From Candidatus Binatia bacterium (GTDB lineage: Bacteria > Desulfobacterota > Binatia > UBA9968 > CAXXLF01), in NCBI GenBank assembly GCA_963664015.2, contig CAXXLF010000002.1:352001-416000 (forward strand): DNA of 64,000 nucleotides. Direction: 5' to 3'. The notes under the pieces are model-generated. The model did no database searches. It worked only from the letters and a program-made list of their open reading frames with translations, and was not told the DNA's origin. How positions within the stretch are numbered: the stretch's first letter is position 1; each line of letters opens with the position of its first letter. The translations under genes were made by a program, and so were the position numbers. Shown one piece after another: positions 1 through 64,000 of the stretch.

Positions 1-1311
1 GTCCTCGCAGCCCAGATTAGCGAGTGGGGTGGCGTTGCCGTAACGCTGGCTAGTGTGAGAGATAACCCATCGGATCTGAAACGGGCATTACGAGAAGCCT
101 TAGAAAACCATCACATGGTCGCCATAATTGCGGGGTCATCCGCGGGGGAGTATGATTTCACAGCTCAGATTGTCGCCGAAGAGGGCGAACTTTTGGTCCA
201 TGGAATGGACGTCATGCCTGGTAAACCGGCGGTGCTTGGCTCCGTCCAAGGGAGGCCTGTAATCGGTATCCCCGGATATCCCGTCTCCGCGATCGTGGTT
301 GCTCGGGAAATCTTGCAGCCGGCCCTGACAACCTTTCTTCGCTCCAGCCCGTCACCTCCCCTCAAGGTTAGAGTGTCCGTACCCAAGAAACTCGCTTCAC
401 ATCTGGGGTTGGAAGAGTTTGTTCGGGTCAACCTAGGACGTGTCTCCGGCAAACTAATTGCTGTCCCTTTGAGACGCGGAGCTGGCGTTATAACGACCAT
501 GGTTCAGGCTGACGGTCTATTGCGGATTCCAAGTCTTACGGAAGGGATCAACGCCGGTGAAGAGGTCGAAGTCGAGCTATTGCGAACGACCGATGAGATA
601 GACAATACCATTCTTTGCACGGGTAGTCACGACCTATCCATTGGGGTCCTCGATGACCAGCTCAAGCTACACCATCCCGGACTTAAGATTGCGACGACCA
701 ACGTGGGAAGCCTCGGCGGACTATTTTCGCTGCAACGGAGCGAAACCCATTTGGCCGGAACCCATCTGCTGGACCCCGAAAGCGGCACATACAATATCCC
801 TGATATTAAACGAATACTGCCACGGCTCCCGGTAACACTGGTTCACTTGACCCAAAGGGAGCAGGGCCTTATCCTGCAGCCAGGTAACCCAAAAGGGATC
901 CAAGACTTAAAAGGTCTCGCGACCAAGGGAGTCCGATTTATCAACCGCCAGCTCGGCTCAGGGACTAGGGTTTTGCTCGAATTCGAACTCAAGCGATTGA
1001 AGATCGCCCCCCAATCCATCGGAGGCTACGATCGTGAGGAGTTCACCCATATGGGCGTCGCCGTCGCCATCGCCAGTGGGTTAGCCGACGTCGGACTGGG
1101 CGTACGTTCCGCGGCCAAGGCCCTGGAATTAGAGTTTATCCCAGTCGGACAAGAACAGTACGATTTACTTTTTCTACGTTCCTTTTTCGATTCGGAAAAA
1201 GGACAACTCTTGTTGGGTATCCTAGATTCCGATGGCCTGCGCAACGCCGTCGAAGCCCTTGGCGGCTACGACGCCAGCACCAGCGGAGAGATTTTATACA
1301 CACAGGGTTGA
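1..1311 (+). CDS. moeA: Molybdopterin molybdo/tungstotransferase MoeA fused to C-terminal PBP-like domain (5' truncated by window edge)
   Basis: Frame open from base 1; GSSAG, PGKP, GIPGYPVSA MoeA motifs; then GSHD, GSLGGL, FINRQLGSGTR PBP-like domain. Confidence 0.92.
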   Translation, partial: VLAAQISEWGGVAVTLASVRDNPSDLKRALREALENHHMVAIIAGSSAGEYDFTAQIVAEEGELLVHGMDVMPGKPAVLGSVQGRPVIGIPGYPVSAIVVAREILQPALTTFLRSSPSPPLKVRVSVPKKLASHLGLEEFVRVNLGRVSGKLIAVPLRRGAGVITTMVQADGLLRIPSLTEGINAGEEVEVELLRTTDEIDNTILCTGSHDLSIGVLDDQLKLHHPGLKIATTNVGSLGGLFSLQRSETHLAGTHLLDPESGTYNIPDIKRILPRLPVTLVHLTQREQGLILQPGNPKGIQDLKGLATKGVRFINRQLGSGTRVLLEFELKRLKIAPQSIGGYDREEFTHMGVAVAIASGLADVGLGVRSAAKALELEFIPVGQEQYDLLFLRSFFDSEKGQLLLGILDSDGLRNAVEALGGYDASTSGEILYTQG

Positions 1312-1376
1312 GCTCCATTTCTTCCCTGCTCTTCCTGGATACTACCCACTGGGACTCCATCGAAAGGGACATTCAG

Positions 1377-2329
1377 ATGAGTGATACTTTCAAGCTCAAA
1401 ATGACCGTGACATCAAAAGGGCGAACGGTCATTGCAGGAAGAATTATATCGGGTTCTTACGACCTTATACTGGGAACCGGAGGCTCAACCCTGACCCTGG
1501 TGGTCGGCAGCGGTGACTCGGGAATCGGCGGAATCGGTATCCCAATGGTCGTCGGTAATAACAAAATTGACTTTGGCTTTTGCAACCCCGCTGGATTAGG
1601 TCGCATGGCATTGCTGGGGAGAGGCTTTTACAAATGTAAATTCGACTTCAGAACAATCGGTGTATTCCCGTCCTGGGACCGGCTGGTCTTCGCCGTGCAT
1701 AAGGATTCGGGAATCGATTCCCTGGCGGATATTAAGCGACAAAGAATCCCCCTTCGCATCTCCACCCGATATTCAGGAAAATACCGTGGCAGCATGGTTG
1801 CCATTGAAGAAGTTTGCAAAGATTATGGATTCACCCTTTCGGACATTGAGAAGTGGGGTGGAAGGATGCTCCCAATAACTCGACCCAGCTCAAAGGAACG
1901 GCCCAGCACATTGACGAAGGCCAAGTGGATGCCGTTTTTGACGAGAGAATTAAGAACTTGGGCGCACGGGCATTGAACTTGGGTATGGCGTTTCTACCTA
2001 TTGAAGAAAATATTTTAAAAAAGATGGAAAGGATCGGTATGCCCCGGGCGGAGTTGACACCTGAGACCTTTTCCAAACTGAAGCGAAGTCTAACAACTCT
2101 CGATTTCAGCGGGTGGCTCTTCTTTTGCCACCGTGGGGTATCGAGCCAGATGACCTATGCGATAGCCAAAGCCATCGACCTTGAGCATACGAGTATTCCG
2201 GTTGATTATGCCGATGGTCGAAGCATGACCATGGAGGAGTTCTGCGGTGGCTGCGAGGCAGGTCCCCTAACACTCCCCTTGCATCCCGGAGCAAAGCGGT
2301 TTTACCGGAAAAAGGGATACCTCACTTAA
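1377..2329 (+). pseudogene. TAXI-family TRAP solute-binding protein, single frameshift near 1900
   Basis: ORFs 1308-1976 and 1853-2329 join (KER-AQHIDEGQVDAVFDE) if one G is added at the GG at 1900-1901; C-terminal PLHPGAKRFY is the TAXI signature. May be a sequencing error. Confidence 0.8.
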
Positions 2330-4219
2330 TCAGTCCAGTTGCCCCCACTCTTTGAATTCCTCCATTCCCAGCTTGGTGAGCGTATCCATAAAGGGACGTC
2401 CGGTCTTGGGGTGCCTGCCTGACAGACTGTAGTATTCGTGAATCATGTCGGGAAGCCATTTGGCTATGGTAAATCCCTGGTATTTGCCGTCAGGAACAGG
2501 CTCCAGGAATCGGGGTCCCACGTTTTTCCAATCTTCCTCCACGCTCCACCCCCTTTGGACCGCGAATACGCTCTGAAGGACCGCGCTTCGGTGTCCTGCT
2601 TCAAGGGCCTGATCCAGGTTGAAATCCCACCCGGTTGTAGCGTTTAGCGAGTCCACGATGCTGTTCAGCCCATCCGGTTTAAAGACATTCACCGCAAACC
2701 AGCAGCCTCCCATGAGTCCTGTGAACTGGCGATGCCATTCGGACACCACCTGAGACCATGGCCATCCGTGGGGGTCATCCCTATCCAGAGGTCCCCATTT
2801 TTCTCTAAATTTCAGATCAGGGGGCGGGTTAACTGACCCACCGCCTTGCGGCTTCATACCACCGCTGGCTACCAGCTCCCGCAGCATTTGACCGAAGTGA
2901 GGCCGCCAATCATGCATGGCAGGAGTCCCCTTTTTCGTATGGACAACCCATTGGGGGGCATCTCCCCCGATAGCCTCAGCCACTTCAGTGGGTCCGTCGG
3001 CCAAGAGATTACCCCACCGCCCTTCCCGGTGGGCGGCCATATCTAACAGCCGGGCTATGGTTTCAACATTGCCCCATTCGAAACGCAGTCCTTCCGTTTG
3101 GTCCGGACCCAGTAGCCCCTTCTCCCACGCCTCGAAGGCTACCCCAACGCCGCAGGAAAAATGACTGCATTCGATGCCCAGGTCATTGATCTTTTCCGCG
3201 AGGTAAAGCACATCGTTACCCTTCACGCCCAGATTATAGAAGGAATCTAACCACTCGCTCCCCGCGTTAAAATGACCCAGCACACCAGGATGGGCCCCCT
3301 CCATAAGCTCCACGTCCCACGGACACATGCGCGCGCATTGGAAACAAGGTCTTAAAGTAATTCGGTTCTTGTCGAACCCCCAAGCGTCCTTGGCACCGAT
3401 AAGAGTGCTACGAAAGTTCAAATTGGGGAGAGCCTCCAAATGTTCGGCGTGACCGACGTTGCGTTTTTTATCCGGTGTATACGGCGCTAGAGTATTACGC
3501 CATCGCAACCCACACTCGATCAGCTTTTTTTTGTCGTGAAGCGGGGGTCTTCTCGTTCCGGATACGACAATGGCCTTAAGCTTCTTTGCACCAAAGAGGG
3601 CTCCTCCGCTGTGGGAGGCACTATGATTGTAGTCATTGGCCAGCATGGCTGCACTGTTAAGGTTTTCACCGGCGGGCCCAGTACAAAGCACCTTGGCGTC
3701 TTTTATACCGACTTCATCTCTTAGACGATCTTCCGTTTCCCTTGTCCCTTTGCCCCAAACCTTGCTGGCATCCCGAAACTCCACCTGGCCATCATTGATA
3801 AATAAATATGTGGGTCTCTTTGCCACACCTTCAACGATGACCCCATCATAGCCGGACGCTTTCAGATAAGTCCCCCAAAAGCCACTCGAGGCACCCCGTC
3901 CCAAAGTGTGCCCCGTCAGGGGACTAAGGAAAATAGCAGTCACCTTGGTCCCACCGGGAGTCAGACCGGTTCCCGTAATGGGTCCTGTCATCAACACCAT
4001 CTTGCTTTCAGGGCCTAGAGGCTTGGCATCGAGGGGGAGTTCATGGAGGAGGATGTAGAGCGCAAGGGCCTGCCCACCAATGAATTTTTTCAGGACCGGT
4101 TCTTCCGGAAGGTTTTCATCCTTGGTTGTCCCCGACGTCAGGTTCACCCGCAGGATCTTGCCCATATATCCCCCCGGTAGGAGAGTCTTTCGTTCCCGAG
4201 GAAAGATGTCAGCCATCAT
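2330..4219 (-). CDS. Aldehyde:ferredoxin oxidoreductase family (W/Mo-bispterin) protein
   Basis: GGYMGKILRVNL, GPAGEN, GAKKLKAI, CFQCARMC motifs; start placed after GAAAGGA SD. Confidence 0.9.
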   Translation of the reverse strand: MMADIFPRERKTLLPGGYMGKILRVNLTSGTTKDENLPEEPVLKKFIGGQALALYILLHELPLDAKPLGPESKMVLMTGPITGTGLTPGGTKVTAIFLSPLTGHTLGRGASSGFWGTYLKASGYDGVIVEGVAKRPTYLFINDGQVEFRDASKVWGKGTRETEDRLRDEVGIKDAKVLCTGPAGENLNSAAMLANDYNHSASHSGGALFGAKKLKAIVVSGTRRPPLHDKKKLIECGLRWRNTLAPYTPDKKRNVGHAEHLEALPNLNFRSTLIGAKDAWGFDKNRITLRPCFQCARMCPWDVELMEGAHPGVLGHFNAGSEWLDSFYNLGVKGNDVLYLAEKINDLGIECSHFSCGVGVAFEAWEKGLLGPDQTEGLRFEWGNVETIARLLDMAAHREGRWGNLLADGPTEVAEAIGGDAPQWVVHTKKGTPAMHDWRPHFGQMLRELVASGGMKPQGGGSVNPPPDLKFREKWGPLDRDDPHGWPWSQVVSEWHRQFTGLMGGCWFAVNVFKPDGLNSIVDSLNATTGWDFNLDQALEAGHRSAVLQSVFAVQRGWSVEEDWKNVGPRFLEPVPDGKYQGFTIAKWLPDMIHEYYSLSGRHPKTGRPFMDTLTKLGMEEFKEWGQLD

Positions 4220-4233
4220 AGACATAATCCTTT

Positions 4234-5058
4234 CTAACCCTGCATTTTCCGGGGCCAGTAGCGATAGAGCAAACGCCTTGGATGAATCACCGCGAGATAA
4301 AGGGCCCGTAACTTCCCTTTGATGCCGCATCGCGGGGTAAACAGGTCCTTGATCATGAGGCCCACCGGGATCCTATGCTTCGGATACTTCTCGCTGCCCA
4401 CCGGGCGAACGCCGTATTCCTCTCTCTTTTCTTTTAAAACGTACACGACCTGGGTACCACCAGCCTCGTTTCCCCCATAGAGGTAACCTCCAACTTCATC
4501 TGCACGGTCCTTCGCCTTCGTGGACATATCCTCCGTGAGGCCAAAGTCGAGAGCGTCGACGGGGCAGGCCTGAACACAGAAAGGGTCTTTATCTTCCTGG
4601 ATCCGGTCACTGCACATGGTGCACTTGGCGGCTTTCTGGGAAGTCGCATCTTTGGAGATGACACTTTTGATGTCGTTCTCAGTCAGCGCGCCCCATGGAC
4701 AGGCATAGATACAGTACTCGCAGCCAATACACACCTCTTGATCGATAACGACAGGTCCTTCTTCGTATTTGGTGATGGCCTCGACGGGACAGACCGCAGC
4801 ACACATGGGAAACTCGCAGTGCATGCAGCTACTCCTGGCCCAAACGGGAGACAGCCCTTCGAGTACCGGGGGATCCATATTGATCCAGGTCGTGCTGGAC
4901 ATCTCATACACACTCGTACGCGGATGGTCGTTCCAGTCCTTACACGCATGGACGCACTGACGGCAGCCGATACACTTGGTAGCATCGAAAAGAATACTCC
5001 GGGGTTTACCGTCAATCAGTTTTCCCGTGGGGATAAGATTTCCGTATTTGTTACTCAT
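4234..5058 (-). CDS. 4Fe-4S dicluster electron-transfer protein (FdnH/DmsB-like)
   Basis: CIGCRQCVHAC, CMHCEFPMCAAVCP, CIGCEYCIYACP, KCTMC..CVQACP, YG..EAGGT. Confidence 0.92.
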   Translation of the reverse strand: MSNKYGNLIPTGKLIDGKPRSILFDATKCIGCRQCVHACKDWNDHPRTSVYEMSSTTWINMDPPVLEGLSPVWARSSCMHCEFPMCAAVCPVEAITKYEEGPVVIDQEVCIGCEYCIYACPWGALTENDIKSVISKDATSQKAAKCTMCSDRIQEDKDPFCVQACPVDALDFGLTEDMSTKAKDRADEVGGYLYGGNEAGGTQVVYVLKEKREEYGVRPVGSEKYPKHRIPVGLMIKDLFTPRCGIKGKLRALYLAVIHPRRLLYRYWPRKMQG

Positions 5059-5090
5059 CAGTTAGACTCCATTTAAAGAAAAGATACATG

Positions 5091-6167
5091 TTATGCCATG
5101 TAGGGTTTAGCATGCCTGAATGCGATGGGTGTGCTCTTCAAAGGTTTAAGGGTATAGGCTGAGATCGAAAACCCGCGATCAAAACTATCCGGTGGACGAT
5201 TCCTTTCATTCTTTATATGCCCCCTCCCAGCCCCATGATCAACCCCCTGAAGGGTGAAAACAAAGTGGCCCATTTTTGGACCAGAGAGGGGATACCTGAG
5301 CTCATCGTCGTCAGGGTCGCGGTGCACAGGAGCTCCACTACCACCCCCCCCGGACAAGTGAAATGTATACGCCAGATTATTCTTATTATCCAGATAGGCG
5401 GCCCCTATAAATGCCACAGGAGTCGTCCCTAGCTTCTCGATATCGGCAACGCCAAACTTGAAGACCGGCATCTCCCCATCGATAATCTCCGGATCTAGCG
5501 GGTAATGATCATAGTAAATGGTACTGATAGCTCCTAAAAACTCCGAAAAGGGCCCTCCATACTTCACGCGAACCTCGAACTCGCCTTTGGGTTGCGTTCC
5601 CTGAGTAAGTTCTGGATATCGAATCTTCTCGGATGCCAGCGCTGGTCTTCCTTTTCCGTAGATATGCTCAACCATCTCTGCCGGTACTACAAAGATCTCG
5701 GGTACGGATTCGTAAATGACACGTAAGATCTCCTGCCGCCCGTCTAGTAAAACACGATAGGTGATTCCCTTTGGAATGACGAGAAAATCGCCCTCCCCCA
5801 CCGTGATGTCTCCGAAATCCGTTTCATACCTCATAATACCTCGGCTAGTATGATGGAGCTCGTCGGCATCGGAGTTACGGAAAAAATACGGCAGAGATTC
5901 TCTACGCCGGGAAAGCCAGACGGTCACGTCTTCACTGAAAAACAACTTTTCCGGTCCGCCATATGGGGACTCGGCATCGGGAGGCTGAATCTGTGATGTA
6001 TCGACGTACCAGTTCTGATAATTCCCATGAACGCCTTTCCAGGACATAGGATGGGATTTCCTGTAGAGGACAGAATCCCTCCCCCACTGCACTCTTCTCC
6101 CATAGTGATGCTTGACTAAATCGACCTGGTCCATTTGCTTTAGGGACAGACGCTGAGGTTTACTCAT
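5091..6167 (-). CDS. Homogentisate 1,2-dioxygenase-like cupin (divergent)
   Basis: FFRNSDADEL..ETDFG..GDFLVIPKGITYRV resembles the HmgA N-domain; HRDPDDDE..HG gives candidate Fe ligands. Confidence 0.7.
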   Translation of the reverse strand: MSKPQRLSLKQMDQVDLVKHHYGRRVQWGRDSVLYRKSHPMSWKGVHGNYQNWYVDTSQIQPPDAESPYGGPEKLFFSEDVTVWLSRRRESLPYFFRNSDADELHHTSRGIMRYETDFGDITVGEGDFLVIPKGITYRVLLDGRQEILRVIYESVPEIFVVPAEMVEHIYGKGRPALASEKIRYPELTQGTQPKGEFEVRVKYGGPFSEFLGAISTIYYDHYPLDPEIIDGEMPVFKFGVADIEKLGTTPVAFIGAAYLDNKNNLAYTFHLSGGGGSGAPVHRDPDDDELRYPLSGPKMGHFVFTLQGVDHGAGRGHIKNERNRPPDSFDRGFSISAYTLKPLKSTPIAFRHAKPYMA

Positions 6168-6228
6168 TTTTCTTCCTCCTCATTGCCCCCTCGCAATTCC
6201 ATTGGGTTAATACAACCTTCCTTGTAAC

Positions 6229-6930
6229 TTATAGGTATTTCTTTAGAAACTCCAAGGTCCTCGGCCAAGAAATACGATCCGCATCGGCCCGGTATGATTC
6301 GGCATCAAAATTCATAAAGGCGTGTCCCGCCCCCGAATAGGAGTAGAAATCATGGGCCTTCCCGTATTTGGTGAGCTCAGCATCAAGTTTACGTACATCA
6401 TCGGGGGATGGGTTGACATCGTCGGTTCCAAAGTGGCCGAGCACAGGGCAGTTGATCTGCGGCGTACGCTCGAAAGGGGACGGCCCACCACCACGAGCGG
6501 CGAAAAGCCCCCCTCCGTAGTAGGACACACAGACCTTGAACTCGGGATTTACACCGGCCATTAGGTAAGCAACTCGCCCTCCCTGACAAAAGCCGACGAT
6601 GCCTATCCTGTTCGCCCGAACATAAGGAAGCCCCTTGAGAAAATCGACTGAGGCATTGATATCAACCATGACGGTAGGGTCCTGCAACCGATTTGCTCGG
6701 GTAGGCCCCTCATCCTGGCAATCGGGACCGTCCCGATGATAAATTTCTGGGGCTACGGCAACGTACCCCATCAAAGCGAGACGGTTGGTCATTTCCTTGA
6801 CGAACCCGTCGATACCTTCCCGGTGTTGAGCCACAACAATACCGGGGAAAGGGCCTTCACCATCCGGTCGGCTTACAAACAGACCCATGGTTCCATTCTC
6901 AACCTTTACCTGCTCCCACTTTGATTCCAT
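6229..6930 (-). CDS. Dienelactone hydrolase family protein
   Basis: GFCQGG nucleophile, D in GTDD, YSGAGHAF. Confidence 0.92.
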   Translation of the reverse strand: MESKWEQVKVENGTMGLFVSRPDGEGPFPGIVVAQHREGIDGFVKEMTNRLALMGYVAVAPEIYHRDGPDCQDEGPTRANRLQDPTVMVDINASVDFLKGLPYVRANRIGIVGFCQGGRVAYLMAGVNPEFKVCVSYYGGGLFAARGGGPSPFERTPQINCPVLGHFGTDDVNPSPDDVRKLDAELTKYGKAHDFYSYSGAGHAFMNFDAESYRADADRISWPRTLEFLKKYL

Positions 6931-6982
6931 GAAAAATTAGTCTCCTGTGATGCCTATCATCAAAATGCGGGATTAGTTTAAA

Positions 6983-7729
6983 CTAGGAATCCCGACAAAT
7001 CGCCGACTCGGGTCTCTTGGCACAGAACTCGCCTAACTGCCGTTTACGGTCCTTAGACATCTGATTGGCCTGGTCAAGAAGTTTACCGATCTCGCGCTTA
7101 CGTTCGTCTTCAAGCTCATTAGCACGGGCAAGGGCTCGAGTCTTCTCTTCGGTCAGCTGTTGCACGACCTCACGGTACTGTTTCTGAGAGGCGGCTTCCT
7201 GTGACTTCAACACCTTCAGCACCTCAGACCATTGTTTTTCCTGTCTTTTATATTGCTCCGTAGCACGTTTCTCCTCCGCCTTTAAAGTACCAACCAGTTC
7301 TTGCCAGCGTTTGTCACTCTGCAGATCCTGACTCTGAGCATCCTTACGATCCTTTGCCAGTTCCTGAAATAAATTCTGCCATTGGTTCTTTTCCTGCTCT
7401 GCAAGATTGGCGGAGAATCGCTTCACCGAGGCCTCCAAGGCAGTTTTGTGGGCGTTGCCCATGAGCTGCGTTGCCTTTGCGGCTAGTGGCTTTTCAATGG
7501 ATTTCAACCATTTTTGCACATCCGGCAGTCGAACGTTCTGCGTCCTCGGTTTACGCTGAGATTCAATGCGGGCAGTAAGGTCTGCAAGCTTCTCCGACGA
7601 AGCCTCCTGCTCAGCAGCAATTTGTTTTAATGATATTCGAATATTAAAGGACTGCCAGGCAAGGTATCCAAAGGCGGCAATCGATACCAGCGTTATAATA
7701 ACGAAGATGATTCCCTTGTCAGAATTCAT
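6983..7729 (-). CDS. Hypothetical protein, N-terminal TM anchor plus long coiled coil
   Basis: Hydrophobic residues ~7-25, then Q/E/K-rich heptads, terminal C-x7-C. Confidence 0.7.
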   Translation of the reverse strand: MNSDKGIIFVIITLVSIAAFGYLAWQSFNIRISLKQIAAEQEASSEKLADLTARIESQRKPRTQNVRLPDVQKWLKSIEKPLAAKATQLMGNAHKTALEASVKRFSANLAEQEKNQWQNLFQELAKDRKDAQSQDLQSDKRWQELVGTLKAEEKRATEQYKRQEKQWSEVLKVLKSQEAASQKQYREVVQQLTEEKTRALARANELEDERKREIGKLLDQANQMSKDRKRQLGEFCAKRPESAICRDS

Positions 7730-7797
7730 AGGTTACCGTAATGGCTTCCTCCTCCCTCGGATAGTTTTGGCAATCTATAACGAAAAGCGCTTTACTG

Positions 7798-8295
7798 TCA
7801 ATGTTTCTGGTGCATACCGTCTGCAAAGACCATCCTTCTATGGGGGATTCCGGCCTCCATGAAACGATTCCCTACACAACGGAAGCCCATCTTTTCGTAG
7901 AATCCAATAACCAGCACCTGTGCATTGAGAAAGACTAGCTTAACTTTGTATTTCTTCGAATACGCGAGCACTCTTTTTAGCAGAATCCGACCGATTCCTT
8001 TGTTCCGAAACCGTCTAAGGACCGCCATCCGACCGATTTTGGCGTTCTCTCCCTCCAGCACTAGTCGGGCTGTACCCACCGCCCTTCCCTCCAAGGTGGC
8101 AAGAAAATGAGCGGCCCTGGTATTATCCTTGTCTAATTCAATTGCTCTTGGAACTCCCTGTTCCGCCACAAAGACGCGAAGACGAATGGAAAAGGCCTTC
8201 CGAAGATCTCCCTGAGTCGCAATTTTTCTTACACGGATTGAATGAACGATTTTGCCTCCTCTCAATCTGTAGGATCCAACCTTCGGCCTGAACAA
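7798..8295 (-). CDS. GNAT N-acetyltransferase (ElaA/YjcF-like); start uncertain
   Basis: R..VFVAEQGVP, IGRMAV..R.KGIG, LNAQ..GFYEKMGF, EAGIPH. Confidence 0.88.
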   Translation of the reverse strand: MFRPKVGSYRLRGGKIVHSIRVRKIATQGDLRKAFSIRLRVFVAEQGVPRAIELDKDNTRAAHFLATLEGRAVGTARLVLEGENAKIGRMAVLRRFRNKGIGRILLKRVLAYSKKYKVKLVFLNAQVLVIGFYEKMGFRCVGNRFMEAGIPHRRMVFADGMHQKH

Positions 8296-8305
8296 CGCTT
8301 ACAAT

Positions 8306-9720
8306 TCAATGAGCCCCGACCTGTGCCGCCTCGATTCTACCGCTGCCCCGTGACATTGAGAAGGAAAGAGCCACTAGGGCAAGGCTTGGAGCCACCCCAT
8401 GAGTAATATTGACTGCGGACACGTAAGCCAACGGATTTTCCGGATTCGGTACCGCATCAGCAACTCCCAAATAGTATTGGAACGCCAGAGATAGGAAGAG
8501 CCCACCAAGGGAAACCCCCAGCATATGACCAAGATCAAACGCCGAGTGGACCATTCCGCTGGCGAACCCCCTATCTTCCTTTGGGACAGAGCCAATCATG
8601 GCAGCTAGGTTAGCCGAATTGAAGAATGCTGTGGCGACACCGGTCAGGGATAACATGAGTGTCGGAAGAAGCCAGTGAGAGTCCTTTCGCAACAGAATCC
8701 CCACAACAAGCACCAAGATCGAGAAAAGCACTCCCAGAGAAGCGGGAATTCGAGGTCCGATCCTATCGGTCAGAGAACCGACCAACGGAGCTAAGGATAG
8801 GGTAAAAACCGGTGACGTTAAGTACATAATTTCCATGAGTGAAGGGGGGATGAACAGAATCCCTTGAATATAAAAGGGCAGCAGAAACCCAACTAGTCCT
8901 CGGGTGATGAAAAGCGCAATCAGACTGATCAAGCTAAAGGCAAACATCCGGATCCTAAACAGCGAAAGATTTATAATGGGACTGGATACTCGGTTTTCGT
9001 GGACGAGAAACCTCCCAACCACCCCTGCAAGGATAAGCCGCAGAACCCCTCGATGATTAATCCCAAAAAACTCACCCGCCCTCCGATCAAGCAAAAGGGT
9101 AAAGACAACCGTAACGGCGATCAGAAGTAGCGCTCCTTGAGAATCGATGGAACGAGGTCCATCTTTCTTTTCCGTCTCGATAACCTTTCTCCTTCCCATC
9201 AGACACAGAGTCATACATGCCAGGCCGATGGGAACCAGTAAGAAGAAGACCCCGCGCCAGCTGACATATTCGACAATAAACCCGCCAAGGGGAGGTTCAA
9301 TAAAAAACCCAGAATGAAAAGCCATGGTCATATAGCTCTGGCCTTTTCCCTCAGATCCCTCGGGTAAGGCTTCGATTGCCAACGCCCGTCCCACAGCCTG
9401 AGTCATGGCTGCACCGAATCCTGAGAAATCCCGCAAAGAAAAGCCCCTAGGGTCATGATTGCAAACCTAACCGTGTAAATCCCCCCACGCCCCTAGAGGT
9501 CCCCCAATCGACCAAATACGACCGAAAAGGAGATACTGGCTAGTTGATAAGGAAATGAGAGCCCACGAAATCCCCAGGATATCCGTCCCCAAGCTATTGG
9601 CCACGCTGGGGAGAGAAATCAAGAATATCCTTGCCGACAACCCAGCAAGGAAATTTTCCACCAACGTATTTATGAGAATCACCCATTGGACCTCCTTTTG
9701 GTTTGACCGTCATCCTTACG
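8306..9720 (-). pseudogene. DHA2-type MFS transporter, degraded 5' part
   Basis: C-terminal ORF 8306-9436 plus N-terminal pieces (9467-9682) with frameshift, in-frame TAG in GDL*GR and an internal deletion near 9420. Confidence 0.8.
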
Positions 9721-9789
9721 TTACAATCAGCTCCACTAACGAAATCTTATATGCAATATCTATCTCATGGGATTTGATTTCTCGTCCCA

Positions 9790-10362
9790 TCACGGAATCT
9801 TGGCCCCCGGTTTTTTTCCATGGTCGGTCTCCCGGTCATACCGTTCCGACCGAGCATTGTATTCCTCGATAATCTTCTGACCGAGGCGGTTGGCTGCACG
9901 CTTCAATAAAGTACAATTCTCCTTCGGCCCCATGCTGAGGATCTCCTGTTCGACTTTTTCACCAGCCTCAACGGCCAGGGCCTTATGCCCGTTTTCGTGA
10001 GCGACCAGAATCTGGTAGAAGCGGTCCCATTCCCGCTTGTCCCGAGAACCCGCATTTCCATAACCAACCCACTTGGGTAAAGTTATGGTCACGTTAATCC
10101 GCGCGGTGATGTCAATGACTTCGCAGGATCTGCTTTTGACGGTCCACCGCATATTCCATTTTACGTACCATGAGGTGTTGGCGTGGAATGCCTCCGTACC
10201 GCGGCGAATAGGGGTTTCTGCGTCCAACTCTCGCCTGAGCTATTCAATAGCATCAGCCTCGACTTCGTAATAAACTGTCTTCAGATTGATTCGGGGTGCC
10301 GCACTGGCCAGTGAGCCAATTGAGCCGATAGAATAAACCAACACCAAAGATAGCAATCGCAT
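9790..10362 (-). pseudogene. DUF922-like secreted Zn-peptidase-like protein with in-frame TAG
   Basis: Signal peptide from ATG 10362 is in frame with ORF 9790-10227 (TLPKW, HENGH, YD.ETDHG); TAG at 10240-10242. Confidence 0.75.
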
Positions 10363-10611
10363 CATGACGCCGCACATCACCCCATGGTTTCGATGAAAGC
10401 GCATTTCGTAAATTCTTGACGAAAATCCTTACCACCGATATTCCACATATAATATGACATATCATTTCATCGCAAAGAAAAACACCTGATCGATTCATTC
10501 GAAGGGACCCGGATTTTGATCAAACGGATGGCGAGATATACGATTAAGATAACGTGCAGATCCACCTATGAACAGCAATGAATGCGAGTCGCGCAAGGAA
10601 CTAAAGTTTAT

Positions 10612-11772
10612 TCAGTAGGGACTGGGCACCTGATTACCAAGCTGGACCGGTTGTCCTTTTTTATTGGACTCCAGTATGGCTAAGCAAGCCTCCAGGGTTG
10701 CCTTGGCCCACCTCCCATCCGGATAAACAGAATTCTTCCCGTCGAGAGCCTCCTGCAGCGCCACCAAGGCTCCCGTAACCGACGCCCTTCCCTCTCCGGG
10801 ATAACCACCACAGGGGATTTCCTGGCAACCCTCAGCCGTGTAGAGGTAGAGTCCAGTGGGGGACTGACGGAGATCTCCTTTTTCGCAGCTCAAAATGGTA
10901 AAACCGTAAAAGGGTTGTCCCTGCTTTTCATCCGACCCGTAGAAGTAATCCGGTCGTTTCGTTGAGCTGTATTTAGTCGACTCATTAGCTGCCTGCGTAT
11001 AGCGATCTTCTGATTTAAGGCTGGAACGACTCATGCCATGAGTCAACTCGGAAGTGCTGAAGAATCCGTATCCGTTCATGATCATGGTAGCGGGTGTCCC
11101 GTTTTCGAATTGGGCAAAGGCCGTATAGTTGCCCTCGGTGTCAAAATTTGGGTCCCACTTCCCGGTCACCGCCCGGACATCCCGAATCAAACCACCCCCC
11201 AAACATCGAACGATGTCCGCCTGGTGGGGCGCCTGCCGGTATACCACCCCGCCTCCGGATTCGGTGTTGAGCTCCGAAGCAAGCCGGGGCTTCCGTTGCA
11301 GCCAGCCTCCGTACATCCAGGTATTGATCTGAATCACCCGTCCAATCTTCCCGCTCCGAACGATTTCGGCCATCTTTCTGATAGGCGGGTCATAGATCCG
11401 GGAGTGACCGTAAACCAGCTTGACTCCGGCCTTCTCAGCTCCCTCAATAATCTGATCGCAACCCTCAAGGGTTAAGGCCAGAGGCTTCACAATAACCACG
11501 TGCTTGCCGTTTTTGATCGCTGCCATCGCATGATCGACGTGGAATTTATTGGGCGTCGCCACGTAGACGACATCCACCTCGTTGCTTTCACACATTGCAT
11601 CGACTGATAGAAACCCACGGACCCCATGTGCCTTCTTCTGGGCTTCTAAGGCATCCTCCCGCGTATCGGCAACTGCCGAAAGGCTCAATCCGGGGATCTC
11701 GGGGACCGCCTGCACGACCTGGCTTCCCGCATCCCCCAGGCCGGCGACACCAACCTTAAGTGTGGGGCTCAT
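10612..11772 (-). CDS. Gfo/Idh/MocA oxidoreductase (cis-dihydrodiol dehydrogenase-like)
   Basis: GVAGLG, VYVATPNKFH, KP; start MSPT after AAGGAG, overlapping the Rieske gene. Confidence 0.9.
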   Translation of the reverse strand: MSPTLKVGVAGLGDAGSQVVQAVPEIPGLSLSAVADTREDALEAQKKAHGVRGFLSVDAMCESNEVDVVYVATPNKFHVDHAMAAIKNGKHVVIVKPLALTLEGCDQIIEGAEKAGVKLVYGHSRIYDPPIRKMAEIVRSGKIGRVIQINTWMYGGWLQRKPRLASELNTESGGGVVYRQAPHQADIVRCLGGGLIRDVRAVTGKWDPNFDTEGNYTAFAQFENGTPATMIMNGYGFFSTSELTHGMSRSSLKSEDRYTQAANESTKYSSTKRPDYFYGSDEKQGQPFYGFTILSCEKGDLRQSPTGLYLYTAEGCQEIPCGGYPGEGRASVTGALVALQEALDGKNSVYPDGRWAKATLEACLAILESNKKGQPVQLGNQVPSPY

Positions 11773-13060
11773 CTGTGGACTCCTTCCCTTCCTCCAAGTT
11801 AGCTGCCTGATCAAAGAGATCCTGTATCTGGTCCGATAGCTGGCTATACTTTCCCACGTTGCCTCTGCGCCGCTGGTCGGTCTGCACCCTCTTGAACCCA
11901 CCTCGCCTAGATTTCTCTTCATGAGGAAGATCAATGCAGATGTTCTTCGATGGATCTCGGAAGACGTTGATGGGGTCTTCCCCCCTCTCGACTTTCTCCA
12001 GTTGCTCGCGCAACATTTTTCTGTACTCGATAATCCCCACATCCGATTCCCCAAGTTTTTCCAGCGTACGGTCGGCGATGGGTCCCTGGGTAAACCACAT
12101 GGCCATGTCCTGCCCGCTATTATTGTCCAAAAGGGACCACCGCGGCTGCCCGACCTCATCCACCGTCGGTAATGGAACGTTAAAATAGGGGATGGTCTCC
12201 TGCTCCGGGACCTCTACGCCGGCTCCGGGCGACCAGGCTTTGAGGACGATTTGACAGGTGTGCGTGTCATCAATGGGGACTCGACACTGCAGGGCCCCGT
12301 CGCTGGCTGAGAGCCCACTGCGAAGAATGTGGGGGAACAGAACCGGATGCCCGGCACGCCAGTCGTCATCCTCTTCACTTCCCCCTTCAAGGACCCGTCG
12401 CTTGATAATCCCATGTTCGAACACAGAAAATCCGATCTTTTCGTGATGAAAGACTTTTCGTTTCAAATCCGGTTGGCCAAGCCGTTCCACCACGTACTGG
12501 TCAAAATGTCCGTGCAGCCACTCGACGTGAACTGGATCCAAGGAGTTTTCCATACATTGAAGCCAGTTACACGGGATCACGGACCATCCAGCCTCACGCA
12601 GTACCCCCGGTTGAACGAGGAGGTCCCAACGGGGCAAGAGGGGCGCCGGCTGGGGCCCAAGGTAGGCCCAGATTAAGCCTCCCAGCTCCTCCACCGCGTA
12701 AGCTTTGATCGTAACTCTGTCCTTGAAAGAGCTACCGGCCGGTTCCGCCGGCTGCTCCAGACACCTCCCCTGGGCGTCGAACTTCCACCCGTGGTAGGCG
12801 CAGCGCAGGCCATCAGCCTCAGGGATACCGTATAGCAAGGAAACACGCCGATGGGGGCAGGTATCGTCAATCAACCCCAGGCGTCCTGTTCGATCCCTAT
12901 AGAGAACCAGCGATTCCCCCAGTATTTTTATCAGTTTCGTCCCATGGCCCATTAATTCCGCCGACCCTCCTATGGGGTACCAGTAGCGCCTGAGAAGTTC
13001 TCCCATGGGAGTACCGGGACTCACGCGAGACAGTCTTTCATTTTCTTCCGCACTTATCAT
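11756..13060 (-). CDS. Rieske aromatic oxygenase alpha subunit (phthalate 4,5-dioxygenase/LigX-like)
   Basis: CPHR..CAYHGW Rieske motif; CNWLQCMENSLDPVH..H iron site; PGTPMGELLRRYW N-terminus. Confidence 0.92.
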   Translation of the reverse strand: MISAEENERLSRVSPGTPMGELLRRYWYPIGGSAELMGHGTKLIKILGESLVLYRDRTGRLGLIDDTCPHRRVSLLYGIPEADGLRCAYHGWKFDAQGRCLEQPAEPAGSSFKDRVTIKAYAVEELGGLIWAYLGPQPAPLLPRWDLLVQPGVLREAGWSVIPCNWLQCMENSLDPVHVEWLHGHFDQYVVERLGQPDLKRKVFHHEKIGFSVFEHGIIKRRVLEGGSEEDDDWRAGHPVLFPHILRSGLSASDGALQCRVPIDDTHTCQIVLKAWSPGAGVEVPEQETIPYFNVPLPTVDEVGQPRWSLLDNNSGQDMAMWFTQGPIADRTLEKLGESDVGIIEYRKMLREQLEKVERGEDPINVFRDPSKNICIDLPHEEKSRRGGFKRVQTDQRRRGNVGKYSQLSDQIQDLFDQAANLEEGKESTDEPHT

Positions 13061-13307
13061 CGATGGTTCCTCCTTGCATTAAACGGCCAGCGCCAGATTC
13101 GATTATCTATTTTATTCGGCCCAGGATGGCAAGCCGCCCCGTAGCTCAATAATGGTTGCCCTAATCCTTAGCACGGCACGTAAGGACTCCCTGTAACGAA
13201 CTCTGGATTCTCGAACAGCCAGGCACCCATTCTCTATGAACGGGACGCTTAACCACCCCCCCTCCTTTTAAAGGTTGCGGTAATGCGCTCCAGTTCCAGG
13301 CTTAAAT

Positions 13308-13395
13308 CTCTTTAGCTATTGGATCGTTGATATGTGGAGGGGTCCTGGATGCCTTTCCCCAATTACGGGTGGCTTTCCTGGAAGCCGGGGCAGGC
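13308..13395 (+). pseudogene. Amidohydrolase-2 gene remnant
   Basis: Manual translation SLAIGSLICGGVLDAFPQLRVAFLEAGAG matches the GxxxRFPxLRxxFxE motif; no start or rest of gene. Confidence 0.7.
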
Positions 13396-13600
13396 ACCCC
13401 CTTGGAGACAAAATAGGGTGCAGACGTGGGCCTGATAGAATTGTTGAAGTTAAGCAGCTTCTTTTTCATATCAGTATCGGCAAATTGCTCCAGAGTCGAA
13501 AGCCCCTGTGGGAATCCAGGAACCACCTCCGCACCTTGCCCGACGGCGTTCTTGACCGTAACCGGAAACGAAAATTCGCCGATCCAGTGAGGCGTACCTC
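13390..13600 (-). pseudogene. Probable Bug/TctC-like binding protein remnant
   Basis: LSTLEQFADTDMKKKLLNFNNSIRPTSAPYFVSKGVP resembles the TctC C-terminal P.GTP/VP region. Confidence 0.4.
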
Positions 13601-14009
13601 TCAGGATTCCAGGAATACTCTGGGACTCAGCACCGGTTTTAATCCTGATTCATACAAACAGCCTGATGCCAAGTTAGGCCTCGGCCCCTGGGACTTCTCA
13701 ACTACCGTTTTTTACACCCCACACCGTGCAACGAGATATCCAGCTCGCCCTATTGTCAAAATCAATTTTTACTATTGTGTTTCGGTGGTTAGTCTTATGG
13801 GGTTAGCCCAGAAACACCCAAAGAGGGAGCTCTACGGCTGGGATAATCGGTCACTGCGTAAGGGACTGGCATGGTGACAATTTTCCTGACATACTGAGAA
13901 AGTCTCCCTGCGGACCGACAGGTAAACAACCCCATGAATTCCGTCAACCGAGACCTCTAACCCTACAAACGATGCCCCATTGGCGGAACCTTGGAGAAGA
14001 GGATCAAAC

Positions 14010-14498
14010 ATGCCATCTTTTGATATCGTTTCGGAAGTGAACACAGACGAAGTAACCAATGCGGTGAATCAAGGCAACCAGGACGTCGGAACACGTTTCG
14101 ATTTTAAAGGATCCAACGCAAAATTCGAGCTCGAAGACAAGCAAGTAACCATGCGCGCCCCGAACGATTTTCAACTCAAACAGATGTACGATATTCTCAC
14201 AGGACGGCTGGCCAAGCGCGGAGTGGATATCCGCTGTTTGCATACTGACCCACCTCAAGTTAACGTTTCGAACGCCTGGCAGGTTGTTACCGTCCGGCAG
14301 GGGATTGAAACGGACCTAGCTAAGAAAATCGTAAAAATGATTAAGGACGAGAAATACAAGGTCCAGGCTGCCATTCAGGGAGAGAAGATCCGAGTCACAG
14401 GCAAGAAAAGGGATGATCTCCAACAGGTGATAGGCATGCTCAAAGAGGCCAAGGACAAATTAGAACTCCCGCTTCAATACACTAACTACCGTGATTAA
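14010..14498 (+). CDS. yajQ: YajQ family nucleotide/c-di-GMP-binding protein
   Basis: MPSFDIVSEV, RFDFKGS, RVTGKKRDDLQ, LPLQYTNYRD. Confidence 0.96.
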   Translation: MPSFDIVSEVNTDEVTNAVNQGNQDVGTRFDFKGSNAKFELEDKQVTMRAPNDFQLKQMYDILTGRLAKRGVDIRCLHTDPPQVNVSNAWQVVTVRQGIETDLAKKIVKMIKDEKYKVQAAIQGEKIRVTGKKRDDLQQVIGMLKEAKDKLELPLQYTNYRD

Positions 14499-14889
14499 AC
14501 CACTCCGCTCTCTGAATACACACCTGGCGAATTCTTGCGGCGAGTACCAAGACTTGCCCTAATCCCCGCGCTCCTTTCGGTCTGCGAAAAGGCCTAGGCT
14601 CGTTATCACAACCCCGAAAACTACGATGATGAGCAGTATCAGAAAAAACGGGTTAAGGGTTACGAGAAAAAAGGTAACTAGGCAAACGGAAAAACACGCA
14701 CCGAACGAGCATGGTGGAAGGATAGAGAGCGGTCACCTGCAACCAAATAAACTGCACCACGAAGAAACCCAGCCCGATTAAAAGCATGCCGACAACGCGG
14801 AGAACGATAGTTTCGTCTTCCTTGTTGGAGAGGAGCAATGTCATGGTTAATCGGGCCGTCAAGAGCAAGCCAAATTCCAAAACACATCA

Positions 14890-15421
14890 AGATAATAATA
14901 GCTCAGAGGCATGATGTGCCCGGCAAGACTCCCTGAATCGGCTTTGTCATATGAAACCGGGCCGAACAGAATAAAGAAACCACTGGTAAGGTAGGACAAC
15001 CTGGAATTGATATTCAATACGTTCGGCGTACTAAAAATACCCCCCCCCAGGGCCGTAGCACCCGGTAGGCTTCCTTTATAAAACCCACTGGGCTCTCCAG
15101 ATGCTCAATGAGCTCGATGGCGAAGACCGTATCGTAGCTATTATCTTCGTATGGAAGGGAATTGACGAAGTCGAAATGATCGCATTGGACACCTGGGTAT
15201 CTAAACTGCTGGGGCAGAAGGTCTCATGCTGTAAGTATCTCACTCGGCGTACCCCCGAGTTTATTGATATGTTCCCCCAATTCCTGGGCCATGTAACCAC
15301 GCCCGGCGCCGATCTCCAGCATCCTAGTTCCCAAAACCTGACCTTCGGTAATCAGTGAGAACACTTTCCGGTTGGTCGTAAGGTTTGAAGCTGGCCTGAT
15401 GGTTTCAAATAACACGCTCAT
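14890..15421 (-). pseudogene. Class I SAM-dependent methyltransferase, disrupted and 3' truncated
   Basis: LEIGAGRG, TGA at 15224-15226, then LPYEDNSYD..IEHL..RVLRP, frameshift at G9 tract 15040-15048, STPN..GHI. Confidence 0.8.
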
Positions 15422-15461
15422 TTTAAATCCGAAGGCTAAACCCCACAGGGAAAGATAATGG

Positions 15462-16520
15462 CTACGGCTTGATATCCTGCAAAAACCAATCCGTAGGCAC
15501 CTCGTGTCCCAGTCCCATCTTCAGGCAACCAAAATAAACCGAGTAGCCCACCGCCGCGAACTGCATCCCAGTTCCGATATTGTTTAAGAAGAAAGTCGTC
15601 TGATTGTCGTTGATCCGTGTAGGCCCATGTCCGGCCACAAGATCCGTTATTTCAGGGAATTGCCCCCAATCCCGATCTTTCTCACGCCTTACGCCGGGAA
15701 AGTCATCCTCCTGCCCTGGGGGCAGGTAATGAATTACTCCGCCAAAACGTGTATGAATGGCAACCACATCGCACCGGGTAAAGACACTCTCCTCGACCTC
15801 GAATTCTCTGATCGCATTGTAGTGCATGCCCGACTCTATCATGGTGCCCGTAATGATAGACTTCGATGCATTGGTAGCCGTGCAGATAATATCACAATTT
15901 TTAACTGCCTCTTCCACGCTGGATACCTCCTGCAGGTCGATCCCGCATTCGGCCCCCATAGTCTTTACAAACTCTTTTCGGTGGACTGGATTCGGGCTGA
16001 ACACCCGTACAACCGAGATCGGGCGCACGGTGATCAGCGAGCGCAGATGCGCACGGGCCTGATCCCCCGTGCCAATAAGGGCCAGGGTCGCACTGTCTTC
16101 ACGGGCCAGGTACTTGACGCCAAGCGCACTCGTAATGGCAACCCTTGCTTGCTGTATGAGCCCATCGGGCATGATGGCCAGAGGCTCACCGGTCTCGATG
16201 CTGAAAAGTTGGACCATACCAACGAACTTACCTCCCGGGGCAAGGGGGAGTTTATTGAGCCGTAAGGTTCCGCTCGTCTCTTCTTCCCTGACAATGTCGG
16301 AGCAGATTCTCAAAGCCATGACATTAAACTTGGCTATTCCCCCTTCGACGGATTTGAAACTATAGGTGCTGCTCGCCATGGAATGCGGCAAATAGGACTG
16401 AGTCGTCGGACGGTTTACTGCCCGGCTCAGTCCCAGTTCCCTGTAGGCATCTTCACAAATGGCCAGACACTCGTCCCGGTCCAGCGCCTTCTGAACATCA
16501 TGGTTATTGAGTATGAGCAT
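15462..16520 (-). CDS. Ornithine cyclodeaminase/mu-crystallin family protein
   Basis: TGEPLAIM, IGTGDQARAH, CDIICTAT, GTGMQFAA. Confidence 0.9.
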   Translation of the reverse strand: MLILNNHDVQKALDRDECLAICEDAYRELGLSRAVNRPTTQSYLPHSMASSTYSFKSVEGGIAKFNVMALRICSDIVREEETSGTLRLNKLPLAPGGKFVGMVQLFSIETGEPLAIMPDGLIQQARVAITSALGVKYLAREDSATLALIGTGDQARAHLRSLITVRPISVVRVFSPNPVHRKEFVKTMGAECGIDLQEVSSVEEAVKNCDIICTATNASKSIITGTMIESGMHYNAIREFEVEESVFTRCDVVAIHTRFGGVIHYLPPGQEDDFPGVRREKDRDWGQFPEITDLVAGHGPTRINDNQTTFFLNNIGTGMQFAAVGYSVYFGCLKMGLGHEVPTDWFLQDIKP

Positions 16521-16641
16521 TATGGATTAAATTTTTCTTCAACCTACCTTTCACATCTTCACATAGCTCCTTCCTGGTACTCATTAAAATCAACCAGGTT
16601 TCTTGGCACGTCCATTGACACGGTTCTTATCCCTTCCCTCC

Positions 16642-16947
16642 TTAGCCCTTTTGTAGCTTTGACGCGACGCTATCAATCTTGTCCTGCATGGACTGATCCC
16701 GATCGACGCGTGAACCGAGCCGGATGGAGGTGCTAATACGCGGTGCGCCCATTTTATGGACGGTCTCATGACAACGCTGGATCGCCTGAAGGACCGACTC
16801 GAAGTCCCCTTCGATGTTGGTTCCGTAAGCATGGAGTTTTGGGTTAAGCCCGGCTTCAAGAAAGATCTTCTCACAGGCAGCGATGTACTCGGAAACAGAT
16901 ACACCGACCCCGATAGGAACAATGCACACATCCGCGATAGCTTTCAT
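16642..16947 (-). CDS. MTH1187/DUF77 thiamine-binding family protein
   Basis: VPIGVGVSVS.YIA, LHAYGTNIEG, RVDRDQSMQDKI. Confidence 0.9.
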   Translation of the reverse strand: MKAIADVCIVPIGVGVSVSEYIAACEKIFLEAGLNPKLHAYGTNIEGDFESVLQAIQRCHETVHKMGAPRISTSIRLGSRVDRDQSMQDKIDSVASKLQKG

Positions 16948-17112
16948 AAAGCACTTACGCTCCTTACTGGAAGCAAATGAAGCTGAGCAATCCTATTAGC
17001 CTATTTGCCCACTTGCCCTACGAGCGAACCTATCATTAGCAAAGTTACGTGCTCAAGGAAACCAAGTACGCCTATCCACTTTCGAGTTTGACCCTACGGA
17101 CAGTCCTTGAAT

Positions 17113-18300
17113 TCAATCTTTACGTGCGGCGGGAGGCTGTTTTCCAAAGACAAGAAAAATCACAGAACCGATAATCACCACCGCAGCTGACACCAGATAC
17201 AGGGAAGAAAAGTTTTTATTCGTGAGATCCAGTAGGATTCCCAGGGACATTGCACCGATACCGATTCCCAGATCGTGAAAGGTCTGGAATTGAGCCATGG
17301 AAAGACCCCGGCGCGCCGGTGGTACCCAGTCGATGGCCAGGGTCATAAGGCCTGGATGAGCGGAACCAAATCCCAGACCATTGATGCCTGCAGCGACCAA
17401 TAGCATAGTCATGGAACTGGAAAAGGCCACCAGTAGGAGACCCACAATCTGCAGAATAAGACCTGGAATGATCACCGCATGCCGGCTAAAACGGTCGGAT
17501 AGGGGACCTGCAATGGGTCGGCAAATGATCACGAAGCCGGCTTCCACTGCGAAATAATAGGCGGGGTTGCCCAATTGCTCCTGTAACACGAAAAGCGGAA
17601 TATAGGTTGAAATCCCCGCATGCCCAAACGCCAGGAACCCCATAATCGCTCCTGGCAGGAATGACTCCCGCACAAAGAGGAGCTCCCACCAACTCCGCCG
17701 ACCTCCATCCCGTTCTATCTCTCTATGGGGCTCCTTGATTGGAAGTGCAAAGATAAAACTTAGAAGAATCACTCCGAGGACGACCAAAAACATCCCATGA
17801 AATCCGTAACGATAGTAGGCCGCAAATCCGGCGATGGGCCCCAACGCCCCTCCCACATTGCTTGCCAAACCGGCATAGGCGATCATGGCCCCCCGCCGCT
17901 TGCCGGGAGCGATGTCTGCGGCCAAAGTACTAACGGTTGTCGTGCACCCGGACCATCCAAGGCCGTGAACCATCCTAAAAATCACCAGGAAGATGAGACC
18001 GGGAGCCCATGCATAACCCAGCGTGGCAACGGCAAGCAACACGATACCCAACAGGAGATATCGCTTTCGCCCGGAGCGATCGATCAACATGCCGACGAAG
18101 GGTCGGCTCACCGTCGCCATCATGGTAAACGACGACATGATGAATCCGATCAATGCTCCCGACGCTCCGAGACTGGCCAGGTAGACGGGGAAGACCGGAT
18201 TCACTTGCCGGAAGGAGAAAAATATACCGAACCGTGAGATCGCAACTAGAACGAAATCACGCACCCAGTTGGTAGGCTGGATTTCCTCCGGCTCAGCCAT
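17113..18300 (-). CDS. MFS transporter
   Basis: About 12 hydrophobic segments; G.LIDRSGRK and LSDRFSR motif A repeats. Confidence 0.9.
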   Translation of the reverse strand: MAEPEEIQPTNWVRDFVLVAISRFGIFFSFRQVNPVFPVYLASLGASGALIGFIMSSFTMMATVSRPFVGMLIDRSGRKRYLLLGIVLLAVATLGYAWAPGLIFLVIFRMVHGLGWSGCTTTVSTLAADIAPGKRRGAMIAYAGLASNVGGALGPIAGFAAYYRYGFHGMFLVVLGVILLSFIFALPIKEPHREIERDGGRRSWWELLFVRESFLPGAIMGFLAFGHAGISTYIPLFVLQEQLGNPAYYFAVEAGFVIICRPIAGPLSDRFSRHAVIIPGLILQIVGLLLVAFSSSMTMLLVAAGINGLGFGSAHPGLMTLAIDWVPPARRGLSMAQFQTFHDLGIGIGAMSLGILLDLTNKNFSSLYLVSAAVVIIGSVIFLVFGKQPPAARKD

Positions 18301-18470
18301 TGGGACTCGTCATCGAACGATAGCAGGGGCTGGTTCGTGAACCCTTTCGTTGGACCGGCTGAGAATTGAACGGGGAAAGTCGAAATAAGCAAAAACACTT
18401 GTTGCACATGCGGTTATTCTTTCCTATTGAAGTTAACCGACCCTTTCTCTTTAATCAACCTGATACCGGG

Positions 18471-18498
18471 TTGACATCTCAGTCCCGTATCGGATAAT
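18471..18498 (+). promoter_or_regulatory. Putative sigma70 promoter for the amidohydrolase pair
   Basis: TTGACA-N16-GATAAT about 35 bp upstream of ATG 18532. Confidence 0.45.
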
Positions 18499-18531
18499 AG
18501 CTCCAATGCGACATGGAAGGCGGGAATTCTA

Positions 18532-19650
18532 ATGTCTGGAGTCGTTGATGCCGATACCCATATCATCGAGCATCCGGAAATGTGGGAGTGCTTCGACCGC
18601 GAGATGTATCACCGCCGGCCTGTCCTGGCGTCGACTACGGCGGACAGCGTCTACGGCCGCAATAACCAGCTGTGGCTCATTGACGGAACGGCGATTCCAA
18701 AGCGTTCCGGAAAGGGTAGCGCCATTGTTGCTGTCGGCGGCTCCGACAGTGAAAACTCGCGGACCGACATTGCCGCCTCCGTGCGCTACATCACGGACCC
18801 TGGGGCCCGCGTGCGGGATATGGACAAAAGGGGCGTGGATACGGAGATCGTCTACCCCACGTTACTCCTCGCCTATGTGACCCACGACGTCGACCTGGAA
18901 GTCGCTATCTGCCGGGCCTACAACCGATACATGGCCCGAGCCTGGCGCGACGCAGGTGATCGCTTACGGTGGGTTGTGGTACCACCGCTCAGGAATATGG
19001 CAGAGTCGGTCAGGGAGATTGAGACGGCCCACGACAATGGGGCGGTCGGGGTCTTCTTCCGTGGAGTGGAAGGTGACCGCTCGCTGGCCGAAAGCTATTT
19101 TTTCCCCGTCTACGAAGCCGCCAACAAATTAAAAATGGCCATATGCGTCCACACAGGCGCCGGCTCACCCGGGATCTCCAATGTCTTTGACCGCAGTTTC
19201 AGTCATAACCTGCCCCATGTGCGTTCCCTGCCGCTCTTTGCATTCCGCGACATCGTGGCCCACAAGATTCCCGAGCGTTTTCCAGACCTACGTTTCGGCT
19301 TCATCGAAGCGTCAGCGTCGTGGGTGCCCTACGTTCTTCATCACCTAAGCCGTTCCAGCCGCTTCAACCTCAGCTCCCCGGCAGACGCCGACCCAGCGCT
19401 CCAATGGGGCCCCAAACTATTCCGGGATTACCGGCTCTATGTTGCGGTCGAAACCGATGAAGACCTTGGCTACCTCCTCCATCATATCGGCGAGAACAAT
19501 ATGATCATAGGATCCGACTACGGCCATACGGACCAATCAAGGGACTCGGGCATGGTCGCACTCATGCGCAAGCGGGAGGATATTTCTCCGGCGGTTATCG
19601 AAAAAATTTTATGCGAGAACTCACGGCGCTTTTACGCACTACCCAGGTAG
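18532..19650 (+). CDS. Amidohydrolase-2 family protein
   Basis: DADTHI, VYPT, ICVH, RFPDLRFGFIEA, GSDYGH. Confidence 0.92.
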   Translation: MSGVVDADTHIIEHPEMWECFDREMYHRRPVLASTTADSVYGRNNQLWLIDGTAIPKRSGKGSAIVAVGGSDSENSRTDIAASVRYITDPGARVRDMDKRGVDTEIVYPTLLLAYVTHDVDLEVAICRAYNRYMARAWRDAGDRLRWVVVPPLRNMAESVREIETAHDNGAVGVFFRGVEGDRSLAESYFFPVYEAANKLKMAICVHTGAGSPGISNVFDRSFSHNLPHVRSLPLFAFRDIVAHKIPERFPDLRFGFIEASASWVPYVLHHLSRSSRFNLSSPADADPALQWGPKLFRDYRLYVAVETDEDLGYLLHHIGENNMIIGSDYGHTDQSRDSGMVALMRKREDISPAVIEKILCENSRRFYALPR

Positions 19651-19674
19651 TGGGGGTGCCGCATAGGAGGAATC

Positions 19675-20769
19675 ATGGAATCACGAGTCATTGACGCCGA
19701 CACCCACGTGGCAGAACCGGTCGGCATGTGGGAACACCTCGACCAAAAATGGTACGGCCGCCGGCCCGTCATCGTCTCCCTTCCCGACGACACCTTATAC
19801 CGGGAGCAAACCGCCGTGTGGTTGATTGATGGTAACATCTTCCCGAAAGTAGCCGGTATGGGAGGCAGTCTGTTGATCACACCGTCCGCCGCCAAAAAAC
19901 AGGCTGCAAGAAAAGACATCAGCGTCGGCTGCCGGGAGATGACCGACACCACGACTCGGCTTGCGGATATGGACCGGCTGAATATTCACACCCAGGTTGT
20001 TTATCCCACCCTTTTCCTCGTTCATTTAACCGAGGATGTCGGCTTCGAGGTTGCCCTGTGTCGTGCCTACAACAGATTTATGGGCGATGCCTGCGCCAAA
20101 GGAGGGAGTCGTATCCGTTGGGTAGCCATCCCACCCCTACGATCAATCGAGGAGTCCATCAACGAATTGCGCTGGTCTAAAGAACATGGGGCGGTAGGAG
20201 TTTTCTTTAGGGGCATGGAAAATGACGTGAACATCGACGATCCCTATTTTTTCCCCGTTTACGAGGAAGCGGCTCGATTGAACCTACCCATCTGTATCCA
20301 TCAGGCAATGGGTTCCCCCACTATGATGCGCCTATTCGATATCCAACAGCACAGCACCTTTTCCCAGTCGAGGCTCCTTCCCCTGATCGCCTTTAGAAAC
20401 ATTGTCGCCAACAAGATCCCGGAACGCTTTCCTGGCCTCAAATTCGGCTTTATAGAAGCCTGCGCCGGATGGATCCCGTTTCTCGTCCATCATCTTAGGC
20501 GGTCGCTGCGCCGGCGCTGGAAGTTCGCCTCGAGCGTCGACCTCTTCCGGGAATACCGGCTCTTCGTGGCCTGTGAAGCGGACGAGGATATCCCCTACCT
20601 GACCCAATTTACAGGTGAAGACAATCTCATTATCGGGTCCGATTACGGGCACCCCGATGCCTCGGAAGAACCCGAACTGGTGGCCATGATGAGGGCTCGA
20701 ACGGACCTCTCCAAAGAGGTGACTGACAAGATACTGTCCTCCAACGCGCGGGATTTCTATTCATTTTAA
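19675..20769 (+). CDS. Amidohydrolase-2 family protein (tandem paralog)
   Basis: DADTHV, VYPT, ICIH, RFPGLKFGFIEA, GSDYGH. Confidence 0.92.
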   Translation: MESRVIDADTHVAEPVGMWEHLDQKWYGRRPVIVSLPDDTLYREQTAVWLIDGNIFPKVAGMGGSLLITPSAAKKQAARKDISVGCREMTDTTTRLADMDRLNIHTQVVYPTLFLVHLTEDVGFEVALCRAYNRFMGDACAKGGSRIRWVAIPPLRSIEESINELRWSKEHGAVGVFFRGMENDVNIDDPYFFPVYEEAARLNLPICIHQAMGSPTMMRLFDIQQHSTFSQSRLLPLIAFRNIVANKIPERFPGLKFGFIEACAGWIPFLVHHLRRSLRRRWKFASSVDLFREYRLFVACEADEDIPYLTQFTGEDNLIIGSDYGHPDASEEPELVAMMRARTDLSKEVTDKILSSNARDFYSF

Positions 20770-20791
20770 TATCCCTCACTGGAAATCATGT

Positions 20792-21738
20792 TTACCGCTT
20801 CCATACGTCATCCATTCGGCCCCCCGCCAGCAACTCCTCTATACAATGCCCAAGGAGCTGGGCAAGCAGTTTTGCTGGCGGGAAAACGTAGGTTCGGTCT
20901 TTAGTGCGGCAAGAGTACTCACGAGGGAACGCGTATGCCGATCCTTTCCCTCCAATCGCAAAATTAACTTGTATTTCGGCGATAACGTCCCAGTAAAGTT
21001 GAGGGGTCTCCGTGTGCCTCCAAAACCTACGGATTTCACCTGTCACACCTATCTCTTGATTGGAAACGACGATTCGGTGCCCCATCGCGCTGAGCTCATC
21101 AGGCAGGGCCTCTGCGATTATTTTCGTGGCAACAGGCGAGTCAACCTGCGCTGCGGGTCCCAAGGTTTCAGCTCGAGGGGTGAGGGACAAGGCAAATACT
21201 TCACCTTGTACAATGTCAGTACCGTGTTTGATCCGTAGCTCGAGGTCGTGTGCAATGTCTTTCGCGGCCCTATCAAAAACCGTCTTCCAAGCCCAGATCG
21301 TAAAGAGTCCCCCGAAATACACGCTCCTCTGGTGATCCTCCGTAGCCATTCGGGATCCATCCCGAAAACTCCGTATCTCTCCTATGATGGTTAGGACCGC
21401 CCCCCCAAACCCGGCAACAACCATCGCCCGAAGGCATTACCTGGACGGTATTCGGTAAATTGCAGATCCAGCAAATAGTTGTTTGATCCCACTCCCGTGG
21501 ACAACGTCAGCCCCTTGTCGGTCAGGGCGGCTTGCATGGACTCCCGCAGCAGTAAGACCACATTTTGATCGAAGGTCTTACCGGTGACGTTGGTCACTTT
21601 GTCCAACATCAGGGTAGCGTTGGGTTGGGACGTAAACCTTTGACCATAGCGGAGGGTTCCCGTGGACGCGCTGCAGCCGGACAGGGAAACCCCCAGAATA
21701 GAAATGATGGCTATCCGATAAAAGTATGGATTAAACAT
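20792..21738 (-). pseudogene. DUF4410-like lipoprotein frameshifted at a G7 tract
   Basis: Lipobox LSGC, Y.PGNAF.RWLLPG.G; ORFs 21391-21738 and 20792-21424 join at tract 21400-21406. Confidence 0.65.
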
Positions 21739-21744
21739 TTACCT

Positions 21745-22154
21745 ATGCAATCCGAGTCAAAGGCAAATTGGGGGAACCTGGCGTTGAGTTGGTCAGACTC
21801 ATAAACGACATGCTCCAGGTGGTGGCGCTGCGCGCTGTCCATACTCCCTCGGACCACATCACTGGACGGGCTTCCAATCATCAGACCGCCGGTTTCGGTC
21901 AGGAGCCGCAGGCCGCTATCAACCTCGAGCCGTCCCCATAACTCGTACGCACGCAAGACTAGAGGCACATAAACCGGCCCCTCGAAATACGCCTGACGGA
22001 TCACTCGGGATTGCCCATGCCTCGCCCCCTGTTAATGAGGCGGGTGAAACCGATTGATCCCGACAACCCTTGTAGCAGCCCGGGCCAGGTGACAAACCGC
22101 AGCACTTCCCAACCCTCCCAACTCGACTACGACAGCGTCGCAGGTCTCAGTCAT
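21745..22154 (-). pseudogene. N-methyl-L-tryptophan/sarcosine oxidase (SolA-like) 5' remnant
   Basis: ELGGLGSAA..HPPH* then frameshift to HGQSRVIRQAYFEGPVYVPLVLRAYELW; truncated after about 135 codons. Confidence 0.85.
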
Positions 22155-22182
22155 CTTGCCTCCGTTAGCCGTTTAATCGCCG

Positions 22183-22665
22183 TCACCAGCAACGACAGGC
22201 CCTGGCCGCATCGGTCCGATGGGGTATATGAATGAAACCAAATCGAGCATGGGAACGGCGTCGGGTCAAGAAATCCAGAATAACGTACATAGAATAGTTA
22301 CAGACATACTGGCCGGCATCGCTGGAAGATCGGGCCTTCCCACCGACAACCAGCCTCAGGCCGGTCATTAACCTCTGCGATCCACGAGGGATAATCCGCC
22401 GCGGCTTACCCTGTTTACGGTCGCGTCTCCCATTGACAGCCCGGGTCTCGATTCTTAGTCGATTTCCTCCAGAGCACTGCCCCAATCCGAGGACAATATC
22501 CGGATTGGTATCCTTGACGGCTTTGATGAATTTATTTCGGTGAAATTTCACCGGGAAAACGATTTTTTTGGGCCGGCGACGGTTCAGTAGGCCGCGCACA
22601 ACCCGCTCCGTTACGTTATTCTTGAATTCGCCGTAAGGTCCAAACCCATAGACAATGATGCGCAT
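22183..22665 (-). CDS. Pyroglutamyl-peptidase I family protein
   Basis: GFGPY, LGLG, IETRAVN (Glu), AGQYVCN (Cys), GFIHIP (His); extreme C-terminus possibly frameshifted. Confidence 0.85.
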   Translation of the reverse strand: MRIIVYGFGPYGEFKNNVTERVVRGLLNRRRPKKIVFPVKFHRNKFIKAVKDTNPDIVLGLGQCSGGNRLRIETRAVNGRRDRKQGKPRRIIPRGSQRLMTGLRLVVGGKARSSSDAGQYVCNYSMYVILDFLTRRRSHARFGFIHIPHRTDAARACRCW

Positions 22666-22771
22666 GGATTCTCCCACCGTTTTCAATTCGGCCCATGGGA
22701 ACCACCGATCATCGATTTTTTACCATACCAAAGATCATTCGGCCCCGACACCCACGGCATAATCAGGTTTG

Positions 22772-22800
22772 TTGACACCACATCATGTTCCCGCTATTTT
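22772..22800 (+). promoter_or_regulatory. Putative sigma70 promoter for the UbiD-family gene
   Basis: TTGACA-N17-TATTTT, then AGGAG SD. Confidence 0.45.
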
Positions 22801-22824
22801 CTCATCACATAGGAGATCAAGCTA

Positions 22825-24249
22825 ATGCCGTATGAATCGCTGGGCGAATTTATCAAGGCGGCGGATGCCGTGGGCGAAGTAAGAACCGTAGAGGGCGCCG
22901 ACCTGGAGCTGGATGTGGGCTGCTTGACGGAGCTAATGGCCGAGCGAGACGGCCCCATGCTCCTTTTTGATAAGTTTCGCGACTTTCCTCCCGGCTACCG
23001 CGTCGCCTCCAATGCCGTCCGCTCCATTCGTCGCTTTGCCCTCGCGTTGGATATGCCGGTCCACATCCATCCGCTGGAGTTGCTCCGCCTGTGGCGCGAC
23101 AAACGCAAAGAAGCTATGGCTGTCCCCATCAAACCGGTGAAGGATGGGCCAATCATGGAGTACGTACAGCAAGCCGATGAGGTAGACATCCAACACTTTC
23201 CCGTCCCCCTATGGCACATGGGAGACGGCGGCCGCTACATCGGGACTCAGGACATGGTTATCACTCGAGACCCGGAGCAGAATTGGGTTAATATGGGCGT
23301 CTACCGCGGAATGATTCAGGACCGCGATCGAATCAGCCTCTGGATCAATCCCATGAAACACGGAAGGATCATTGTCGAGCGCTATTGGAACGCTGGAAAA
23401 TCCGCCCCGGTGGCAGTTGTCCTGGGTTGTGAACCTGTGACATGGATGACCGCATCCATGTCACCTCCTTTTGGTTCTTCCGAGTACGAACTTGCAGGGG
23501 CGTATCGCGGCCGACCCGTAGAAATTGTCCACCTGCCCCTTACCGGGTTACCGGTCCCCAGCGGCGCGGAGATCGTCATCGAGGGAGTCATCCCTCCCAT
23601 CACGGAAGAAAGCGCTAACGAAGGTCCATTTGGCGAGTGGCCCGGTTATTATACCCACCAGGGCCCCGAGTGCGTGGTTCGAATCCAGCGAATCTACCAT
23701 CGTCAAAACCCGATTCTGGCCGGGGCGCCCCCCCTTCGACCTATCGGTTGGAGCAATATCACGACCTATGTCCACCTAATGGACCATTTGGAACGCTCCG
23801 GGATCACCGATGTCACAGGCGTCTGGGGCTTCAATAATGGACTGCTGACCGTCATTTCGCTGCGTCAACGTTACGCCGGTCATGCCAAACAGGCTCTAGT
23901 CACGGCGGCCGGTTTTCGTCACGGCGATATGAAGTGCTACTACGTTGCTGTAGACGAAGATATCGACCCGACGAATCTCCAAGAGGTTCTATGGGCGATG
24001 TGTACCCGCGTGGATCCCGCAACGGCCGTCGATATTATTCACGACACATGGACCGGAGGATTGGATCCACGATTGTCACCGGCTAAAAGGGCCGACGGTG
24101 ACCTGACCATAGGCCGCATGCTAATCAACGCATGTCGACCCTACAGCTGGCGGGACCGTTTTCCCAAAACTAACGTATTCTCGGCCTCCGATCGTAAGCG
24201 CGTAGAGGAGAAATGGCGTGACCTCCTAGAGGGTCTGAACAAAAGCTAG
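22825..24249 (+). CDS. UbiD family prFMN-dependent decarboxylase
   Basis: DGGRYIGT, NMGVYR, EIVIEG, EGPFGEWPGYY, VDEDID. Confidence 0.93.
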   Translation: MPYESLGEFIKAADAVGEVRTVEGADLELDVGCLTELMAERDGPMLLFDKFRDFPPGYRVASNAVRSIRRFALALDMPVHIHPLELLRLWRDKRKEAMAVPIKPVKDGPIMEYVQQADEVDIQHFPVPLWHMGDGGRYIGTQDMVITRDPEQNWVNMGVYRGMIQDRDRISLWINPMKHGRIIVERYWNAGKSAPVAVVLGCEPVTWMTASMSPPFGSSEYELAGAYRGRPVEIVHLPLTGLPVPSGAEIVIEGVIPPITEESANEGPFGEWPGYYTHQGPECVVRIQRIYHRQNPILAGAPPLRPIGWSNITTYVHLMDHLERSGITDVTGVWGFNNGLLTVISLRQRYAGHAKQALVTAAGFRHGDMKCYYVAVDEDIDPTNLQEVLWAMCTRVDPATAVDIIHDTWTGGLDPRLSPAKRADGDLTIGRMLINACRPYSWRDRFPKTNVFSASDRKRVEEKWRDLLEGLNKS

Positions 24250-24285
24250 ATAAGTTCTGATTCAGTCAATCTATTTTGACGAACT

Positions 24286-24468
24286 TTACCCTTTCCCATC
24301 GTTCATCAGACAGTGTTTGGTGAAATCTAGAGCCTCATTGGTCGACCAGTCACCCTTGGGCTTTTTTTTCATATTTTCACACCATTCCTTGCTCCCCACC
24401 TTTGGCGCGCATGCAGCCATTAGTGACAATATAAATATCAGACAGAAGTATCTTACGACTCGGATCAT
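24286..24468 (-). CDS. DUF3012-like small lipoprotein
   Basis: MAACAPKVGSKEWC..MKKKPKGDWS.NEA..F.KHC. Confidence 0.85.
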   Translation of the reverse strand: MIRVVRYFCLIFILSLMAACAPKVGSKEWCENMKKKPKGDWSTNEALDFTKHCLMNDGKG

Positions 24469-24479
24469 GATTCCCTCCA

Positions 24480-25324
24480 ACGGCATCCGCATCTTTATAA
24501 CAGCCATCGGGATCCAGACTCAGGTTGAGCGGGTGATCGCTGGGGAAGTTGAGCCTGGAATTGACATCCCACACGGAAGCGCCAGGTGTTTCCGCCAATT
24601 CGATTGCGTGGTTCCAACCGTGGGGAGGGCGTGCCGCAAAATCCGCGATGATCACCGGCCGCTTGGCATCCGCCAGGATGTCAACCGCTTTATCCAGGGC
24701 CGCCGGATCCGGACTCATCGGTGCAGGCTGAAATGCGGAGCCCTCCATCGGCATTTCTACTTCTGAGTCAGCTCCGATTCCCGCATGCCGGCATCGTATC
24801 AGATGTAGATCGGCCTCTGGCGCGCGCTCATCATGACCGAGTAGGCACGAGCGAAGGCACCTGGCACCCCCTCCACTGTCGTGGGCTGATAGTCCCACTT
24901 GACAAAATTCCGGATCGCCTCGCCCTGTCCGTTCGTCGCATGGATCCAATCGATTAAAGGCCGACGCTTAGGTTCCGCCATGGGACCCGTGGCACCGATA
25001 ATAAAGACCGGGGCAGGATCCAAATACGCGTAATAGACGCCCATAGGAGCGTGAAGAAGACCGACCAGGTCGTGCACGATAGCAATCATGGGCCTACCCG
25101 TATGCGATTTGGACCGCAATCTTTTCATGCTGGCAATGTATCATCTGGGGATCATTCTCGCCGTAAATGACCAGAGAATCGTGCAGCCCCCGGTAGCTGG
25201 CGCCCGGGTTAAGTGCGATATACTCGAACCCGTACATTTTTATCATGTCGACAATGACATCGGACTGCTATCGCCGACCAGATTTATTGATTTCGTTCTT
25301 TTCATTTACCGCTGACTTAGCCAT
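24480..25324 (-). pseudogene. ThDP-binding protein, disrupted and 3' truncated
   Basis: AAGGAGG SD; YIALNPGASYRGLHDSL, CQHE..AV, VHDLVGLLH, VKWDYQP; stops and frameshifts; ends at YKDADAV. Confidence 0.85.
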
Positions 25325-25403
25325 AGGGCATCCTCCTTTTACCGTCTATACGGTTTGGGTTTCCCTATCGTCATCCTCATCGTATTACAAGCCCCCTGGG
25401 CCT

Positions 25404-25697
25404 TTACCCTGAACGCTCACATAGTCCACTATAGGATCCATAGACCTTGGGATCGCCGCAGGCCAAACAGGCCTTCCCGTAGGTCTTCCACTCAGTCGAA
25501 TCGCATAGCGTGGTCACACAACGAACACCCGTATCCCGTTGGCCGCATACGGGATTGTACTCACGGGTGCAGATCTGAGGCCTCGGTTCAGTGCACGCAG
25601 TGATATTCCGGTCGTGCTCCACCATCCCAGAATCAAGCGTCCGTATGCATCCCGCCATCGTAATGAGAAAAGGGATGGGGACCAGAAACATCTTCAT
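25404..25697 (-). CDS. Small Cys-rich lipoprotein (Kazal-like motif)
   Basis: Lipobox MAGC; CTEPRPQICTREYNPVCG..TY..AC.AC. Confidence 0.8.
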   Translation of the reverse strand: MKMFLVPIPFLITMAGCIRTLDSGMVEHDRNITACTEPRPQICTREYNPVCGQRDTGVRCVTTLCDSTEWKTYGKACLACGDPKVYGSYSGLCERSG

Positions 25698-25750
25698 GGA
25701 TATTTCAACTCCCGGATAGAGTTTCAATTCCCAAAGACTCGGAATCATTT

Positions 25751-26389
25751 TTACTGAAAAACTTCTTGAATCGCCGGCCGGGCCCGTACACGCTCGATCC
25801 AGGAGCCCAGGTTGGGCCGGTTCTCGGTAACACTGAAGTCCAGTCTGTCGGTAGTGCCCAAAAGGGGAGGCACCATCGCAACATCAGCGAGCGTAAACAC
25901 TCTACGGCCGGGGCCGGCTACGTAATCGCGCCCCTGCAAACGCTTCTCCAGATAGTTGAGTTCTTCTTCCAGGGCTTTGCGATGTTCCCGTTCTGCGGCG
26001 GTATCGACACTGGCAGGATCTCGTGGCTCAGGACCATCCCGGGTAAACTCGAACCGATCGCGAACGACCCCTAAAAGGGATGCAAAAAGATGGCAGTCGG
26101 CGAAGTCTTCCCAGAGACGCACCAGGGCTTGACCCTCGGGATCACCGGGGCGAAGAGAAGACGACCGATAGGCATCTTCCAGATATTCATTGATGATCGT
26201 GGACTCGTAGAGGCAAGTGCCCGAGTCAAGCTCCAGGATCGGTACCTTCTTATAGGGGTTCATCATTGGGTAACGCGAATCGTCATGACGATTGTCATAT
26301 TCAATCCAATCGTAGGAAACCCTCTTCTCGCTAAGCACAATACGAACCTTGCGTGTATAAGGGGAACGTGTAAACCCGTAAAGTTTCAT
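25751..26389 (-). CDS. Glutathione S-transferase family protein
   Basis: SPYTRKVR, NPYKKVPIL, ESTIINEYL, FTLADV. Confidence 0.92.
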   Translation of the reverse strand: MKLYGFTRSPYTRKVRIVLSEKRVSYDWIEYDNRHDDSRYPMMNPYKKVPILELDSGTCLYESTIINEYLEDAYRSSSLRPGDPEGQALVRLWEDFADCHLFASLLGVVRDRFEFTRDGPEPRDPASVDTAAEREHRKALEEELNYLEKRLQGRDYVAGPGRRVFTLADVAMVPPLLGTTDRLDFSVTENRPNLGSWIERVRARPAIQEVFQ

Positions 26390-26555
26390 GCCCTATCCTC
26401 CTAATTTAGTCATTATCCGGTTCTAACCGCATCGATTTTTATCATGGCTCGTGTTCTGATTCCACGATTTCGACTGTAATTGCAGAGCCCGTTTCCACTG
26501 ATATCATATTCCCATTCAGACCATGTATTACACCAAGGACTCATACCAATTGGCA

Positions 26556-26584
26556 TTGACATATGGAGGGGTTTAAACTACCGT
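26556..26584 (+). promoter_or_regulatory. Putative sigma70 promoter
   Basis: TTGACA-N17-TACCGT upstream of AAGGAGG SD. Confidence 0.35.
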
Positions 26585-26627
26585 ACTGCAAAGGAATCGC
26601 TCTCGCCTGCCAAAGGAGGTAGACGCC

Positions 26628-27737
26628 ATGCCATTACCAAGTAAGCTCCCGATTATCGATGCCGACGCCCATGTTATCGAGACTGAACGCACCTGGGACT
26701 ATCTAGAGCCATCGGAGCAGAAATTTAGGCCACTGCTCTACGCCTGCCCTGACCAACCGGGCCAGCAATACTGGGTAGTCGACGGTAAGATCCGGGGTTT
26801 TCGCTTCCGAACCCTATCGGAACAGCAGCTTCGGGATTTTTCTGACGTTTCGGGCAGGAATATGCAAACGCCTCAGGCTGCCCGCGAGCTGGACGACGTA
26901 GACCTTCGGCTCAAGCATATGGACTCGTTGGATATTGACGTTCAGGTGATGCACAACACCTATTGGATCGAGCAGGTTTCGGAACGACCGGAGATTGAAA
27001 CTGCGCTGTGTCGGAGCTGGAATCGCTGGATGGGGGATATTTGGCGTAAGAGCAACAATCGGCTCCGCTGGTCCTGCGTTACACCTGTCTTGGCCATGAA
27101 TGAAGCCATCGCAGAGGTCAAAACAGCAAAAGAAAACGGTGCAGTGGCAGTCTGCTTACGACCATTGGAGGGGAACCGTCATCTAACGGACCCCTACTAT
27201 TACCCCTTATACGAAACTGCATCGAATCTGGATCTGCCCATTGCCGTCCACATTGCTAACGGCAACCCGGCAAATTGCGATCTTTACCGAAATCCTCCGG
27301 TCAGCCGATTCGCCACCTTCCGGCAACCAACAGTAACCTCCTGCCTGGATGTGCTCTTGAGTGAGATACCCAGCGTATTTCCCAAGCTTCGCTGGGGATA
27401 TATCGAGACATCCGCTCAATGGGTGCCATGGATCTATAATGAAGTGATGCTTCGAACCAAGACATCGGGGCGAAAGTTACCGGAAGACGTATTTGGTGAA
27501 TATAACATCTTCGTAACCTGCCAGACCAATGATGATGTCCCCTACATCCTCCGTTATTCGGGCAAACACTGTCTGGTCATCGGGACCGACTACGGACATA
27601 CGGACCCGTCCAGTGAGATGGATGCCATTATCGAATTCCAGCGGCAGGAAGGGGTAAGCCCGGAGGACAAGGAACGGATTCTATCCCTCAATCCGAGCAA
27701 GCTATACGGACTTGCTACGACCAACGGTCAGAACTAA
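26628..27737 (+). CDS. Amidohydrolase-2 family protein
   Basis: DADAHV, IAVH, FPKLRWGYIE, GTDYGH. Confidence 0.92.
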   Translation: MPLPSKLPIIDADAHVIETERTWDYLEPSEQKFRPLLYACPDQPGQQYWVVDGKIRGFRFRTLSEQQLRDFSDVSGRNMQTPQAARELDDVDLRLKHMDSLDIDVQVMHNTYWIEQVSERPEIETALCRSWNRWMGDIWRKSNNRLRWSCVTPVLAMNEAIAEVKTAKENGAVAVCLRPLEGNRHLTDPYYYPLYETASNLDLPIAVHIANGNPANCDLYRNPPVSRFATFRQPTVTSCLDVLLSEIPSVFPKLRWGYIETSAQWVPWIYNEVMLRTKTSGRKLPEDVFGEYNIFVTCQTNDDVPYILRYSGKHCLVIGTDYGHTDPSSEMDAIIEFQRQEGVSPEDKERILSLNPSKLYGLATTNGQN

Positions 27738-27817
27738 GGGATTAGATGGTGCACGCCGATCACCTTGAGGGCGGCTCCTAGTGCGAGATGAAAGGGCGGA
27801 AGAGGCATAGGAGATTA

Positions 27818-28063
27818 TCACCCGTGACTTTCGTCCCTCAAACTGCGCAGTATCCCATAACCGGCAATTGCGGAAAGGATTGCCCCCACCGTCCAAACAA
27901 GACGCTTCCCCTGTGTATCGACATTGATCCCGAAGAACTCAAGCTCCACCGATACCAGCCCTGTTACCGTCAAGATATCCGGTAGTATCATGAACCCCCC
28001 AAAGCCTAAAAGTATCGCTCCCAGTCCTCGCAAACAATTTTTAACAATACCATCTCGTTCCAT
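27818..28063 (-). CDS. Small membrane protein (cassette-like)
   Basis: 81 aa, two hydrophobic helices. Confidence 0.55.
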   Translation of the reverse strand: MERDGIVKNCLRGLGAILLGFGGFMILPDILTVTGLVSVELEFFGINVDTQGKRLVWTVGAILSAIAGYGILRSLRDESHG

Positions 28064-28074
28064 TAAAATCAGAA

Positions 28075-28410
28075 TCAGCCATTCTGTCCTTTATTCAACT
28101 TGATTGCCGGTCGGGACACGCTAGCCCGATGCCACCAGACTAAAATGCCCCGAAGCAACCCTGAAATGACGATAACAATCAGCACAGGCCAGATCAGAAC
28201 CAGGTCCAACCGGATATCCCAGTTATTCGGCATAGCATACTCATACGCAGCGTAAACAACGATCCCAAGCAACGGCAATACCAGCGTCCAACGATTCTTC
28301 CCAGATTTCATCGTCCAGGGAAAAAGGGATAGGAGGGCCAAAGCCCCTATAGCGAAAAGGCAGGCGTTCAGGATCCGATTGAGGAACGGGTCATTCACAT
28401 CGATGATCAT
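28075..28410 (-). CDS. Small membrane protein (cassette-like)
   Basis: Three TM helices, YEY..P..DIRLDL.LI.P motif; ATG about 19 bp after a GTTAGCT core. Confidence 0.7.
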   Translation of the reverse strand: MIIDVNDPFLNRILNACLFAIGALALLSLFPWTMKSGKNRWTLVLPLLGIVVYAAYEYAMPNNWDIRLDLVLIWPVLIVIVISGLLRGILVWWHRASVSRPAIKLNKGQNG

Positions 28411-28750
28411 TGACGACTCTCGTACTACAGCTAACGATACCAATCATCCGTTACGACCCTAGCTCCCACAAGCATTTGGTTTTTTACGGGCAAAATACCG
28501 CTCTGGATTGTGATATGGGGCACCCCCGCATATTTTATCGCACTATATAAGAGCCATCCGGCCTTGAAACTCACTAAACCTGAGCCGATTAAGCCGGTTA
28601 AATAGGTGAAGTAATTACCTTTCCTGCCCGCAAAGGAGCCCGCTGAACCGCTGAGATAATACACCATCACGTTGGGGTATCTTGTTGGGCCGCACGACAC
28701 AAAATGAAATGTGACCCAACAATCGCTGCAATTAGGAGGATTTGGAATAC

Positions 28751-28987
28751 TCAGAATTCATACAATTTCACGAGAAACGCCGCATGGAGCAAGGCAATGA
28801 TCAAACCCATGAGAAATAGTTTGAATTTTGCTGAGCGAATAAGAATGTCACGCCAAGAGATACCCCCTTGATTATAACCTTCTCGAATCTTGGGTGCCGA
28901 GAAAAACACGATCAGCAGTATGGTACCGACTGTAATAATAGGAATAGACCCGACGGCAAACGACAATATATCCTGAGCGTAGTGCAA
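28751..28987 (-). CDS. Small membrane protein (cassette-like); start uncertain
   Basis: Two hydrophobic helices. Confidence 0.45.
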   Translation of the reverse strand: MHYAQDILSFAVGSIPIITVGTILLIVFFSAPKIREGYNQGGISWRDILIRSAKFKLFLMGLIIALLHAAFLVKLYEF

Positions 28988-28989
28988 CT

Positions 28990-29125
28990 ACCTTGGTAAG
29001 CCTGGTCATTCCAAGGACGCCTACGACAGCAAAAGGGATGTTGATGGTAACGTTCCAGAAGTTCGGTATTCCGAACAATGCCCTATCATCCGCAAATTAG
29101 TAGTACATAAGGGTCTTGAGGGATC
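28990..29125 (-). pseudogene. Alkaline ceramidase-like membrane protein remnant
   Basis: PQDP..FADDRALFGIPNFWNV..NIPF.VVG motif, frameshifted and truncated. Confidence 0.7.
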
Positions 29126-29307
29126 CGTGGTACAAATAGCGAACCAATCACCCCTACCGCTGCAACTATCAGAACCACCCACACTCTCCATCCCTCACCG
29201 AAGCTCATTTCGTGTTTCCTTGGACCTTCAGGGCAAACAGTTAAGCTCAGCCGCCCTGAGGCCGTCCAAGGGACTGGGGAAAAGGCAGTGTCTTGACCAT
29301 GGGAATG

Positions 29308-30201
29308 CTATTTACAAACATAAGGCCAGATGCGTTTGGTGCTGGCCGGAATGACCGTTCCATCAGCTTTCATGTATGGCACAAGAACCTGTTCTTGACT
29401 GCTGGGCAACATAACCAGGGCTTGTGAGTCATAAGGCGGATCAAGGCGATAAAACGCATTCGGGTCCATGAAGTACCCGTTCTTTGGCATTACGACTCGC
29501 CCGTCATTCGACCACTCGGGGGACTCGCTATATAGAATTGCAAAATGCAAGGCATCTCGGCGCACCCTTCTACCCATCTTACCGGAATTCGCTGTATTCC
29601 CGATCACGGCCCCCATCTTGACCTTCGCACCGATAGGGAGCGGGGACATTTCTCGAAGGTGGGTGTATTGGGAGTACGTCCAAAAAGGCAGACCTGTCTG
29701 ATCCGGGATATGACGGAGCATGATTTCGACGCCCTTTCTGTTACCAATATTCTGAAACTTTCCAACGACCTGACCATCTGCAATCGCTCTTATGGGTGCT
29801 CCTCTCCGCTGGGGGATGTCGATACCTTTGTGTAAAGCGGCGCGGCCACGCTTGAAACTATAATCGATTGCCCATTTTTCACTATCGATTTCCGGGCAGT
29901 CTCCTCCATCAATAAAATCAGGTACAAGATAGGTCTCGATGACCCCTCTGGCCTCCTGAATCGCGACATTCTCAGCAGCTCCTCTCCGTCTATCCTTACC
30001 CACCATCCTACGAACTTCACGACTAATTTGACTGGGCGGAATAAATCCATCCAACTCTTCGCAAGTTTCACATAATGAAGACAATCGCATCTTGTTGTGC
30101 GACCGCTGGGATTCCTTCAAACACCCAGCAGGCACCATCAACGAGACCATGGCTACGCCAATATAGGCTAACTTCCCCACCTTCTCCAATGAATGAAACA
30201 T
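29308..30201 (-). CDS. M23 family metallopeptidase (putative lipoprotein)
   Basis: HKGIDI (HxxxD), IRAIADG.V, YTHL, DALHF (HxH altered to AxH); VPAGC lipobox-like. Confidence 0.85.
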   Translation of the reverse strand: MFHSLEKVGKLAYIGVAMVSLMVPAGCLKESQRSHNKMRLSSLCETCEELDGFIPPSQISREVRRMVGKDRRRGAAENVAIQEARGVIETYLVPDFIDGGDCPEIDSEKWAIDYSFKRGRAALHKGIDIPQRRGAPIRAIADGQVVGKFQNIGNRKGVEIMLRHIPDQTGLPFWTYSQYTHLREMSPLPIGAKVKMGAVIGNTANSGKMGRRVRRDALHFAILYSESPEWSNDGRVVMPKNGYFMDPNAFYRLDPPYDSQALVMLPSSQEQVLVPYMKADGTVIPASTKRIWPYVCK

Positions 30202-30417
30202 AGTAAACACCAAGTAATTACGGACCCGTCGAAGCTCTATTGTCGCACCAATCGCGATTGCTCCAAGTGCCTAGAAAGCTTTCACAAGTACATATACTGC
30301 CATCGTAATAACTGACAGTGAGCCACATGTCTAACAGAACGCACGGACATCGTACCATTGAGCGGTGATATAAGCGACGAAATGCGCAGCCCGAGAAGCG
30401 GATCAATATTTGGCCAA

Positions 30418-31291
30418 GTAGCAATAGCGCACGGTGTGGGACCGGGTGATTTTGAGATGTTAGCCATAAACCGCGCATCTTTGACAGCCTTCTGGAAAAC
30501 CGATTCGTGAAGGTGGTGACGCCGCTTCTCTCTTGTGAGCGAATCGATGTAATAACTGGTCACTGGAAAAACCCATTGCCAGCACTCGGATATTTGCGCT
30601 CAAAGGCATCGGGAAGGCTAACGCGCCCTAGGCCCTGCCTCAAGTCTTCCTCATGCTGTCGCTTCACGGTCTGCAAGTGTCGCAGGAGCGGGCCCTTCGC
30701 AGCAACAGGAAGCATTGTATATCGATCCTTGTCGCCCTTCCCCGTCCGAACGACGACGTGATTCTTAGTGAAGTCAATGTCTTTGACTCTCAAGCGGCAA
30801 CACTCCATGAGCCGCAGTCCAGCGCCATACAAAAGCAGGGCCATTAACCACGGAGCACCATCTAGACAGCCCATGAGCCGCCCTACTTCTTCTTTTGTAA
30901 GAACCACCGGCAAGCGTGTTGCTTTCTTGGCCCGAACAACTCCCTGAACGAGGCCGATCTTTTTTTCCAGAACTTGATGGTAGAAAATCAGGAGCGCATT
31001 CAATGCCTGGTTATGAGTGGAGGCGCTGACGCGGCGCTCCATGGCCAGGCTCGACAGGAAGCAAGCGATCTCTTGCTCACCCATTTCGGCCGGATGGCAC
31101 TTTCGATGGAAGAAGATGAACCGTTTGATCCAACCAACGTACGCTTGCTCTGTACTGTAACTCAGGTGGCGAGCACGAATAGCCTCGCACACCTGGTCGA
31201 GCAGTCGAGATTTGCCTACCGCCGGTTGGCCGTTTCGACCGATCGTTTTGAGCCTGTGGTAGACCAGGCTTTTTACTTTGGAATCCTCCAT
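30418..31291 (-). pseudogene. intI: Integron integrase (IntI), frameshifted, lacking the C-terminal catalytic Tyr region
   Basis: LLDQV..IR.RH.S.STEQAY..WIKRFIFFH, SASTHNQALNAL, LYGAGLRLME, GKGDKDR, integron-specific I2 insert (SLPDAFERKYP..WQWVFP..RRHHLHES); ends at HTVR. Confidence 0.93.
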
Positions 31292-31311
31292 AAGAACCTC
31301 CTTTCTCATCC

Positions 31312-34300
31312 TCAGTGAAAATCCCGGCTGGAAGTACCGACTATCTTTTTGAGATCGACCTTCGGGGTCCAGAGTTGCTGGGCTACCAGGTGGACGACGC
31401 CCTGCTTGACCTGAAGGGTTCCGGTGATGCCAAGGAACGCGGCGGTCTTGGCCACGACCGAGTAGCGCTCGAAGACACTGTCCCAGATGACCAGGTTCAC
31501 GAAGCCGCTCTCATCGTCCAGCGTCATAAAGACCACGCCGCCGGCGGTACCCGGCCGCTGGCGGCAGATCACCTGCCCTGCGTAGCGAATCTTTTTGCCG
31601 TCGGGCATGGAGGCCACGGTGCGGGCGTCGGGAAGACCCTGCGCCTTGAGCTGCTCGCGGAGCGGGGCCAGTGGGTGATGCCTGGGGCTGTGCTGGGTAC
31701 GGAGGTAGTCCCACGCGACCTCTTCGAAGGCGTTCAAGGGTTCGAAGGCCGGTTTGCCTTCGCAGTCCACCATGGAAAGGGACTCGTCTCGTGTATGGAC
31801 GAGCTGGCGCACCTCCCAGATGGCCGTGCGCCGGTCGAGACCGAAGCCCTCGCAGGCCCCCGCTTCGGCCAGGGCACCGAGCAGGCCCACATCGAGCCTG
31901 GTACGGCGGACAAAATCTGCAAGCGATACGAAACGGGAGTGACGCGCAGATTCAATCCTCCTCCAGTCACCGGCACTGAGCCCTTTCACGTACCGAAGCC
32001 CCATGCGCACGGCGAAGCCGCCGGTTCCTTCCGGGCAAGGCTCGAGGGTACAGTCCCAATCGCTCTCTTTGACATCCACCGGGCGCACCACAATGCTGTG
32101 ACGCTTGGCGTCTTCCACGATCGTGGCCGGTGTGTAAAAACCCATAGGCTGAGCGTTAAGCAGGGCGCAGGTGAACTCGGCCGGATAGTGGCACTTGAGC
32201 CACGCCGTGGCGTAGGCAATCAAGGCGAAGCTCGCCGCATGGCTCTCGGGAAAGCCGTATTCCCCGAAGCCACGGATCTGGTCGAAGACGCGCTCAGCGA
32301 ACTCGGGGGTGATCCCCTTGGCCTGCATGCGCGAGATGAGCCGTTCGCGATGGCGTTCCATACGGCCGGTGTGGTGCCAGGCCGCCATGTCACGCCTGAG
32401 CTGGTCGGCCTCGCCCGGCGTGTAGTCGGCGGCGACCACCGCCAGACGCATCACCTGTTCCTGAAAGAGCGGCACGCCAAGGGTTTTTTCGAGGACAGGG
32501 ATCAGGCTCGGGTGCGGATACTCCACGGGTTCCTCGCCGTTGCGCCGGCGCAAATAGGGATGCACCATGCCGCCGACAATCGGCCCGGGGCGCACGATGC
32601 TGATCTCGATAACGATGTCGTAAAAGTTTCGCGGCTTCATGCGCGGCAGCATGGCCATCTGGGCCCGGCTCTCGATCTGAAAGGTCCCCAGCGTATCGGC
32701 CCGGGTCATCATCTCGAAAGTCCCACGGTCTCCCGGCGGGATCGTGGCCATGGAAAGCTCCACCCCCCGGTGTCTCTCGAGAAGACGGAAGCAGCGGTCG
32801 AGATGCGTGAGTCCCCCCAATCCCAGGAGGTCGATCTTGAAGAGCCCCAGGTTCTCCAGGTCTTCCTTGTCCCACTGGATAACCGTGCGCTCCGCCATGC
32901 TCCCATTCTCGATGGGAACGATGTCGTGCACGGGTTCATGACCGAGGAGGAACCCGCCGGGGTGGATCGAGAGGTGGCGCGGAAATTCCAGGATCTCGTT
33001 GGCAAGCTGCATGAGATGCCCATGCACGGGAAGCTCCGGGTCGAGCCCCGCCTGCCTGAGCGCCCCCGGAGTCACCTCTTCGAAGTGCGCAAGGAGCTTG
33101 GCCAGGCGATCCATAGCGGTCTCCGGAAGTCCCAGGGCCTTGCCCACATCACGCACGGCGGAGCGAGTCCGGTAACGGATCACGTTGGCCACCATCGCTG
33201 CGCGGTCGCGCCCGTACTTTTCGTAGATATGCTGGATGGCCTCCTCGCGCCGGTCGTGCTGGATATCGAGATCGATATCCGGGGGCTCGGCGCGTTCCTG
33301 AGAGATGAAGCGCTCGAACAAGAGCCCCATCCTCACCGGATCGATAGCCGTGATGCCGAGACAATAACAGACGGCCGAGTTGGCCGCTGAACCCCGTCCC
33401 TGGCAGAGGATATCGTGCTCACGGCAGAACCTGACCAGCTCCCACATGGTGAGAAAGTAGCCCGGGTAGTCCAGGGCCTCGATCAGTGCAAGCTCTTTTT
33501 CCAGCTGGCTCACGACCTCCGGTGGCACCTCCCCGCCATAGCGACCTCGCGCACCTTCATAGGTGAGACAGCGGAGCCACTGGGAAGAGGTCCTCCCGTC
33601 GGGCATACGCTCCGAGGGGTAGCGATAGTGGATCTCGGCGAGGGAGAACGTGCAGCGCTCGGCGATCTCTTCGGTCCGAACCACCGTCAGCGGGTCGTCC
33701 GCATAGAGCGTCCGGAAGGCAACGGAAGACAACAGGGCATGCCCGGCGTTGGGCTTGAGCCTCCGTCCCGCGGAGGATACGGGAGTCAGGTGGCGGATGG
33801 CGGTGAGGATGTCCTGGAGCGGGCGGCGGGCAGGCGTGTGGTAGAGCACTTCCGTTGCCGCAACCAGCGATAGGCCATAGTGCGCCGCGCGCTGGCGCAG
33901 ACGCGCTTCTCCCCGTACCTCTCCATCCCGGCGATGCCGTGCAACCATAGCGTAGAGCCTGTTATCAAACACATCACGCAAATGACCCACGACTTCTCCG
34001 GGATCCTCCTCACCCACGAGCAAACTCCGCTCACCGCCCAAGAGGGCAACGAGCCCGGCCCCGTGCCGGCAGACCTCGTCCCATGTCACACGGCTCCCCC
34101 CCTTGGGAGAGCGCAGGCGCCCGACAGTAATGAGACGGCAGAGATTGGCGTACCCACTCCTGCTCTCGACCAGGAGGACGATCGCCGATCCATCGTCCAC
34201 GGTGATCTGTGACCCCACGATCAAAGGAAGCCCCAACTCCCGGGCCTTCACATGGGCACGCACAATGCCGTAGACACCATCGCGGTCGGTGAGGGCCAGG

Positions 34301-34401
34301 GCGGGAAGGCCGAGACGATGGGCCTGTTCCACCAGCTCATCGGGATGGCTCGCCCCTTCGAGAAAGGAAAAGTTGCTCTTGCACCAGAGGGGAACGTACA
34401 T
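31312..34401 (-). CDS. dnaE2: Error-prone DNA polymerase DnaE2 (ImuC)
   Basis: [39 protein letters not shown]-terminal SRDFH hallmark. Confidence 0.97.
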
Positions 34402-34625
34402 ACAGCGATCGGAGGTCAGAAGTCAGATATCAGCGATTCTGAGTTCATTGAGTTTGTTGAGTTCGGTCGGGTTGGTAACCAATTGACTGTTGACGATTAA
34501 CCATTTGCCATTCTCTATCTTCTATCTTCCATCCTCCGACCTTGGTGTCCTTTGCGTCTTTGCGCGAGATATTCTTTATCCGAACCGACCTCTGACTTTC
34601 GACTTCTATTCACTATTCGCTATTC
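34402..34625. repeat. Mosaic 7-nt/9-nt periodic repeat element A
   Basis: AGGTCAG AAGTCAG ATATCAG; GAGTTCATT GAGTTTGTT GAGTTCGGT; TATCTTC TATCTTC CATCCTC; CTATTCA CTATTCG CTATTCT. Confidence 0.85.
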
Positions 34626-36110
34626 TCATTCTACCGCCCCTTGCAGGAACCAGCGGCGGCGCTGCCGGTCGTGATAGACCCACAGGAGATTGCCGCGCCG
34701 GGTCTCGGCAAAGTAGTACTCTCGATGCACCTCCCGAACCCACCAACCGCCGGAGAAGACGTACGGCCCGATGAGTCTCTCTACCGCCCCGTATCTCGCC
34801 CCCAGGAGAAGCCACCCGTCCTCCCGCGTCCAGTGAGGTTGGGAAGGCAAGGGAATCGGCTTTACAAAGATCCGGCGCAGCAGGGTCTCGGCCCCCCGTC
34901 CCGGTTCGGGGAGCTTGACGTGCTCGAAGGGCTCCCAGCTGAACTGTGCCTCGGGTAGATGTCCATAGGTCAACTTCGCCCGCACCACCGCCTGCTCACC
35001 GAACTCGGCGCGCAGGCGAGCCAACGCCCGATTGGCGGCGTCGAGGTCGCGCGTGGGCCGTTCGGTGAAAAGCCGAAGTTGTTCCCGTGTAGCCGCACCG
35101 GCCACGACTGTAACCTCGACCTCCACCACTCCGGCGGCGAGTTTCAGTGTCTCCAGGCGCAAGCGGACCAGATCGAGCAGCTGGACCGGATCCAAGGTGG
35201 GCACGGCGGGGCGGATGTGATGTTGGTGCGAGCCGTCTCGATCAACGAGCAAGTCGAGTTCGAGTTCCGCCACCGCCTCGCTTCGAGTGGCAAGGGTCGT
35301 AAGCATAGGATGGAGGAGCTGTTTGATAAGGAAGATGAGACGGGTGGTGTCTGTCTCCGGATCGTCGAGCAGGAGTCTCTGCCGAACCGGTTCCTTGGGC
35401 ACAAAAGGCTTGAGTGGCGCCCACAGATCGCCGGCGGCCATCCGGTAAAGGCGGTGGGCCTTTGGCCCGAAACGCTCGTGCAGTCCTCCCACCGGTAGAG
35501 AAAGCAAGGCCCCGACGGTCCTTATCTTCAGCTTGAAAAGCGTATCGCGGAAGTCCGGATCGAGATCGAGAAGCCCCAGGGGTATCTCTTGTGCCGCCCG
35601 ACGCTCCGCAGAAGGGTCGGCGAAAACCACAGTCCCTTCTTTCACTTTGGCCACCGCGTAGGTCCCGAAGCGGGTAAATCCGACGGCCACCCTTGCATGG
35701 AAGCCTCGACCCTGGAGATCCCTATGGAGGACACGGCCCCACTCTTCGAACGAAGGATAGAGCAAACCGAGACCGAGCCCATTGAGCCAGAAGACCCCGG
35801 GCTCTTCGCCGGAAGGCTCGACCTCGGGAGTAAAGCGCATCAGACGATGGGTCAGCTCGGTTGTTTCTTTTTCGATCTCAGCCAATGGAACTACGCCGGC
35901 ATGCAGGCCGGGCTCCAGAGAAGCACCGGTGGCATAGTGCAACCCGGGCAGGACTCCCGCTCGGCGCGCCTTTTGGTTGACCCATAGGATCACCGCCTGC
36001 GGTTTATCCTCGGCTACTACGGCCACCGGACGGTCCGTCCACTCGGGATGGCGCCTGAGCAGGAGCTGGAGCGGAAACACTGGAAGATTAGCGCAGGCCA
36101 GCCGGTCCAC
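34626..36110 (-). CDS. imuB: ImuB, Y-family polymerase-like accessory protein
   Basis: A.RAGV.PG, FTPEVE, RLRAEFG, GGWW..REYY..LWVY.D..WFLQG; lies between imuA and dnaE2; GTG start inferred. Confidence 0.9.
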   Translation of the reverse strand: MDRLACANLPVFPLQLLLRRHPEWTDRPVAVVAEDKPQAVILWVNQKARRAGVLPGLHYATGASLEPGLHAGVVPLAEIEKETTELTHRLMRFTPEVEPSGEEPGVFWLNGLGLGLLYPSFEEWGRVLHRDLQGRGFHARVAVGFTRFGTYAVAKVKEGTVVFADPSAERRAAQEIPLGLLDLDPDFRDTLFKLKIRTVGALLSLPVGGLHERFGPKAHRLYRMAAGDLWAPLKPFVPKEPVRQRLLLDDPETDTTRLIFLIKQLLHPMLTTLATRSEAVAELELDLLVDRDGSHQHHIRPAVPTLDPVQLLDLVRLRLETLKLAAGVVEVEVTVVAGAATREQLRLFTERPTRDLDAANRALARLRAEFGEQAVVRAKLTYGHLPEAQFSWEPFEHVKLPEPGRGAETLLRRIFVKPIPLPSQPHWTREDGWLLLGARYGAVERLIGPYVFSGGWWVREVHREYYFAETRRGNLLWVYHDRQRRRWFLQGAVE

Positions 36111-36696
36111 GACATATCTCCCGTTGAGTCCAGGTAGGACCCCGACGCTTATCTTTGAGAACATTCAGCTCACATGCGAACCGACCCTCCGAGACCTTTT
36201 TCCGCTGGGCATGAACCCTGAGCGAGATGAGTGATCCCAGGGACGGCTCCCCGCTCGGTTTCTCCGTAAGACAAACCAGAGCGGCGTGGTGTCGATTGGT
36301 AAGGCCGGCCAAACGCGACTGTAGCGGCATCGGGATCTTTACCGCGCCGATATCAAGCACGACCAGAGCAAAGGCACCCGAGCGCAGGAGCTTTTCACCA
36401 ACCCGAGAAACAGTGTGAAGGTCAGGGACACGAACAACCACCAGCGAGCCAAGATCCACGCCTCGCTCGGCAGCGTCGGGTGGATAAAAGGAACTCCCAC
36501 TCCCAGTACCCCAGCCCACCAGCTCACCCCGCTGCTGCGCCTCGAGCACCAAGCCGAAGGCGAGGGTGAGTGAAGCGGTTGCTCCCGATCCCGAGATCTC
36601 CACCAGACGCCCGGTGATCTCCGGAAGAGTCCAGTGGCTCCGTTGAGCGGACTCAACAACGGATTGTTTGAGACTTGTCGTCTGAAAAGAGTTCAC
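36088..36696 (-). CDS. imuA: ImuA / RecA-like accessory protein
   Basis: GRLVEISG, FYPPDAA..GVDL..L.VVR, LLRSGAF.LVVLD; degenerate Walker A. Confidence 0.85.
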   Translation of the reverse strand: MNSFQTTSLKQSVVESAQRSHWTLPEITGRLVEISGSGATASLTLAFGLVLEAQQRGELVGWGTGSGSSFYPPDAAERGVDLGSLVVVRVPDLHTVSRVGEKLLRSGAFALVVLDIGAVKIPMPLQSRLAGLTNRHHAALVCLTEKPSGEPSLGSLISLRVHAQRKKVSEGRFACELNVLKDKRRGPTWTQREICRGPAGLR

Positions 36697-36757
36697 GATT
36701 GTCCCCCTACCCCCCTTGGGAAAAAGCTTAAAAGAGCCCCCTCAATATGGGGTGGAC

Positions 36758-36786
36758 AGATTAGGCGAATAAAAAACGAAAGTCAA
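36758..36786 (-). promoter_or_regulatory. sigma70 promoter of the imuA operon with SOS-box-like direct repeat in the spacer
   Basis: Minus strand TTGACT-ttcgttttttattcgcc(17)-TAATCT; spacer holds TTCG-N7-TTCG. Confidence 0.65.
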
Positions 36787-36943
36787 TTCAAAAAGGCACT
36801 GGGCAGAGAAAACTATCGGAAAAAGATAGGGTTTTTATGTTGCTATGGAGCAGTCGCCAGGATATATTACCCTATAAGTACTCAATGTCCCGAAGGCCCC
36901 CCCCCGGGGGACCCCGAACAATCCATCCAGAAATGGCTAGCCA

Positions 36944-37348
36944 ATGAAGGAAAAAGTTCAAAAGACGGAAGAGGATTGGGAAAAAGACCTCACCCCGGAG
37001 CAGTTCGCGGTCTGCCGTAAAAAGGGAACCGAGCGACCCTTTAGCGGGAAATATCACGACTGCAAAGACAAGGGCCTCTACCAGTGCGTGTGCTGCGGAA
37101 ACGACCTGTTCAGCTCGGAAACCAAGTTCGACTCCGGCACCGGGTGGCCAAGCTTCTGGGCCCCCATGGACCCCGAGTGCGTAGCCGAAGAATCCGATAA
37201 CAGCCACTTAATGCAAAGGGTGGAGGCCCTCTGCAATAGCTGTGGCGCCCACCTCGGGCACGTCTTTGACGATGCTCCCCAACCGACCAACAAACGCTAC
37301 TGCATCAACTCGGTTTCCCTCAAGCTCGCTAAGGATATGAAGTCATAG
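36944..37348 (+). CDS. msrB: Peptide-methionine (R)-S-oxide reductase
   Basis: GTERPF, CVCC, KFDSGTGWPSF, HLGHVF, RYCINS. Confidence 0.97.
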   Translation: MKEKVQKTEEDWEKDLTPEQFAVCRKKGTERPFSGKYHDCKDKGLYQCVCCGNDLFSSETKFDSGTGWPSFWAPMDPECVAEESDNSHLMQRVEALCNSCGAHLGHVFDDAPQPTNKRYCINSVSLKLAKDMKS

Positions 37349-37415
37349 GTGCCCATCTTCTTCCATCACGGGCCTACAGGCCTGCCTCTACAACTCTACC
37401 GTCGGGAGATCTGTT

Positions 37416-38156
37416 ATGATTGTCGAACGATTGCCCGAAAAATTTGAAAAGAGACTTGCAGCATTCGTCACCACCGCACGGGACCTACTGGGATCAGACC
37501 TGAAGAGCATCACTCTTTACGGCAGCGCGGCACGGGGTGAGTTCGACACCAAACGATCTGACCTGAACATCCTCCTGGTCTTGAACGAGGTCCAGTACCG
37601 TCACCTGGCGACCCTGGCTCCTTATATAAGGAAGTGGTCCCGTCAGCGCATCGCGACACCGCTGGTTGTGAACCCTCAGTATATTGCCAGCGCCCTGGAT
37701 GTCTATCCACTGGAGTTTCTCGACATGCAATCGGCCCGCAGGGTGCTCTTCGGCGACGACGTGCTGGCCGATATTGATCCTCCTGACCAATCCGTAAGGC
37801 GCCAATGCGAACAGGAGGCCAGGGGAAAGCTTCTCCACCTGCGTGAAATCGTGATGGAAACTGCTCTGAAGCCTCGACACCTCAAGCAAGCCATTATTAT
37901 TTCTGTACCCTCATTTATAAAGATCGGCCGGCATGTCCTGAGACTCCAGGAACATCGGCCTATCGTTCATAGCCAGGATGTGATCACGGAGCTGCGCAAG
38001 GTATCGGAGCTCTCGCTGGATGGCCTGGAGGCCGCCTGGCAGATCAAGACGGGGGAGCAGAGCCCTTCCCGTCACGAACTCCCATCCCTCTTTGAGACCT
38101 ATCTAAACGACGTCATGGCCATCACCCGTTATGTAAATACGATGAAGGTCGGCTAG
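37416..38156 (+). CDS. Nucleotidyltransferase-domain protein
   Basis: LYGSAARG....SDLN, DVYPLEFLDM. Confidence 0.85.
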   Translation: MIVERLPEKFEKRLAAFVTTARDLLGSDLKSITLYGSAARGEFDTKRSDLNILLVLNEVQYRHLATLAPYIRKWSRQRIATPLVVNPQYIASALDVYPLEFLDMQSARRVLFGDDVLADIDPPDQSVRRQCEQEARGKLLHLREIVMETALKPRHLKQAIIISVPSFIKIGRHVLRLQEHRPIVHSQDVITELRKVSELSLDGLEAAWQIKTGEQSPSRHELPSLFETYLNDVMAITRYVNTMKVG

Positions 38157-38174
38157 CGTCGGATAACGAAGCTA

Positions 38175-38996
38175 TTGTTGATCTTCTTTGAGAACATTGG
38201 CGTGATGACTGCTTCATTCCTTTTTGCTTCTTTCGTGTTTCGTCTGCGGGCAAGGACAGTGGCGGCTTTTATGGCGTTGCTGATTTGTCTCCCTTCGATG
38301 GCGATAGCGGCCCAGATAGACGTCGTCCCCTTCAAAAACTATGTCAACGATTACGCCGGCACGGTGAACGATTCAACCGAGGCGCAACTCAATACCCTAC
38401 TCAAACAACTGGAGTCCAAAACCGGAGCCCAGATCGCCGTCGTCGTAATTGACTCCACCGAAGGGGTACCACCGTCGGACTATGCGGTCGAATTCGGTCA
38501 AAAATGGGGAGTCGGTAAAAAGGAGAAAGACAACGGGGTCGTCTTTCTCGTGGCTGTAAAAGATCGCAAGGTATTCATTGCAACCGGGTATGGCGTCGAA
38601 CCCATCCTGCCCGACGGGAAAGTTGGCCGCATTCGGGACCAGGTCATCTTACCCCACTTCCGGAAAGGAAATATGGAGGCCGGCATCGTCAACGGCACGA
38701 TTTACCTGGCCCAGGAGATCGCCAAAGCCAACGGCACCTCTGTCCAGTCCCTGGCATCAGGAATCAGGAGCCCACCACCTTTACAGAAGCAGCGGCGAGG
38801 CTCGCTCTTCGGCGGCTTTCCCCTGCTCCTCCTGTTTCTGCTATTTTTTGCGCGTGGAAGGCTCGGCCTCTTGCCGCTCCTTTTTCTTGGAGGCTTCGGG
38901 AGGAGCGGCAGCTTCGGAGGAGGATTCGGTGGTGGTGGATTTGGAGGCGGCATGGGAGGCGGATTCGGCGGCGGTGGCGCAGGTGGTAGCTGGTAA
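38175..38996 (+). CDS. TPM-domain (YgcG-like) membrane protein; start uncertain
   Basis: VNDYAG, WGVG..DNG, GYGVE.LPD, Gly-rich tail FGGGGAGGSW. Confidence 0.92.
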   Translation: MLIFFENIGVMTASFLFASFVFRLRARTVAAFMALLICLPSMAIAAQIDVVPFKNYVNDYAGTVNDSTEAQLNTLLKQLESKTGAQIAVVVIDSTEGVPPSDYAVEFGQKWGVGKKEKDNGVVFLVAVKDRKVFIATGYGVEPILPDGKVGRIRDQVILPHFRKGNMEAGIVNGTIYLAQEIAKANGTSVQSLASGIRSPPPLQKQRRGSLFGGFPLLLLFLLFFARGRLGLLPLLFLGGFGRSGSFGGGFGGGGFGGGMGGGFGGGGAGGSW

Positions 38997-39023
38997 GAGT
39001 ATTATTGAGAGGGAAAAGCAAAA

Positions 39024-39599
39024 ATGAAAAAGGGACTCACTATCGTAGGAATCACCCTTGGACTGATCGTCATTCTGGCCATTGGGAGCTGCGGGTACGT
39101 CGTTTCGCTGCGTAACGGCTTAGTGACGAAGGAAGAGAGCATCAGGGGACAATGGGCACAGGTAGAGAACGTACTTCAGCGCCGTAGCGATCTCATTCCC
39201 AACCTAGTCAACACGGTGAAGGGTATTGCCGCCCAGGAAAAAGAGGTCTTCTTAGGCATCGCCGAATCCAGGGCAAAACTGGGAGGGGCCAAGACCATCG
39301 GCGACAAGATCAACGCAGCCAACGGCATGTCCTCGGCACTGGGACGTCTACTGGTGGTTGTCGAGCGCTATCCCGATCTGAAATCAAACCAGAATTTCCT
39401 GTCATTGCAGGACGAACTGGCCGGCACGGAAAACCGTATCGTTGTGGAACGGAAGCGTTATAACGACAGGGTGCGAGAATTCAATACGGGCATCCGCCGC
39501 TTTCCAGGCAATCTCGTTGCCTCCTCTATGGCTCTCAGCTCGTTTCCTTATTATGAGGTGCCTGCGGAGAAAAAAAAAGTGCCTCAGGTTAAGTTCTGA
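39024..39599 (+). CDS. lemA: LemA family protein
   Basis: QRRSDLIPNLV, ERYPDLKS, GTENRI, P.VKF. Confidence 0.95.
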   Translation: MKKGLTIVGITLGLIVILAIGSCGYVVSLRNGLVTKEESIRGQWAQVENVLQRRSDLIPNLVNTVKGIAAQEKEVFLGIAESRAKLGGAKTIGDKINAANGMSSALGRLLVVVERYPDLKSNQNFLSLQDELAGTENRIVVERKRYNDRVREFNTGIRRFPGNLVASSMALSSFPYYEVPAEKKKVPQVKF

Positions 39600-39628
39600 T
39601 ACCTTTGAGATGAGAATTCCACAAGCCC

Positions 39629-40261
39629 TTGGTCGTTGAGCACGTGAACCCTCGCAAGGATCCAATCCTCGCAGCAATTCTTTCTGGTCTGATTCCAGGG
39701 TTGGGACAGATCTACTGCGGCAGATGGGGTAAAGGCGCCCTTTTCTTTTTCGGAATCGTGGTCCTAGGCGGAATTTTCCCTCTCCTCGCCATTGGGATAT
39801 GGGTCTGGGGCATCGTCGATGCATATGGCATTGCCAAAAACACGCAAGGCGGTGGTGTGGCGGGAGAAGGTCCCGTTATCGATATCAGTAGAGCCTCGTT
39901 TCCTCAAATCGACATACGTCAGGTTGCGACATACGTGGGCATCCCCCTGGGGATCGCGGTGCTGCTTGCAATCATGGGCTTCTTTGCTCTGAGCCGTTAT
40001 GGTTTTTTGGGCGTTGATCATTCGGGTAAGAAACTGGAGCCTCTCATTGCAAGGATCGAAGCTTATAAAGACAAGACAGGTGTCTACCCAGATACGCTTC
40101 TGGCAATGATCGATCCGACGGACCCCATGGAGAAAAGACAGATCCTCGACTCGTGGAGCCGTTTCTACCGCTACCGGCCCACCGGTAGCAGCTTTGAGCT
40201 TTCCAGTTCAGGGAAAGATGGGCAGCCGGACACCGATGACGACATCCGTTATTATCCATAA
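39629..40261 (+). CDS. TM2/DUF5683-like membrane domain fused to GspG-like C-terminal domain
   Basis: KDPILAAILS..PGLGQIYCG; then TM and Y..TG.YP..L..DSW..Y.Y..F.L.S.GKDG..TDDDI. Confidence 0.7.
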   Translation: MVVEHVNPRKDPILAAILSGLIPGLGQIYCGRWGKGALFFFGIVVLGGIFPLLAIGIWVWGIVDAYGIAKNTQGGGVAGEGPVIDISRASFPQIDIRQVATYVGIPLGIAVLLAIMGFFALSRYGFLGVDHSGKKLEPLIARIEAYKDKTGVYPDTLLAMIDPTDPMEKRQILDSWSRFYRYRPTGSSFELSSSGKDGQPDTDDDIRYYP

Positions 40262-40294
40262 GAACTTATTTTTGCAACGCTACCTCTAATTGCT

Positions 40295-40969
40295 ATGCTT
40301 TACCCGGGTTTGATACTACTGATCGCCATCCTCGGCTCGCTGATCCTGCTGCCGTTTTTCTTTACCCAGCTGATGATCACGGCCCTTGGCAAGCTAGAGT
40401 TGAGCCCCGAGATGGCCCTCCGTGTCCTCCTGGGGATTCTACTAGGGGAGCAATCAACATCCCGATCAAGCGCATCCCAAGGGAAAGTCAGTACGTCGTC
40501 AACTACGTCGACCTGTTCGGTCTTGGTCAGCTCTTCCCGCGTTTGCAAGTGGTACGCGGCTACACCACTCTGGCGGTTAATGTCGGCGGCTGCCTGATCC
40601 CTTGCGTTATCGCAGTGTCCCAATGCTTTCGGGTCTTTGACGAGAGGTTCGCCCCAACCCTGATCATGCTCATCATTACGATCGTCAACATAGGTCTGTC
40701 GTACCGGCTGGCGCGCCCCATTCCGGGGGTGGGTATCGGACTTCCTACACTTATCCACCGCTGGTCGCCGCGGTGCCGAGAATCATTCTGTTCCCCAACT
40801 TTGCCCCTCCAATCGCCTTCGTTGCCGGTGTACTGGGTCCACTCATCAGCGCCGACCTTTTCCATTTACGCGATGTTCGAAACCTTTCCACCGGTATGGG
40901 CAGCATTGGCGGGCTGGGACCTTAGATCGTATCGTCCTGTCCGGCCTGATGGCGGCCTTTCTGGCGTGA
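40295..40969 (+). pseudogene. DUF1614 membrane protein with about three frameshifts
   Basis: INIPI, LAVNVGG.LIP, RPIPGVGI, SIGG.GT.D.IVLSG found across frames. Confidence 0.8.
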
Positions 40970-40987
40970 GTTAGAGGAGTCCTTATA

Positions 40988-42238
40988 ATGAGCCTTTTTG
41001 ATCTTGTAGCCATTCTGCTGACACTTGCAGCGTTACTGAGCTTTCTGAACGAGCGCTATCTGCACCTGCCCTCCACCATCGGGCTAATGCTGATCTCTCT
41101 TCTGCTCTCCCTCGGGCTTATTGTCACCGCCTTGCTTGGATGGGAAGTGGAATCCCAGGCCGAAGCAATCCTCACCAGGGTCAACTTCAGCGATCTCCTG
41201 CTCCACGGCATGTTGGCCTTTCTCCTGTTTGCAGGGGCATTGCACGTCAACCTGGACGACCTGCTCGAACAAAAGTGGATTATCAGCTCTCTGGCTACGG
41301 TCGGTGTGCTGACCTCGACCTTCCTGGTCGGTATCCTGACCTGGTTTTCTTTCGGCGCCCTCGGCCTGCACATCCCCCTTCTCTACTGTTTAGTCTTCGG
41401 TGCCCTCATTTCGCCCACGGATCCCATTGCGGTCCTGGGCATCCTCAAGAGCAGCAATGCCCCCAAGAGTCTCGAAACCAAAATCACCGGTGAGTCGCTT
41501 TTCAACGACGGTGTCGGAGTTGTCCTGTTCCTCGTTCTCTTGGGTATCGTGAAAAGTGGGCATGCCCAAAAACCCATTGATATCGTGCTGTTTTTCCTGC
41601 AGGAGGCCGTGGGTGGAGCATTGTTCGGCCTTGCCGCGGGATTCCTGGTCTATTGGATGCTTAAACGCGTCAATCACTATCCGGTGGAGATCCTGCTGAC
41701 ACTGGCGCTGGTCACCGGTGGTTATGCCCTCGCCGAGAAGCTCCACATCTCGGCACCCATTGCGATGGTCGTGGCGGGACTCTTGATCGGGAACCACGGG
41801 CGGGCCCTGGCCATGTCCGAAAAAACGTGCGAACACCTGGATTCATTCTGGGAGCTGCTGGATGAAGTCCTGAACGCGGTACTGTTTGTGCTGATTGGTT
41901 TGGAAATCCTGGTGCTTTCTTTTCAGATCACCTATCTCGTTGCGGGCCTGGCCTCGATCCCTATCGTGCTCGTTTGCCGATGGATTAGCGTCGGTATCCC
42001 CGTTGCCGTGCTTAGCTTGCGACGCCAGTTCTCGAAAAATGTGGTGACAATTATGACCTGGAGCGGCCTGCGCGGCGGGATCTCCGTTGCTTTGGCTCTT
42101 TCGCTGCCCCCTGGGCCTGAGCGGGAGGTTATTCTGGTGGCCACGTACACCGTCGTGGTCTTCTCTATCCTGGTACAGGGCCTGACAATAGGGCGTCTCT
42201 TCCCAGAAACCGAAGCGATTAAACCTGTTACGCATTAG
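40988..42238 (+). CDS. CPA1 Na+/H+ antiporter (NhaP-like)
   Basis: LLFAGALH, SPTDPIAV, GESLFNDG, W.GLRGG, VQGLT. Confidence 0.93.
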   Translation: MSLFDLVAILLTLAALLSFLNERYLHLPSTIGLMLISLLLSLGLIVTALLGWEVESQAEAILTRVNFSDLLLHGMLAFLLFAGALHVNLDDLLEQKWIISSLATVGVLTSTFLVGILTWFSFGALGLHIPLLYCLVFGALISPTDPIAVLGILKSSNAPKSLETKITGESLFNDGVGVVLFLVLLGIVKSGHAQKPIDIVLFFLQEAVGGALFGLAAGFLVYWMLKRVNHYPVEILLTLALVTGGYALAEKLHISAPIAMVVAGLLIGNHGRALAMSEKTCEHLDSFWELLDEVLNAVLFVLIGLEILVLSFQITYLVAGLASIPIVLVCRWISVGIPVAVLSLRRQFSKNVVTIMTWSGLRGGISVALALSLPPGPEREVILVATYTVVVFSILVQGLTIGRLFPETEAIKPVTH

Positions 42239-42280
42239 GCCAACCGGCCCGGGAGGGCATTGGATCTTCGGGTAGGCGCA

Positions 42281-42312
42281 AAAGAAAGGGGCGGCATAAA
42301 GCCGCCCCTTTC
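42281..42312 (-). terminator. Rho-independent terminator between convergent genes
   Basis: Perfect 12-bp stem GAAAGGGGCGGC/GCCGCCCCTTTC, 5-nt loop, T-tract on the minus strand. Confidence 0.8.
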
Positions 42313-42345
42313 AGATCGCGAAGAAGAAGGAAGAAGAAGGCTAAA

Positions 42346-42648
42346 CTACTTCCTGATGGCGATCTTACTCGCAGTCTTGCGCTCCTCGTTCTCGTCGAAA
42401 GTCACGTTAACTCGCTGCCCTTCCGCGAGCTCGGAACGATCGCTGGCACCCTCTAAAGGGGAACCACGGCCGCTGACCCGGACATTCACTTCCTTACCGT
42501 CTCTCTTCCGGAGCGTGATGGATCTCCCATCATTCTCAACCTTTGCGATTCTGCCCCGAAAGTCTTCCGCCAGGACCGAACCGACCAGGGACAGTGTAAA
42601 CAACCCCAGCGCAAACAAACTTGATAGCTTTTTAACCATTGTTTTCAC
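42346..42648 (-). CDS. Small secreted OB-fold-like protein
   Basis: Signal peptide ending VLA; L.EGQRV.V.F pattern. Confidence 0.65.
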   Translation of the reverse strand: MKTMVKKLSSLFALGLFTLSLVGSVLAEDFRGRIAKVENDGRSITLRKRDGKEVNVRVSGRGSPLEGASDRSELAEGQRVNVTFDENEERKTASKIAIRK

Positions 42649-42878
42649 TCCCCCTTTCCGCTTAAATTAGTATCGGAGGCTTTACTACGTCCCCAGAACG
42701 ATGTCAAGCAGGAGGGATAGAAACCGGAAGGTGACTGACTCATAATATCTTATGTAGATTATTGAGATAGTGCATATATATCTAGTTCTAATAATGAAAA
42801 ATGAATATTAATTTAGTCAAATTTTGCCACCCCACCTAGGCTACACATGCTGAAGAGCCACGGCTGAAGCTAAATTCT

Positions 42879-43997
42879 ATGATAGCTGACCATGCCGAGA
42901 CCGTAGGCAGTCTTCTGCGCCCTGATTGGTTGCTAAACGACCGCAAGGACCTGTCTGCGGGTATTATCAACGAAGGTAGGCAGGCTAGATTCAAGGAAAT
43001 TGAGAATCGCGCGGTCGATGAGGCCATCCGGCTCCAGGAAACGGCGGGACTGGCGATTGTTACCGACGGCGAGATGCGCCGATTGTCCTTCCAGGGTCAG
43101 ATGGTGGAGGCCGTGAACGGATTTGGCGAGTATGATATCGACGCTTTCCTGTGGGGGGAATGGCAAGGTGATAGAGATGTCGGCCACTGGAACCTGGAGC
43201 GTCCCCACACACTGGGAGTCGTCAATAAGTTGGCTCCCAAACGCTACCTATCCGTCGACGAGTTCACCTATTTGCGCGACCGAACTACACGAATACCCAA
43301 GATTACACTGCCAAGCCCGAGCCTCTTTGCCAACTTCTGGTCCGAGGAGCGCTCCAGGAATATCTACCCGACACTGGATTCTTTCCTGGCCGATATCGTC
43401 CGTATCCTCCAAAGCGAGGTCGCCGAGCTCACTCGCGTTGGGGCCACCTATATTCAGCTGGATGCGCCCCACTATTGCCAGCTCCTAAATCCCAGGACCC
43501 GGACCTTCTACGAGTCTCGAGGCTGGAGCATGGACCGATGGTTGAGGAAAGGAATCGAGCTGGACAATGCCGTAATCGACCACGCCCCATCAGTCACCTT
43601 CGGCTTTCACCTGTGACGGGGCAACCAGGGCAGCCGGTGGCTGTCCGAGGGAGGCTACGACGTAATCGCGAAAGAAGTATTTTCAGGAGTCCGGGCCCAG
43701 CGACTCTTGCTCGAATTCGATGACCCGCGTTCCGGCTCCTTCGAACCGCTGAAAGAAGTCACCGAGGAGAAAACGGTTGTCTTGGGGCTAGTTTCTACCA
43801 AACGGCATCTGCTGGAGAGCCAAACGGATCTTATCCAGCGAATCCAAGCCGCTGCCCGATTCCTACCCCTCGATCGGCTAGCTTTGAGTCCACAATGCGG
43901 CTTTGCAAGTTCGGTGATGGGTAATCGCATCTCGATCACGGATCAGTTAAAGAAGCTCCGCCGGGTTGTGGAAACGGCCCGGGCGGTCTGGGGCTAA
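42879..43997 (+). CDS. Cobalamin-independent methionine synthase II-like Zn enzyme, probable selenoprotein (UGA=Sec at 43614-43616)
   Basis: VGSLLRP, TDGEMRR, YIQLDAP, GFHL-TGA-RGN (family HxCRGN), LLEFD, LSPQCGF all in one frame; 372 aa with readthrough. Confidence 0.88.
43628..43646 (+). other. Putative bacterial SECIS hairpin
   Basis: GGGCAGCC-GGT-GGCTGTCC starts 11 nt after the UGA; apical loop begins with G. Confidence 0.75.
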
Positions 43998-44106
43998 CCC
44001 GTTGTCATCCCTCAGCTACAATGGTAAATAGCGGGGATCGACAGTCATTTTTTGATGTGATCCGCATTCGTACAATTCAAGGCACCAACACAAAGGAGGT
44101 CTCCCC

Positions 44107-44775
44107 ATGGCAAGCCAAGAATTCATCGACTCTCTGCTAAAAGACATCATTCACCCGGGGGTCGAGCGTCTTATGGAGACACGCTTTTTCTCCGAGTTGA
44201 GAGAAGGAAAACTATCCGTCAAGAGACTACAGGGATTTGCCTTGCAGCATTACCTGCACAACGAATCCATCAACAGGGGGTTCGCCCTCTGCATAGTGAA
44301 AAATGCCCATATCCCCGACCTCTATGAACACTTTGCCCATCAGTTTCTCGAAGAGTATCACCACCCCAATCTGGCCAAACGCTTTGGGCTGGGGCTGGGG
44401 CTCAAGGAGGAAGACTTTAAACAAATCACCCCGGTCTTTGAGTGCCTCGCGCATACAAGCGCAGTCCTACGGGGGATGCTACTCGGCGCTGCAGGAGAGA
44501 ACCGGACCGGTGCCCTGGTCAACGAAACCATGGTCTGCCGCTATTCTACCGAATTCAACAGTTGTCTACACAAGCACTACCATCTTTCCAGTGATGACTG
44601 CCAATTTTTCGTGGTCCACGCCGTGGCGGACATCGAACATATCAGGCTGAACGCAGAAGTCATCGCCCGTTACGTTCAGACCCCCTGGGAAGAAGAAGCG
44701 TCCGTCGCGTGCGCAAAGAATATGGTTCGCTTCAAAATCGCCAAGTTCGACGGCATCTACGAAAGCTACGCTTAG
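44107..44775 (+). CDS. Heme-oxygenase-like diiron (PqqC/TenA/CADD-like) protein
   Basis: EEYHH, NE, HAVADIEH (H-x3-D-x2-H); AAGGAGG SD. Confidence 0.8.
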   Translation: MASQEFIDSLLKDIIHPGVERLMETRFFSELREGKLSVKRLQGFALQHYLHNESINRGFALCIVKNAHIPDLYEHFAHQFLEEYHHPNLAKRFGLGLGLKEEDFKQITPVFECLAHTSAVLRGMLLGAAGENRTGALVNETMVCRYSTEFNSCLHKHYHLSSDDCQFFVVHAVADIEHIRLNAEVIARYVQTPWEEEASVACAKNMVRFKIAKFDGIYESYA

Positions 44776-45101
44776 AGAGCGTGGGGAATAGTCAATGGAG
44801 ATCGGAGATCATAAGTTAGAGATCAGACAGAGACAGGGACAGAAGTCGGAAGTCGGTTCGGATAAAGAATATTTCGCATACCCTTCGACCCATCGACAGG
44901 ATCAGGGTCCCGAGCGAAGTCGAGGGAAAGACGCAAAGGACACCAAGGTCGGAGGATGGAGGATAGAAGATCGAGGATTTGGGATTTTCAATTGAAGATT
45001 AAAGATCGAGGAGAGCGAATAGCCAAAAGTGACTCGTTACTGGTTATTTTGTACCCGATAACTCAATGAACTCAAGCAACTCAAAAGTCCCAACGAACTC
45101 A
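44776..45101. repeat. Mosaic periodic repeat element B with nested REP-like palindrome
   Basis: Contains reverse complements of segments of elements A and D; CCCTTCGAC..GTCGAGGG at 44881-44926. Confidence 0.85.
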
Positions 45102-45165
45102 GGCCGTTTCTATCCATTCACCCGTTCTGAGTCGATCGGCTACGCGTAAATCCATCGGCGGGAAT

Positions 45166-46195
45166 CTAACTCTCAGCCTGCGTGAACAGCTTGGACAAAT
45201 GATGCCAAGGAGTCGGCGACACTCGGGCTACGCCAAGGTTTTCCTCGATGTGAACGATCTGCTTCATCTCCACCAGAGCTATTGTAACCCCCGGGGCCGA
45301 GCGAACGAACTGAAGAGCGCGCTGGACATCACTGAGAGTCCCAACTTTTGCGCCGCCTCCACGGTGGTCAACATCTCCCCCTCAACGAGTGGTTCCTGAG
45401 GGGCAAGGCCTGCTCCATGCCGAGATTCAAAGGCAACTGAATGACCTTGAAATGGTGATCGTCCCCGCCGACTTTCCGCGCGATGGCAATGACATCCTCC
45501 AGGGAAAGGTAGTCTTTGGCGCCAGGGTCGTTACGGTAGCCGTTCCAGGTTGCGGTCCCGTACATACGGATATTACTCGCCGATACGGCTTCTTCCGATG
45601 CCTCAAAAGCGGTCTGGAGACGCCAATTGAATTCACTACGCGGGACCTCTGCCAGCTGGGATTCAGGATTGTGGACGTAGTAGAAGTCGATACACTGAAC
45701 CGATAGGTTTCTCAGGCTGTAGTCGAGTTGATCCAAAAGGTAAGCGGGCATCATACAGTGGCAGCCGGAAACGATGTCACCGGCTTTGACGATACCCGGC
45801 TCTATAAACATCTTTAGAAAATAGCTACGGACATCGTCCGGTGGCGCCCCATCAAAAGGGATAAAGCCCCCTTTGGTCGCCAGGACGATTTCGCTACGCG
45901 GGACACCGTTGCGGGCCAACTCCTTCAATGCAGCCCCGATGGCACGCTCGCTCCTCTGGAAGCGATAGTTGATGGCGCTATCGATGACGTTGCCACCAGA
46001 TTGGACGGTGCGAACGACAGCCTATCGATAGAGATCATCGGTATCGTCGTCGTGGCCTCCCAGGTAGGTCCCGATCCCGATGGAAGAGATCCAGAGGCCC
46101 TGCTCGTTATGGAAGTGTCCCTCGGCAACCTGATTCCTGAAGCGATCCCGGTATCCGGCGGTCCCTTCTTCCGTCGCCCAGGTCTACTGATTCAT
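45166..46195 (-). pseudogene. Aldo/keto reductase
   Basis: SSIGIGTYLG, IDSAINYR, TKGGF, YYVHNPE, IQLPLN; TAG at 46184-46186 and 46022-46024, frameshift and internal deletion near 45320. Confidence 0.88.
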
Positions 46196-46215
46196 GAGTT
46201 AGTCCAGAGGAAGGA

Positions 46216-46983
46216 TTAAAAGGAGTCCTTGAGCTCGCGAACCTGGGCAAACACGGAGACAGGTTCCATAGACAGGTTCGGAAATTGATTCTTGAGGTTT
46301 TGCTGAATCTCTTGACTATCCCAGCGGAGAAACGGGTTGGTCTCCCTCTCCTCCTTCATAGGAGAAGGGACCGTGGACAACCCTTTATCCCTGAGGGAGT
46401 TGGCCTTTTGCAATTTTTCTGTAAGATTCTTGTTATTGGGCTCAATGGAAACGGCAAATTTGAGGTTGTTCACCGTGTACTCGTGTCCGCAATGAACCAG
46501 AGTATCCGAAGGAAGTCCGCTCAATTTAGCCAAGGAATTCTGCATCTGCTCGGGTGTCCCCTCAAAGAGCCGCCCGCAACCGGCCACGAAAAGCGTGTCC
46601 CCGCAAAACACGTTTCCTGGAAACACATAAGCGATATGCCCCTTCGTATGGCCTGGAATAAAAAGGATCTCGGCTTCGAGTTCACCCACACGAACACGGT
46701 CGCCTTCGTCAAGGGGATGGGAGAGTCCGTGAATCCGGTCCTTATCGACTATACCTCCGTATACCTCGAGAGAAAATTTCTCCAGCAATCCGAGATTGCC
46801 GCCGATGTGATCCCAATGATGGTGGGTATTGAGAATGGCAACGAGGTCGACTCCCTCCTGGCAAAGCTTTTCCAACACCGGTTCGCTCTCGGACGGATCA
46901 ACCACAGCGGCCTTGTTGGTATTTTCACAAATAATAAGATAGGCGTAATTGTCTTTGAGACAGGGGACCTGTACTACTTTCAT
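46216..46983 (-). CDS. gloB: Hydroxyacylglutathione hydrolase (glyoxalase II)
   Basis: DNYAY, THHHWDHIGG, PGHT.GH, GDTLFVAGCGR, HEYT, TNPFLR. Confidence 0.96.
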   Translation of the reverse strand: MKVVQVPCLKDNYAYLIICENTNKAAVVDPSESEPVLEKLCQEGVDLVAILNTHHHWDHIGGNLGLLEKFSLEVYGGIVDKDRIHGLSHPLDEGDRVRVGELEAEILFIPGHTKGHIAYVFPGNVFCGDTLFVAGCGRLFEGTPEQMQNSLAKLSGLPSDTLVHCGHEYTVNNLKFAVSIEPNNKNLTEKLQKANSLRDKGLSTVPSPMKEERETNPFLRWDSQEIQQNLKNQFPNLSMEPVSVFAQVRELKDSF

Positions 46984-47013
46984 GCCTAAGGTTTATAGCA
47001 AAACTGACCGAAA

Positions 47014-47152
47014 AGGCTAGAAGGCTGGAGACCAGGATACCAGAGAGCCCGATGACCACTAACTAATGACCTCTCACTGCCGACCTCTGCCTCCTATCCT
47101 CGGTCCTCAATCATCAATCCTCGATCTTCTGGCCTCTATCTTCTATTTTCCA
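47014..47152. repeat. 7-nt periodic repeat element C
   Basis: GGCTAGAA GGCTGGA GACCAGG ATACCAG; TATCCTC GGTCCTC AATCATC AATCCTC GATCTTC TGGCCTC TATCTTC. Confidence 0.75.
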
Positions 47153-47188
47153 TTGACGAACACCTCCTCTTTCAAATAAAGTGCCCCC

Positions 47189-48376
47189 ATGCTTCGCGTC
47201 GGTGTCGGTCATTCGACCGCAACTTCTACGAGTCGAGCTGTTGAAGAGGCCACCGGTGCAGCCATGGCCGGCGCCGGAATTAAACAGGCCGATCTTGCCC
47301 TGGCCTTTTTCACAGCCAATCATATCGATCAGGGGAAAGAGCTCACCTCGGGCCTAAGCCGTATGGCTCAGACAGACCGGACCGTCGGCTGCAGCTCGGT
47401 GGGCATCCTGACGATTGAAGGGGAAGTCGAGAAGGGTTCAGGGCTGGCCGTTATGGTTCTGTCTTCGGACAGTTTAAAGGCCACCCCTTTTCTCTTTCAT
47501 CCTATCAGAAATCGCGAGCAGGAAGTGGGAAAAGCTATCGCGACCACTATGCGATCCGAGTCGGACGATAACTCCCATCTGATCCTGCTCCCGGATCCAT
47601 ACACCGGACGGCCGGCCTCAATCATCAACCAGGTGGAGGAAGAGTTCGGCCCAGTGCCGGTGCTGGGAGCAGGCTGTTCGGAAGATGGCAGTCACGGTAA
47701 AACCTTCCAGTTTTACGGTGACCGTATCACAGACAATGGAATTGCCGGGCTCGTTCTCAACGGTTCCTTGGAAAGCTCCATCGACATCACCCAGGGATGC
47801 CAGCCGGTAGGTCGCCCAATGGTTATTACCAAGGCACAGGGAAATTTTATCTTGGAGATCGACAACCGGCCCTCCATCGAGGTCTTCACCAGCACGATCA
47901 AAGGCCCCCTCCTCGAGGACATTCGCCGCGCTCTCTCGGTAGTCTTTATAGGGCTGCCGTCGGATCCTGAAGAGAACAATGTTGGGCCGGGCCATTATGT
48001 GGTACGGAACATTATCGGGCTGGATTCTGAGAAAGGAATTTTGGCGGTAAGCGACCAGGTTCATGAAGGCGAGTCGATGATCTTTACGCTGCGGGAAGGC
48101 CAGAGAGCCAGAGAAGACCTCGACCAGATGTTGCAACGGCAAAAAGAGAGCTTGGGAAAGAAAAAACCGGCGCTGGGCCTATACTTTAACTGTTGCGCCC
48201 GCGGGTCATCGCTCTACGGGTTGTCCGGGATCGATACGGCTTACATCCGTCGCGCCTTAGGGGACTTCCCCCTGATCGGCATGTTCGGCAATTTCGAGTT
48301 AGGCCCCGTGGGGGGGGGAAACCAGCTCCTGGCGTACACTGGGGTGCTTGCGCTCTTTACGGAACGGCAACACTGA
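47189..48376 (+). CDS. FIST N/C domain protein
   Basis: GCSS.G..EVE, TQGCQPVG, YVVRNIIG.D, FNCCARG, GMF..FE. Confidence 0.92.
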   Translation: MLRVGVGHSTATSTSRAVEEATGAAMAGAGIKQADLALAFFTANHIDQGKELTSGLSRMAQTDRTVGCSSVGILTIEGEVEKGSGLAVMVLSSDSLKATPFLFHPIRNREQEVGKAIATTMRSESDDNSHLILLPDPYTGRPASIINQVEEEFGPVPVLGAGCSEDGSHGKTFQFYGDRITDNGIAGLVLNGSLESSIDITQGCQPVGRPMVITKAQGNFILEIDNRPSIEVFTSTIKGPLLEDIRRALSVVFIGLPSDPEENNVGPGHYVVRNIIGLDSEKGILAVSDQVHEGESMIFTLREGQRAREDLDQMLQRQKESLGKKKPALGLYFNCCARGSSLYGLSGIDTAYIRRALGDFPLIGMFGNFELGPVGGGNQLLAYTGVLALFTERQH

Positions 48377-48384
48377 AACGGGGT

Positions 48385-48570
48385 CAGAGAGAGATAGAGA
48401 CAGAGCGTCAGTAAAACCTAACAAGACCCTGTATCACTAATGTTTCTTAAAACTCTACTTAAACCGTTGGTAACGAAACAATAAGAATTGGGATAGGGAG
48501 AGGGTAGTGTGGACAAAGAGAAAAAAGAATTTCTCTGTCTCAAATCTCTGTCTCCCTTCGTCTCTGTATT
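48385..48570. repeat. Low-complexity GAGACAGAG/CTCTGTCTC inverted-type repeat between convergent genes
   Basis: Purine-rich arm near 48386-48406 complementary to three CTCTGT copies near 48533-48567. Confidence 0.5.
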
Positions 48571-48571
48571 T

Positions 48572-50401
48572 TCAGTTTCGCCCTATGCGTTTGCGCTTGT
48601 TGGATAGGTAGTCGACAACGATGTAGTTGCCGATCTGGTTGGCCGAAGTGTAGAAGACCCGACCCACGTTGAGCCGGGTAAGCTGGTCTACGAAACCTCT
48701 TCGATAGAAGTCGGTGCCCAGCATGAAGGTATTGATCTTGATCCCACTCTGCGTACAACGCCGGACCTCTTTCAAGGTCTCGCGTACGATGCGTTCGTGT
48801 AGCAGCGCGGAGCCCCAGCCACTGTGAATTCGACCTCCCTGGTCGAGACTTGCCGCCGTGGGTTCGCCGTCGGTAATCAGGATGATCTGCCGGTTGGCCG
48901 CCTTCTGCGAACCTAGCATGTGACGGGCATACCGCAAAGCCTCTTTGATGTCGGTTCCATGCTCCATAAAATAGGTGATGGCCACGATAGACGGCAGGTC
49001 CTCGGGGCGGATCTCCTTGGCATTGGATCGAAAGGCCACCAGGTGCAGAACGTCTTGGGGAAACTTGGTCTCGATAAGCCGCTGCAGGGCAAGGGCGACC
49101 TTTTTCCCTGCGTGCAGGGTGTCATTCATCAGCATTGAATAGCTGACATCGATCAGGAGTACCGTCTCCGTATCGGTGGAGAATTCATGACGGTGCACGG
49201 AGAAGTCGTTTGGAGCCACCTGAATCGGGACCCCTTGGCCTCCTCCCTTTACCGCATTCATCAGGGTCTCACTGATCTTTACATTTAAAGGGTCCCCGTA
49301 ACTGTACAACTTGGTCTCTTCCAGTCGTTCGCCTTGCTGCCCCCGCTGGTGAACATTGTGGCTGCCCCAACGATTCTTGTTGAGTACTTGAAATATCTCT
49401 CTCAAAGCCTTGTCGCCGATTTTTCTCATGCCCTTGGGGCTCAGCTTCAGGCCGTCGCCTGAGCGCATCAGGTAGCCCTCCTCCACCATCATCTGCTCGA
49501 CACCCTTCAGATATTTGAGGTGTTCGTAGGCCTCTTCCCCGAGCAGCTCCCGGACCGCATCCAGGTCCAAGTGGGACAGGTCTCCCAGCCCCCGCTGTCC
49601 CCAGCGCAGGAACTGATCCAGGTTCCTCAGTTGACCCAGGATCTGGCCGGCCTCTCCCATCCCCATTTGCTGGGAGCCACGGAATGGAAACTGGTTCAAA
49701 AGCTGCTCCAGCTGTTCCATCTGGGCCAGGGACTCGCTTAATTGATTGAGTTGCTCCTGCGTCAGGGAATCCAGATTGTCCAGCAGGTTGTCCAGGTCCT
49801 CCACTGCGGCATCCAACATATTAGGCAGATTGTTGAGAAAGTTATCGTCTTCCAGAAGCTTGTTGAGGCGATCGAGCATTTGGTCTAAATCGGGCATGCC
49901 CTGGAGCCCCGAGGATCCGGGCTGCCCCGGCATCCCTCGCTTTGAGATCTGATCCCCCAGCCGGTTTTTGAGTTCCTGGTATCGTTCCTGCGCCTCGCGC
50001 ATCTTGCGAGCCATCTCATCCATGTTCTGAGCGTAACGGCCCGACATGCGCTCCATGAAATTCTTCATCTGCTCATGATAGGCTTCGAGTTTTTCTGACA
50101 GCTTGCTGAGCTTTTCGCTCAACTCTTGAGTTTGCTCGGGGGTGAGCTTGAAGGAATCGGGAGAGTACTTTTGTAGAAGTTCTTTCTTTTTTTCCTCGGC
50201 GTCCCGCAAAAAGTCCCTGAGACCCTTGACCGAACGCAACTCATCATCGGAGATGAGACCGCGCCTCATGAGATCCCTAAGACCCTTGCGCACTCCTCCC
50301 TCATCCAGAAAGCGGTCGGAGAGATGCTTCAGGAGATCCTGGGCAGTTGGAAAGACAACCTGCTGGCTTCCATCCCAATTTGTGTAGCGATGGATCCTCA
50401 C
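48572..50401 (-). CDS. VWA domain protein with long helical N-terminus
   Basis: RY..WDGSQ N-terminus, LIDVSYSM MIDAS, GT, ITDGEPT. Confidence 0.9.
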   Translation of the reverse strand: MRIHRYTNWDGSQQVVFPTAQDLLKHLSDRFLDEGGVRKGLRDLMRRGLISDDELRSVKGLRDFLRDAEEKKKELLQKYSPDSFKLTPEQTQELSEKLSKLSEKLEAYHEQMKNFMERMSGRYAQNMDEMARKMREAQERYQELKNRLGDQISKRGMPGQPGSSGLQGMPDLDQMLDRLNKLLEDDNFLNNLPNMLDAAVEDLDNLLDNLDSLTQEQLNQLSESLAQMEQLEQLLNQFPFRGSQQMGMGEAGQILGQLRNLDQFLRWGQRGLGDLSHLDLDAVRELLGEEAYEHLKYLKGVEQMMVEEGYLMRSGDGLKLSPKGMRKIGDKALREIFQVLNKNRWGSHNVHQRGQQGERLEETKLYSYGDPLNVKISETLMNAVKGGGQGVPIQVAPNDFSVHRHEFSTDTETVLLIDVSYSMLMNDTLHAGKKVALALQRLIETKFPQDVLHLVAFRSNAKEIRPEDLPSIVAITYFMEHGTDIKEALRYARHMLGSQKAANRQIILITDGEPTAASLDQGGRIHSGWGSALLHERIVRETLKEVRRCTQSGIKINTFMLGTDFYRRGFVDQLTRLNVGRVFYTSANQIGNYIVVDYLSNKRKRIGRN

Positions 50402-50571
50402 GACAACGATAAATATATCCTACATGCCTTGGTGCATGCAACCCACAAAATGCCCCCCGACCCCTGCCTCACCGGCTATCATTGAGGCCGGTGGAACCTC
50501 ATCAGCCGTGTAGTATGCCAGTAAGAATTAGGGTATATACCGGTAGGCTAAACCAGGGAAAAGGAGGACTT

Positions 50572-50784
50572 ATGAAAGTCACTGTAGATTCGACCCTATG
50601 CGACGGACACGGAAAATGTGTCGAGGTTTCCCCCAAGGTCTTTAAGATGAATGAGCAGTATATTTCGGAGATCATCGATACCCACGGGGACACGGACGAG
50701 AAGATCCTGCTTGCGGCCAAGGTCTGCCCGGCCAAGGCCATCTTCCTTGAAGAAGAGGAGAGCGGAAAGAAAATCTTTCCTTAG
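50572..50784 (+). CDS. Single-cluster ferredoxin (3Fe-4S type)
   Basis: CDGHGKC...CP; AAGGAGG SD. Confidence 0.9.
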   Translation: MKVTVDSTLCDGHGKCVEVSPKVFKMNEQYISEIIDTHGDTDEKILLAAKVCPAKAIFLEEEESGKKIFP

Positions 50785-50798
50785 AGATATTTCCCCAT

Positions 50799-51923
50799 AT
50801 GACATCCGCCCGTTATGTCATTGTCGGCGGCGGTTTTGCCGGTGCCTCGCTCGCCTATCATCTCGCCGCCAACGGAGCCGAGGGAGTCCTGTTGGTCGAG
50901 CAGGAGAACGTCCCCGGCGTCCATTCCTCCGGGCGTAACGCTTCCATGATACGCCAGGTGATCCCCGACCCGGCCATCGCTTCGCTGGCGAGCCAAGGGG
51001 CCACCTTCCTACGCACCCCCCCCATCCAATGGAAAGCCCCGGTAATCTTTCAGCAAAACGGTTCCCTCCTACTGGCCAGTAACGAGGCCCTTCACAATCT
51101 ACGACGTGATGCGGACCAGGCGCAGCAGAGTGGGATAGAGGTAGAGTTCTGGACTCGGCATATGGCCCAGAGCAGGATCGAGGTCCTCAAGGGCGCCGAC
51201 TTTGAAGGAGCGATTTGGTGTCCTACTGATGGAGTCGTCGATATCCATGCCCTGCTTACCGGCTTTCTCAAGGAAGCCACTTCACTGGGCGTGGAGATTC
51301 GCTATGGCTGTCCTGTACAGAAGATAGATGTTAAAGCGGGCCGGATCACCGGTGTCGTGGCAGGAGGTGAATCGATCAAGACCGAGGTGGTCATCAACGC
51401 CGCTGGAGCCTGGGCGGGGGAAATCGGGCGAATGGCCGCAGCTTCAACCGTACCTTTACACCCTTTACGACGCCACCTCTTTGTAACGCCCCCCCTGCCC
51501 TGGGTGGATCCCGCATGGCCTTTTATATGGGACGTTTCTCACGGATTTTATTTTCGACCCGATTCGGGCGGGTTGCTCTTATGCGCCTGCGATGAGGACG
51601 AGATGCCTCCGGGACTTCCACCAACGGAAGATCCCATCGTGGAGATACTGGCGGATAAGGCCTGGTGCTATTTTCCCGAGCTAGCCAACGTACCCATCAA
51701 GACCTGCTGGGCCGGGCTCAGGACCTTTGCCTCAGATGGTCGATTCGTGATCGGTTGGGACGGGAAGTGTCAGGGCTTTTTCTGGCTTGCCGGACTTGGC
51801 GGCCACGGCGTGACCACCAGCCCCGCCGTCGGCGCGCTGGCAAGCCGGTTGCTGATCCAACGGGATACTAGCGAGGGGAGTGAATTTAGCCCCCAACGAT
51901 TCAACCCTTCCGTACGTCCTTGA
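50799..51923 (+). CDS. FAD-dependent oxidoreductase (DAO/glycine oxidase family)
   Basis: VGGGFAG, SSGRNA, NAAGAWA, WAGLR, GLGGHG. Confidence 0.92.
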   Translation: MTSARYVIVGGGFAGASLAYHLAANGAEGVLLVEQENVPGVHSSGRNASMIRQVIPDPAIASLASQGATFLRTPPIQWKAPVIFQQNGSLLLASNEALHNLRRDADQAQQSGIEVEFWTRHMAQSRIEVLKGADFEGAIWCPTDGVVDIHALLTGFLKEATSLGVEIRYGCPVQKIDVKAGRITGVVAGGESIKTEVVINAAGAWAGEIGRMAAASTVPLHPLRRHLFVTPPLPWVDPAWPFIWDVSHGFYFRPDSGGLLLCACDEDEMPPGLPPTEDPIVEILADKAWCYFPELANVPIKTCWAGLRTFASDGRFVIGWDGKCQGFFWLAGLGGHGVTTSPAVGALASRLLIQRDTSEGSEFSPQRFNPSVRP

Positions 51924-51944
51924 TCGAAAACAAAAGCTTCGAAT

Positions 51945-53174
51945 TCAAGCTTCGAAGATGAGGCTGGCAAAGCTGCAAATGGAGCCGACACTATCCATCT
52001 CGCCGTGGTCGTGGGAAAGAAGGGTCCCCTTGGTCGCATCCAGCGATTTGAGGAGCGTATAGATAGGAGACAACCCGCAGATCCTGCGGCGGTCTTCCTC
52101 TTGATCGATGTAGTTTAAAAATCCGTCACCATCGAGCTGCTGGGCGTAAACAAGCATCTCCGCATCAGCCTTCTTGACCTCCGCCAGCCTTTCACCGTCG
52201 ATCCCTTCTCTGTCGCCATAGCGAGGCCCCACGTGGGCGAGATCTGCACTTGCGACCACGCATACGCGACGCTTTTCCTGTCCAAGAGCCGTCCCGAGCG
52301 CCTCTATAAATTGCCGGACCATGTCCCCAGTTCCCCCGTCCGTCACCATCCGATGCCCGAAGGAGCAAAGAACCGGGACCAGCGAAACCGAGGTCCCGAA
52401 GAGCAACTGCAAGAACAGCACCTGGAATTCAATGGTGTGCTCGTTACGATGGGCAAACTCTTCCGAGAAAAGATCGTAGGGACAGAGAGAGGCCAATCGT
52501 TCCACGAATTCAGAGTCCACGGTCAATCGCCCCAAAGGCGTTTCGAAGTCCTTTCGAGTCACCGAATAGAGATTCTTGAGACCGCTATGTCCGGTCCCCA
52601 GGACAATAACAACATCCGGTCTCTCTGCCTCGGCAAGCTCTTTGTAGGCCCAGGCATAGGAGTGCCCACCCAGTCTCAAATCAATGTGGGGAACGATCAT
52701 ACCGCGAATTTGCCGATGGCTGTTTACCCCATCGGGATAACCGGGCCCCCGGGGTGGTGAAAAGTGTTGCCTCAATGATTCATGGAGCCCCGCCGGGTCC
52801 GTGGCATATCCACCCCCCGCATGGTAGGCCTCACGCACCTCTGCCTTTTGAAAGGCCTCAACGAGACTCTTGAACTGCCTCCGGAACTTATCGCTGACAA
52901 GGAAGAGGGCCTCGTCCAGCGCTTGAACCAGTTCGATTAAATGACCCAATGGGAACTCTCGCTTCCATTGATGCTTATAAGCGGCCTGGATTTCGTTCAA
53001 CGTACGTGTTCCATCCAAGAACTGTAGGGCCCCGGCAACTTCCGGTGGGACACCGAGAACGTGAGGACTGATTTGCTGAGGGTCCCGAAGTGCAAAGAGC
53101 TTCCGTCCCTCCTCTCCCTTGAAAGGGAAAAACTCTACATAACGCAAATGTGGACGCAGATTTTTGTCTTCCAT
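51945..53174 (-). CDS. AmmeMemoRadiSam system protein B (MEMO1 family)
   Basis: PHID, GTGH, FETPLG, EHTIEFQ, SADLAHVG, ICG..P. Confidence 0.92.
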   Translation of the reverse strand: MEDKNLRPHLRYVEFFPFKGEEGRKLFALRDPQQISPHVLGVPPEVAGALQFLDGTRTLNEIQAAYKHQWKREFPLGHLIELVQALDEALFLVSDKFRRQFKSLVEAFQKAEVREAYHAGGGYATDPAGLHESLRQHFSPPRGPGYPDGVNSHRQIRGMIVPHIDLRLGGHSYAWAYKELAEAERPDVVIVLGTGHSGLKNLYSVTRKDFETPLGRLTVDSEFVERLASLCPYDLFSEEFAHRNEHTIEFQVLFLQLLFGTSVSLVPVLCSFGHRMVTDGGTGDMVRQFIEALGTALGQEKRRVCVVASADLAHVGPRYGDREGIDGERLAEVKKADAEMLVYAQQLDGDGFLNYIDQEEDRRRICGLSPIYTLLKSLDATKGTLLSHDHGEMDSVGSICSFASLIFEA

Positions 53175-53273
53175 GGCATTCCTCAAATCAGCTTTGACTG
53201 CCCAACAGGCCCCGTACAACGGCGCAAGATTAGTTCATAATTGAAAAAGGGTCAAACAGAAAGCCATGCGGCC

Positions 53274-53438
53274 TGGTTGATTGAGTTCGTTGGGTTCATT
53301 GCGTTGATTCAGTTATCGGGTACCAAATAACCGGTGGCTATTTGCTCCAACTCTGACCTCCGACTTCCGATCTCTGATCTCTGTCTTCCATCCTCTATCC
53401 CCGATCCTCAATCCGCAATCTACAATCAAAAATCTCCA
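53274..53438. repeat. Mosaic periodic repeat element D
   Basis: GAGTTCGTT GGGTTCATT GCGTTGATT; CTGACCT CCGACTT CCGATCT CTGATCT CTGTCTT CCATCCT CTATCCC CGATCCT. Confidence 0.85.
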
Positions 53439-53530
53439 CTCCTCTTCCGCCGGTTGACAATGCCTGAAGGGAATGAAAGGTTTGAACGTTAGTACCGTTC
53501 AGAAATCCTTCGTCATGGATTGCCAATCAA

Positions 53531-54352
53531 ATGCGCGATAAAGAATCAACGGAATTTCTTGCGGCCGCCTGGGAGGCTGCAAAGTCCGCAGGCTCTCTGA
53601 TCCGGGATAACTGGCGGAAAAAAAAACAAATCGAATACAAATCATCCATCGATCTGGTCACTGCCATCGATCGGGAATCGGAGCAACTTATCGTCAGAAC
53701 CCTCCAGAAGCGCTTTCCCCAACACGCTATCCTCGCAGAAGAAAATACGGCCATCGGCGGTAACGAAAGCGATTACCGCTGGATCATAGACCCATTGGAT
53801 GGAACCACCAATTTTGCCCATGACTATCCCCAGTTCTCCGTGTCCATTGCTCTCGAACGGCAAGGGAAAGTCATTCTGGGGCTCGTCCACGACCCCATAC
53901 GGGAAGAGACTTTCAAGGCGTACGAAGGACAGGGCGCCTATCTAAACGAAAGTCCGATTCATGTTTCCGAGGGAGCAGAGCTCGGGAAAGCACTCGTGGC
54001 AACCGGGTTTCCCTACGATCGCAGGGAAAAGGCTGATTTCTACCTTTCCTTCTACAAGAAGTTCATGATGTCCACCCACGGGGTACGGCGCGCCGGGTCC
54101 GCGGCCCTGGATCTCTGTTTCGTCGCCTGCGGACGCGTCGACGGGTTTTGGGAGTTTGGACTCCACGCATGGGACATCGCGGCGGGAAGCCTGATCGTAA
54201 AGGAGGCCGGTGGGACCGTAACAGACCTCTCGGGTCAACAATTCTCCATTATGGGCACCGAGACCCTGGCTTCTAATGGCAGAATCCATGAGGCCATGCT
54301 CCAGGCTATCCGGGAAACCCGCAACGTTGACTCTCCCCCGGGAGATTGTTAA
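53531..54352 (+). CDS. suhB: Inositol monophosphatase family protein
   Basis: DLVT, WIIDPLDGTTNF, TGFPY, RRAGSAALDL, WDIAAG. Confidence 0.92.
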   Translation: MRDKESTEFLAAAWEAAKSAGSLIRDNWRKKKQIEYKSSIDLVTAIDRESEQLIVRTLQKRFPQHAILAEENTAIGGNESDYRWIIDPLDGTTNFAHDYPQFSVSIALERQGKVILGLVHDPIREETFKAYEGQGAYLNESPIHVSEGAELGKALVATGFPYDRREKADFYLSFYKKFMMSTHGVRRAGSAALDLCFVACGRVDGFWEFGLHAWDIAAGSLIVKEAGGTVTDLSGQQFSIMGTETLASNGRIHEAMLQAIRETRNVDSPPGDC

Positions 54353-54363
54353 AAAGAAGCCCC

Positions 54364-54438
54364 GCGCCCGTAGTGAAAAGGATATCACGAGGGTCTCCGA
54401 AACCCTAACTCCGAGTTCGATTCTCGGCGGGCGCACCA
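54364..54438 (+). tRNA. tRNA-Arg (anticodon CCG)
   Basis: Acceptor GCGCCCG/CGGGCGC, D stem GTGA/TCAC, anticodon arm AGGGT-CTCCGAA-ACCCT, T loop TTCGATT, encoded CCA. Confidence 0.95.
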
Positions 54439-54559
54439 TTAAAAGTCCCCGCGTTTAAAAGGCAACCTATGATCTTCATCCCCGCAATGAAAATGTCTAA
54501 CGCATCCGTTGGGTCTCAATTGCCTACAGAACCTGCCCACTGGGAAGGAGAACACATCC

Positions 54560-55354
54560 ATGCTCGAACTCTATCATGGTGAGGGATCAGTCTGCGCACG
54601 AAAGGTCCGAATCGTGCTTGCCGAAAAGGGCATAACAGACTGGGTCGGCCATATGGTCAACCTCGGCAAGGGTGAGCATACAAGACCCGAATACCTGGCG
54701 CTTAATCCGAAGGGCGTCATTCCCACGCTTGTTCACGACGGCCATGTGATTACCGAGTCCACCGTCATCTGTGAATACCTGGAAGACATCTTCCCCAAGC
54801 CGCCTTTGCGGCCTACGGATCCCGTCGCCACAGCGATGATGCGCAAATGGGCCAAGATCCCCGACGAGGAGATCCACCCGGCCTGTGCCGCGATTTCTTC
54901 CGCCGGCCTTCTGGGCCGCGCCCGGCGCAAAAACCAAGAACAGTATTTAAAGCAACTCGCGAACGTACCCGATCACATCCGGGCAAATAATGCCCGGGAC
55001 TGCACACTGGAACGGTGGCAAAATCCGGTTGTTAAAAACTCCGTCTTGATCCATCAAACACTATTAAAGAATATGGAAAAGGAGCTTTCCAAGAACGGAC
55101 CTTGGTTGGCAGGTAAAATGTTTACCCTCGCCGATGTAGGGATAACCCCCTATGTTCACCGGTTATTGGAAATGGGCTTGCAGGAAATGTGGGCCGACCG
55201 GCCTCAGGTTACCGAATGGCTGGAGCGAGTCATGGCCCGACCGAGTTTCAAGGAGGCCATCGACAAATACGAAGCCCGCTATGTAGTTGACGCAGATGAG
55301 GCAGAGGACGGGTACGACAGGGCCGAGGTCCAAAAAATCTTTGCCGCCGCTTAA
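54560..55354 (+). CDS. Glutathione S-transferase family protein
   Basis: SVCARKVR, LNPKGVIPTL, ESTVICEYL, FTLADV. Confidence 0.92.
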   Translation: MLELYHGEGSVCARKVRIVLAEKGITDWVGHMVNLGKGEHTRPEYLALNPKGVIPTLVHDGHVITESTVICEYLEDIFPKPPLRPTDPVATAMMRKWAKIPDEEIHPACAAISSAGLLGRARRKNQEQYLKQLANVPDHIRANNARDCTLERWQNPVVKNSVLIHQTLLKNMEKELSKNGPWLAGKMFTLADVGITPYVHRLLEMGLQEMWADRPQVTEWLERVMARPSFKEAIDKYEARYVVDADEAEDGYDRAEVQKIFAAA

Positions 55355-55408
55355 CACGAGTAAGCTGTCTGTGCAACGAAACCTATGAGTCTTTAATTTT
55401 GGAAATTC

Positions 55409-55790
55409 CTAGCGTGCAGGGAATACGAAGGCCTGGCTCGGATTGATTTGAACCAGAACGGCGCTCCCCAGCTCAGGTAAAAAGACACCCGGAATGCGGG
55501 CCCGAAGTTCGAAACCACCTTTAGCTTTCCCGCCCTCGCAGCCAACCCGAACAAAGGTTGATCGTCCCACAAGCCGGCCTGAAAGTACGGTAACCGCGTT
55601 CGCTCCGGAAAAACCCTGGCCTGCCACTGTGAGCGAGAGACCATCGGGCAGGTTTGCGGCCTCGAATCGGCCGATCGTAGTCTCGACGGTACCGGCGGTC
55701 ACGGTGCCGGGAGCCCGGTTGATGGGCCCGAACAGTGCAGCCCCGTAGTCGTTCGCTGGTTTGAAATAGGCATCCGCCGGTGTCGTTGTC
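55409..55790 (-). pseudogene. C-terminal remnant of Fe3+/polyamine-type ABC ATPase (TOBE region)
   Basis: TPADAY.KPA....A.LFG.IN and TOBE-like tail; no Walker motifs upstream. Confidence 0.55.
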
Positions 55791-56050
55791 GTTGAGGACT
55801 GCACCATGGTTCACCGGGAAGAGGAACCGCCGGGGGCAAATGAAGGTGCACTGAGAATTATCCGGAATGTCCTCGGTGGTGAGGACTTGCCATTGCAAGA
55901 GGTTACCGCAAAGTACCTGAGCCCGGGATGATTCTACGGGATGAGATCAGATTTCGGCTCTTGAGCTGCTTCAAGGCATCGACCACCACCTCATCCCGTA
56001 GAACGTCATTAACCTCAAGGGATCTGTCGATCTCGCCATATCCCACCATG

Positions 56051-57097
56051 TTATGCCTGGGCGCACCTCATGTCGGTTATGGAAGGCAGATCAACATCGA
56101 GTTTCTTCCAGCGGTTTCCTTCATCATCACTTTGGTAGAGACTCCCGTTTCTCAGGCCCGCATAGAGGTGGTTGGGTTCCACTCCATCGATCACGAGAGA
56201 TTCGGCGTACTCCCGATTAAACTCGGGAACCTTTCCTTCCACCTTTTCCCAATCTTTCCCTCCATTCCGAGTTCTTACGATGAAACTTTCAGCCCCGGAG
56301 GATCTCCTCCTCCAATCCCCCGGGCTCCCCTTCGCCACAACCGAGTATAGAATATCGGGATTATTCGGATGCATGACCAGCGGCACCGAGTATTCTTCCT
56401 CGAAGTTCATCGCAAGGGGGATCCAGCTCTCACCACCATCGGGGGTCTCGTACAGGGCCCGTCCGGGGGCCTTGCCGTCCCTGGAATAATCTCCTCCGGT
56501 GGCGATATAAACATGCTTGGAATCCTCGGGGTCTATGACGAATGTATGGACGTCCGCGTCCACGCCTTCATTCAAAAGCTTCCAGCTTGCCCCCCCGTCG
56601 CTGCTCTTGAGCATGAAGCCGACCTGAAGGGCCGCATACAAAATGTTAGAATCTTTCGGGTCAACAGCAATGTCCCTAACGTGGGGCTCAACCCTGCCGT
56701 TGACATAGTTTACTGACGATACCCAGGGGACGTTCCATACGGCATCCAACCGGGACCAACTTTTTCCCGTATCGTGGCTAACGAAGATATCAATGGGCTC
56801 GGTTCCCGCGTAGATCGTATCCGGGTCTTGAGGATCCACAGTTACGCATCGCACTTTACCCGGACCACGTTTTCCGTAGCAGGGCTTCTTCCAGCTCTGG
56901 CCGAAGTCTTCGCTCAACCAGACACCGTCGCCCCGCGTCCCCACAACAACCTGGTTGGGTCGGGTGGGAACCGTTGTAAATTTTGGGACTTCCCAATTCT
57001 TTAAACTGTGACTCTCCACCTTCCATGACTGGCGATCTTCACTCTTGAGAGTAAAGAAGCCCTTTTCAGTACCCACATACATCCGGGATGCTCCCAT
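56051..57097 (-). CDS. BNR/Asp-box beta-propeller protein
   Basis: Repeated S.D.G.SW Asp-boxes; no signal peptide. Confidence 0.88.
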   Translation of the reverse strand: MGASRMYVGTEKGFFTLKSEDRQSWKVESHSLKNWEVPKFTTVPTRPNQVVVGTRGDGVWLSEDFGQSWKKPCYGKRGPGKVRCVTVDPQDPDTIYAGTEPIDIFVSHDTGKSWSRLDAVWNVPWVSSVNYVNGRVEPHVRDIAVDPKDSNILYAALQVGFMLKSSDGGASWKLLNEGVDADVHTFVIDPEDSKHVYIATGGDYSRDGKAPGRALYETPDGGESWIPLAMNFEEEYSVPLVMHPNNPDILYSVVAKGSPGDWRRRSSGAESFIVRTRNGGKDWEKVEGKVPEFNREYAESLVIDGVEPNHLYAGLRNGSLYQSDDEGNRWKKLDVDLPSITDMRCAQA

Positions 57098-57367
57098 TTT
57101 TACCTCCTTTATTTAAGTAGAACAGACTTAAGACTCTGCCGGACGAATCTTTGGAAAAACGATCTTCCGTCATAGGGCCTTTTTCCATAATAAATCTTCT
57201 TTATTATTCGATGATCTAATTGAACGACAGGATACAGCACAGCTAGCAACTCGACTCCTCCTCACACCAGATACGCAAAGGGATGTAAAGGGCCGTATAA
57301 GCCAGGGGAACACTTAATTCTGGAACGATTCGATTCAAATTAGAATGGGAAAGCATTGTCGAACTTT

Positions 57368-58348
57368 CTAACTGGACACCGCTGAAAGCGCTCGTTTAGC
57401 GAGCGTTTTCGCCAACTGGACCTTGTACTGATTCATTTTTAGAGGACGGGCGTCGGCGAGGGCAACCTCGCTCGCCTGACTTGCCGAAGCTTCGTCGATT
57501 TTCTTTCCACGGAAAAAGTTCTCGGCCTCAAGGCTACGAAAGGGATGAGTAGCCACGCCTCCAAATACCAGCCTCACACCGTCCGATTGCACTGTTTTCT
57601 CCTCCGCTACAGCCGCCACGCTGGCCACGGCAAAATCCCAAGACTTCCGGTAGGCGAATTTTATATAGGTGCTACGCGCCTGCCTAAACGGAACTTCGAC
57701 CTCGCTGATGATTTCATCATGCTGCAAGATATGGCACTGCAATCGACTTCCGACCCAAATATGACCCGGGAAGAAATCGGCGGCAGAAACCGTCCGCGGT
57801 CCTCTCGGTGAGGCGATGTGAATGCTTGCATCCAGGGCTACCAGTGCCGGCCCCAAATCCGAAGGATGATTGGCCAAGCAGAGATGACCACCCATGACAC
57901 TTCCATAAATACTGCTGTCACCGCCGGCCAGGTCGCAGAATTTACCGCCTGACTTCCAGCAGGAAAATCCGTCCTGAAGATACCAGCACCACACATCCTG
58001 ACAGAGGTTACCCCCTATCGTTCCAAAGTTACGGATCTGCGGAGACGCCACGACCTCCGCCGCTTGGCCCAATGCATGGAAGTGAAGCTGAACCTCGGCT
58101 GAGGATGAGATGGCCGAGAGGGTGACCAGAGAGCCGATTCTCAAGCCGCCGTTCTTCTCGTGGCGAATCTGGTTTAATCCCGGGATCGTCTTCAAATTGA
58201 CTAGCACAGTGGGTGTCACGATATATTTTTTCATCCGAAAAAGGATATCCTGGCCCCCTGCAATCACGCGAGCCGCTTCGCCGTGTTGACCGAGGAGAGC
58301 GGTGGCGTGGTCAACTGACGTCGCATTAAAATGTTCAAAATCTTTCAA
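57368..58348 (-). CDS. Xanthine dehydrogenase-family FAD subunit (PaoB/YagS type, with Cys insert)
   Basis: AGGQD, ASPQIRN.GTIGGNLCQ..C..C..C, HPSD, RKSWDFA, N.YK. Confidence 0.92.
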   Translation of the reverse strand: MKDFEHFNATSVDHATALLGQHGEAARVIAGGQDILFRMKKYIVTPTVLVNLKTIPGLNQIRHEKNGGLRIGSLVTLSAISSSAEVQLHFHALGQAAEVVASPQIRNFGTIGGNLCQDVWCWYLQDGFSCWKSGGKFCDLAGGDSSIYGSVMGGHLCLANHPSDLGPALVALDASIHIASPRGPRTVSAADFFPGHIWVGSRLQCHILQHDEIISEVEVPFRQARSTYIKFAYRKSWDFAVASVAAVAEEKTVQSDGVRLVFGGVATHPFRSLEAENFFRGKKIDEASASQASEVALADARPLKMNQYKVQLAKTLAKRALSAVSS

Positions 58349-58875
58349 CGTCCGGCTCCATCGGCCGCCGCTTCCTTCACCGCTTGAATCACCGAGGTAT
58401 AACCGGTACAGCGACAGAGAACCCCTGATAAAGCCATGCGAATTTCATCGTCCGACGGATTGGGCTTTCTATCCAACAAAGCCTTGGCCGACATGATCAT
58501 CCCGGGAGTGCACCAGCCGCACTGCGCCGCATAGAGTGAGGCAAAGTAGTTTTGGAGCGGGTGAGGCTCGGACCCGTTCGAAAGTCCCTCGATGGTCTGG
58601 ATATCCTTACCTTCCGCTTCAACGGCAAGTGTGACGCAAGAATAGGCATCGAGCCCGTTGATCAGTACCGTACACGAGCCGCAGCCACCGTAGTCGCAGG
58701 CCCGTTTCGTACCGGTAAGGTCCAACCGGTTTCTCAGCACGTCGTTCAATGTCCAGGTCGAGGCTACTTTGACACGGTGAGATTGACCGTTGACGGTTAG
58801 CTCAATATCGTACAAATGGCGCGGGTCTTCGGGTTGTTTCTGCTCGTCTACTTCCGCCACAGATAGTTTCCCCAT
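58345..58875 (-). CDS. Xanthine dehydrogenase-family (2Fe-2S) subunit
   Basis: GTKRACDYGGCGSCTV, QCGWCTPG, LCRCTGY. Confidence 0.95.
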   Translation of the reverse strand: MGKLSVAEVDEQKQPEDPRHLYDIELTVNGQSHRVKVASTWTLNDVLRNRLDLTGTKRACDYGGCGSCTVLINGLDAYSCVTLAVEAEGKDIQTIEGLSNGSEPHPLQNYFASLYAAQCGWCTPGMIMSAKALLDRKPNPSDDEIRMALSGVLCRCTGYTSVIQAVKEAAADGAGR

Positions 58876-59087
58876 AAATAGTCAACTACAGTTCGATTGA
58901 ATGCTCTGAATTCATCCAAACCCGACAAAACACATGCCTCGACAGCACTTTAGCAAAGAGAATCTAAAGCACGGCCAAAATCGCATATCCGATTGGGGAT
59001 GTCAATTGACTGTTTTACACCGTCGAGGCGCTAGGAACCCTGGGATTAGGAAAGATTCGATTGAAATTTAAACGGAACCAAGTTGCC

Positions 59088-60198
59088 CTAAGGGCGCAAG
59101 GCCCGGTACAGAAACGGCAGGCTTCGATCCATGCGGTAGTCGATACCCGAGTGCGTACCGTCAAACTCCTCGTAGATGTGCTCGATACGTTGCTCGCGAA
59201 GACGTTTGGAGAGGATGCGGGATCCGTACTGGATGTGGTACTGGTCGCGCCATCCGCAATCGATAAAAATCCCCTTCAGCGTCTTGAGGTTGTTTCGATA
59301 GCGCTTGACCAAATGAATGGGGTCGTGACGCAACCATTGGCGCCAACGGTTCTCCAGTATTTCACCGGTCTCCAAATTGAAGGGCAGACGAAAGCCGTTT
59401 GGCGCCTTCGGGTCCGGGTCGTAAGTAGCGGCCATACACAGGTTCATCAGGCAATGCACCTCTGAACCTGAGAGATTATCTTTTTTCCAAATGGCTTTTA
59501 GAAAGTTCCTTACGCGCCCGTCATCAAGGCCTTCCTTTGCCCCACGTTCTTCCTTGAGCACATCGATAGCACCCGCCCTTCGCTTACGGGGCCGGTGCCT
59601 GGCGACCTCCTTCAGAGTATTCGGCCAATCGCTTCGGTAGATGTAATCGAAATAGGTATCACCCGAATGGTCAGCCACCGCACCCCAGATACTCGGGTAT
59701 TTCATACCATGCAAAATCGCCCCATACCCGCCCGAGGACTTACCGAAGCAACCCCGGTGCTCCCGCGACGCGAGAGTTCGAAACTGACGATCGACGAAAG
59801 GAACCAGCTCGCGGGTGATATAGTCCGCATACTGCCCAATGGCCGAGGAGTTCACGTATTGATTACCGCCAAGGGCCGTGAAACAATCGGCAAAGACAAT
59901 GAGGCAAGGCCCCATCTTGCTCTCATGGATGAGCCGTGCCGCCCGTTCCGGCACATTTTCATCGAAGCTCCGCCAGTTGGTGTGTGATTTTCCAGAACCC
60001 GTATAGCCGACGAGATCGAACACTACGGGAAATCGTTTGCCGCGTCCTCCGGTCGCACCCTCATCGTATTCGGGCGGTAGCCAAACATCGAGCATTCGTA
60101 CATGGGGATCCCTGAGAGGATTATGCGCCAGGACCCTGGAAACATGCTCCAGGGTTACAACCGTTCCGGGATGACCACTTCGGTCTTTTGAGTGCCAT
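59088..60198 (-). CDS. Enterochelin-esterase-like alpha/beta hydrolase; N-terminus frameshifted near 60170
   Basis: GKSSGG nucleophile, DQY, F.GTH; upstream NPLRDP.VR is in frame but ATG 60198 is out of frame by one base. Confidence 0.8.
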
Positions 60199-60398
60199 TG
60201 TAGGACCTCGACTTAAAAATGATTGGGGATGTTATTGTGGAGCATTAATAACCGATGCAGGGCTATTGTGTCAACGCAACCTCAGTTTCCAGACAAAGCT
60301 AGACACGCGTTCTCAACGGAATGAAGGTAAGCTTCTTCACATCAACTGGTGCCCCCCATATTCCTCGGAAGAGCAAGAAGGCGAGCCTGACCCTCCGC

Positions 60399-60501
60399 TA
60401 TTCAATCCCTTAAGAAAATCAATCCGAAAGTCATTGTGCCAGAGCACTGTACAGGATGGCGTGCAAACCATGAGATAGCTCGGGAATATTATCTTGCCTA
60501 G
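60399..60501 (+). pseudogene. MBL-fold hydrolase C-terminal remnant
   Basis: Manual translation LKKINPKVIVPEHCTGWRA (P.HCTG motif). Confidence 0.55.
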
Positions 60502-61470
60502 CGAAAGGAACCAGGTAGTTTCGACAAGAATAGATCTTCAACCTTGATGGGGCGATTGACCAGATGTTGTTCGGATGCCGCCAGCACTAAAGCGTCGAGG
60601 GTCTTTCGGTTGGATTTTCACGCCAAACGGCCAGGGGTCTTCGCCTCCCATCAGTTCTTTCATCTCCAGCGTGGTTTCTCCGGCCTTAGGCGTTGCGGAT
60701 GAGCGTATGGTCTCCCTGGATTGGGCCAGTTTCTTGGCTTCACCGTAAGCGTGACACAGGCTCTCCACGATCCAGGGCTTTTCCTTGGCGAGCTCGGCTT
60801 TCATGACCGTCACATGCATGATCGGAAAGATACCGGTCTTCTCATAATATGCACGCTGAGCGGCCACGTTGTCCGCATAGCCGCCCACCACGACATCGTC
60901 TCCTCCGGACTTGACGTCCGCTCCGCCTCCGGGCGTGAAGATTGCATCGATCTCGCCGGCCTCCATGAGCTCCCTCGGTTTCCGCCCGCTGGTGTCCCGC
61001 TTCGCGTTTACACCCGGGGGAATGGTGAGTTCATTGAGACGTTCGGGCTGCAGCGTGATCCATTGGAGCTCTTGGGGAGCGATCCCATGGAAGTCCTGTA
61101 AAATACTTCGCTGCCAGATGCATGACGACATCCAGTACTGGGGCGTCCCCACATTCTTGCCGCGCAGCTCTGAGAGGTCGCGAAGTCCCGCCCGCTTGGA
61201 TACCTGGAATCCCGCCTGCAGGAAGCGGCGGCCCGATGTAAAGATCGGAAGCCCGACGAGAGGAATCCCTATCTCTCGTGCCTTCACAAATGTTGCGATC
61301 GCCATTTCGCCGACATCGAACTCAAGGTTGAGCGTACGCTTGGTCACATCATCCAGACTCTCGGGTTCTCGAGTCTGAAGTTCGATCCCTTCCGGCTTGA
61401 TCTCCCCATCGAACAGGGGGCGGGTCAAAAGTGAAGGCATCACCGAAATTTTAATTGCGAAATCTGCCAT
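60498..61470 (-). CDS. 4,5-dihydroxyphthalate decarboxylase-like / PBP-fold protein; frameshift at A4 near 60616
   Basis: G.IKPEGIEL, FDVGEMA, YY.KTGIFPIMH, DPWPFG; removing one A gives the family-like tail SNRKTLD..EQ.L....VEDLF ending at 60498. Confidence 0.78.
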
Positions 61471-61564
61471 GGAGACTCCTTATATTCTTATCGATAAAAT
61501 CTTCAACAGAACAACTTCAACAAAGGGTTTCGCGCCAAGACTCCAAGCCTGGAAAGAAATTTAC

Positions 61565-61670
61565 CGCAGATTTTCGCCGAATCTCGCAGATACTAGTTTT
61601 CATGTCCGTCGGGGCATGTTTCGGCCATCCCGGCCGAAAAACTATCTGCGTCCATCGGCGTAAATCTGCG
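61565..61670. repeat. REP-like inverted repeat element E (9-nt periodic arms)
   Basis: 28-nt arms CGCAGATTTTCGCCGAATCTCGCAGATA / TATCTGCGTCCATCGGCGTAAATCTGCG (23/28 paired) with inner hairpin TTTCGGCC/GGCCGAAA. Confidence 0.8.
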
Positions 61671-61703
61671 ATTAATAGTATTTGCAACTATTTACCCATC
61701 ACG

Positions 61704-63365
61704 TTAATGCCCTGACGGGAATCCCTTTGCCGGATCGCATACAACATCGACCAGTGTGGGCCTTCCCGACTTGAACCCCTCCTCGATGGCGAGGCGGATC
61801 TGATCAGGTCGCTCCACACGGATCCCTTCGCATTTGAACTCCCGTGCGATATTAGCGAAGTTCAATCCGGGCAGGAAATCCATCTCTTCCTTGAGCGGTG
61901 AGTCCTTTATATGATTTTTCTCCAGCAGAAAACATCCGTTGTTGAAGACCACGAGCACAAGTCCGATATTATAGCGCGCCGCCATTTCGAGCTCGGAGAT
62001 GATGCCGCACATGAGACCGCCATCGCCTTCGAAACAAATAACGTTTTTGTTGGGCGCCCCAAGCTTGGCTCCGATAGCCATGGGAAGCCCGGTACCGATG
62101 GCCCCCGTTCCCCGGGGAGTAATAAAGGTAGGCCCAGCATCGACAAAGGTGTGGCTCGTTGCCCACATAAAGGGACTGGACCCGTCGGAGACCAAAATAG
62201 TATCCGGACCCATAAATTCCCCCACCTCTTTCACAAGACGCGCCGGGTGTATAGGGACGGCGTTGGAGTTCGACGTCGCCGCATTGTCTTCTTTCCAACG
62301 GTCGAGGAGGTGCTTGATCTCAGCGGCACGCGATTCTTTCGGTTCGAACTTGCCGTCCTTCATAGCCGCTTTCAGTGACCTCAAGGCGGACTTGGCATCG
62401 GCGACGACACCCACCTGGGTCCGATAGTTTCTGCCAATTTCCTCTGGATCGATATCGATGTGAACAATCGTAGACTTCGGATCGGGGACTTTCCAGCGGC
62501 TGGTGGCCATCTCGTTGGTCTTCGTCCCGACTAAAAGAACGAGATCCGAATTTTTAACGACCTGATCAGCCACACGGCCCCTTTCAAGTCGACCGCCAAC
62601 GACCCCACCCGTCGGACCGGCGCTTAGGGGATGCCGCTCGAGAAAGGCACCCTTTCCAGATATTGTCGTGGCCACCGGGATCTGGCCGAATTCGGCGACC
62701 TCTCTCAACTCATCCCATGCGCGGGAAAGGTTGACACCGCCACCGGCGATGATGCAAGGGCGCTGGGCCGACCCGAGCGCACCCACCACGTCCTCGATCG
62801 CTTTTGGGTCCGGCTCCGCCCGTTGGGCCGGATACGTCGCGAATTGAGTCTCTGCATAGGGCTCGTCGTCGATCTGCTGATCCGGGCCCATGACGGAGCC
62901 AACGCCTCGAATATTGAGCACGACCGGTCCGGGTCTTCCCGTAGTGGCTATGCGAAACGCCTTGCGCAGCATCTCCGGGGCTTGCTTGAGGTCGTGAATA
63001 TCCGCTACCCACTTGGAGACCGGGGATACCATTTCGATCTGTTTCTGTTCGTAGAGCGAGTGCTTCCCTTCGTTCTTGGCCAGCATACCGTCCATAAGAA
63101 CGATGATCGGCACCGAGGAGTTCCACGCCTCCGTAAGGGCCATTATAATGTTCATCGTTCCCGGGCGGTTCAGGGTAATGACCCCCGGCTTGCCGCTAAC
63201 ACGGGCGTAACCGTAGGCCATCAGCCCCCCGGAAGTTTCAAAGTGGATATTCATCGGCTGGATTCTTCCCGGGTCCATCTCTGGATAGATTCGCATACCG
63301 AAAAGCTGCGGTACACCGTATTGAATCAGAATTTCGCTCAAGTGGTTGTAAACGTGGGATATCAT
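61704..63365 (-). CDS. ThDP-binding protein (acetolactate synthase-like)
   Basis: MAYGYARVSGKPGV, GRPGPV, GDGG..NNG ThDP motif. Confidence 0.92.
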   Translation of the reverse strand: MISHVYNHLSEILIQYGVPQLFGMRIYPEMDPGRIQPMNIHFETSGGLMAYGYARVSGKPGVITLNRPGTMNIIMALTEAWNSSVPIIVLMDGMLAKNEGKHSLYEQKQIEMVSPVSKWVADIHDLKQAPEMLRKAFRIATTGRPGPVVLNIRGVGSVMGPDQQIDDEPYAETQFATYPAQRAEPDPKAIEDVVGALGSAQRPCIIAGGGVNLSRAWDELREVAEFGQIPVATTISGKGAFLERHPLSAGPTGGVVGGRLERGRVADQVVKNSDLVLLVGTKTNEMATSRWKVPDPKSTIVHIDIDPEEIGRNYRTQVGVVADAKSALRSLKAAMKDGKFEPKESRAAEIKHLLDRWKEDNAATSNSNAVPIHPARLVKEVGEFMGPDTILVSDGSSPFMWATSHTFVDAGPTFITPRGTGAIGTGLPMAIGAKLGAPNKNVICFEGDGGLMCGIISELEMAARYNIGLVLVVFNNGCFLLEKNHIKDSPLKEEMDFLPGLNFANIAREFKCEGIRVERPDQIRLAIEEGFKSGRPTLVDVVCDPAKGFPSGH

Positions 63366-63561
63366 CTCAATCTTCCTCTTTCCCTACTGAGTTGGTTCAT
63401 GAATTGAAGAGACAAACGGACTCCGAATTCCAAATTGCCCGTCTGCCGTTGCAAAGGTTGTTGGCTCCCAGTGGAAACCGTTCGGCGCGCCAACCTCAGA
63501 TAACTAGGGGCCTAACTCGCCGTGTGATGCTCCCTGCCTTGGTCTTTGACCCATTGCCCCA

Positions 63562-64000
63562 TCATTGGTCCCCTCTCCCCAATTTCTGAAGGGCCGGCAA
63601 AAGCGGCGATGGCGACTGGTAATGCAGCTCAATCTGCCGGTGTTCTTTTGAGGACTGGATCATGGCCAGACAGGCCTCCAGGCTGGCCCTGCCCCAATAG
63701 GCATCGGGGAAGATGGGTTCGTTATGATCCAGGTTGCCCCTCAGCGTGTCGAGTTCCGAGGCGCCGCGGATATTGACATCGGGCTCGACAGCAACCTCCT
63801 CCCTGCCGTCCGCTGTGTAGACGTAAAGGCCGTCGGGCGATTGGCGGATATCGCCCTTTTCGCAGCTCACAATGATAACACCAAAGAAGTCCTGGCGACT
63901 CGCCTGCTTGCTTCCCCCCACCAATCGCTGCTCCATGGAATCGAGGGAGTACATAGGGTTGGCGTAGCGTTCCTCGATACTCACCGGGCCCTTGGTTCGG
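63562..64000 (-). CDS. Gfo/Idh/MocA oxidoreductase, C-terminal part (5' beyond window)
   Basis: SCEKGDIRQSPDGLYVY and WGRASLEACLA closely match the paralog at 10612-11772. Confidence 0.85.
   Translation of the reverse strand, partial: RTKGPVSIEERYANPMYSLDSMEQRLVGGSKQASRQDFFGVIIVSCEKGDIRQSPDGLYVYTADGREEVAVEPDVNIRGASELDTLRGNLDHNEPIFPDAYWGRASLEACLAMIQSSKEHRQIELHYQSPSPLLPALQKLGRGDQ

What the first reader, a model, noticed from the sequence alone, without database searches (positions are those of the whole stretch)
42879..43997. Probable selenocysteine at the zinc-ligand position of a MetE-like enzyme, with an fdhF-type SECIS
Seen: ORFs 42879-43616 and 43707-43997 share one frame and are split only by TGA 43614-43616, reading GFHL-*-RGNQGSRW. 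There are no other lesions and the later ligands (LLEFD, PQCGF) are intact. Eleven nt after the TGA is the hairpin GGGCAGCC-GGT-GGCTGTCC. Known: this family uses H-x-C plus Glu and Cys to bind the Zn that activates a thiol, and the E. coli fdhF SECIS also starts 11 nt after UGA with G/U in its apical loop. Inference: a 372-aa selenoprotein with Sec as Zn ligand in a thiol methyl/alkyl transferase. This is outside the classical redox selenoprotein families I know; I cannot confirm it is unreported.
Basis: partly seen in the sequence, partly recalled or inferred. Interest (0 to 1): 0.88.

Follow-up and report, generated by a model that had tools for sequence, protein, structure and literature searches.

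The report
Selenocysteine zinc ligand in MetE-like enzyme
A gene for a zinc-dependent, methionine-synthase-like enzyme carries an in-frame UGA that is almost certainly read as selenocysteine in place of a zinc-binding cysteine, here and in about forty other bacterial genomes from many phyla, and a 2026 catalogue of 119 selenoprotein families does not list such a family.

Summary
Window 42879-43997 (+) is one 372-codon frame with a single TGA at 43614-43616, followed 11 nt later by an 8-bp hairpin with a GGT loop.

The protein is a single-domain MetE-like (PF01717) enzyme. The TGA replaces the Cys of the H-x-C zinc motif.

The genome has selA, selB, a Sec-containing selD and tRNA-Sec. TGA sits at the same codon in 41 distinct genomes bearing about 11 NCBI phylum labels; 47 close homologues have TGC or TGT.

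39 of the 41 TGA-form genomes have selA. Sequence after the TGA is under purifying selection.

The core of the hairpin is a by-product of coding S-R-W-L and also occurs in Cys forms. Only Sec forms fix the loop to G[G/U]U (40/40 against 14/47) and keep the fifth stem pair (38/40 against 24/47).

Four other selenoprotein genes in this genome have the same hairpin style.

I found no MetE-like selenoprotein in the literature I could search. Verdict: a real, widespread and apparently unreported selenoprotein family. Its substrate and methyl donor are unknown.

The parts
42879..43997 (+). Whole gene: 372 codons plus TAA. Single-domain MetE-like (Meth_synt_2) enzyme with one in-frame UGA.
   Evidence: PF01717 E 3.8e-13. 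AlphaFold2 model pLDDT 88.1, pTM 0.90. Best Foldseek matches are T. maritima MetE 1t7l_A (E 9e-19, TMq 0.74), 1ypx and 3rpd.
43614..43616 (+). UGA read as selenocysteine (U246), at the Cys position of the H-x-C zinc motif.
   Evidence: TGA in 41 distinct genomes; TGC or TGT in 47 homologues.
43628..43646 (+). SECIS hairpin: stem 43628-43635 pairs with 43639-43646; apical loop GGU at 43636-43638, 19 nt after the UGA.
   Evidence: Loop is G[G/U]U in 40/40 Sec forms. The conserved 5-bp core is alignment columns 27-31 with 35-39.
43608..43610 (+). His244, first zinc ligand (H-x-U).
   Evidence: Invariant in 121/121 aligned proteins. Aligns with the His of H-x-C in 1ypx and C. albicans MetE.
43713..43715 (+). 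Glu279 (LLEFDD), likely third zinc ligand. Asp281 is the alternative.
   Evidence: Invariant. Lies at the C-terminal end of strand 275-279 in the model. One HMMER alignment to 3rpd puts D281 opposite the Glu instead.
43896..43898 (+). Cys340 (PQCGF), fourth zinc ligand.
   Evidence: Cys in 119 of 121 aligned rows; one has F and the window's truncated product has a gap. Aligns with PDCG of C. albicans MetE.
42909..42911 (+). Ser11, counterpart of the homocysteine-binding Ser433 of E. coli MetE.
   Evidence: TIGR01371 profile coordinates: query 8-208 on profile 430-612. Residue list from PMC7857596. Invariant.
43071..43073 (+). Glu65 (VTDGEMRR), counterpart of Glu484.
   Evidence: Invariant.
43461..43463 (+). 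Asp195 (IQLDAPH), counterpart of Asp599.
   Evidence: Invariant.

Best explanation
The gene encodes a 372-residue selenoprotein.

How it is decoded (inferred from homology and comparative data): during translation SelB with Sec-tRNA(Sec) binds the small hairpin 19 nt downstream of UGA 43614-43616, a 5-8 bp stem capped by a G-G/U-U triloop. It inserts selenocysteine instead of terminating.

What the protein is (shown by sequence, model and fold search): a single-domain 'core' relative of the catalytic half of cobalamin-independent methionine synthase. It is a (beta-alpha)8 barrel whose zinc site is His244, Sec246, Glu279 and Cys340, with Sec taking the place of the usual Cys ligand.

What it does (inferred): the zinc binds and deprotonates the thiol of an amino-acid substrate. 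This is most likely homocysteine, because the Ser/Glu/Asp that hold homocysteine in MetE are kept. The activated thiol then attacks a methyl or alkyl donor that is not methyl-folate and remains unknown.

Why Sec might help (inferred): a selenolate ligand would make the zinc-bound thiolate more reactive. It might also let an oxidised site, Se-S instead of S-S, be reduced again more easily.

How the SECIS arose (inferred): the hairpin core is already encoded by the conserved peptide S-R-W-L. A one-base change, TGC/TGT to or from TGA, plus a synonymous change in one Arg codon is therefore enough to switch between Cys and Sec forms. This has happened several times.
For: 1. Machinery. selA (606 bits), selB (409 bits) and selD with its own in-frame TGA (373 bits) lie together on contig C2. 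tRNA-Sec is found by ARAGORN and by Rfam at 74.2 bits.

2. Conservation of the codon. TGA is at the same codon in 9/9 orthologues among the 41 genomes searched (G000 and 40 relatives from its own family and order) and in 33/80 named loci. That is 41 distinct genomes after removing one duplicate. At the same codon 37 loci have TGC and 10 have TGT.

3. Link to the Sec trait. selA is found in 8 of the 9 TGA-form genomes of the order and in 31 of the 33 named ones, or 39 of 41 distinct genomes. One of the two exceptions has a tRNA-Sec at 76.7 bits.

4. The part after the TGA is translated. pN is far below pS on both sides of the TGA. For L013 against L014 the values are 0.078/0.456 before and 0.043/0.355 after. 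R247, G248, N249 and Q250 are invariant.

5. SECIS. All four consensus criteria quoted from PMC13188914 section 5 are met: 3-nt loop, 8-bp stem, G then G in the loop, 19-nt spacing and -12.8 kcal/mol.
   - The loop Arg codon is CGG 34 and CGT 6 of 40 in Sec forms. CGC plus CGA make up 56% of the 1069 other CGN codons of the same genes.
   - Cys forms have CGC 31, CGG 9, CGT 5 and CGA 2 of 47 at that codon.
   - Pair 27-39 is kept in 38/40 Sec forms against 24/47 Cys forms. Pair 26-40 is kept in 24/40 against 7/47.
   - Pair 27-39 shows double changes: AU 2, GC 1.

6. Internal controls. A scan of the whole genome looked for TGA in an open frame followed by a stem of 6 bp or more capped by G[G/T]T. 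It gave only 12 hits.
   - Apart from the target, three of them match known selenoprotein families with the TGA at the known motif (review Table 1).
   - These are an SQR type III selenoprotein-subtype relative (H-x-x-U, loop at 18 nt), a deiodinase-like protein (GSIT-U-PPF, 17 nt) and a Prx-like protein (U-x-x-C, 24 nt).
   - selD has an 8-bp stem with a GUU loop at 33 nt.

7. Family and site. PF01717. 1ypx E 1.3e-46 with H-I-C-RGN opposite H-L-U-RGN, and C. albicans MetE H-F-C and PDCG opposite H-L-U and PQCG. Fold matches to MetE structures. Strands end at H244 and E279, and C340 lies just past strand 334-338.

8. Independent DNA.
Against: - No direct evidence of selenium in the protein and no expression data. 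No RNA run was listed as a holder.
- One TGA-form genome has no selA, selB, selD or tRNA-Sec over cut-off. This is G005, the same genome as G085: 240 contigs, rated 100% complete. In G000 these genes lie within about 16 kb, so one missing contig could explain it, but that was not shown.
- The hairpin is short and largely dictated by the protein sequence. Cys forms carry its 4-bp core too and fold the region at least as stably.
- RNAalifold supports only 5 pairs, with a small covariation term of -0.38.
- Related sequences can exceed shuffled controls without any structure, so the 0/500 figures are not probabilities.
- That Sec binds zinc rests on homology alone. Which acidic residue is the third ligand (E279 or D281) is not settled.
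- Substrate and methyl donor are unknown. The genome has MetH and three Cys paralogues. No gene neighbour is conserved across phyla.
- NCBIfam subfamily models NF005085 and NF004875 score below their cut-offs.
Confidence: 0.85

Rival explanations
1. The TGA is a nonsense mutation or an assembly error. The gene would then be a pseudogene, or only a truncated 245-residue product would be made.
For: Gene callers stop at the TGA: the database holds the window's own 245-aa product (P0005). There is no expression or protein evidence.
Against: - TGA is at the same codon in 41 distinct genomes.
- Purifying selection after the TGA equals that before it.
- There are no other lesions.
- Contigs from independent studies agree.
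- All zinc ligands but His244 and half of the barrel lie at or after the TGA, so a truncated product could not be this enzyme.
Confidence: 0.02
2. The UGA is read through, but not as selenocysteine. A near-cognate tRNA would insert Trp, Cys or Arg, or the Sec machinery would insert Cys. Alternatively the two halves are made as separate polypeptides, the second starting at TTG 43707.
For: - One database homologue is recorded with W at this position (P0054). That probably reflects a gene caller's reading of a TGA.
- G005 has the TGA form without detectable Sec machinery.
Against: - The codon aligns only with Cys in homologues.
- 39 of 41 TGA-form genomes have selA, and one of the other two has tRNA-Sec.
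- The loop nucleotides are constrained only in TGA forms, and in the way the SECIS consensus requires.
- The stretch between the TGA and 43707 is conserved in frame; RGNQGSRWL is nearly invariant. That rules out a restart at 43707.
Confidence: 0.05
3. Sec is inserted, but its role is not that of a passive zinc ligand. It might act as a catalytic nucleophile or methyl relay, or in redox protection of the site, or on a selenium-containing substrate. The subfamily might then serve sulfur or selenium compound metabolism rather than methionine synthesis.
For: - By the review's account, most selenoproteins are thiol-oxidoreductase homologues or carry redox motifs, with Sec in the active site.
- 69 of 80 genomes with this subfamily have selA, including 38 of 47 Cys-form genomes. 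A paper read here quotes 21.5% for bacteria overall (PMC10418091).
- The genome already has MetH plus three Cys paralogues.
- In one clade the gene lies next to a TauE/SafE-family gene (13 loci) and a PEMT/ICMT-family methyltransferase gene (11 loci).
- An oxidised T. maritima MetE structure exists (1xr2, listed).
Against: - All four zinc-site positions and the three homocysteine-binding positions are kept, which fits the ordinary MetE mechanism.
- The selA enrichment is confounded by relatedness and by how the 80 loci were picked: they are the best matches to an alignment of Sec forms.
- The neighbours are clade-specific, and the TauE gene is on the other strand in the one locus whose coordinates were compared (L071).
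Confidence: 0.2
4. Sec is inserted, but the hairpin at 43628-43646 is only a coding by-product. Some other element would direct SelB.
For: The core of the hairpin is present in Cys forms, and folding energies do not separate the two sets.
Against: - The Sec-specific constraints fall exactly on this hairpin's loop and on its fifth and sixth pairs.
- The known selenoprotein genes of the same genome carry the same stem-triloop at 17-33 nt.
- No other conserved pairing was predicted in the 72-nt alignment.
Confidence: 0.07

Closest known systems
Cobalamin-independent methionine synthase MetE, catalytic C-terminal domain (Pfam PF01717)
   Same: Same fold, with Foldseek TMq 0.70-0.75 to T. maritima, C. 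albicans and plant MetE. Same zinc-site layout H-x-C ... E ... C. Same three homocysteine-binding positions S/E/D.
   Different: Only about 370 residues and no N-terminal folate-binding half. Sec replaces the Cys of H-x-C. About 16-18% identity to MetE in the structural alignments.
'Core' methionine synthases MesA-MesD (Price et al. 2021, PMC7857596; passages read) and the 'methionine synthase II' group (PDB 1ypx; NCBIfam NF005085 and NF004875)
   Same: Single-domain MetE relatives thought to use methyl donors other than methyl-folate. The best solved relative is 1ypx (E 1.3e-46). Database homologues are named 'cobalamin-independent methionine synthase II family protein'.
   Different: Scores are below the curated cut-offs of NF005085 (233 against 313 bits) and NF004875 (207 against 576 bits). 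Relation to MesD (3rpd) is distant, E 2.7e-8. No member of these groups is described with Sec in what I could read.
Selenoproteins in which Sec ligates a catalytic metal: formate dehydrogenase (Mo/W) and [NiFeSe] hydrogenase (Ni), as described in PMC13188914 section 7
   Same: Sec stands where homologues have a metal-binding Cys, and Cys-form homologues coexist.
   Different: Those are redox enzymes with redox-active metals. Here the metal is zinc, acting as a Lewis acid in a group-transfer enzyme.
Bacterial SECIS consensus (PMC13188914 section 5 and Fig. 2A legend) and the E. coli fdhF element
   Same: Small apical loop starting with G then G or U, stem of 4-16 bp, 16-37 nt from the UGA, and inside the coding sequence.
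   Different: Very short: a 5-bp conserved core and a triloop. Its core is dictated by the encoded peptide. The 11-nt spacing in fdhF is recalled, not tested.

Membership tests
Bacterial selenoprotein gene | In-frame UGA aligned with Cys in homologues | tested here: met
   Cys in 119 of 121 aligned rows. TGC or TGT in 47 loci and TGA in 33 of the 80 named loci.
Bacterial selenoprotein gene | UGA conserved in orthologues, and the downstream sequence under purifying selection | tested here: met
   41 distinct genomes. pN far below pS after the TGA.
Bacterial selenoprotein gene | SECIS meeting the consensus: loop 3-9 nt, stem 4-16 bp, G in the first two loop positions, 16-37 nt from the UGA, MFE at or below -7.5 kcal/mol | tested here: met
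   GGU loop, 8 bp, 19 nt, -12.8 kcal/mol. Loop is G[G/U]U in 40/40 Sec forms. bSECISearch itself was not available.
Bacterial selenoprotein gene | selA, selB, selD and tRNA-Sec in the genome | tested here: met
   for G000. selA in 39 of the 41 TGA-form genomes.
Bacterial selenoprotein gene | Selenium shown in the protein | not testable with these tools
   Needs 75Se labelling or mass spectrometry.
MetE catalytic domain (PF01717) | Match to the Pfam model above its gathering score, and the MetE fold | tested here: met
   49.9 bits against a cut-off of 21. Foldseek E 9e-19 to 1t7l_A.
MetE catalytic domain (PF01717) | Zinc ligands His, Cys, Glu, Cys | tested here: met
   H244, E279 and C340 are kept. 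The Cys of H-x-C is replaced by Sec. Whether E279 or D281 is the ligand is not settled.
MetE catalytic domain (PF01717) | Homocysteine-binding Ser, Glu and Asp (E. coli S433, E484, D599) | tested here: inconclusive
   S11, E65 and D195 are invariant and map to these positions through TIGR01371 profile coordinates. No direct alignment to E. coli MetE was made.
Full-length MetE (TIGR01371) | Two-domain protein of about 750 residues with the folate-binding half | tested here: not met
   372 residues. Only profile positions 430-612 matched, at 24 bits against a cut-off of 930.
NCBIfam NF005085 (PRK06520) and NF004875 (PRK06233) subfamilies | Score over the curated cut-off | tested here: not met
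   233.3 against 313 bits and 206.8 against 576 bits.
MesD core methionine synthase | Close similarity to MesD and a MesX (DUF1852) partner | tested here: inconclusive
   Only E 2.7e-8 to the MesD structure 3rpd. A DUF1852 neighbour was not searched for by family; no neighbour was conserved across loci.

The most novel reading that the evidence does not exclude
This is a widespread, so far unlisted selenoprotein family: 41 genomes under about 11 NCBI phylum labels. In it selenocysteine is a ligand of a catalytic, non-redox zinc in a thiol methyltransferase. Its SECIS arose by exaptation of a hairpin that the conserved peptide S-R-W-L already encodes at the right distance. As a result, lineages have switched between Cys and Sec forms at least 5 to 9 times through one base change plus one synonymous change.
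Probability: 0.6. Interest if true: 0.8.

Novelty: new variant of a known kind. Interest (0 to 1): 0.74.

Why it matters
- By the review's account, most selenoproteins are thiol-oxidoreductase homologues or carry redox motifs. A natural zinc-selenolate site in a group-transfer enzyme would be a new use of selenocysteine.
- Natural Cys and Sec versions exist side by side, sometimes as sister sequences. L099 and L082 are sisters with support 100. This gives a ready-made test of what Sec does for a Lewis-acid metal site.
- Gene callers end these genes at the TGA, so the Sec forms are likely recorded as truncated products in many environmental genomes. Marking the family would correct those records.
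- The coding-derived hairpin offers a concrete case of how a SECIS can arise and be lost. This bears on the open question of how new selenoproteins evolve.
- The gene is found in seawater metagenomes. It may therefore matter for estimates of microbial selenium demand.

Tried and rejected
- Folding energy as a discriminator. The 76-nt fold is not better than shuffles, z = -0.94. Sec forms do not fold the 48 nt after the codon more stably than Cys forms. I dropped this in favour of site-specific counts.
- Gene neighbourhood as a clue to function. The window's neighbours are found only next to the orthologues in G002 and G004. These are a Na/H exchanger, an unnamed 136-aa ORF and a TenA / haem-oxygenase-like protein.
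- Unbiased clustering of neighbours gave no family shared across phyla. Its largest clusters were antisense shadow frames of the gene itself.
- Sec-containing formate dehydrogenase as an internal SECIS control: none is present in this genome.
- A second TGA-containing paralogue in G002 has Cys at H-x-C. Its TGA lies outside the aligned part.
- A sample of 150 genomes of the window's phylum held no further orthologue at E <= 1e-100. That gave no within-phylum tally beyond the order.
- Organism name. Only one relative could be matched to a named record: L016 equals L076, labelled 'Deltaproteobacteria bacterium'. An earlier guess that G029 equals a Binatia record was wrong. In the gene tree the order's f2 sequences sit among Binatia-labelled MAGs. 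I leave the taxon open.
- Expression: no RNA holder was listed.
- Complex prediction, the search of protein representatives, the protein-atlas search and the RNA model tools were not used.
- Literature. I found no MetE-like selenoprotein in searches.
- It is not in Table 1 of PMC13188914, read in full.
- Term searches gave nothing in PMC1088965, PMC2398784, PMC13326102, PMC12013277, PMC5029168 or PMC1976440.
A listing there cannot be excluded.
Full report
**1. The observation**

- Window 42879-43997 on the + strand is a single reading frame of 372 codons. It is interrupted once, by TGA at 43614-43616, and ends at TAA.
- The local reading is GFHL-U-RGNQGSRW.
- Eleven bases after the TGA lies GGGCAGCC-GGT-GGCTGTCC (43628-43646). 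This is an 8-bp hairpin with one G-U pair and a 3-nt loop. It folds at -12.8 kcal/mol on its own.

**2. What the protein is**

- Pfam places it in Meth_synt_2 (PF01717, E 3.8e-13).
- NCBIfam's nearest models are the roughly 370-residue 'methionine synthase' subfamilies NF005085 and NF004875. Both score below their cut-offs.
- The closest solved relative is 1ypx (E 1.3e-46), followed by the MesD structure 3rpd (E 2.7e-8) and Candida albicans MetE. In these alignments H244-L-U246 lies opposite H-I-C or H-F-C, and PQCGF opposite PDCGL.
- An AlphaFold2 model built on 79 sequences has pLDDT 88.1 and pTM 0.90. Strands end at H244 and E279, and C340 follows just after strand 334-338.
- Foldseek's best hits are MetE structures, 1ypx and 3rpd, with TMq 0.70-0.75.
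- Price et al. (PMC7857596, passages read) give the E. coli MetE zinc ligands as H641, C643, E665 and C726, and the homocysteine-binding residues as S433, E484 and D599.
- Through the TIGR01371 profile coordinates (query 8-208 on profile 430-612), the homocysteine-binding residues correspond to S11, E65 and D195. All three are invariant in the family.
- The protein lacks the folate-binding half of MetE.
- The genome has a full MetH (1653 bits) and no full MetE. It has three paralogues of this protein, each with Cys at H-x-C.
- So this is a 'core' MetE-like zinc enzyme whose methyl donor is unknown.

**3. Is the TGA a selenocysteine codon?**

Machinery:
- selA, selB and selD lie side by side on contig C2, and selD has its own in-frame TGA in the motif AAG-U-AAK.
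- tRNA-Sec lies 10 kb further on.
- TGA is otherwise a normal stop.

Conservation in the window's own order:
- Among the 41 genomes searched (G000 and 40 relatives from its own family and order), all 9 hits of 58% identity or more have exactly one TGA.
- Hits of 46% identity or less have no internal stop, except one hit in G002, where the TGA is not at this codon.
- In all 9 the TGA is the codon after H-x.

Conservation elsewhere:
- Among 80 loci from named genomes found with an alignment of Sec forms, the codon is TGA in 33, TGC in 37 and TGT in 10.
- One locus duplicates a relative. This leaves 41 distinct genomes with TGA.
- Their NCBI labels span Poribacteria, Gemmatimonadota, Acidobacteriota, Methylomirabilota, Latescibacterota, Bacteroidota, Myxococcota ('Deltaproteobacteria'), Binatota, Chloroflexota, Thermodesulfobacteriota and Tectimicrobiota.

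Link to the Sec trait:
- selA is found in 39 of these 41 genomes.
- One exception (G090) has a tRNA-Sec at 76.7 bits.
- The other (G005, the same genome as G085; 240 contigs) shows no selA, selB, selD or tRNA-Sec over cut-off. This is the one result that goes against the reading.
- In G000 all these genes lie within about 16 kb, so a single missing contig could account for it. That is not shown.

Translation of the downstream part:
- Non-synonymous differences are far rarer than synonymous ones on both sides of the TGA in six pairwise comparisons.

Independent DNA:
- Contigs from two studies hold the gene unchanged.
- A strain about 97% alike in a seawater run of another study keeps the TGA. 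It carries C43631T, which turns a C-G pair of the hairpin into U-G.

**4. The hairpin**

- A control was essential here. The 47 Cys forms also carry AGCC-GNT-GGCT, because S-R-W-L is encoded by AGC-CGN-TGG-CTN. They fold the region at least as stably as the Sec forms.
- The hairpin's presence therefore proves little on its own.

Loop base:
- The middle base of the loop is the third base of the Arg253 codon. It is G (34) or T (6) in 40 of 40 distinct Sec-form sequences.
- In the same genes CGC and CGA make up 56% of the 1069 other CGN codons. CGC is also the commonest codon (22/40) at Arg247, six codons upstream.
- In Cys forms Arg253 is CGC 31, CGG 9, CGT 5 and CGA 2.

Stem pairs:
- The fifth stem pair is kept in 38/40 Sec forms against 24/47 Cys forms. 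It includes changes on both sides (AU 2, GC 1).
- The sixth pair is kept in 24/40 against 7/47.
- RNAalifold's consensus is the 5-bp stem with the triloop.

Consensus and internal controls:
- The element meets all four criteria of the bacterial SECIS consensus given in PMC13188914 (section 5 read in full).
- I scanned the whole 3.5-Mb genome for a TGA with 60 or more open codons before it and 30 or more after it, followed within 12-35 nt by a stem of 6 bp or more capped by G[G/T]T. The scan gave 12 hits.
- Besides the target, three hits match known selenoprotein families with the TGA at the known motif (Table 1 of the review):
  - a deiodinase-like redoxin (GSIT-U-PPF);
  - an AhpC/TSA protein (U-W-P-Y-C).
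- Four further hits had no Pfam match, and four short ones were not examined.
- selD was missed by the scan because its TGA is near the start. It has an 8-bp stem with a GUU loop 33 nt after its UGA.
- The target's hairpin therefore has the same design as the SECIS elements this organism's SelB must already recognise.

**5. Evolution**

- I built a quick maximum-likelihood tree of 86 sequences: 39 Sec and 47 Cys.
- One partial sequence (L020) was left out. So were L076 and L081, whose 72-nt stretch around the codon is identical to another row's; L076 is the same record as L016.
- The tree needs at least 9 changes between the Sec and Cys states, and at least 5 if only branches with SH-aLRT of 95 or more are trusted.
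- Examples: a Chloroflexota Sec form is sister to a Dehalococcoidia Cys form (support 100), and one Latescibacterota Cys form sits inside a Sec clade.
- The tree is unrooted, so the direction of change is unknown.
- The window's protein groups with those of G002 and G004 (its own family), and then with Acidobacteria, Latescibacterota and Methylomirabilota Sec forms. The Sec forms of the sister family f2 sit in another clade among Binatia-labelled MAGs.
- A sample of 150 other genomes of the phylum has no orthologue at E <= 1e-100. The distribution is patchy, as expected with horizontal transfer.

**6. Mechanism**

Shown here:
- the family and fold;
- the position of the UGA at the zinc-ligand Cys;
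- the presence of the Sec machinery;
- codon and hairpin conservation;
- selection on the downstream part.

Inferred:
- SelB-dependent Sec insertion;
- Se-Zn coordination;
- activation of a homocysteine-like thiol and transfer of a methyl or alkyl group from an unknown donor;
- any advantage of Sec, such as a more reactive zinc-bound thiolate or an oxidised site that is easier to reduce. An oxidised T. maritima MetE structure, 1xr2, appears. That its oxidised form is a disulfide between ligand cysteines is my recollection.

**7. Novelty**

- The 2026 review PMC13188914 presents what it calls the most comprehensive inventory: 119 families or subfamilies. I read its Table 1 in full. It has no PF01717, MetE or methionine-synthase entry.
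- Term searches for 'methionine synthase', 'MetE' and 'homocysteine' found nothing in the Sargasso Sea, GOS, Olavius, Peng 2016, deep-Sep and BSepDB papers.
- Seven full-text searches found no such report.
- NCBIfam release 20.0 offered no selenoprotein-specific model for this protein.
- Limits: two Haft papers were not held, though the review's table cites them.

**8. Verdict**

- The feature is a real selenoprotein gene of a family that appears not to have been listed.
- It is unusual in placing Sec at a catalytic zinc in a non-redox enzyme.
- It is instructive for how a SECIS can arise from coding sequence.
- Biochemical proof and the enzyme's substrates are still missing.
- Locus L088 (genome G097), flagged as unpublished, is one of the 47 Cys-form rows. 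No claim depends on it alone.

Noticed in passing
G000 contig C1:143664-144818 (-), locus L115: A pyridine-nucleotide-disulfide oxidoreductase / FCSD-like gene has an in-frame TGA in LRLHTI-U-LLACG and a 9-bp stem with a GGT loop 18 nt downstream. [quoted passage not shown]
   Followed up: partly
G000 contig C2:587475-588242 (-), locus L113; and contig C1:254818-255576 (+), locus L114: Two further likely selenoprotein genes. One is a deiodinase-like redoxin (GSIT-U-PPF; 8-bp stem, GGT loop at 17 nt). The other is an AhpC/TSA protein (H-U-WPYC; 6-bp stem, GGT loop at 24 nt).
   Followed up: partly
G000 contig C2:1306534-1322629: selA, selB, selD and tRNA-Sec lie within about 16 kb. selD itself has a TGA at C2:1311164. 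A Cys paralogue of the MetE-like gene lies 4.4 kb beyond the tRNA-Sec (C2:1327005-1328123, - strand), and G002 has the same arrangement.
   Followed up: partly
Genomes of loci L032-L111: 69 of 80 genomes carrying this subfamily have selA, including 38 of 47 with the Cys form. A paper read here quotes about a fifth for bacteria overall. The figure may only reflect how the loci were chosen and their relatedness, or it may point to a link between this subfamily and selenium use.
   Followed up: no
Loci L015-L019, L064, L067, L069, L071, L076, L077, L079, L108: In the clade labelled Binatia or Deltaproteobacteria, the gene has a TauE/SafE-family membrane protein gene nearby (13 loci) and a PEMT/ICMT-family methyltransferase gene nearby (11 loci). 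In L071 the TauE gene starts 17 nt after the match, on the other strand.
   Followed up: partly
window 44107-44775 (+): The gene just downstream encodes a TenA / haem-oxygenase-like 'iron-containing redox enzyme' (PF14518, PF03070). It is also found next to the orthologues in G002 and G004, but not in other loci.
   Followed up: partly
Protein P0054 (database homologue, 395 aa): It is recorded with W at the H-x-C position (GFHL-W-RGNQ). This is probably a TGA that a gene caller read as Trp, that is, another hidden Sec form.
   Followed up: no
Genome G005 (same as G085; loci L016 and L076): It carries the TGA form, but no selA, selB, selD or tRNA-Sec over cut-off was found. The assembly has 240 contigs and is rated 100% complete.
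   Followed up: partly
window 54364-54438 (+): tRNA-Arg (anticodon CCG), the only tRNA in the window.
   Followed up: no
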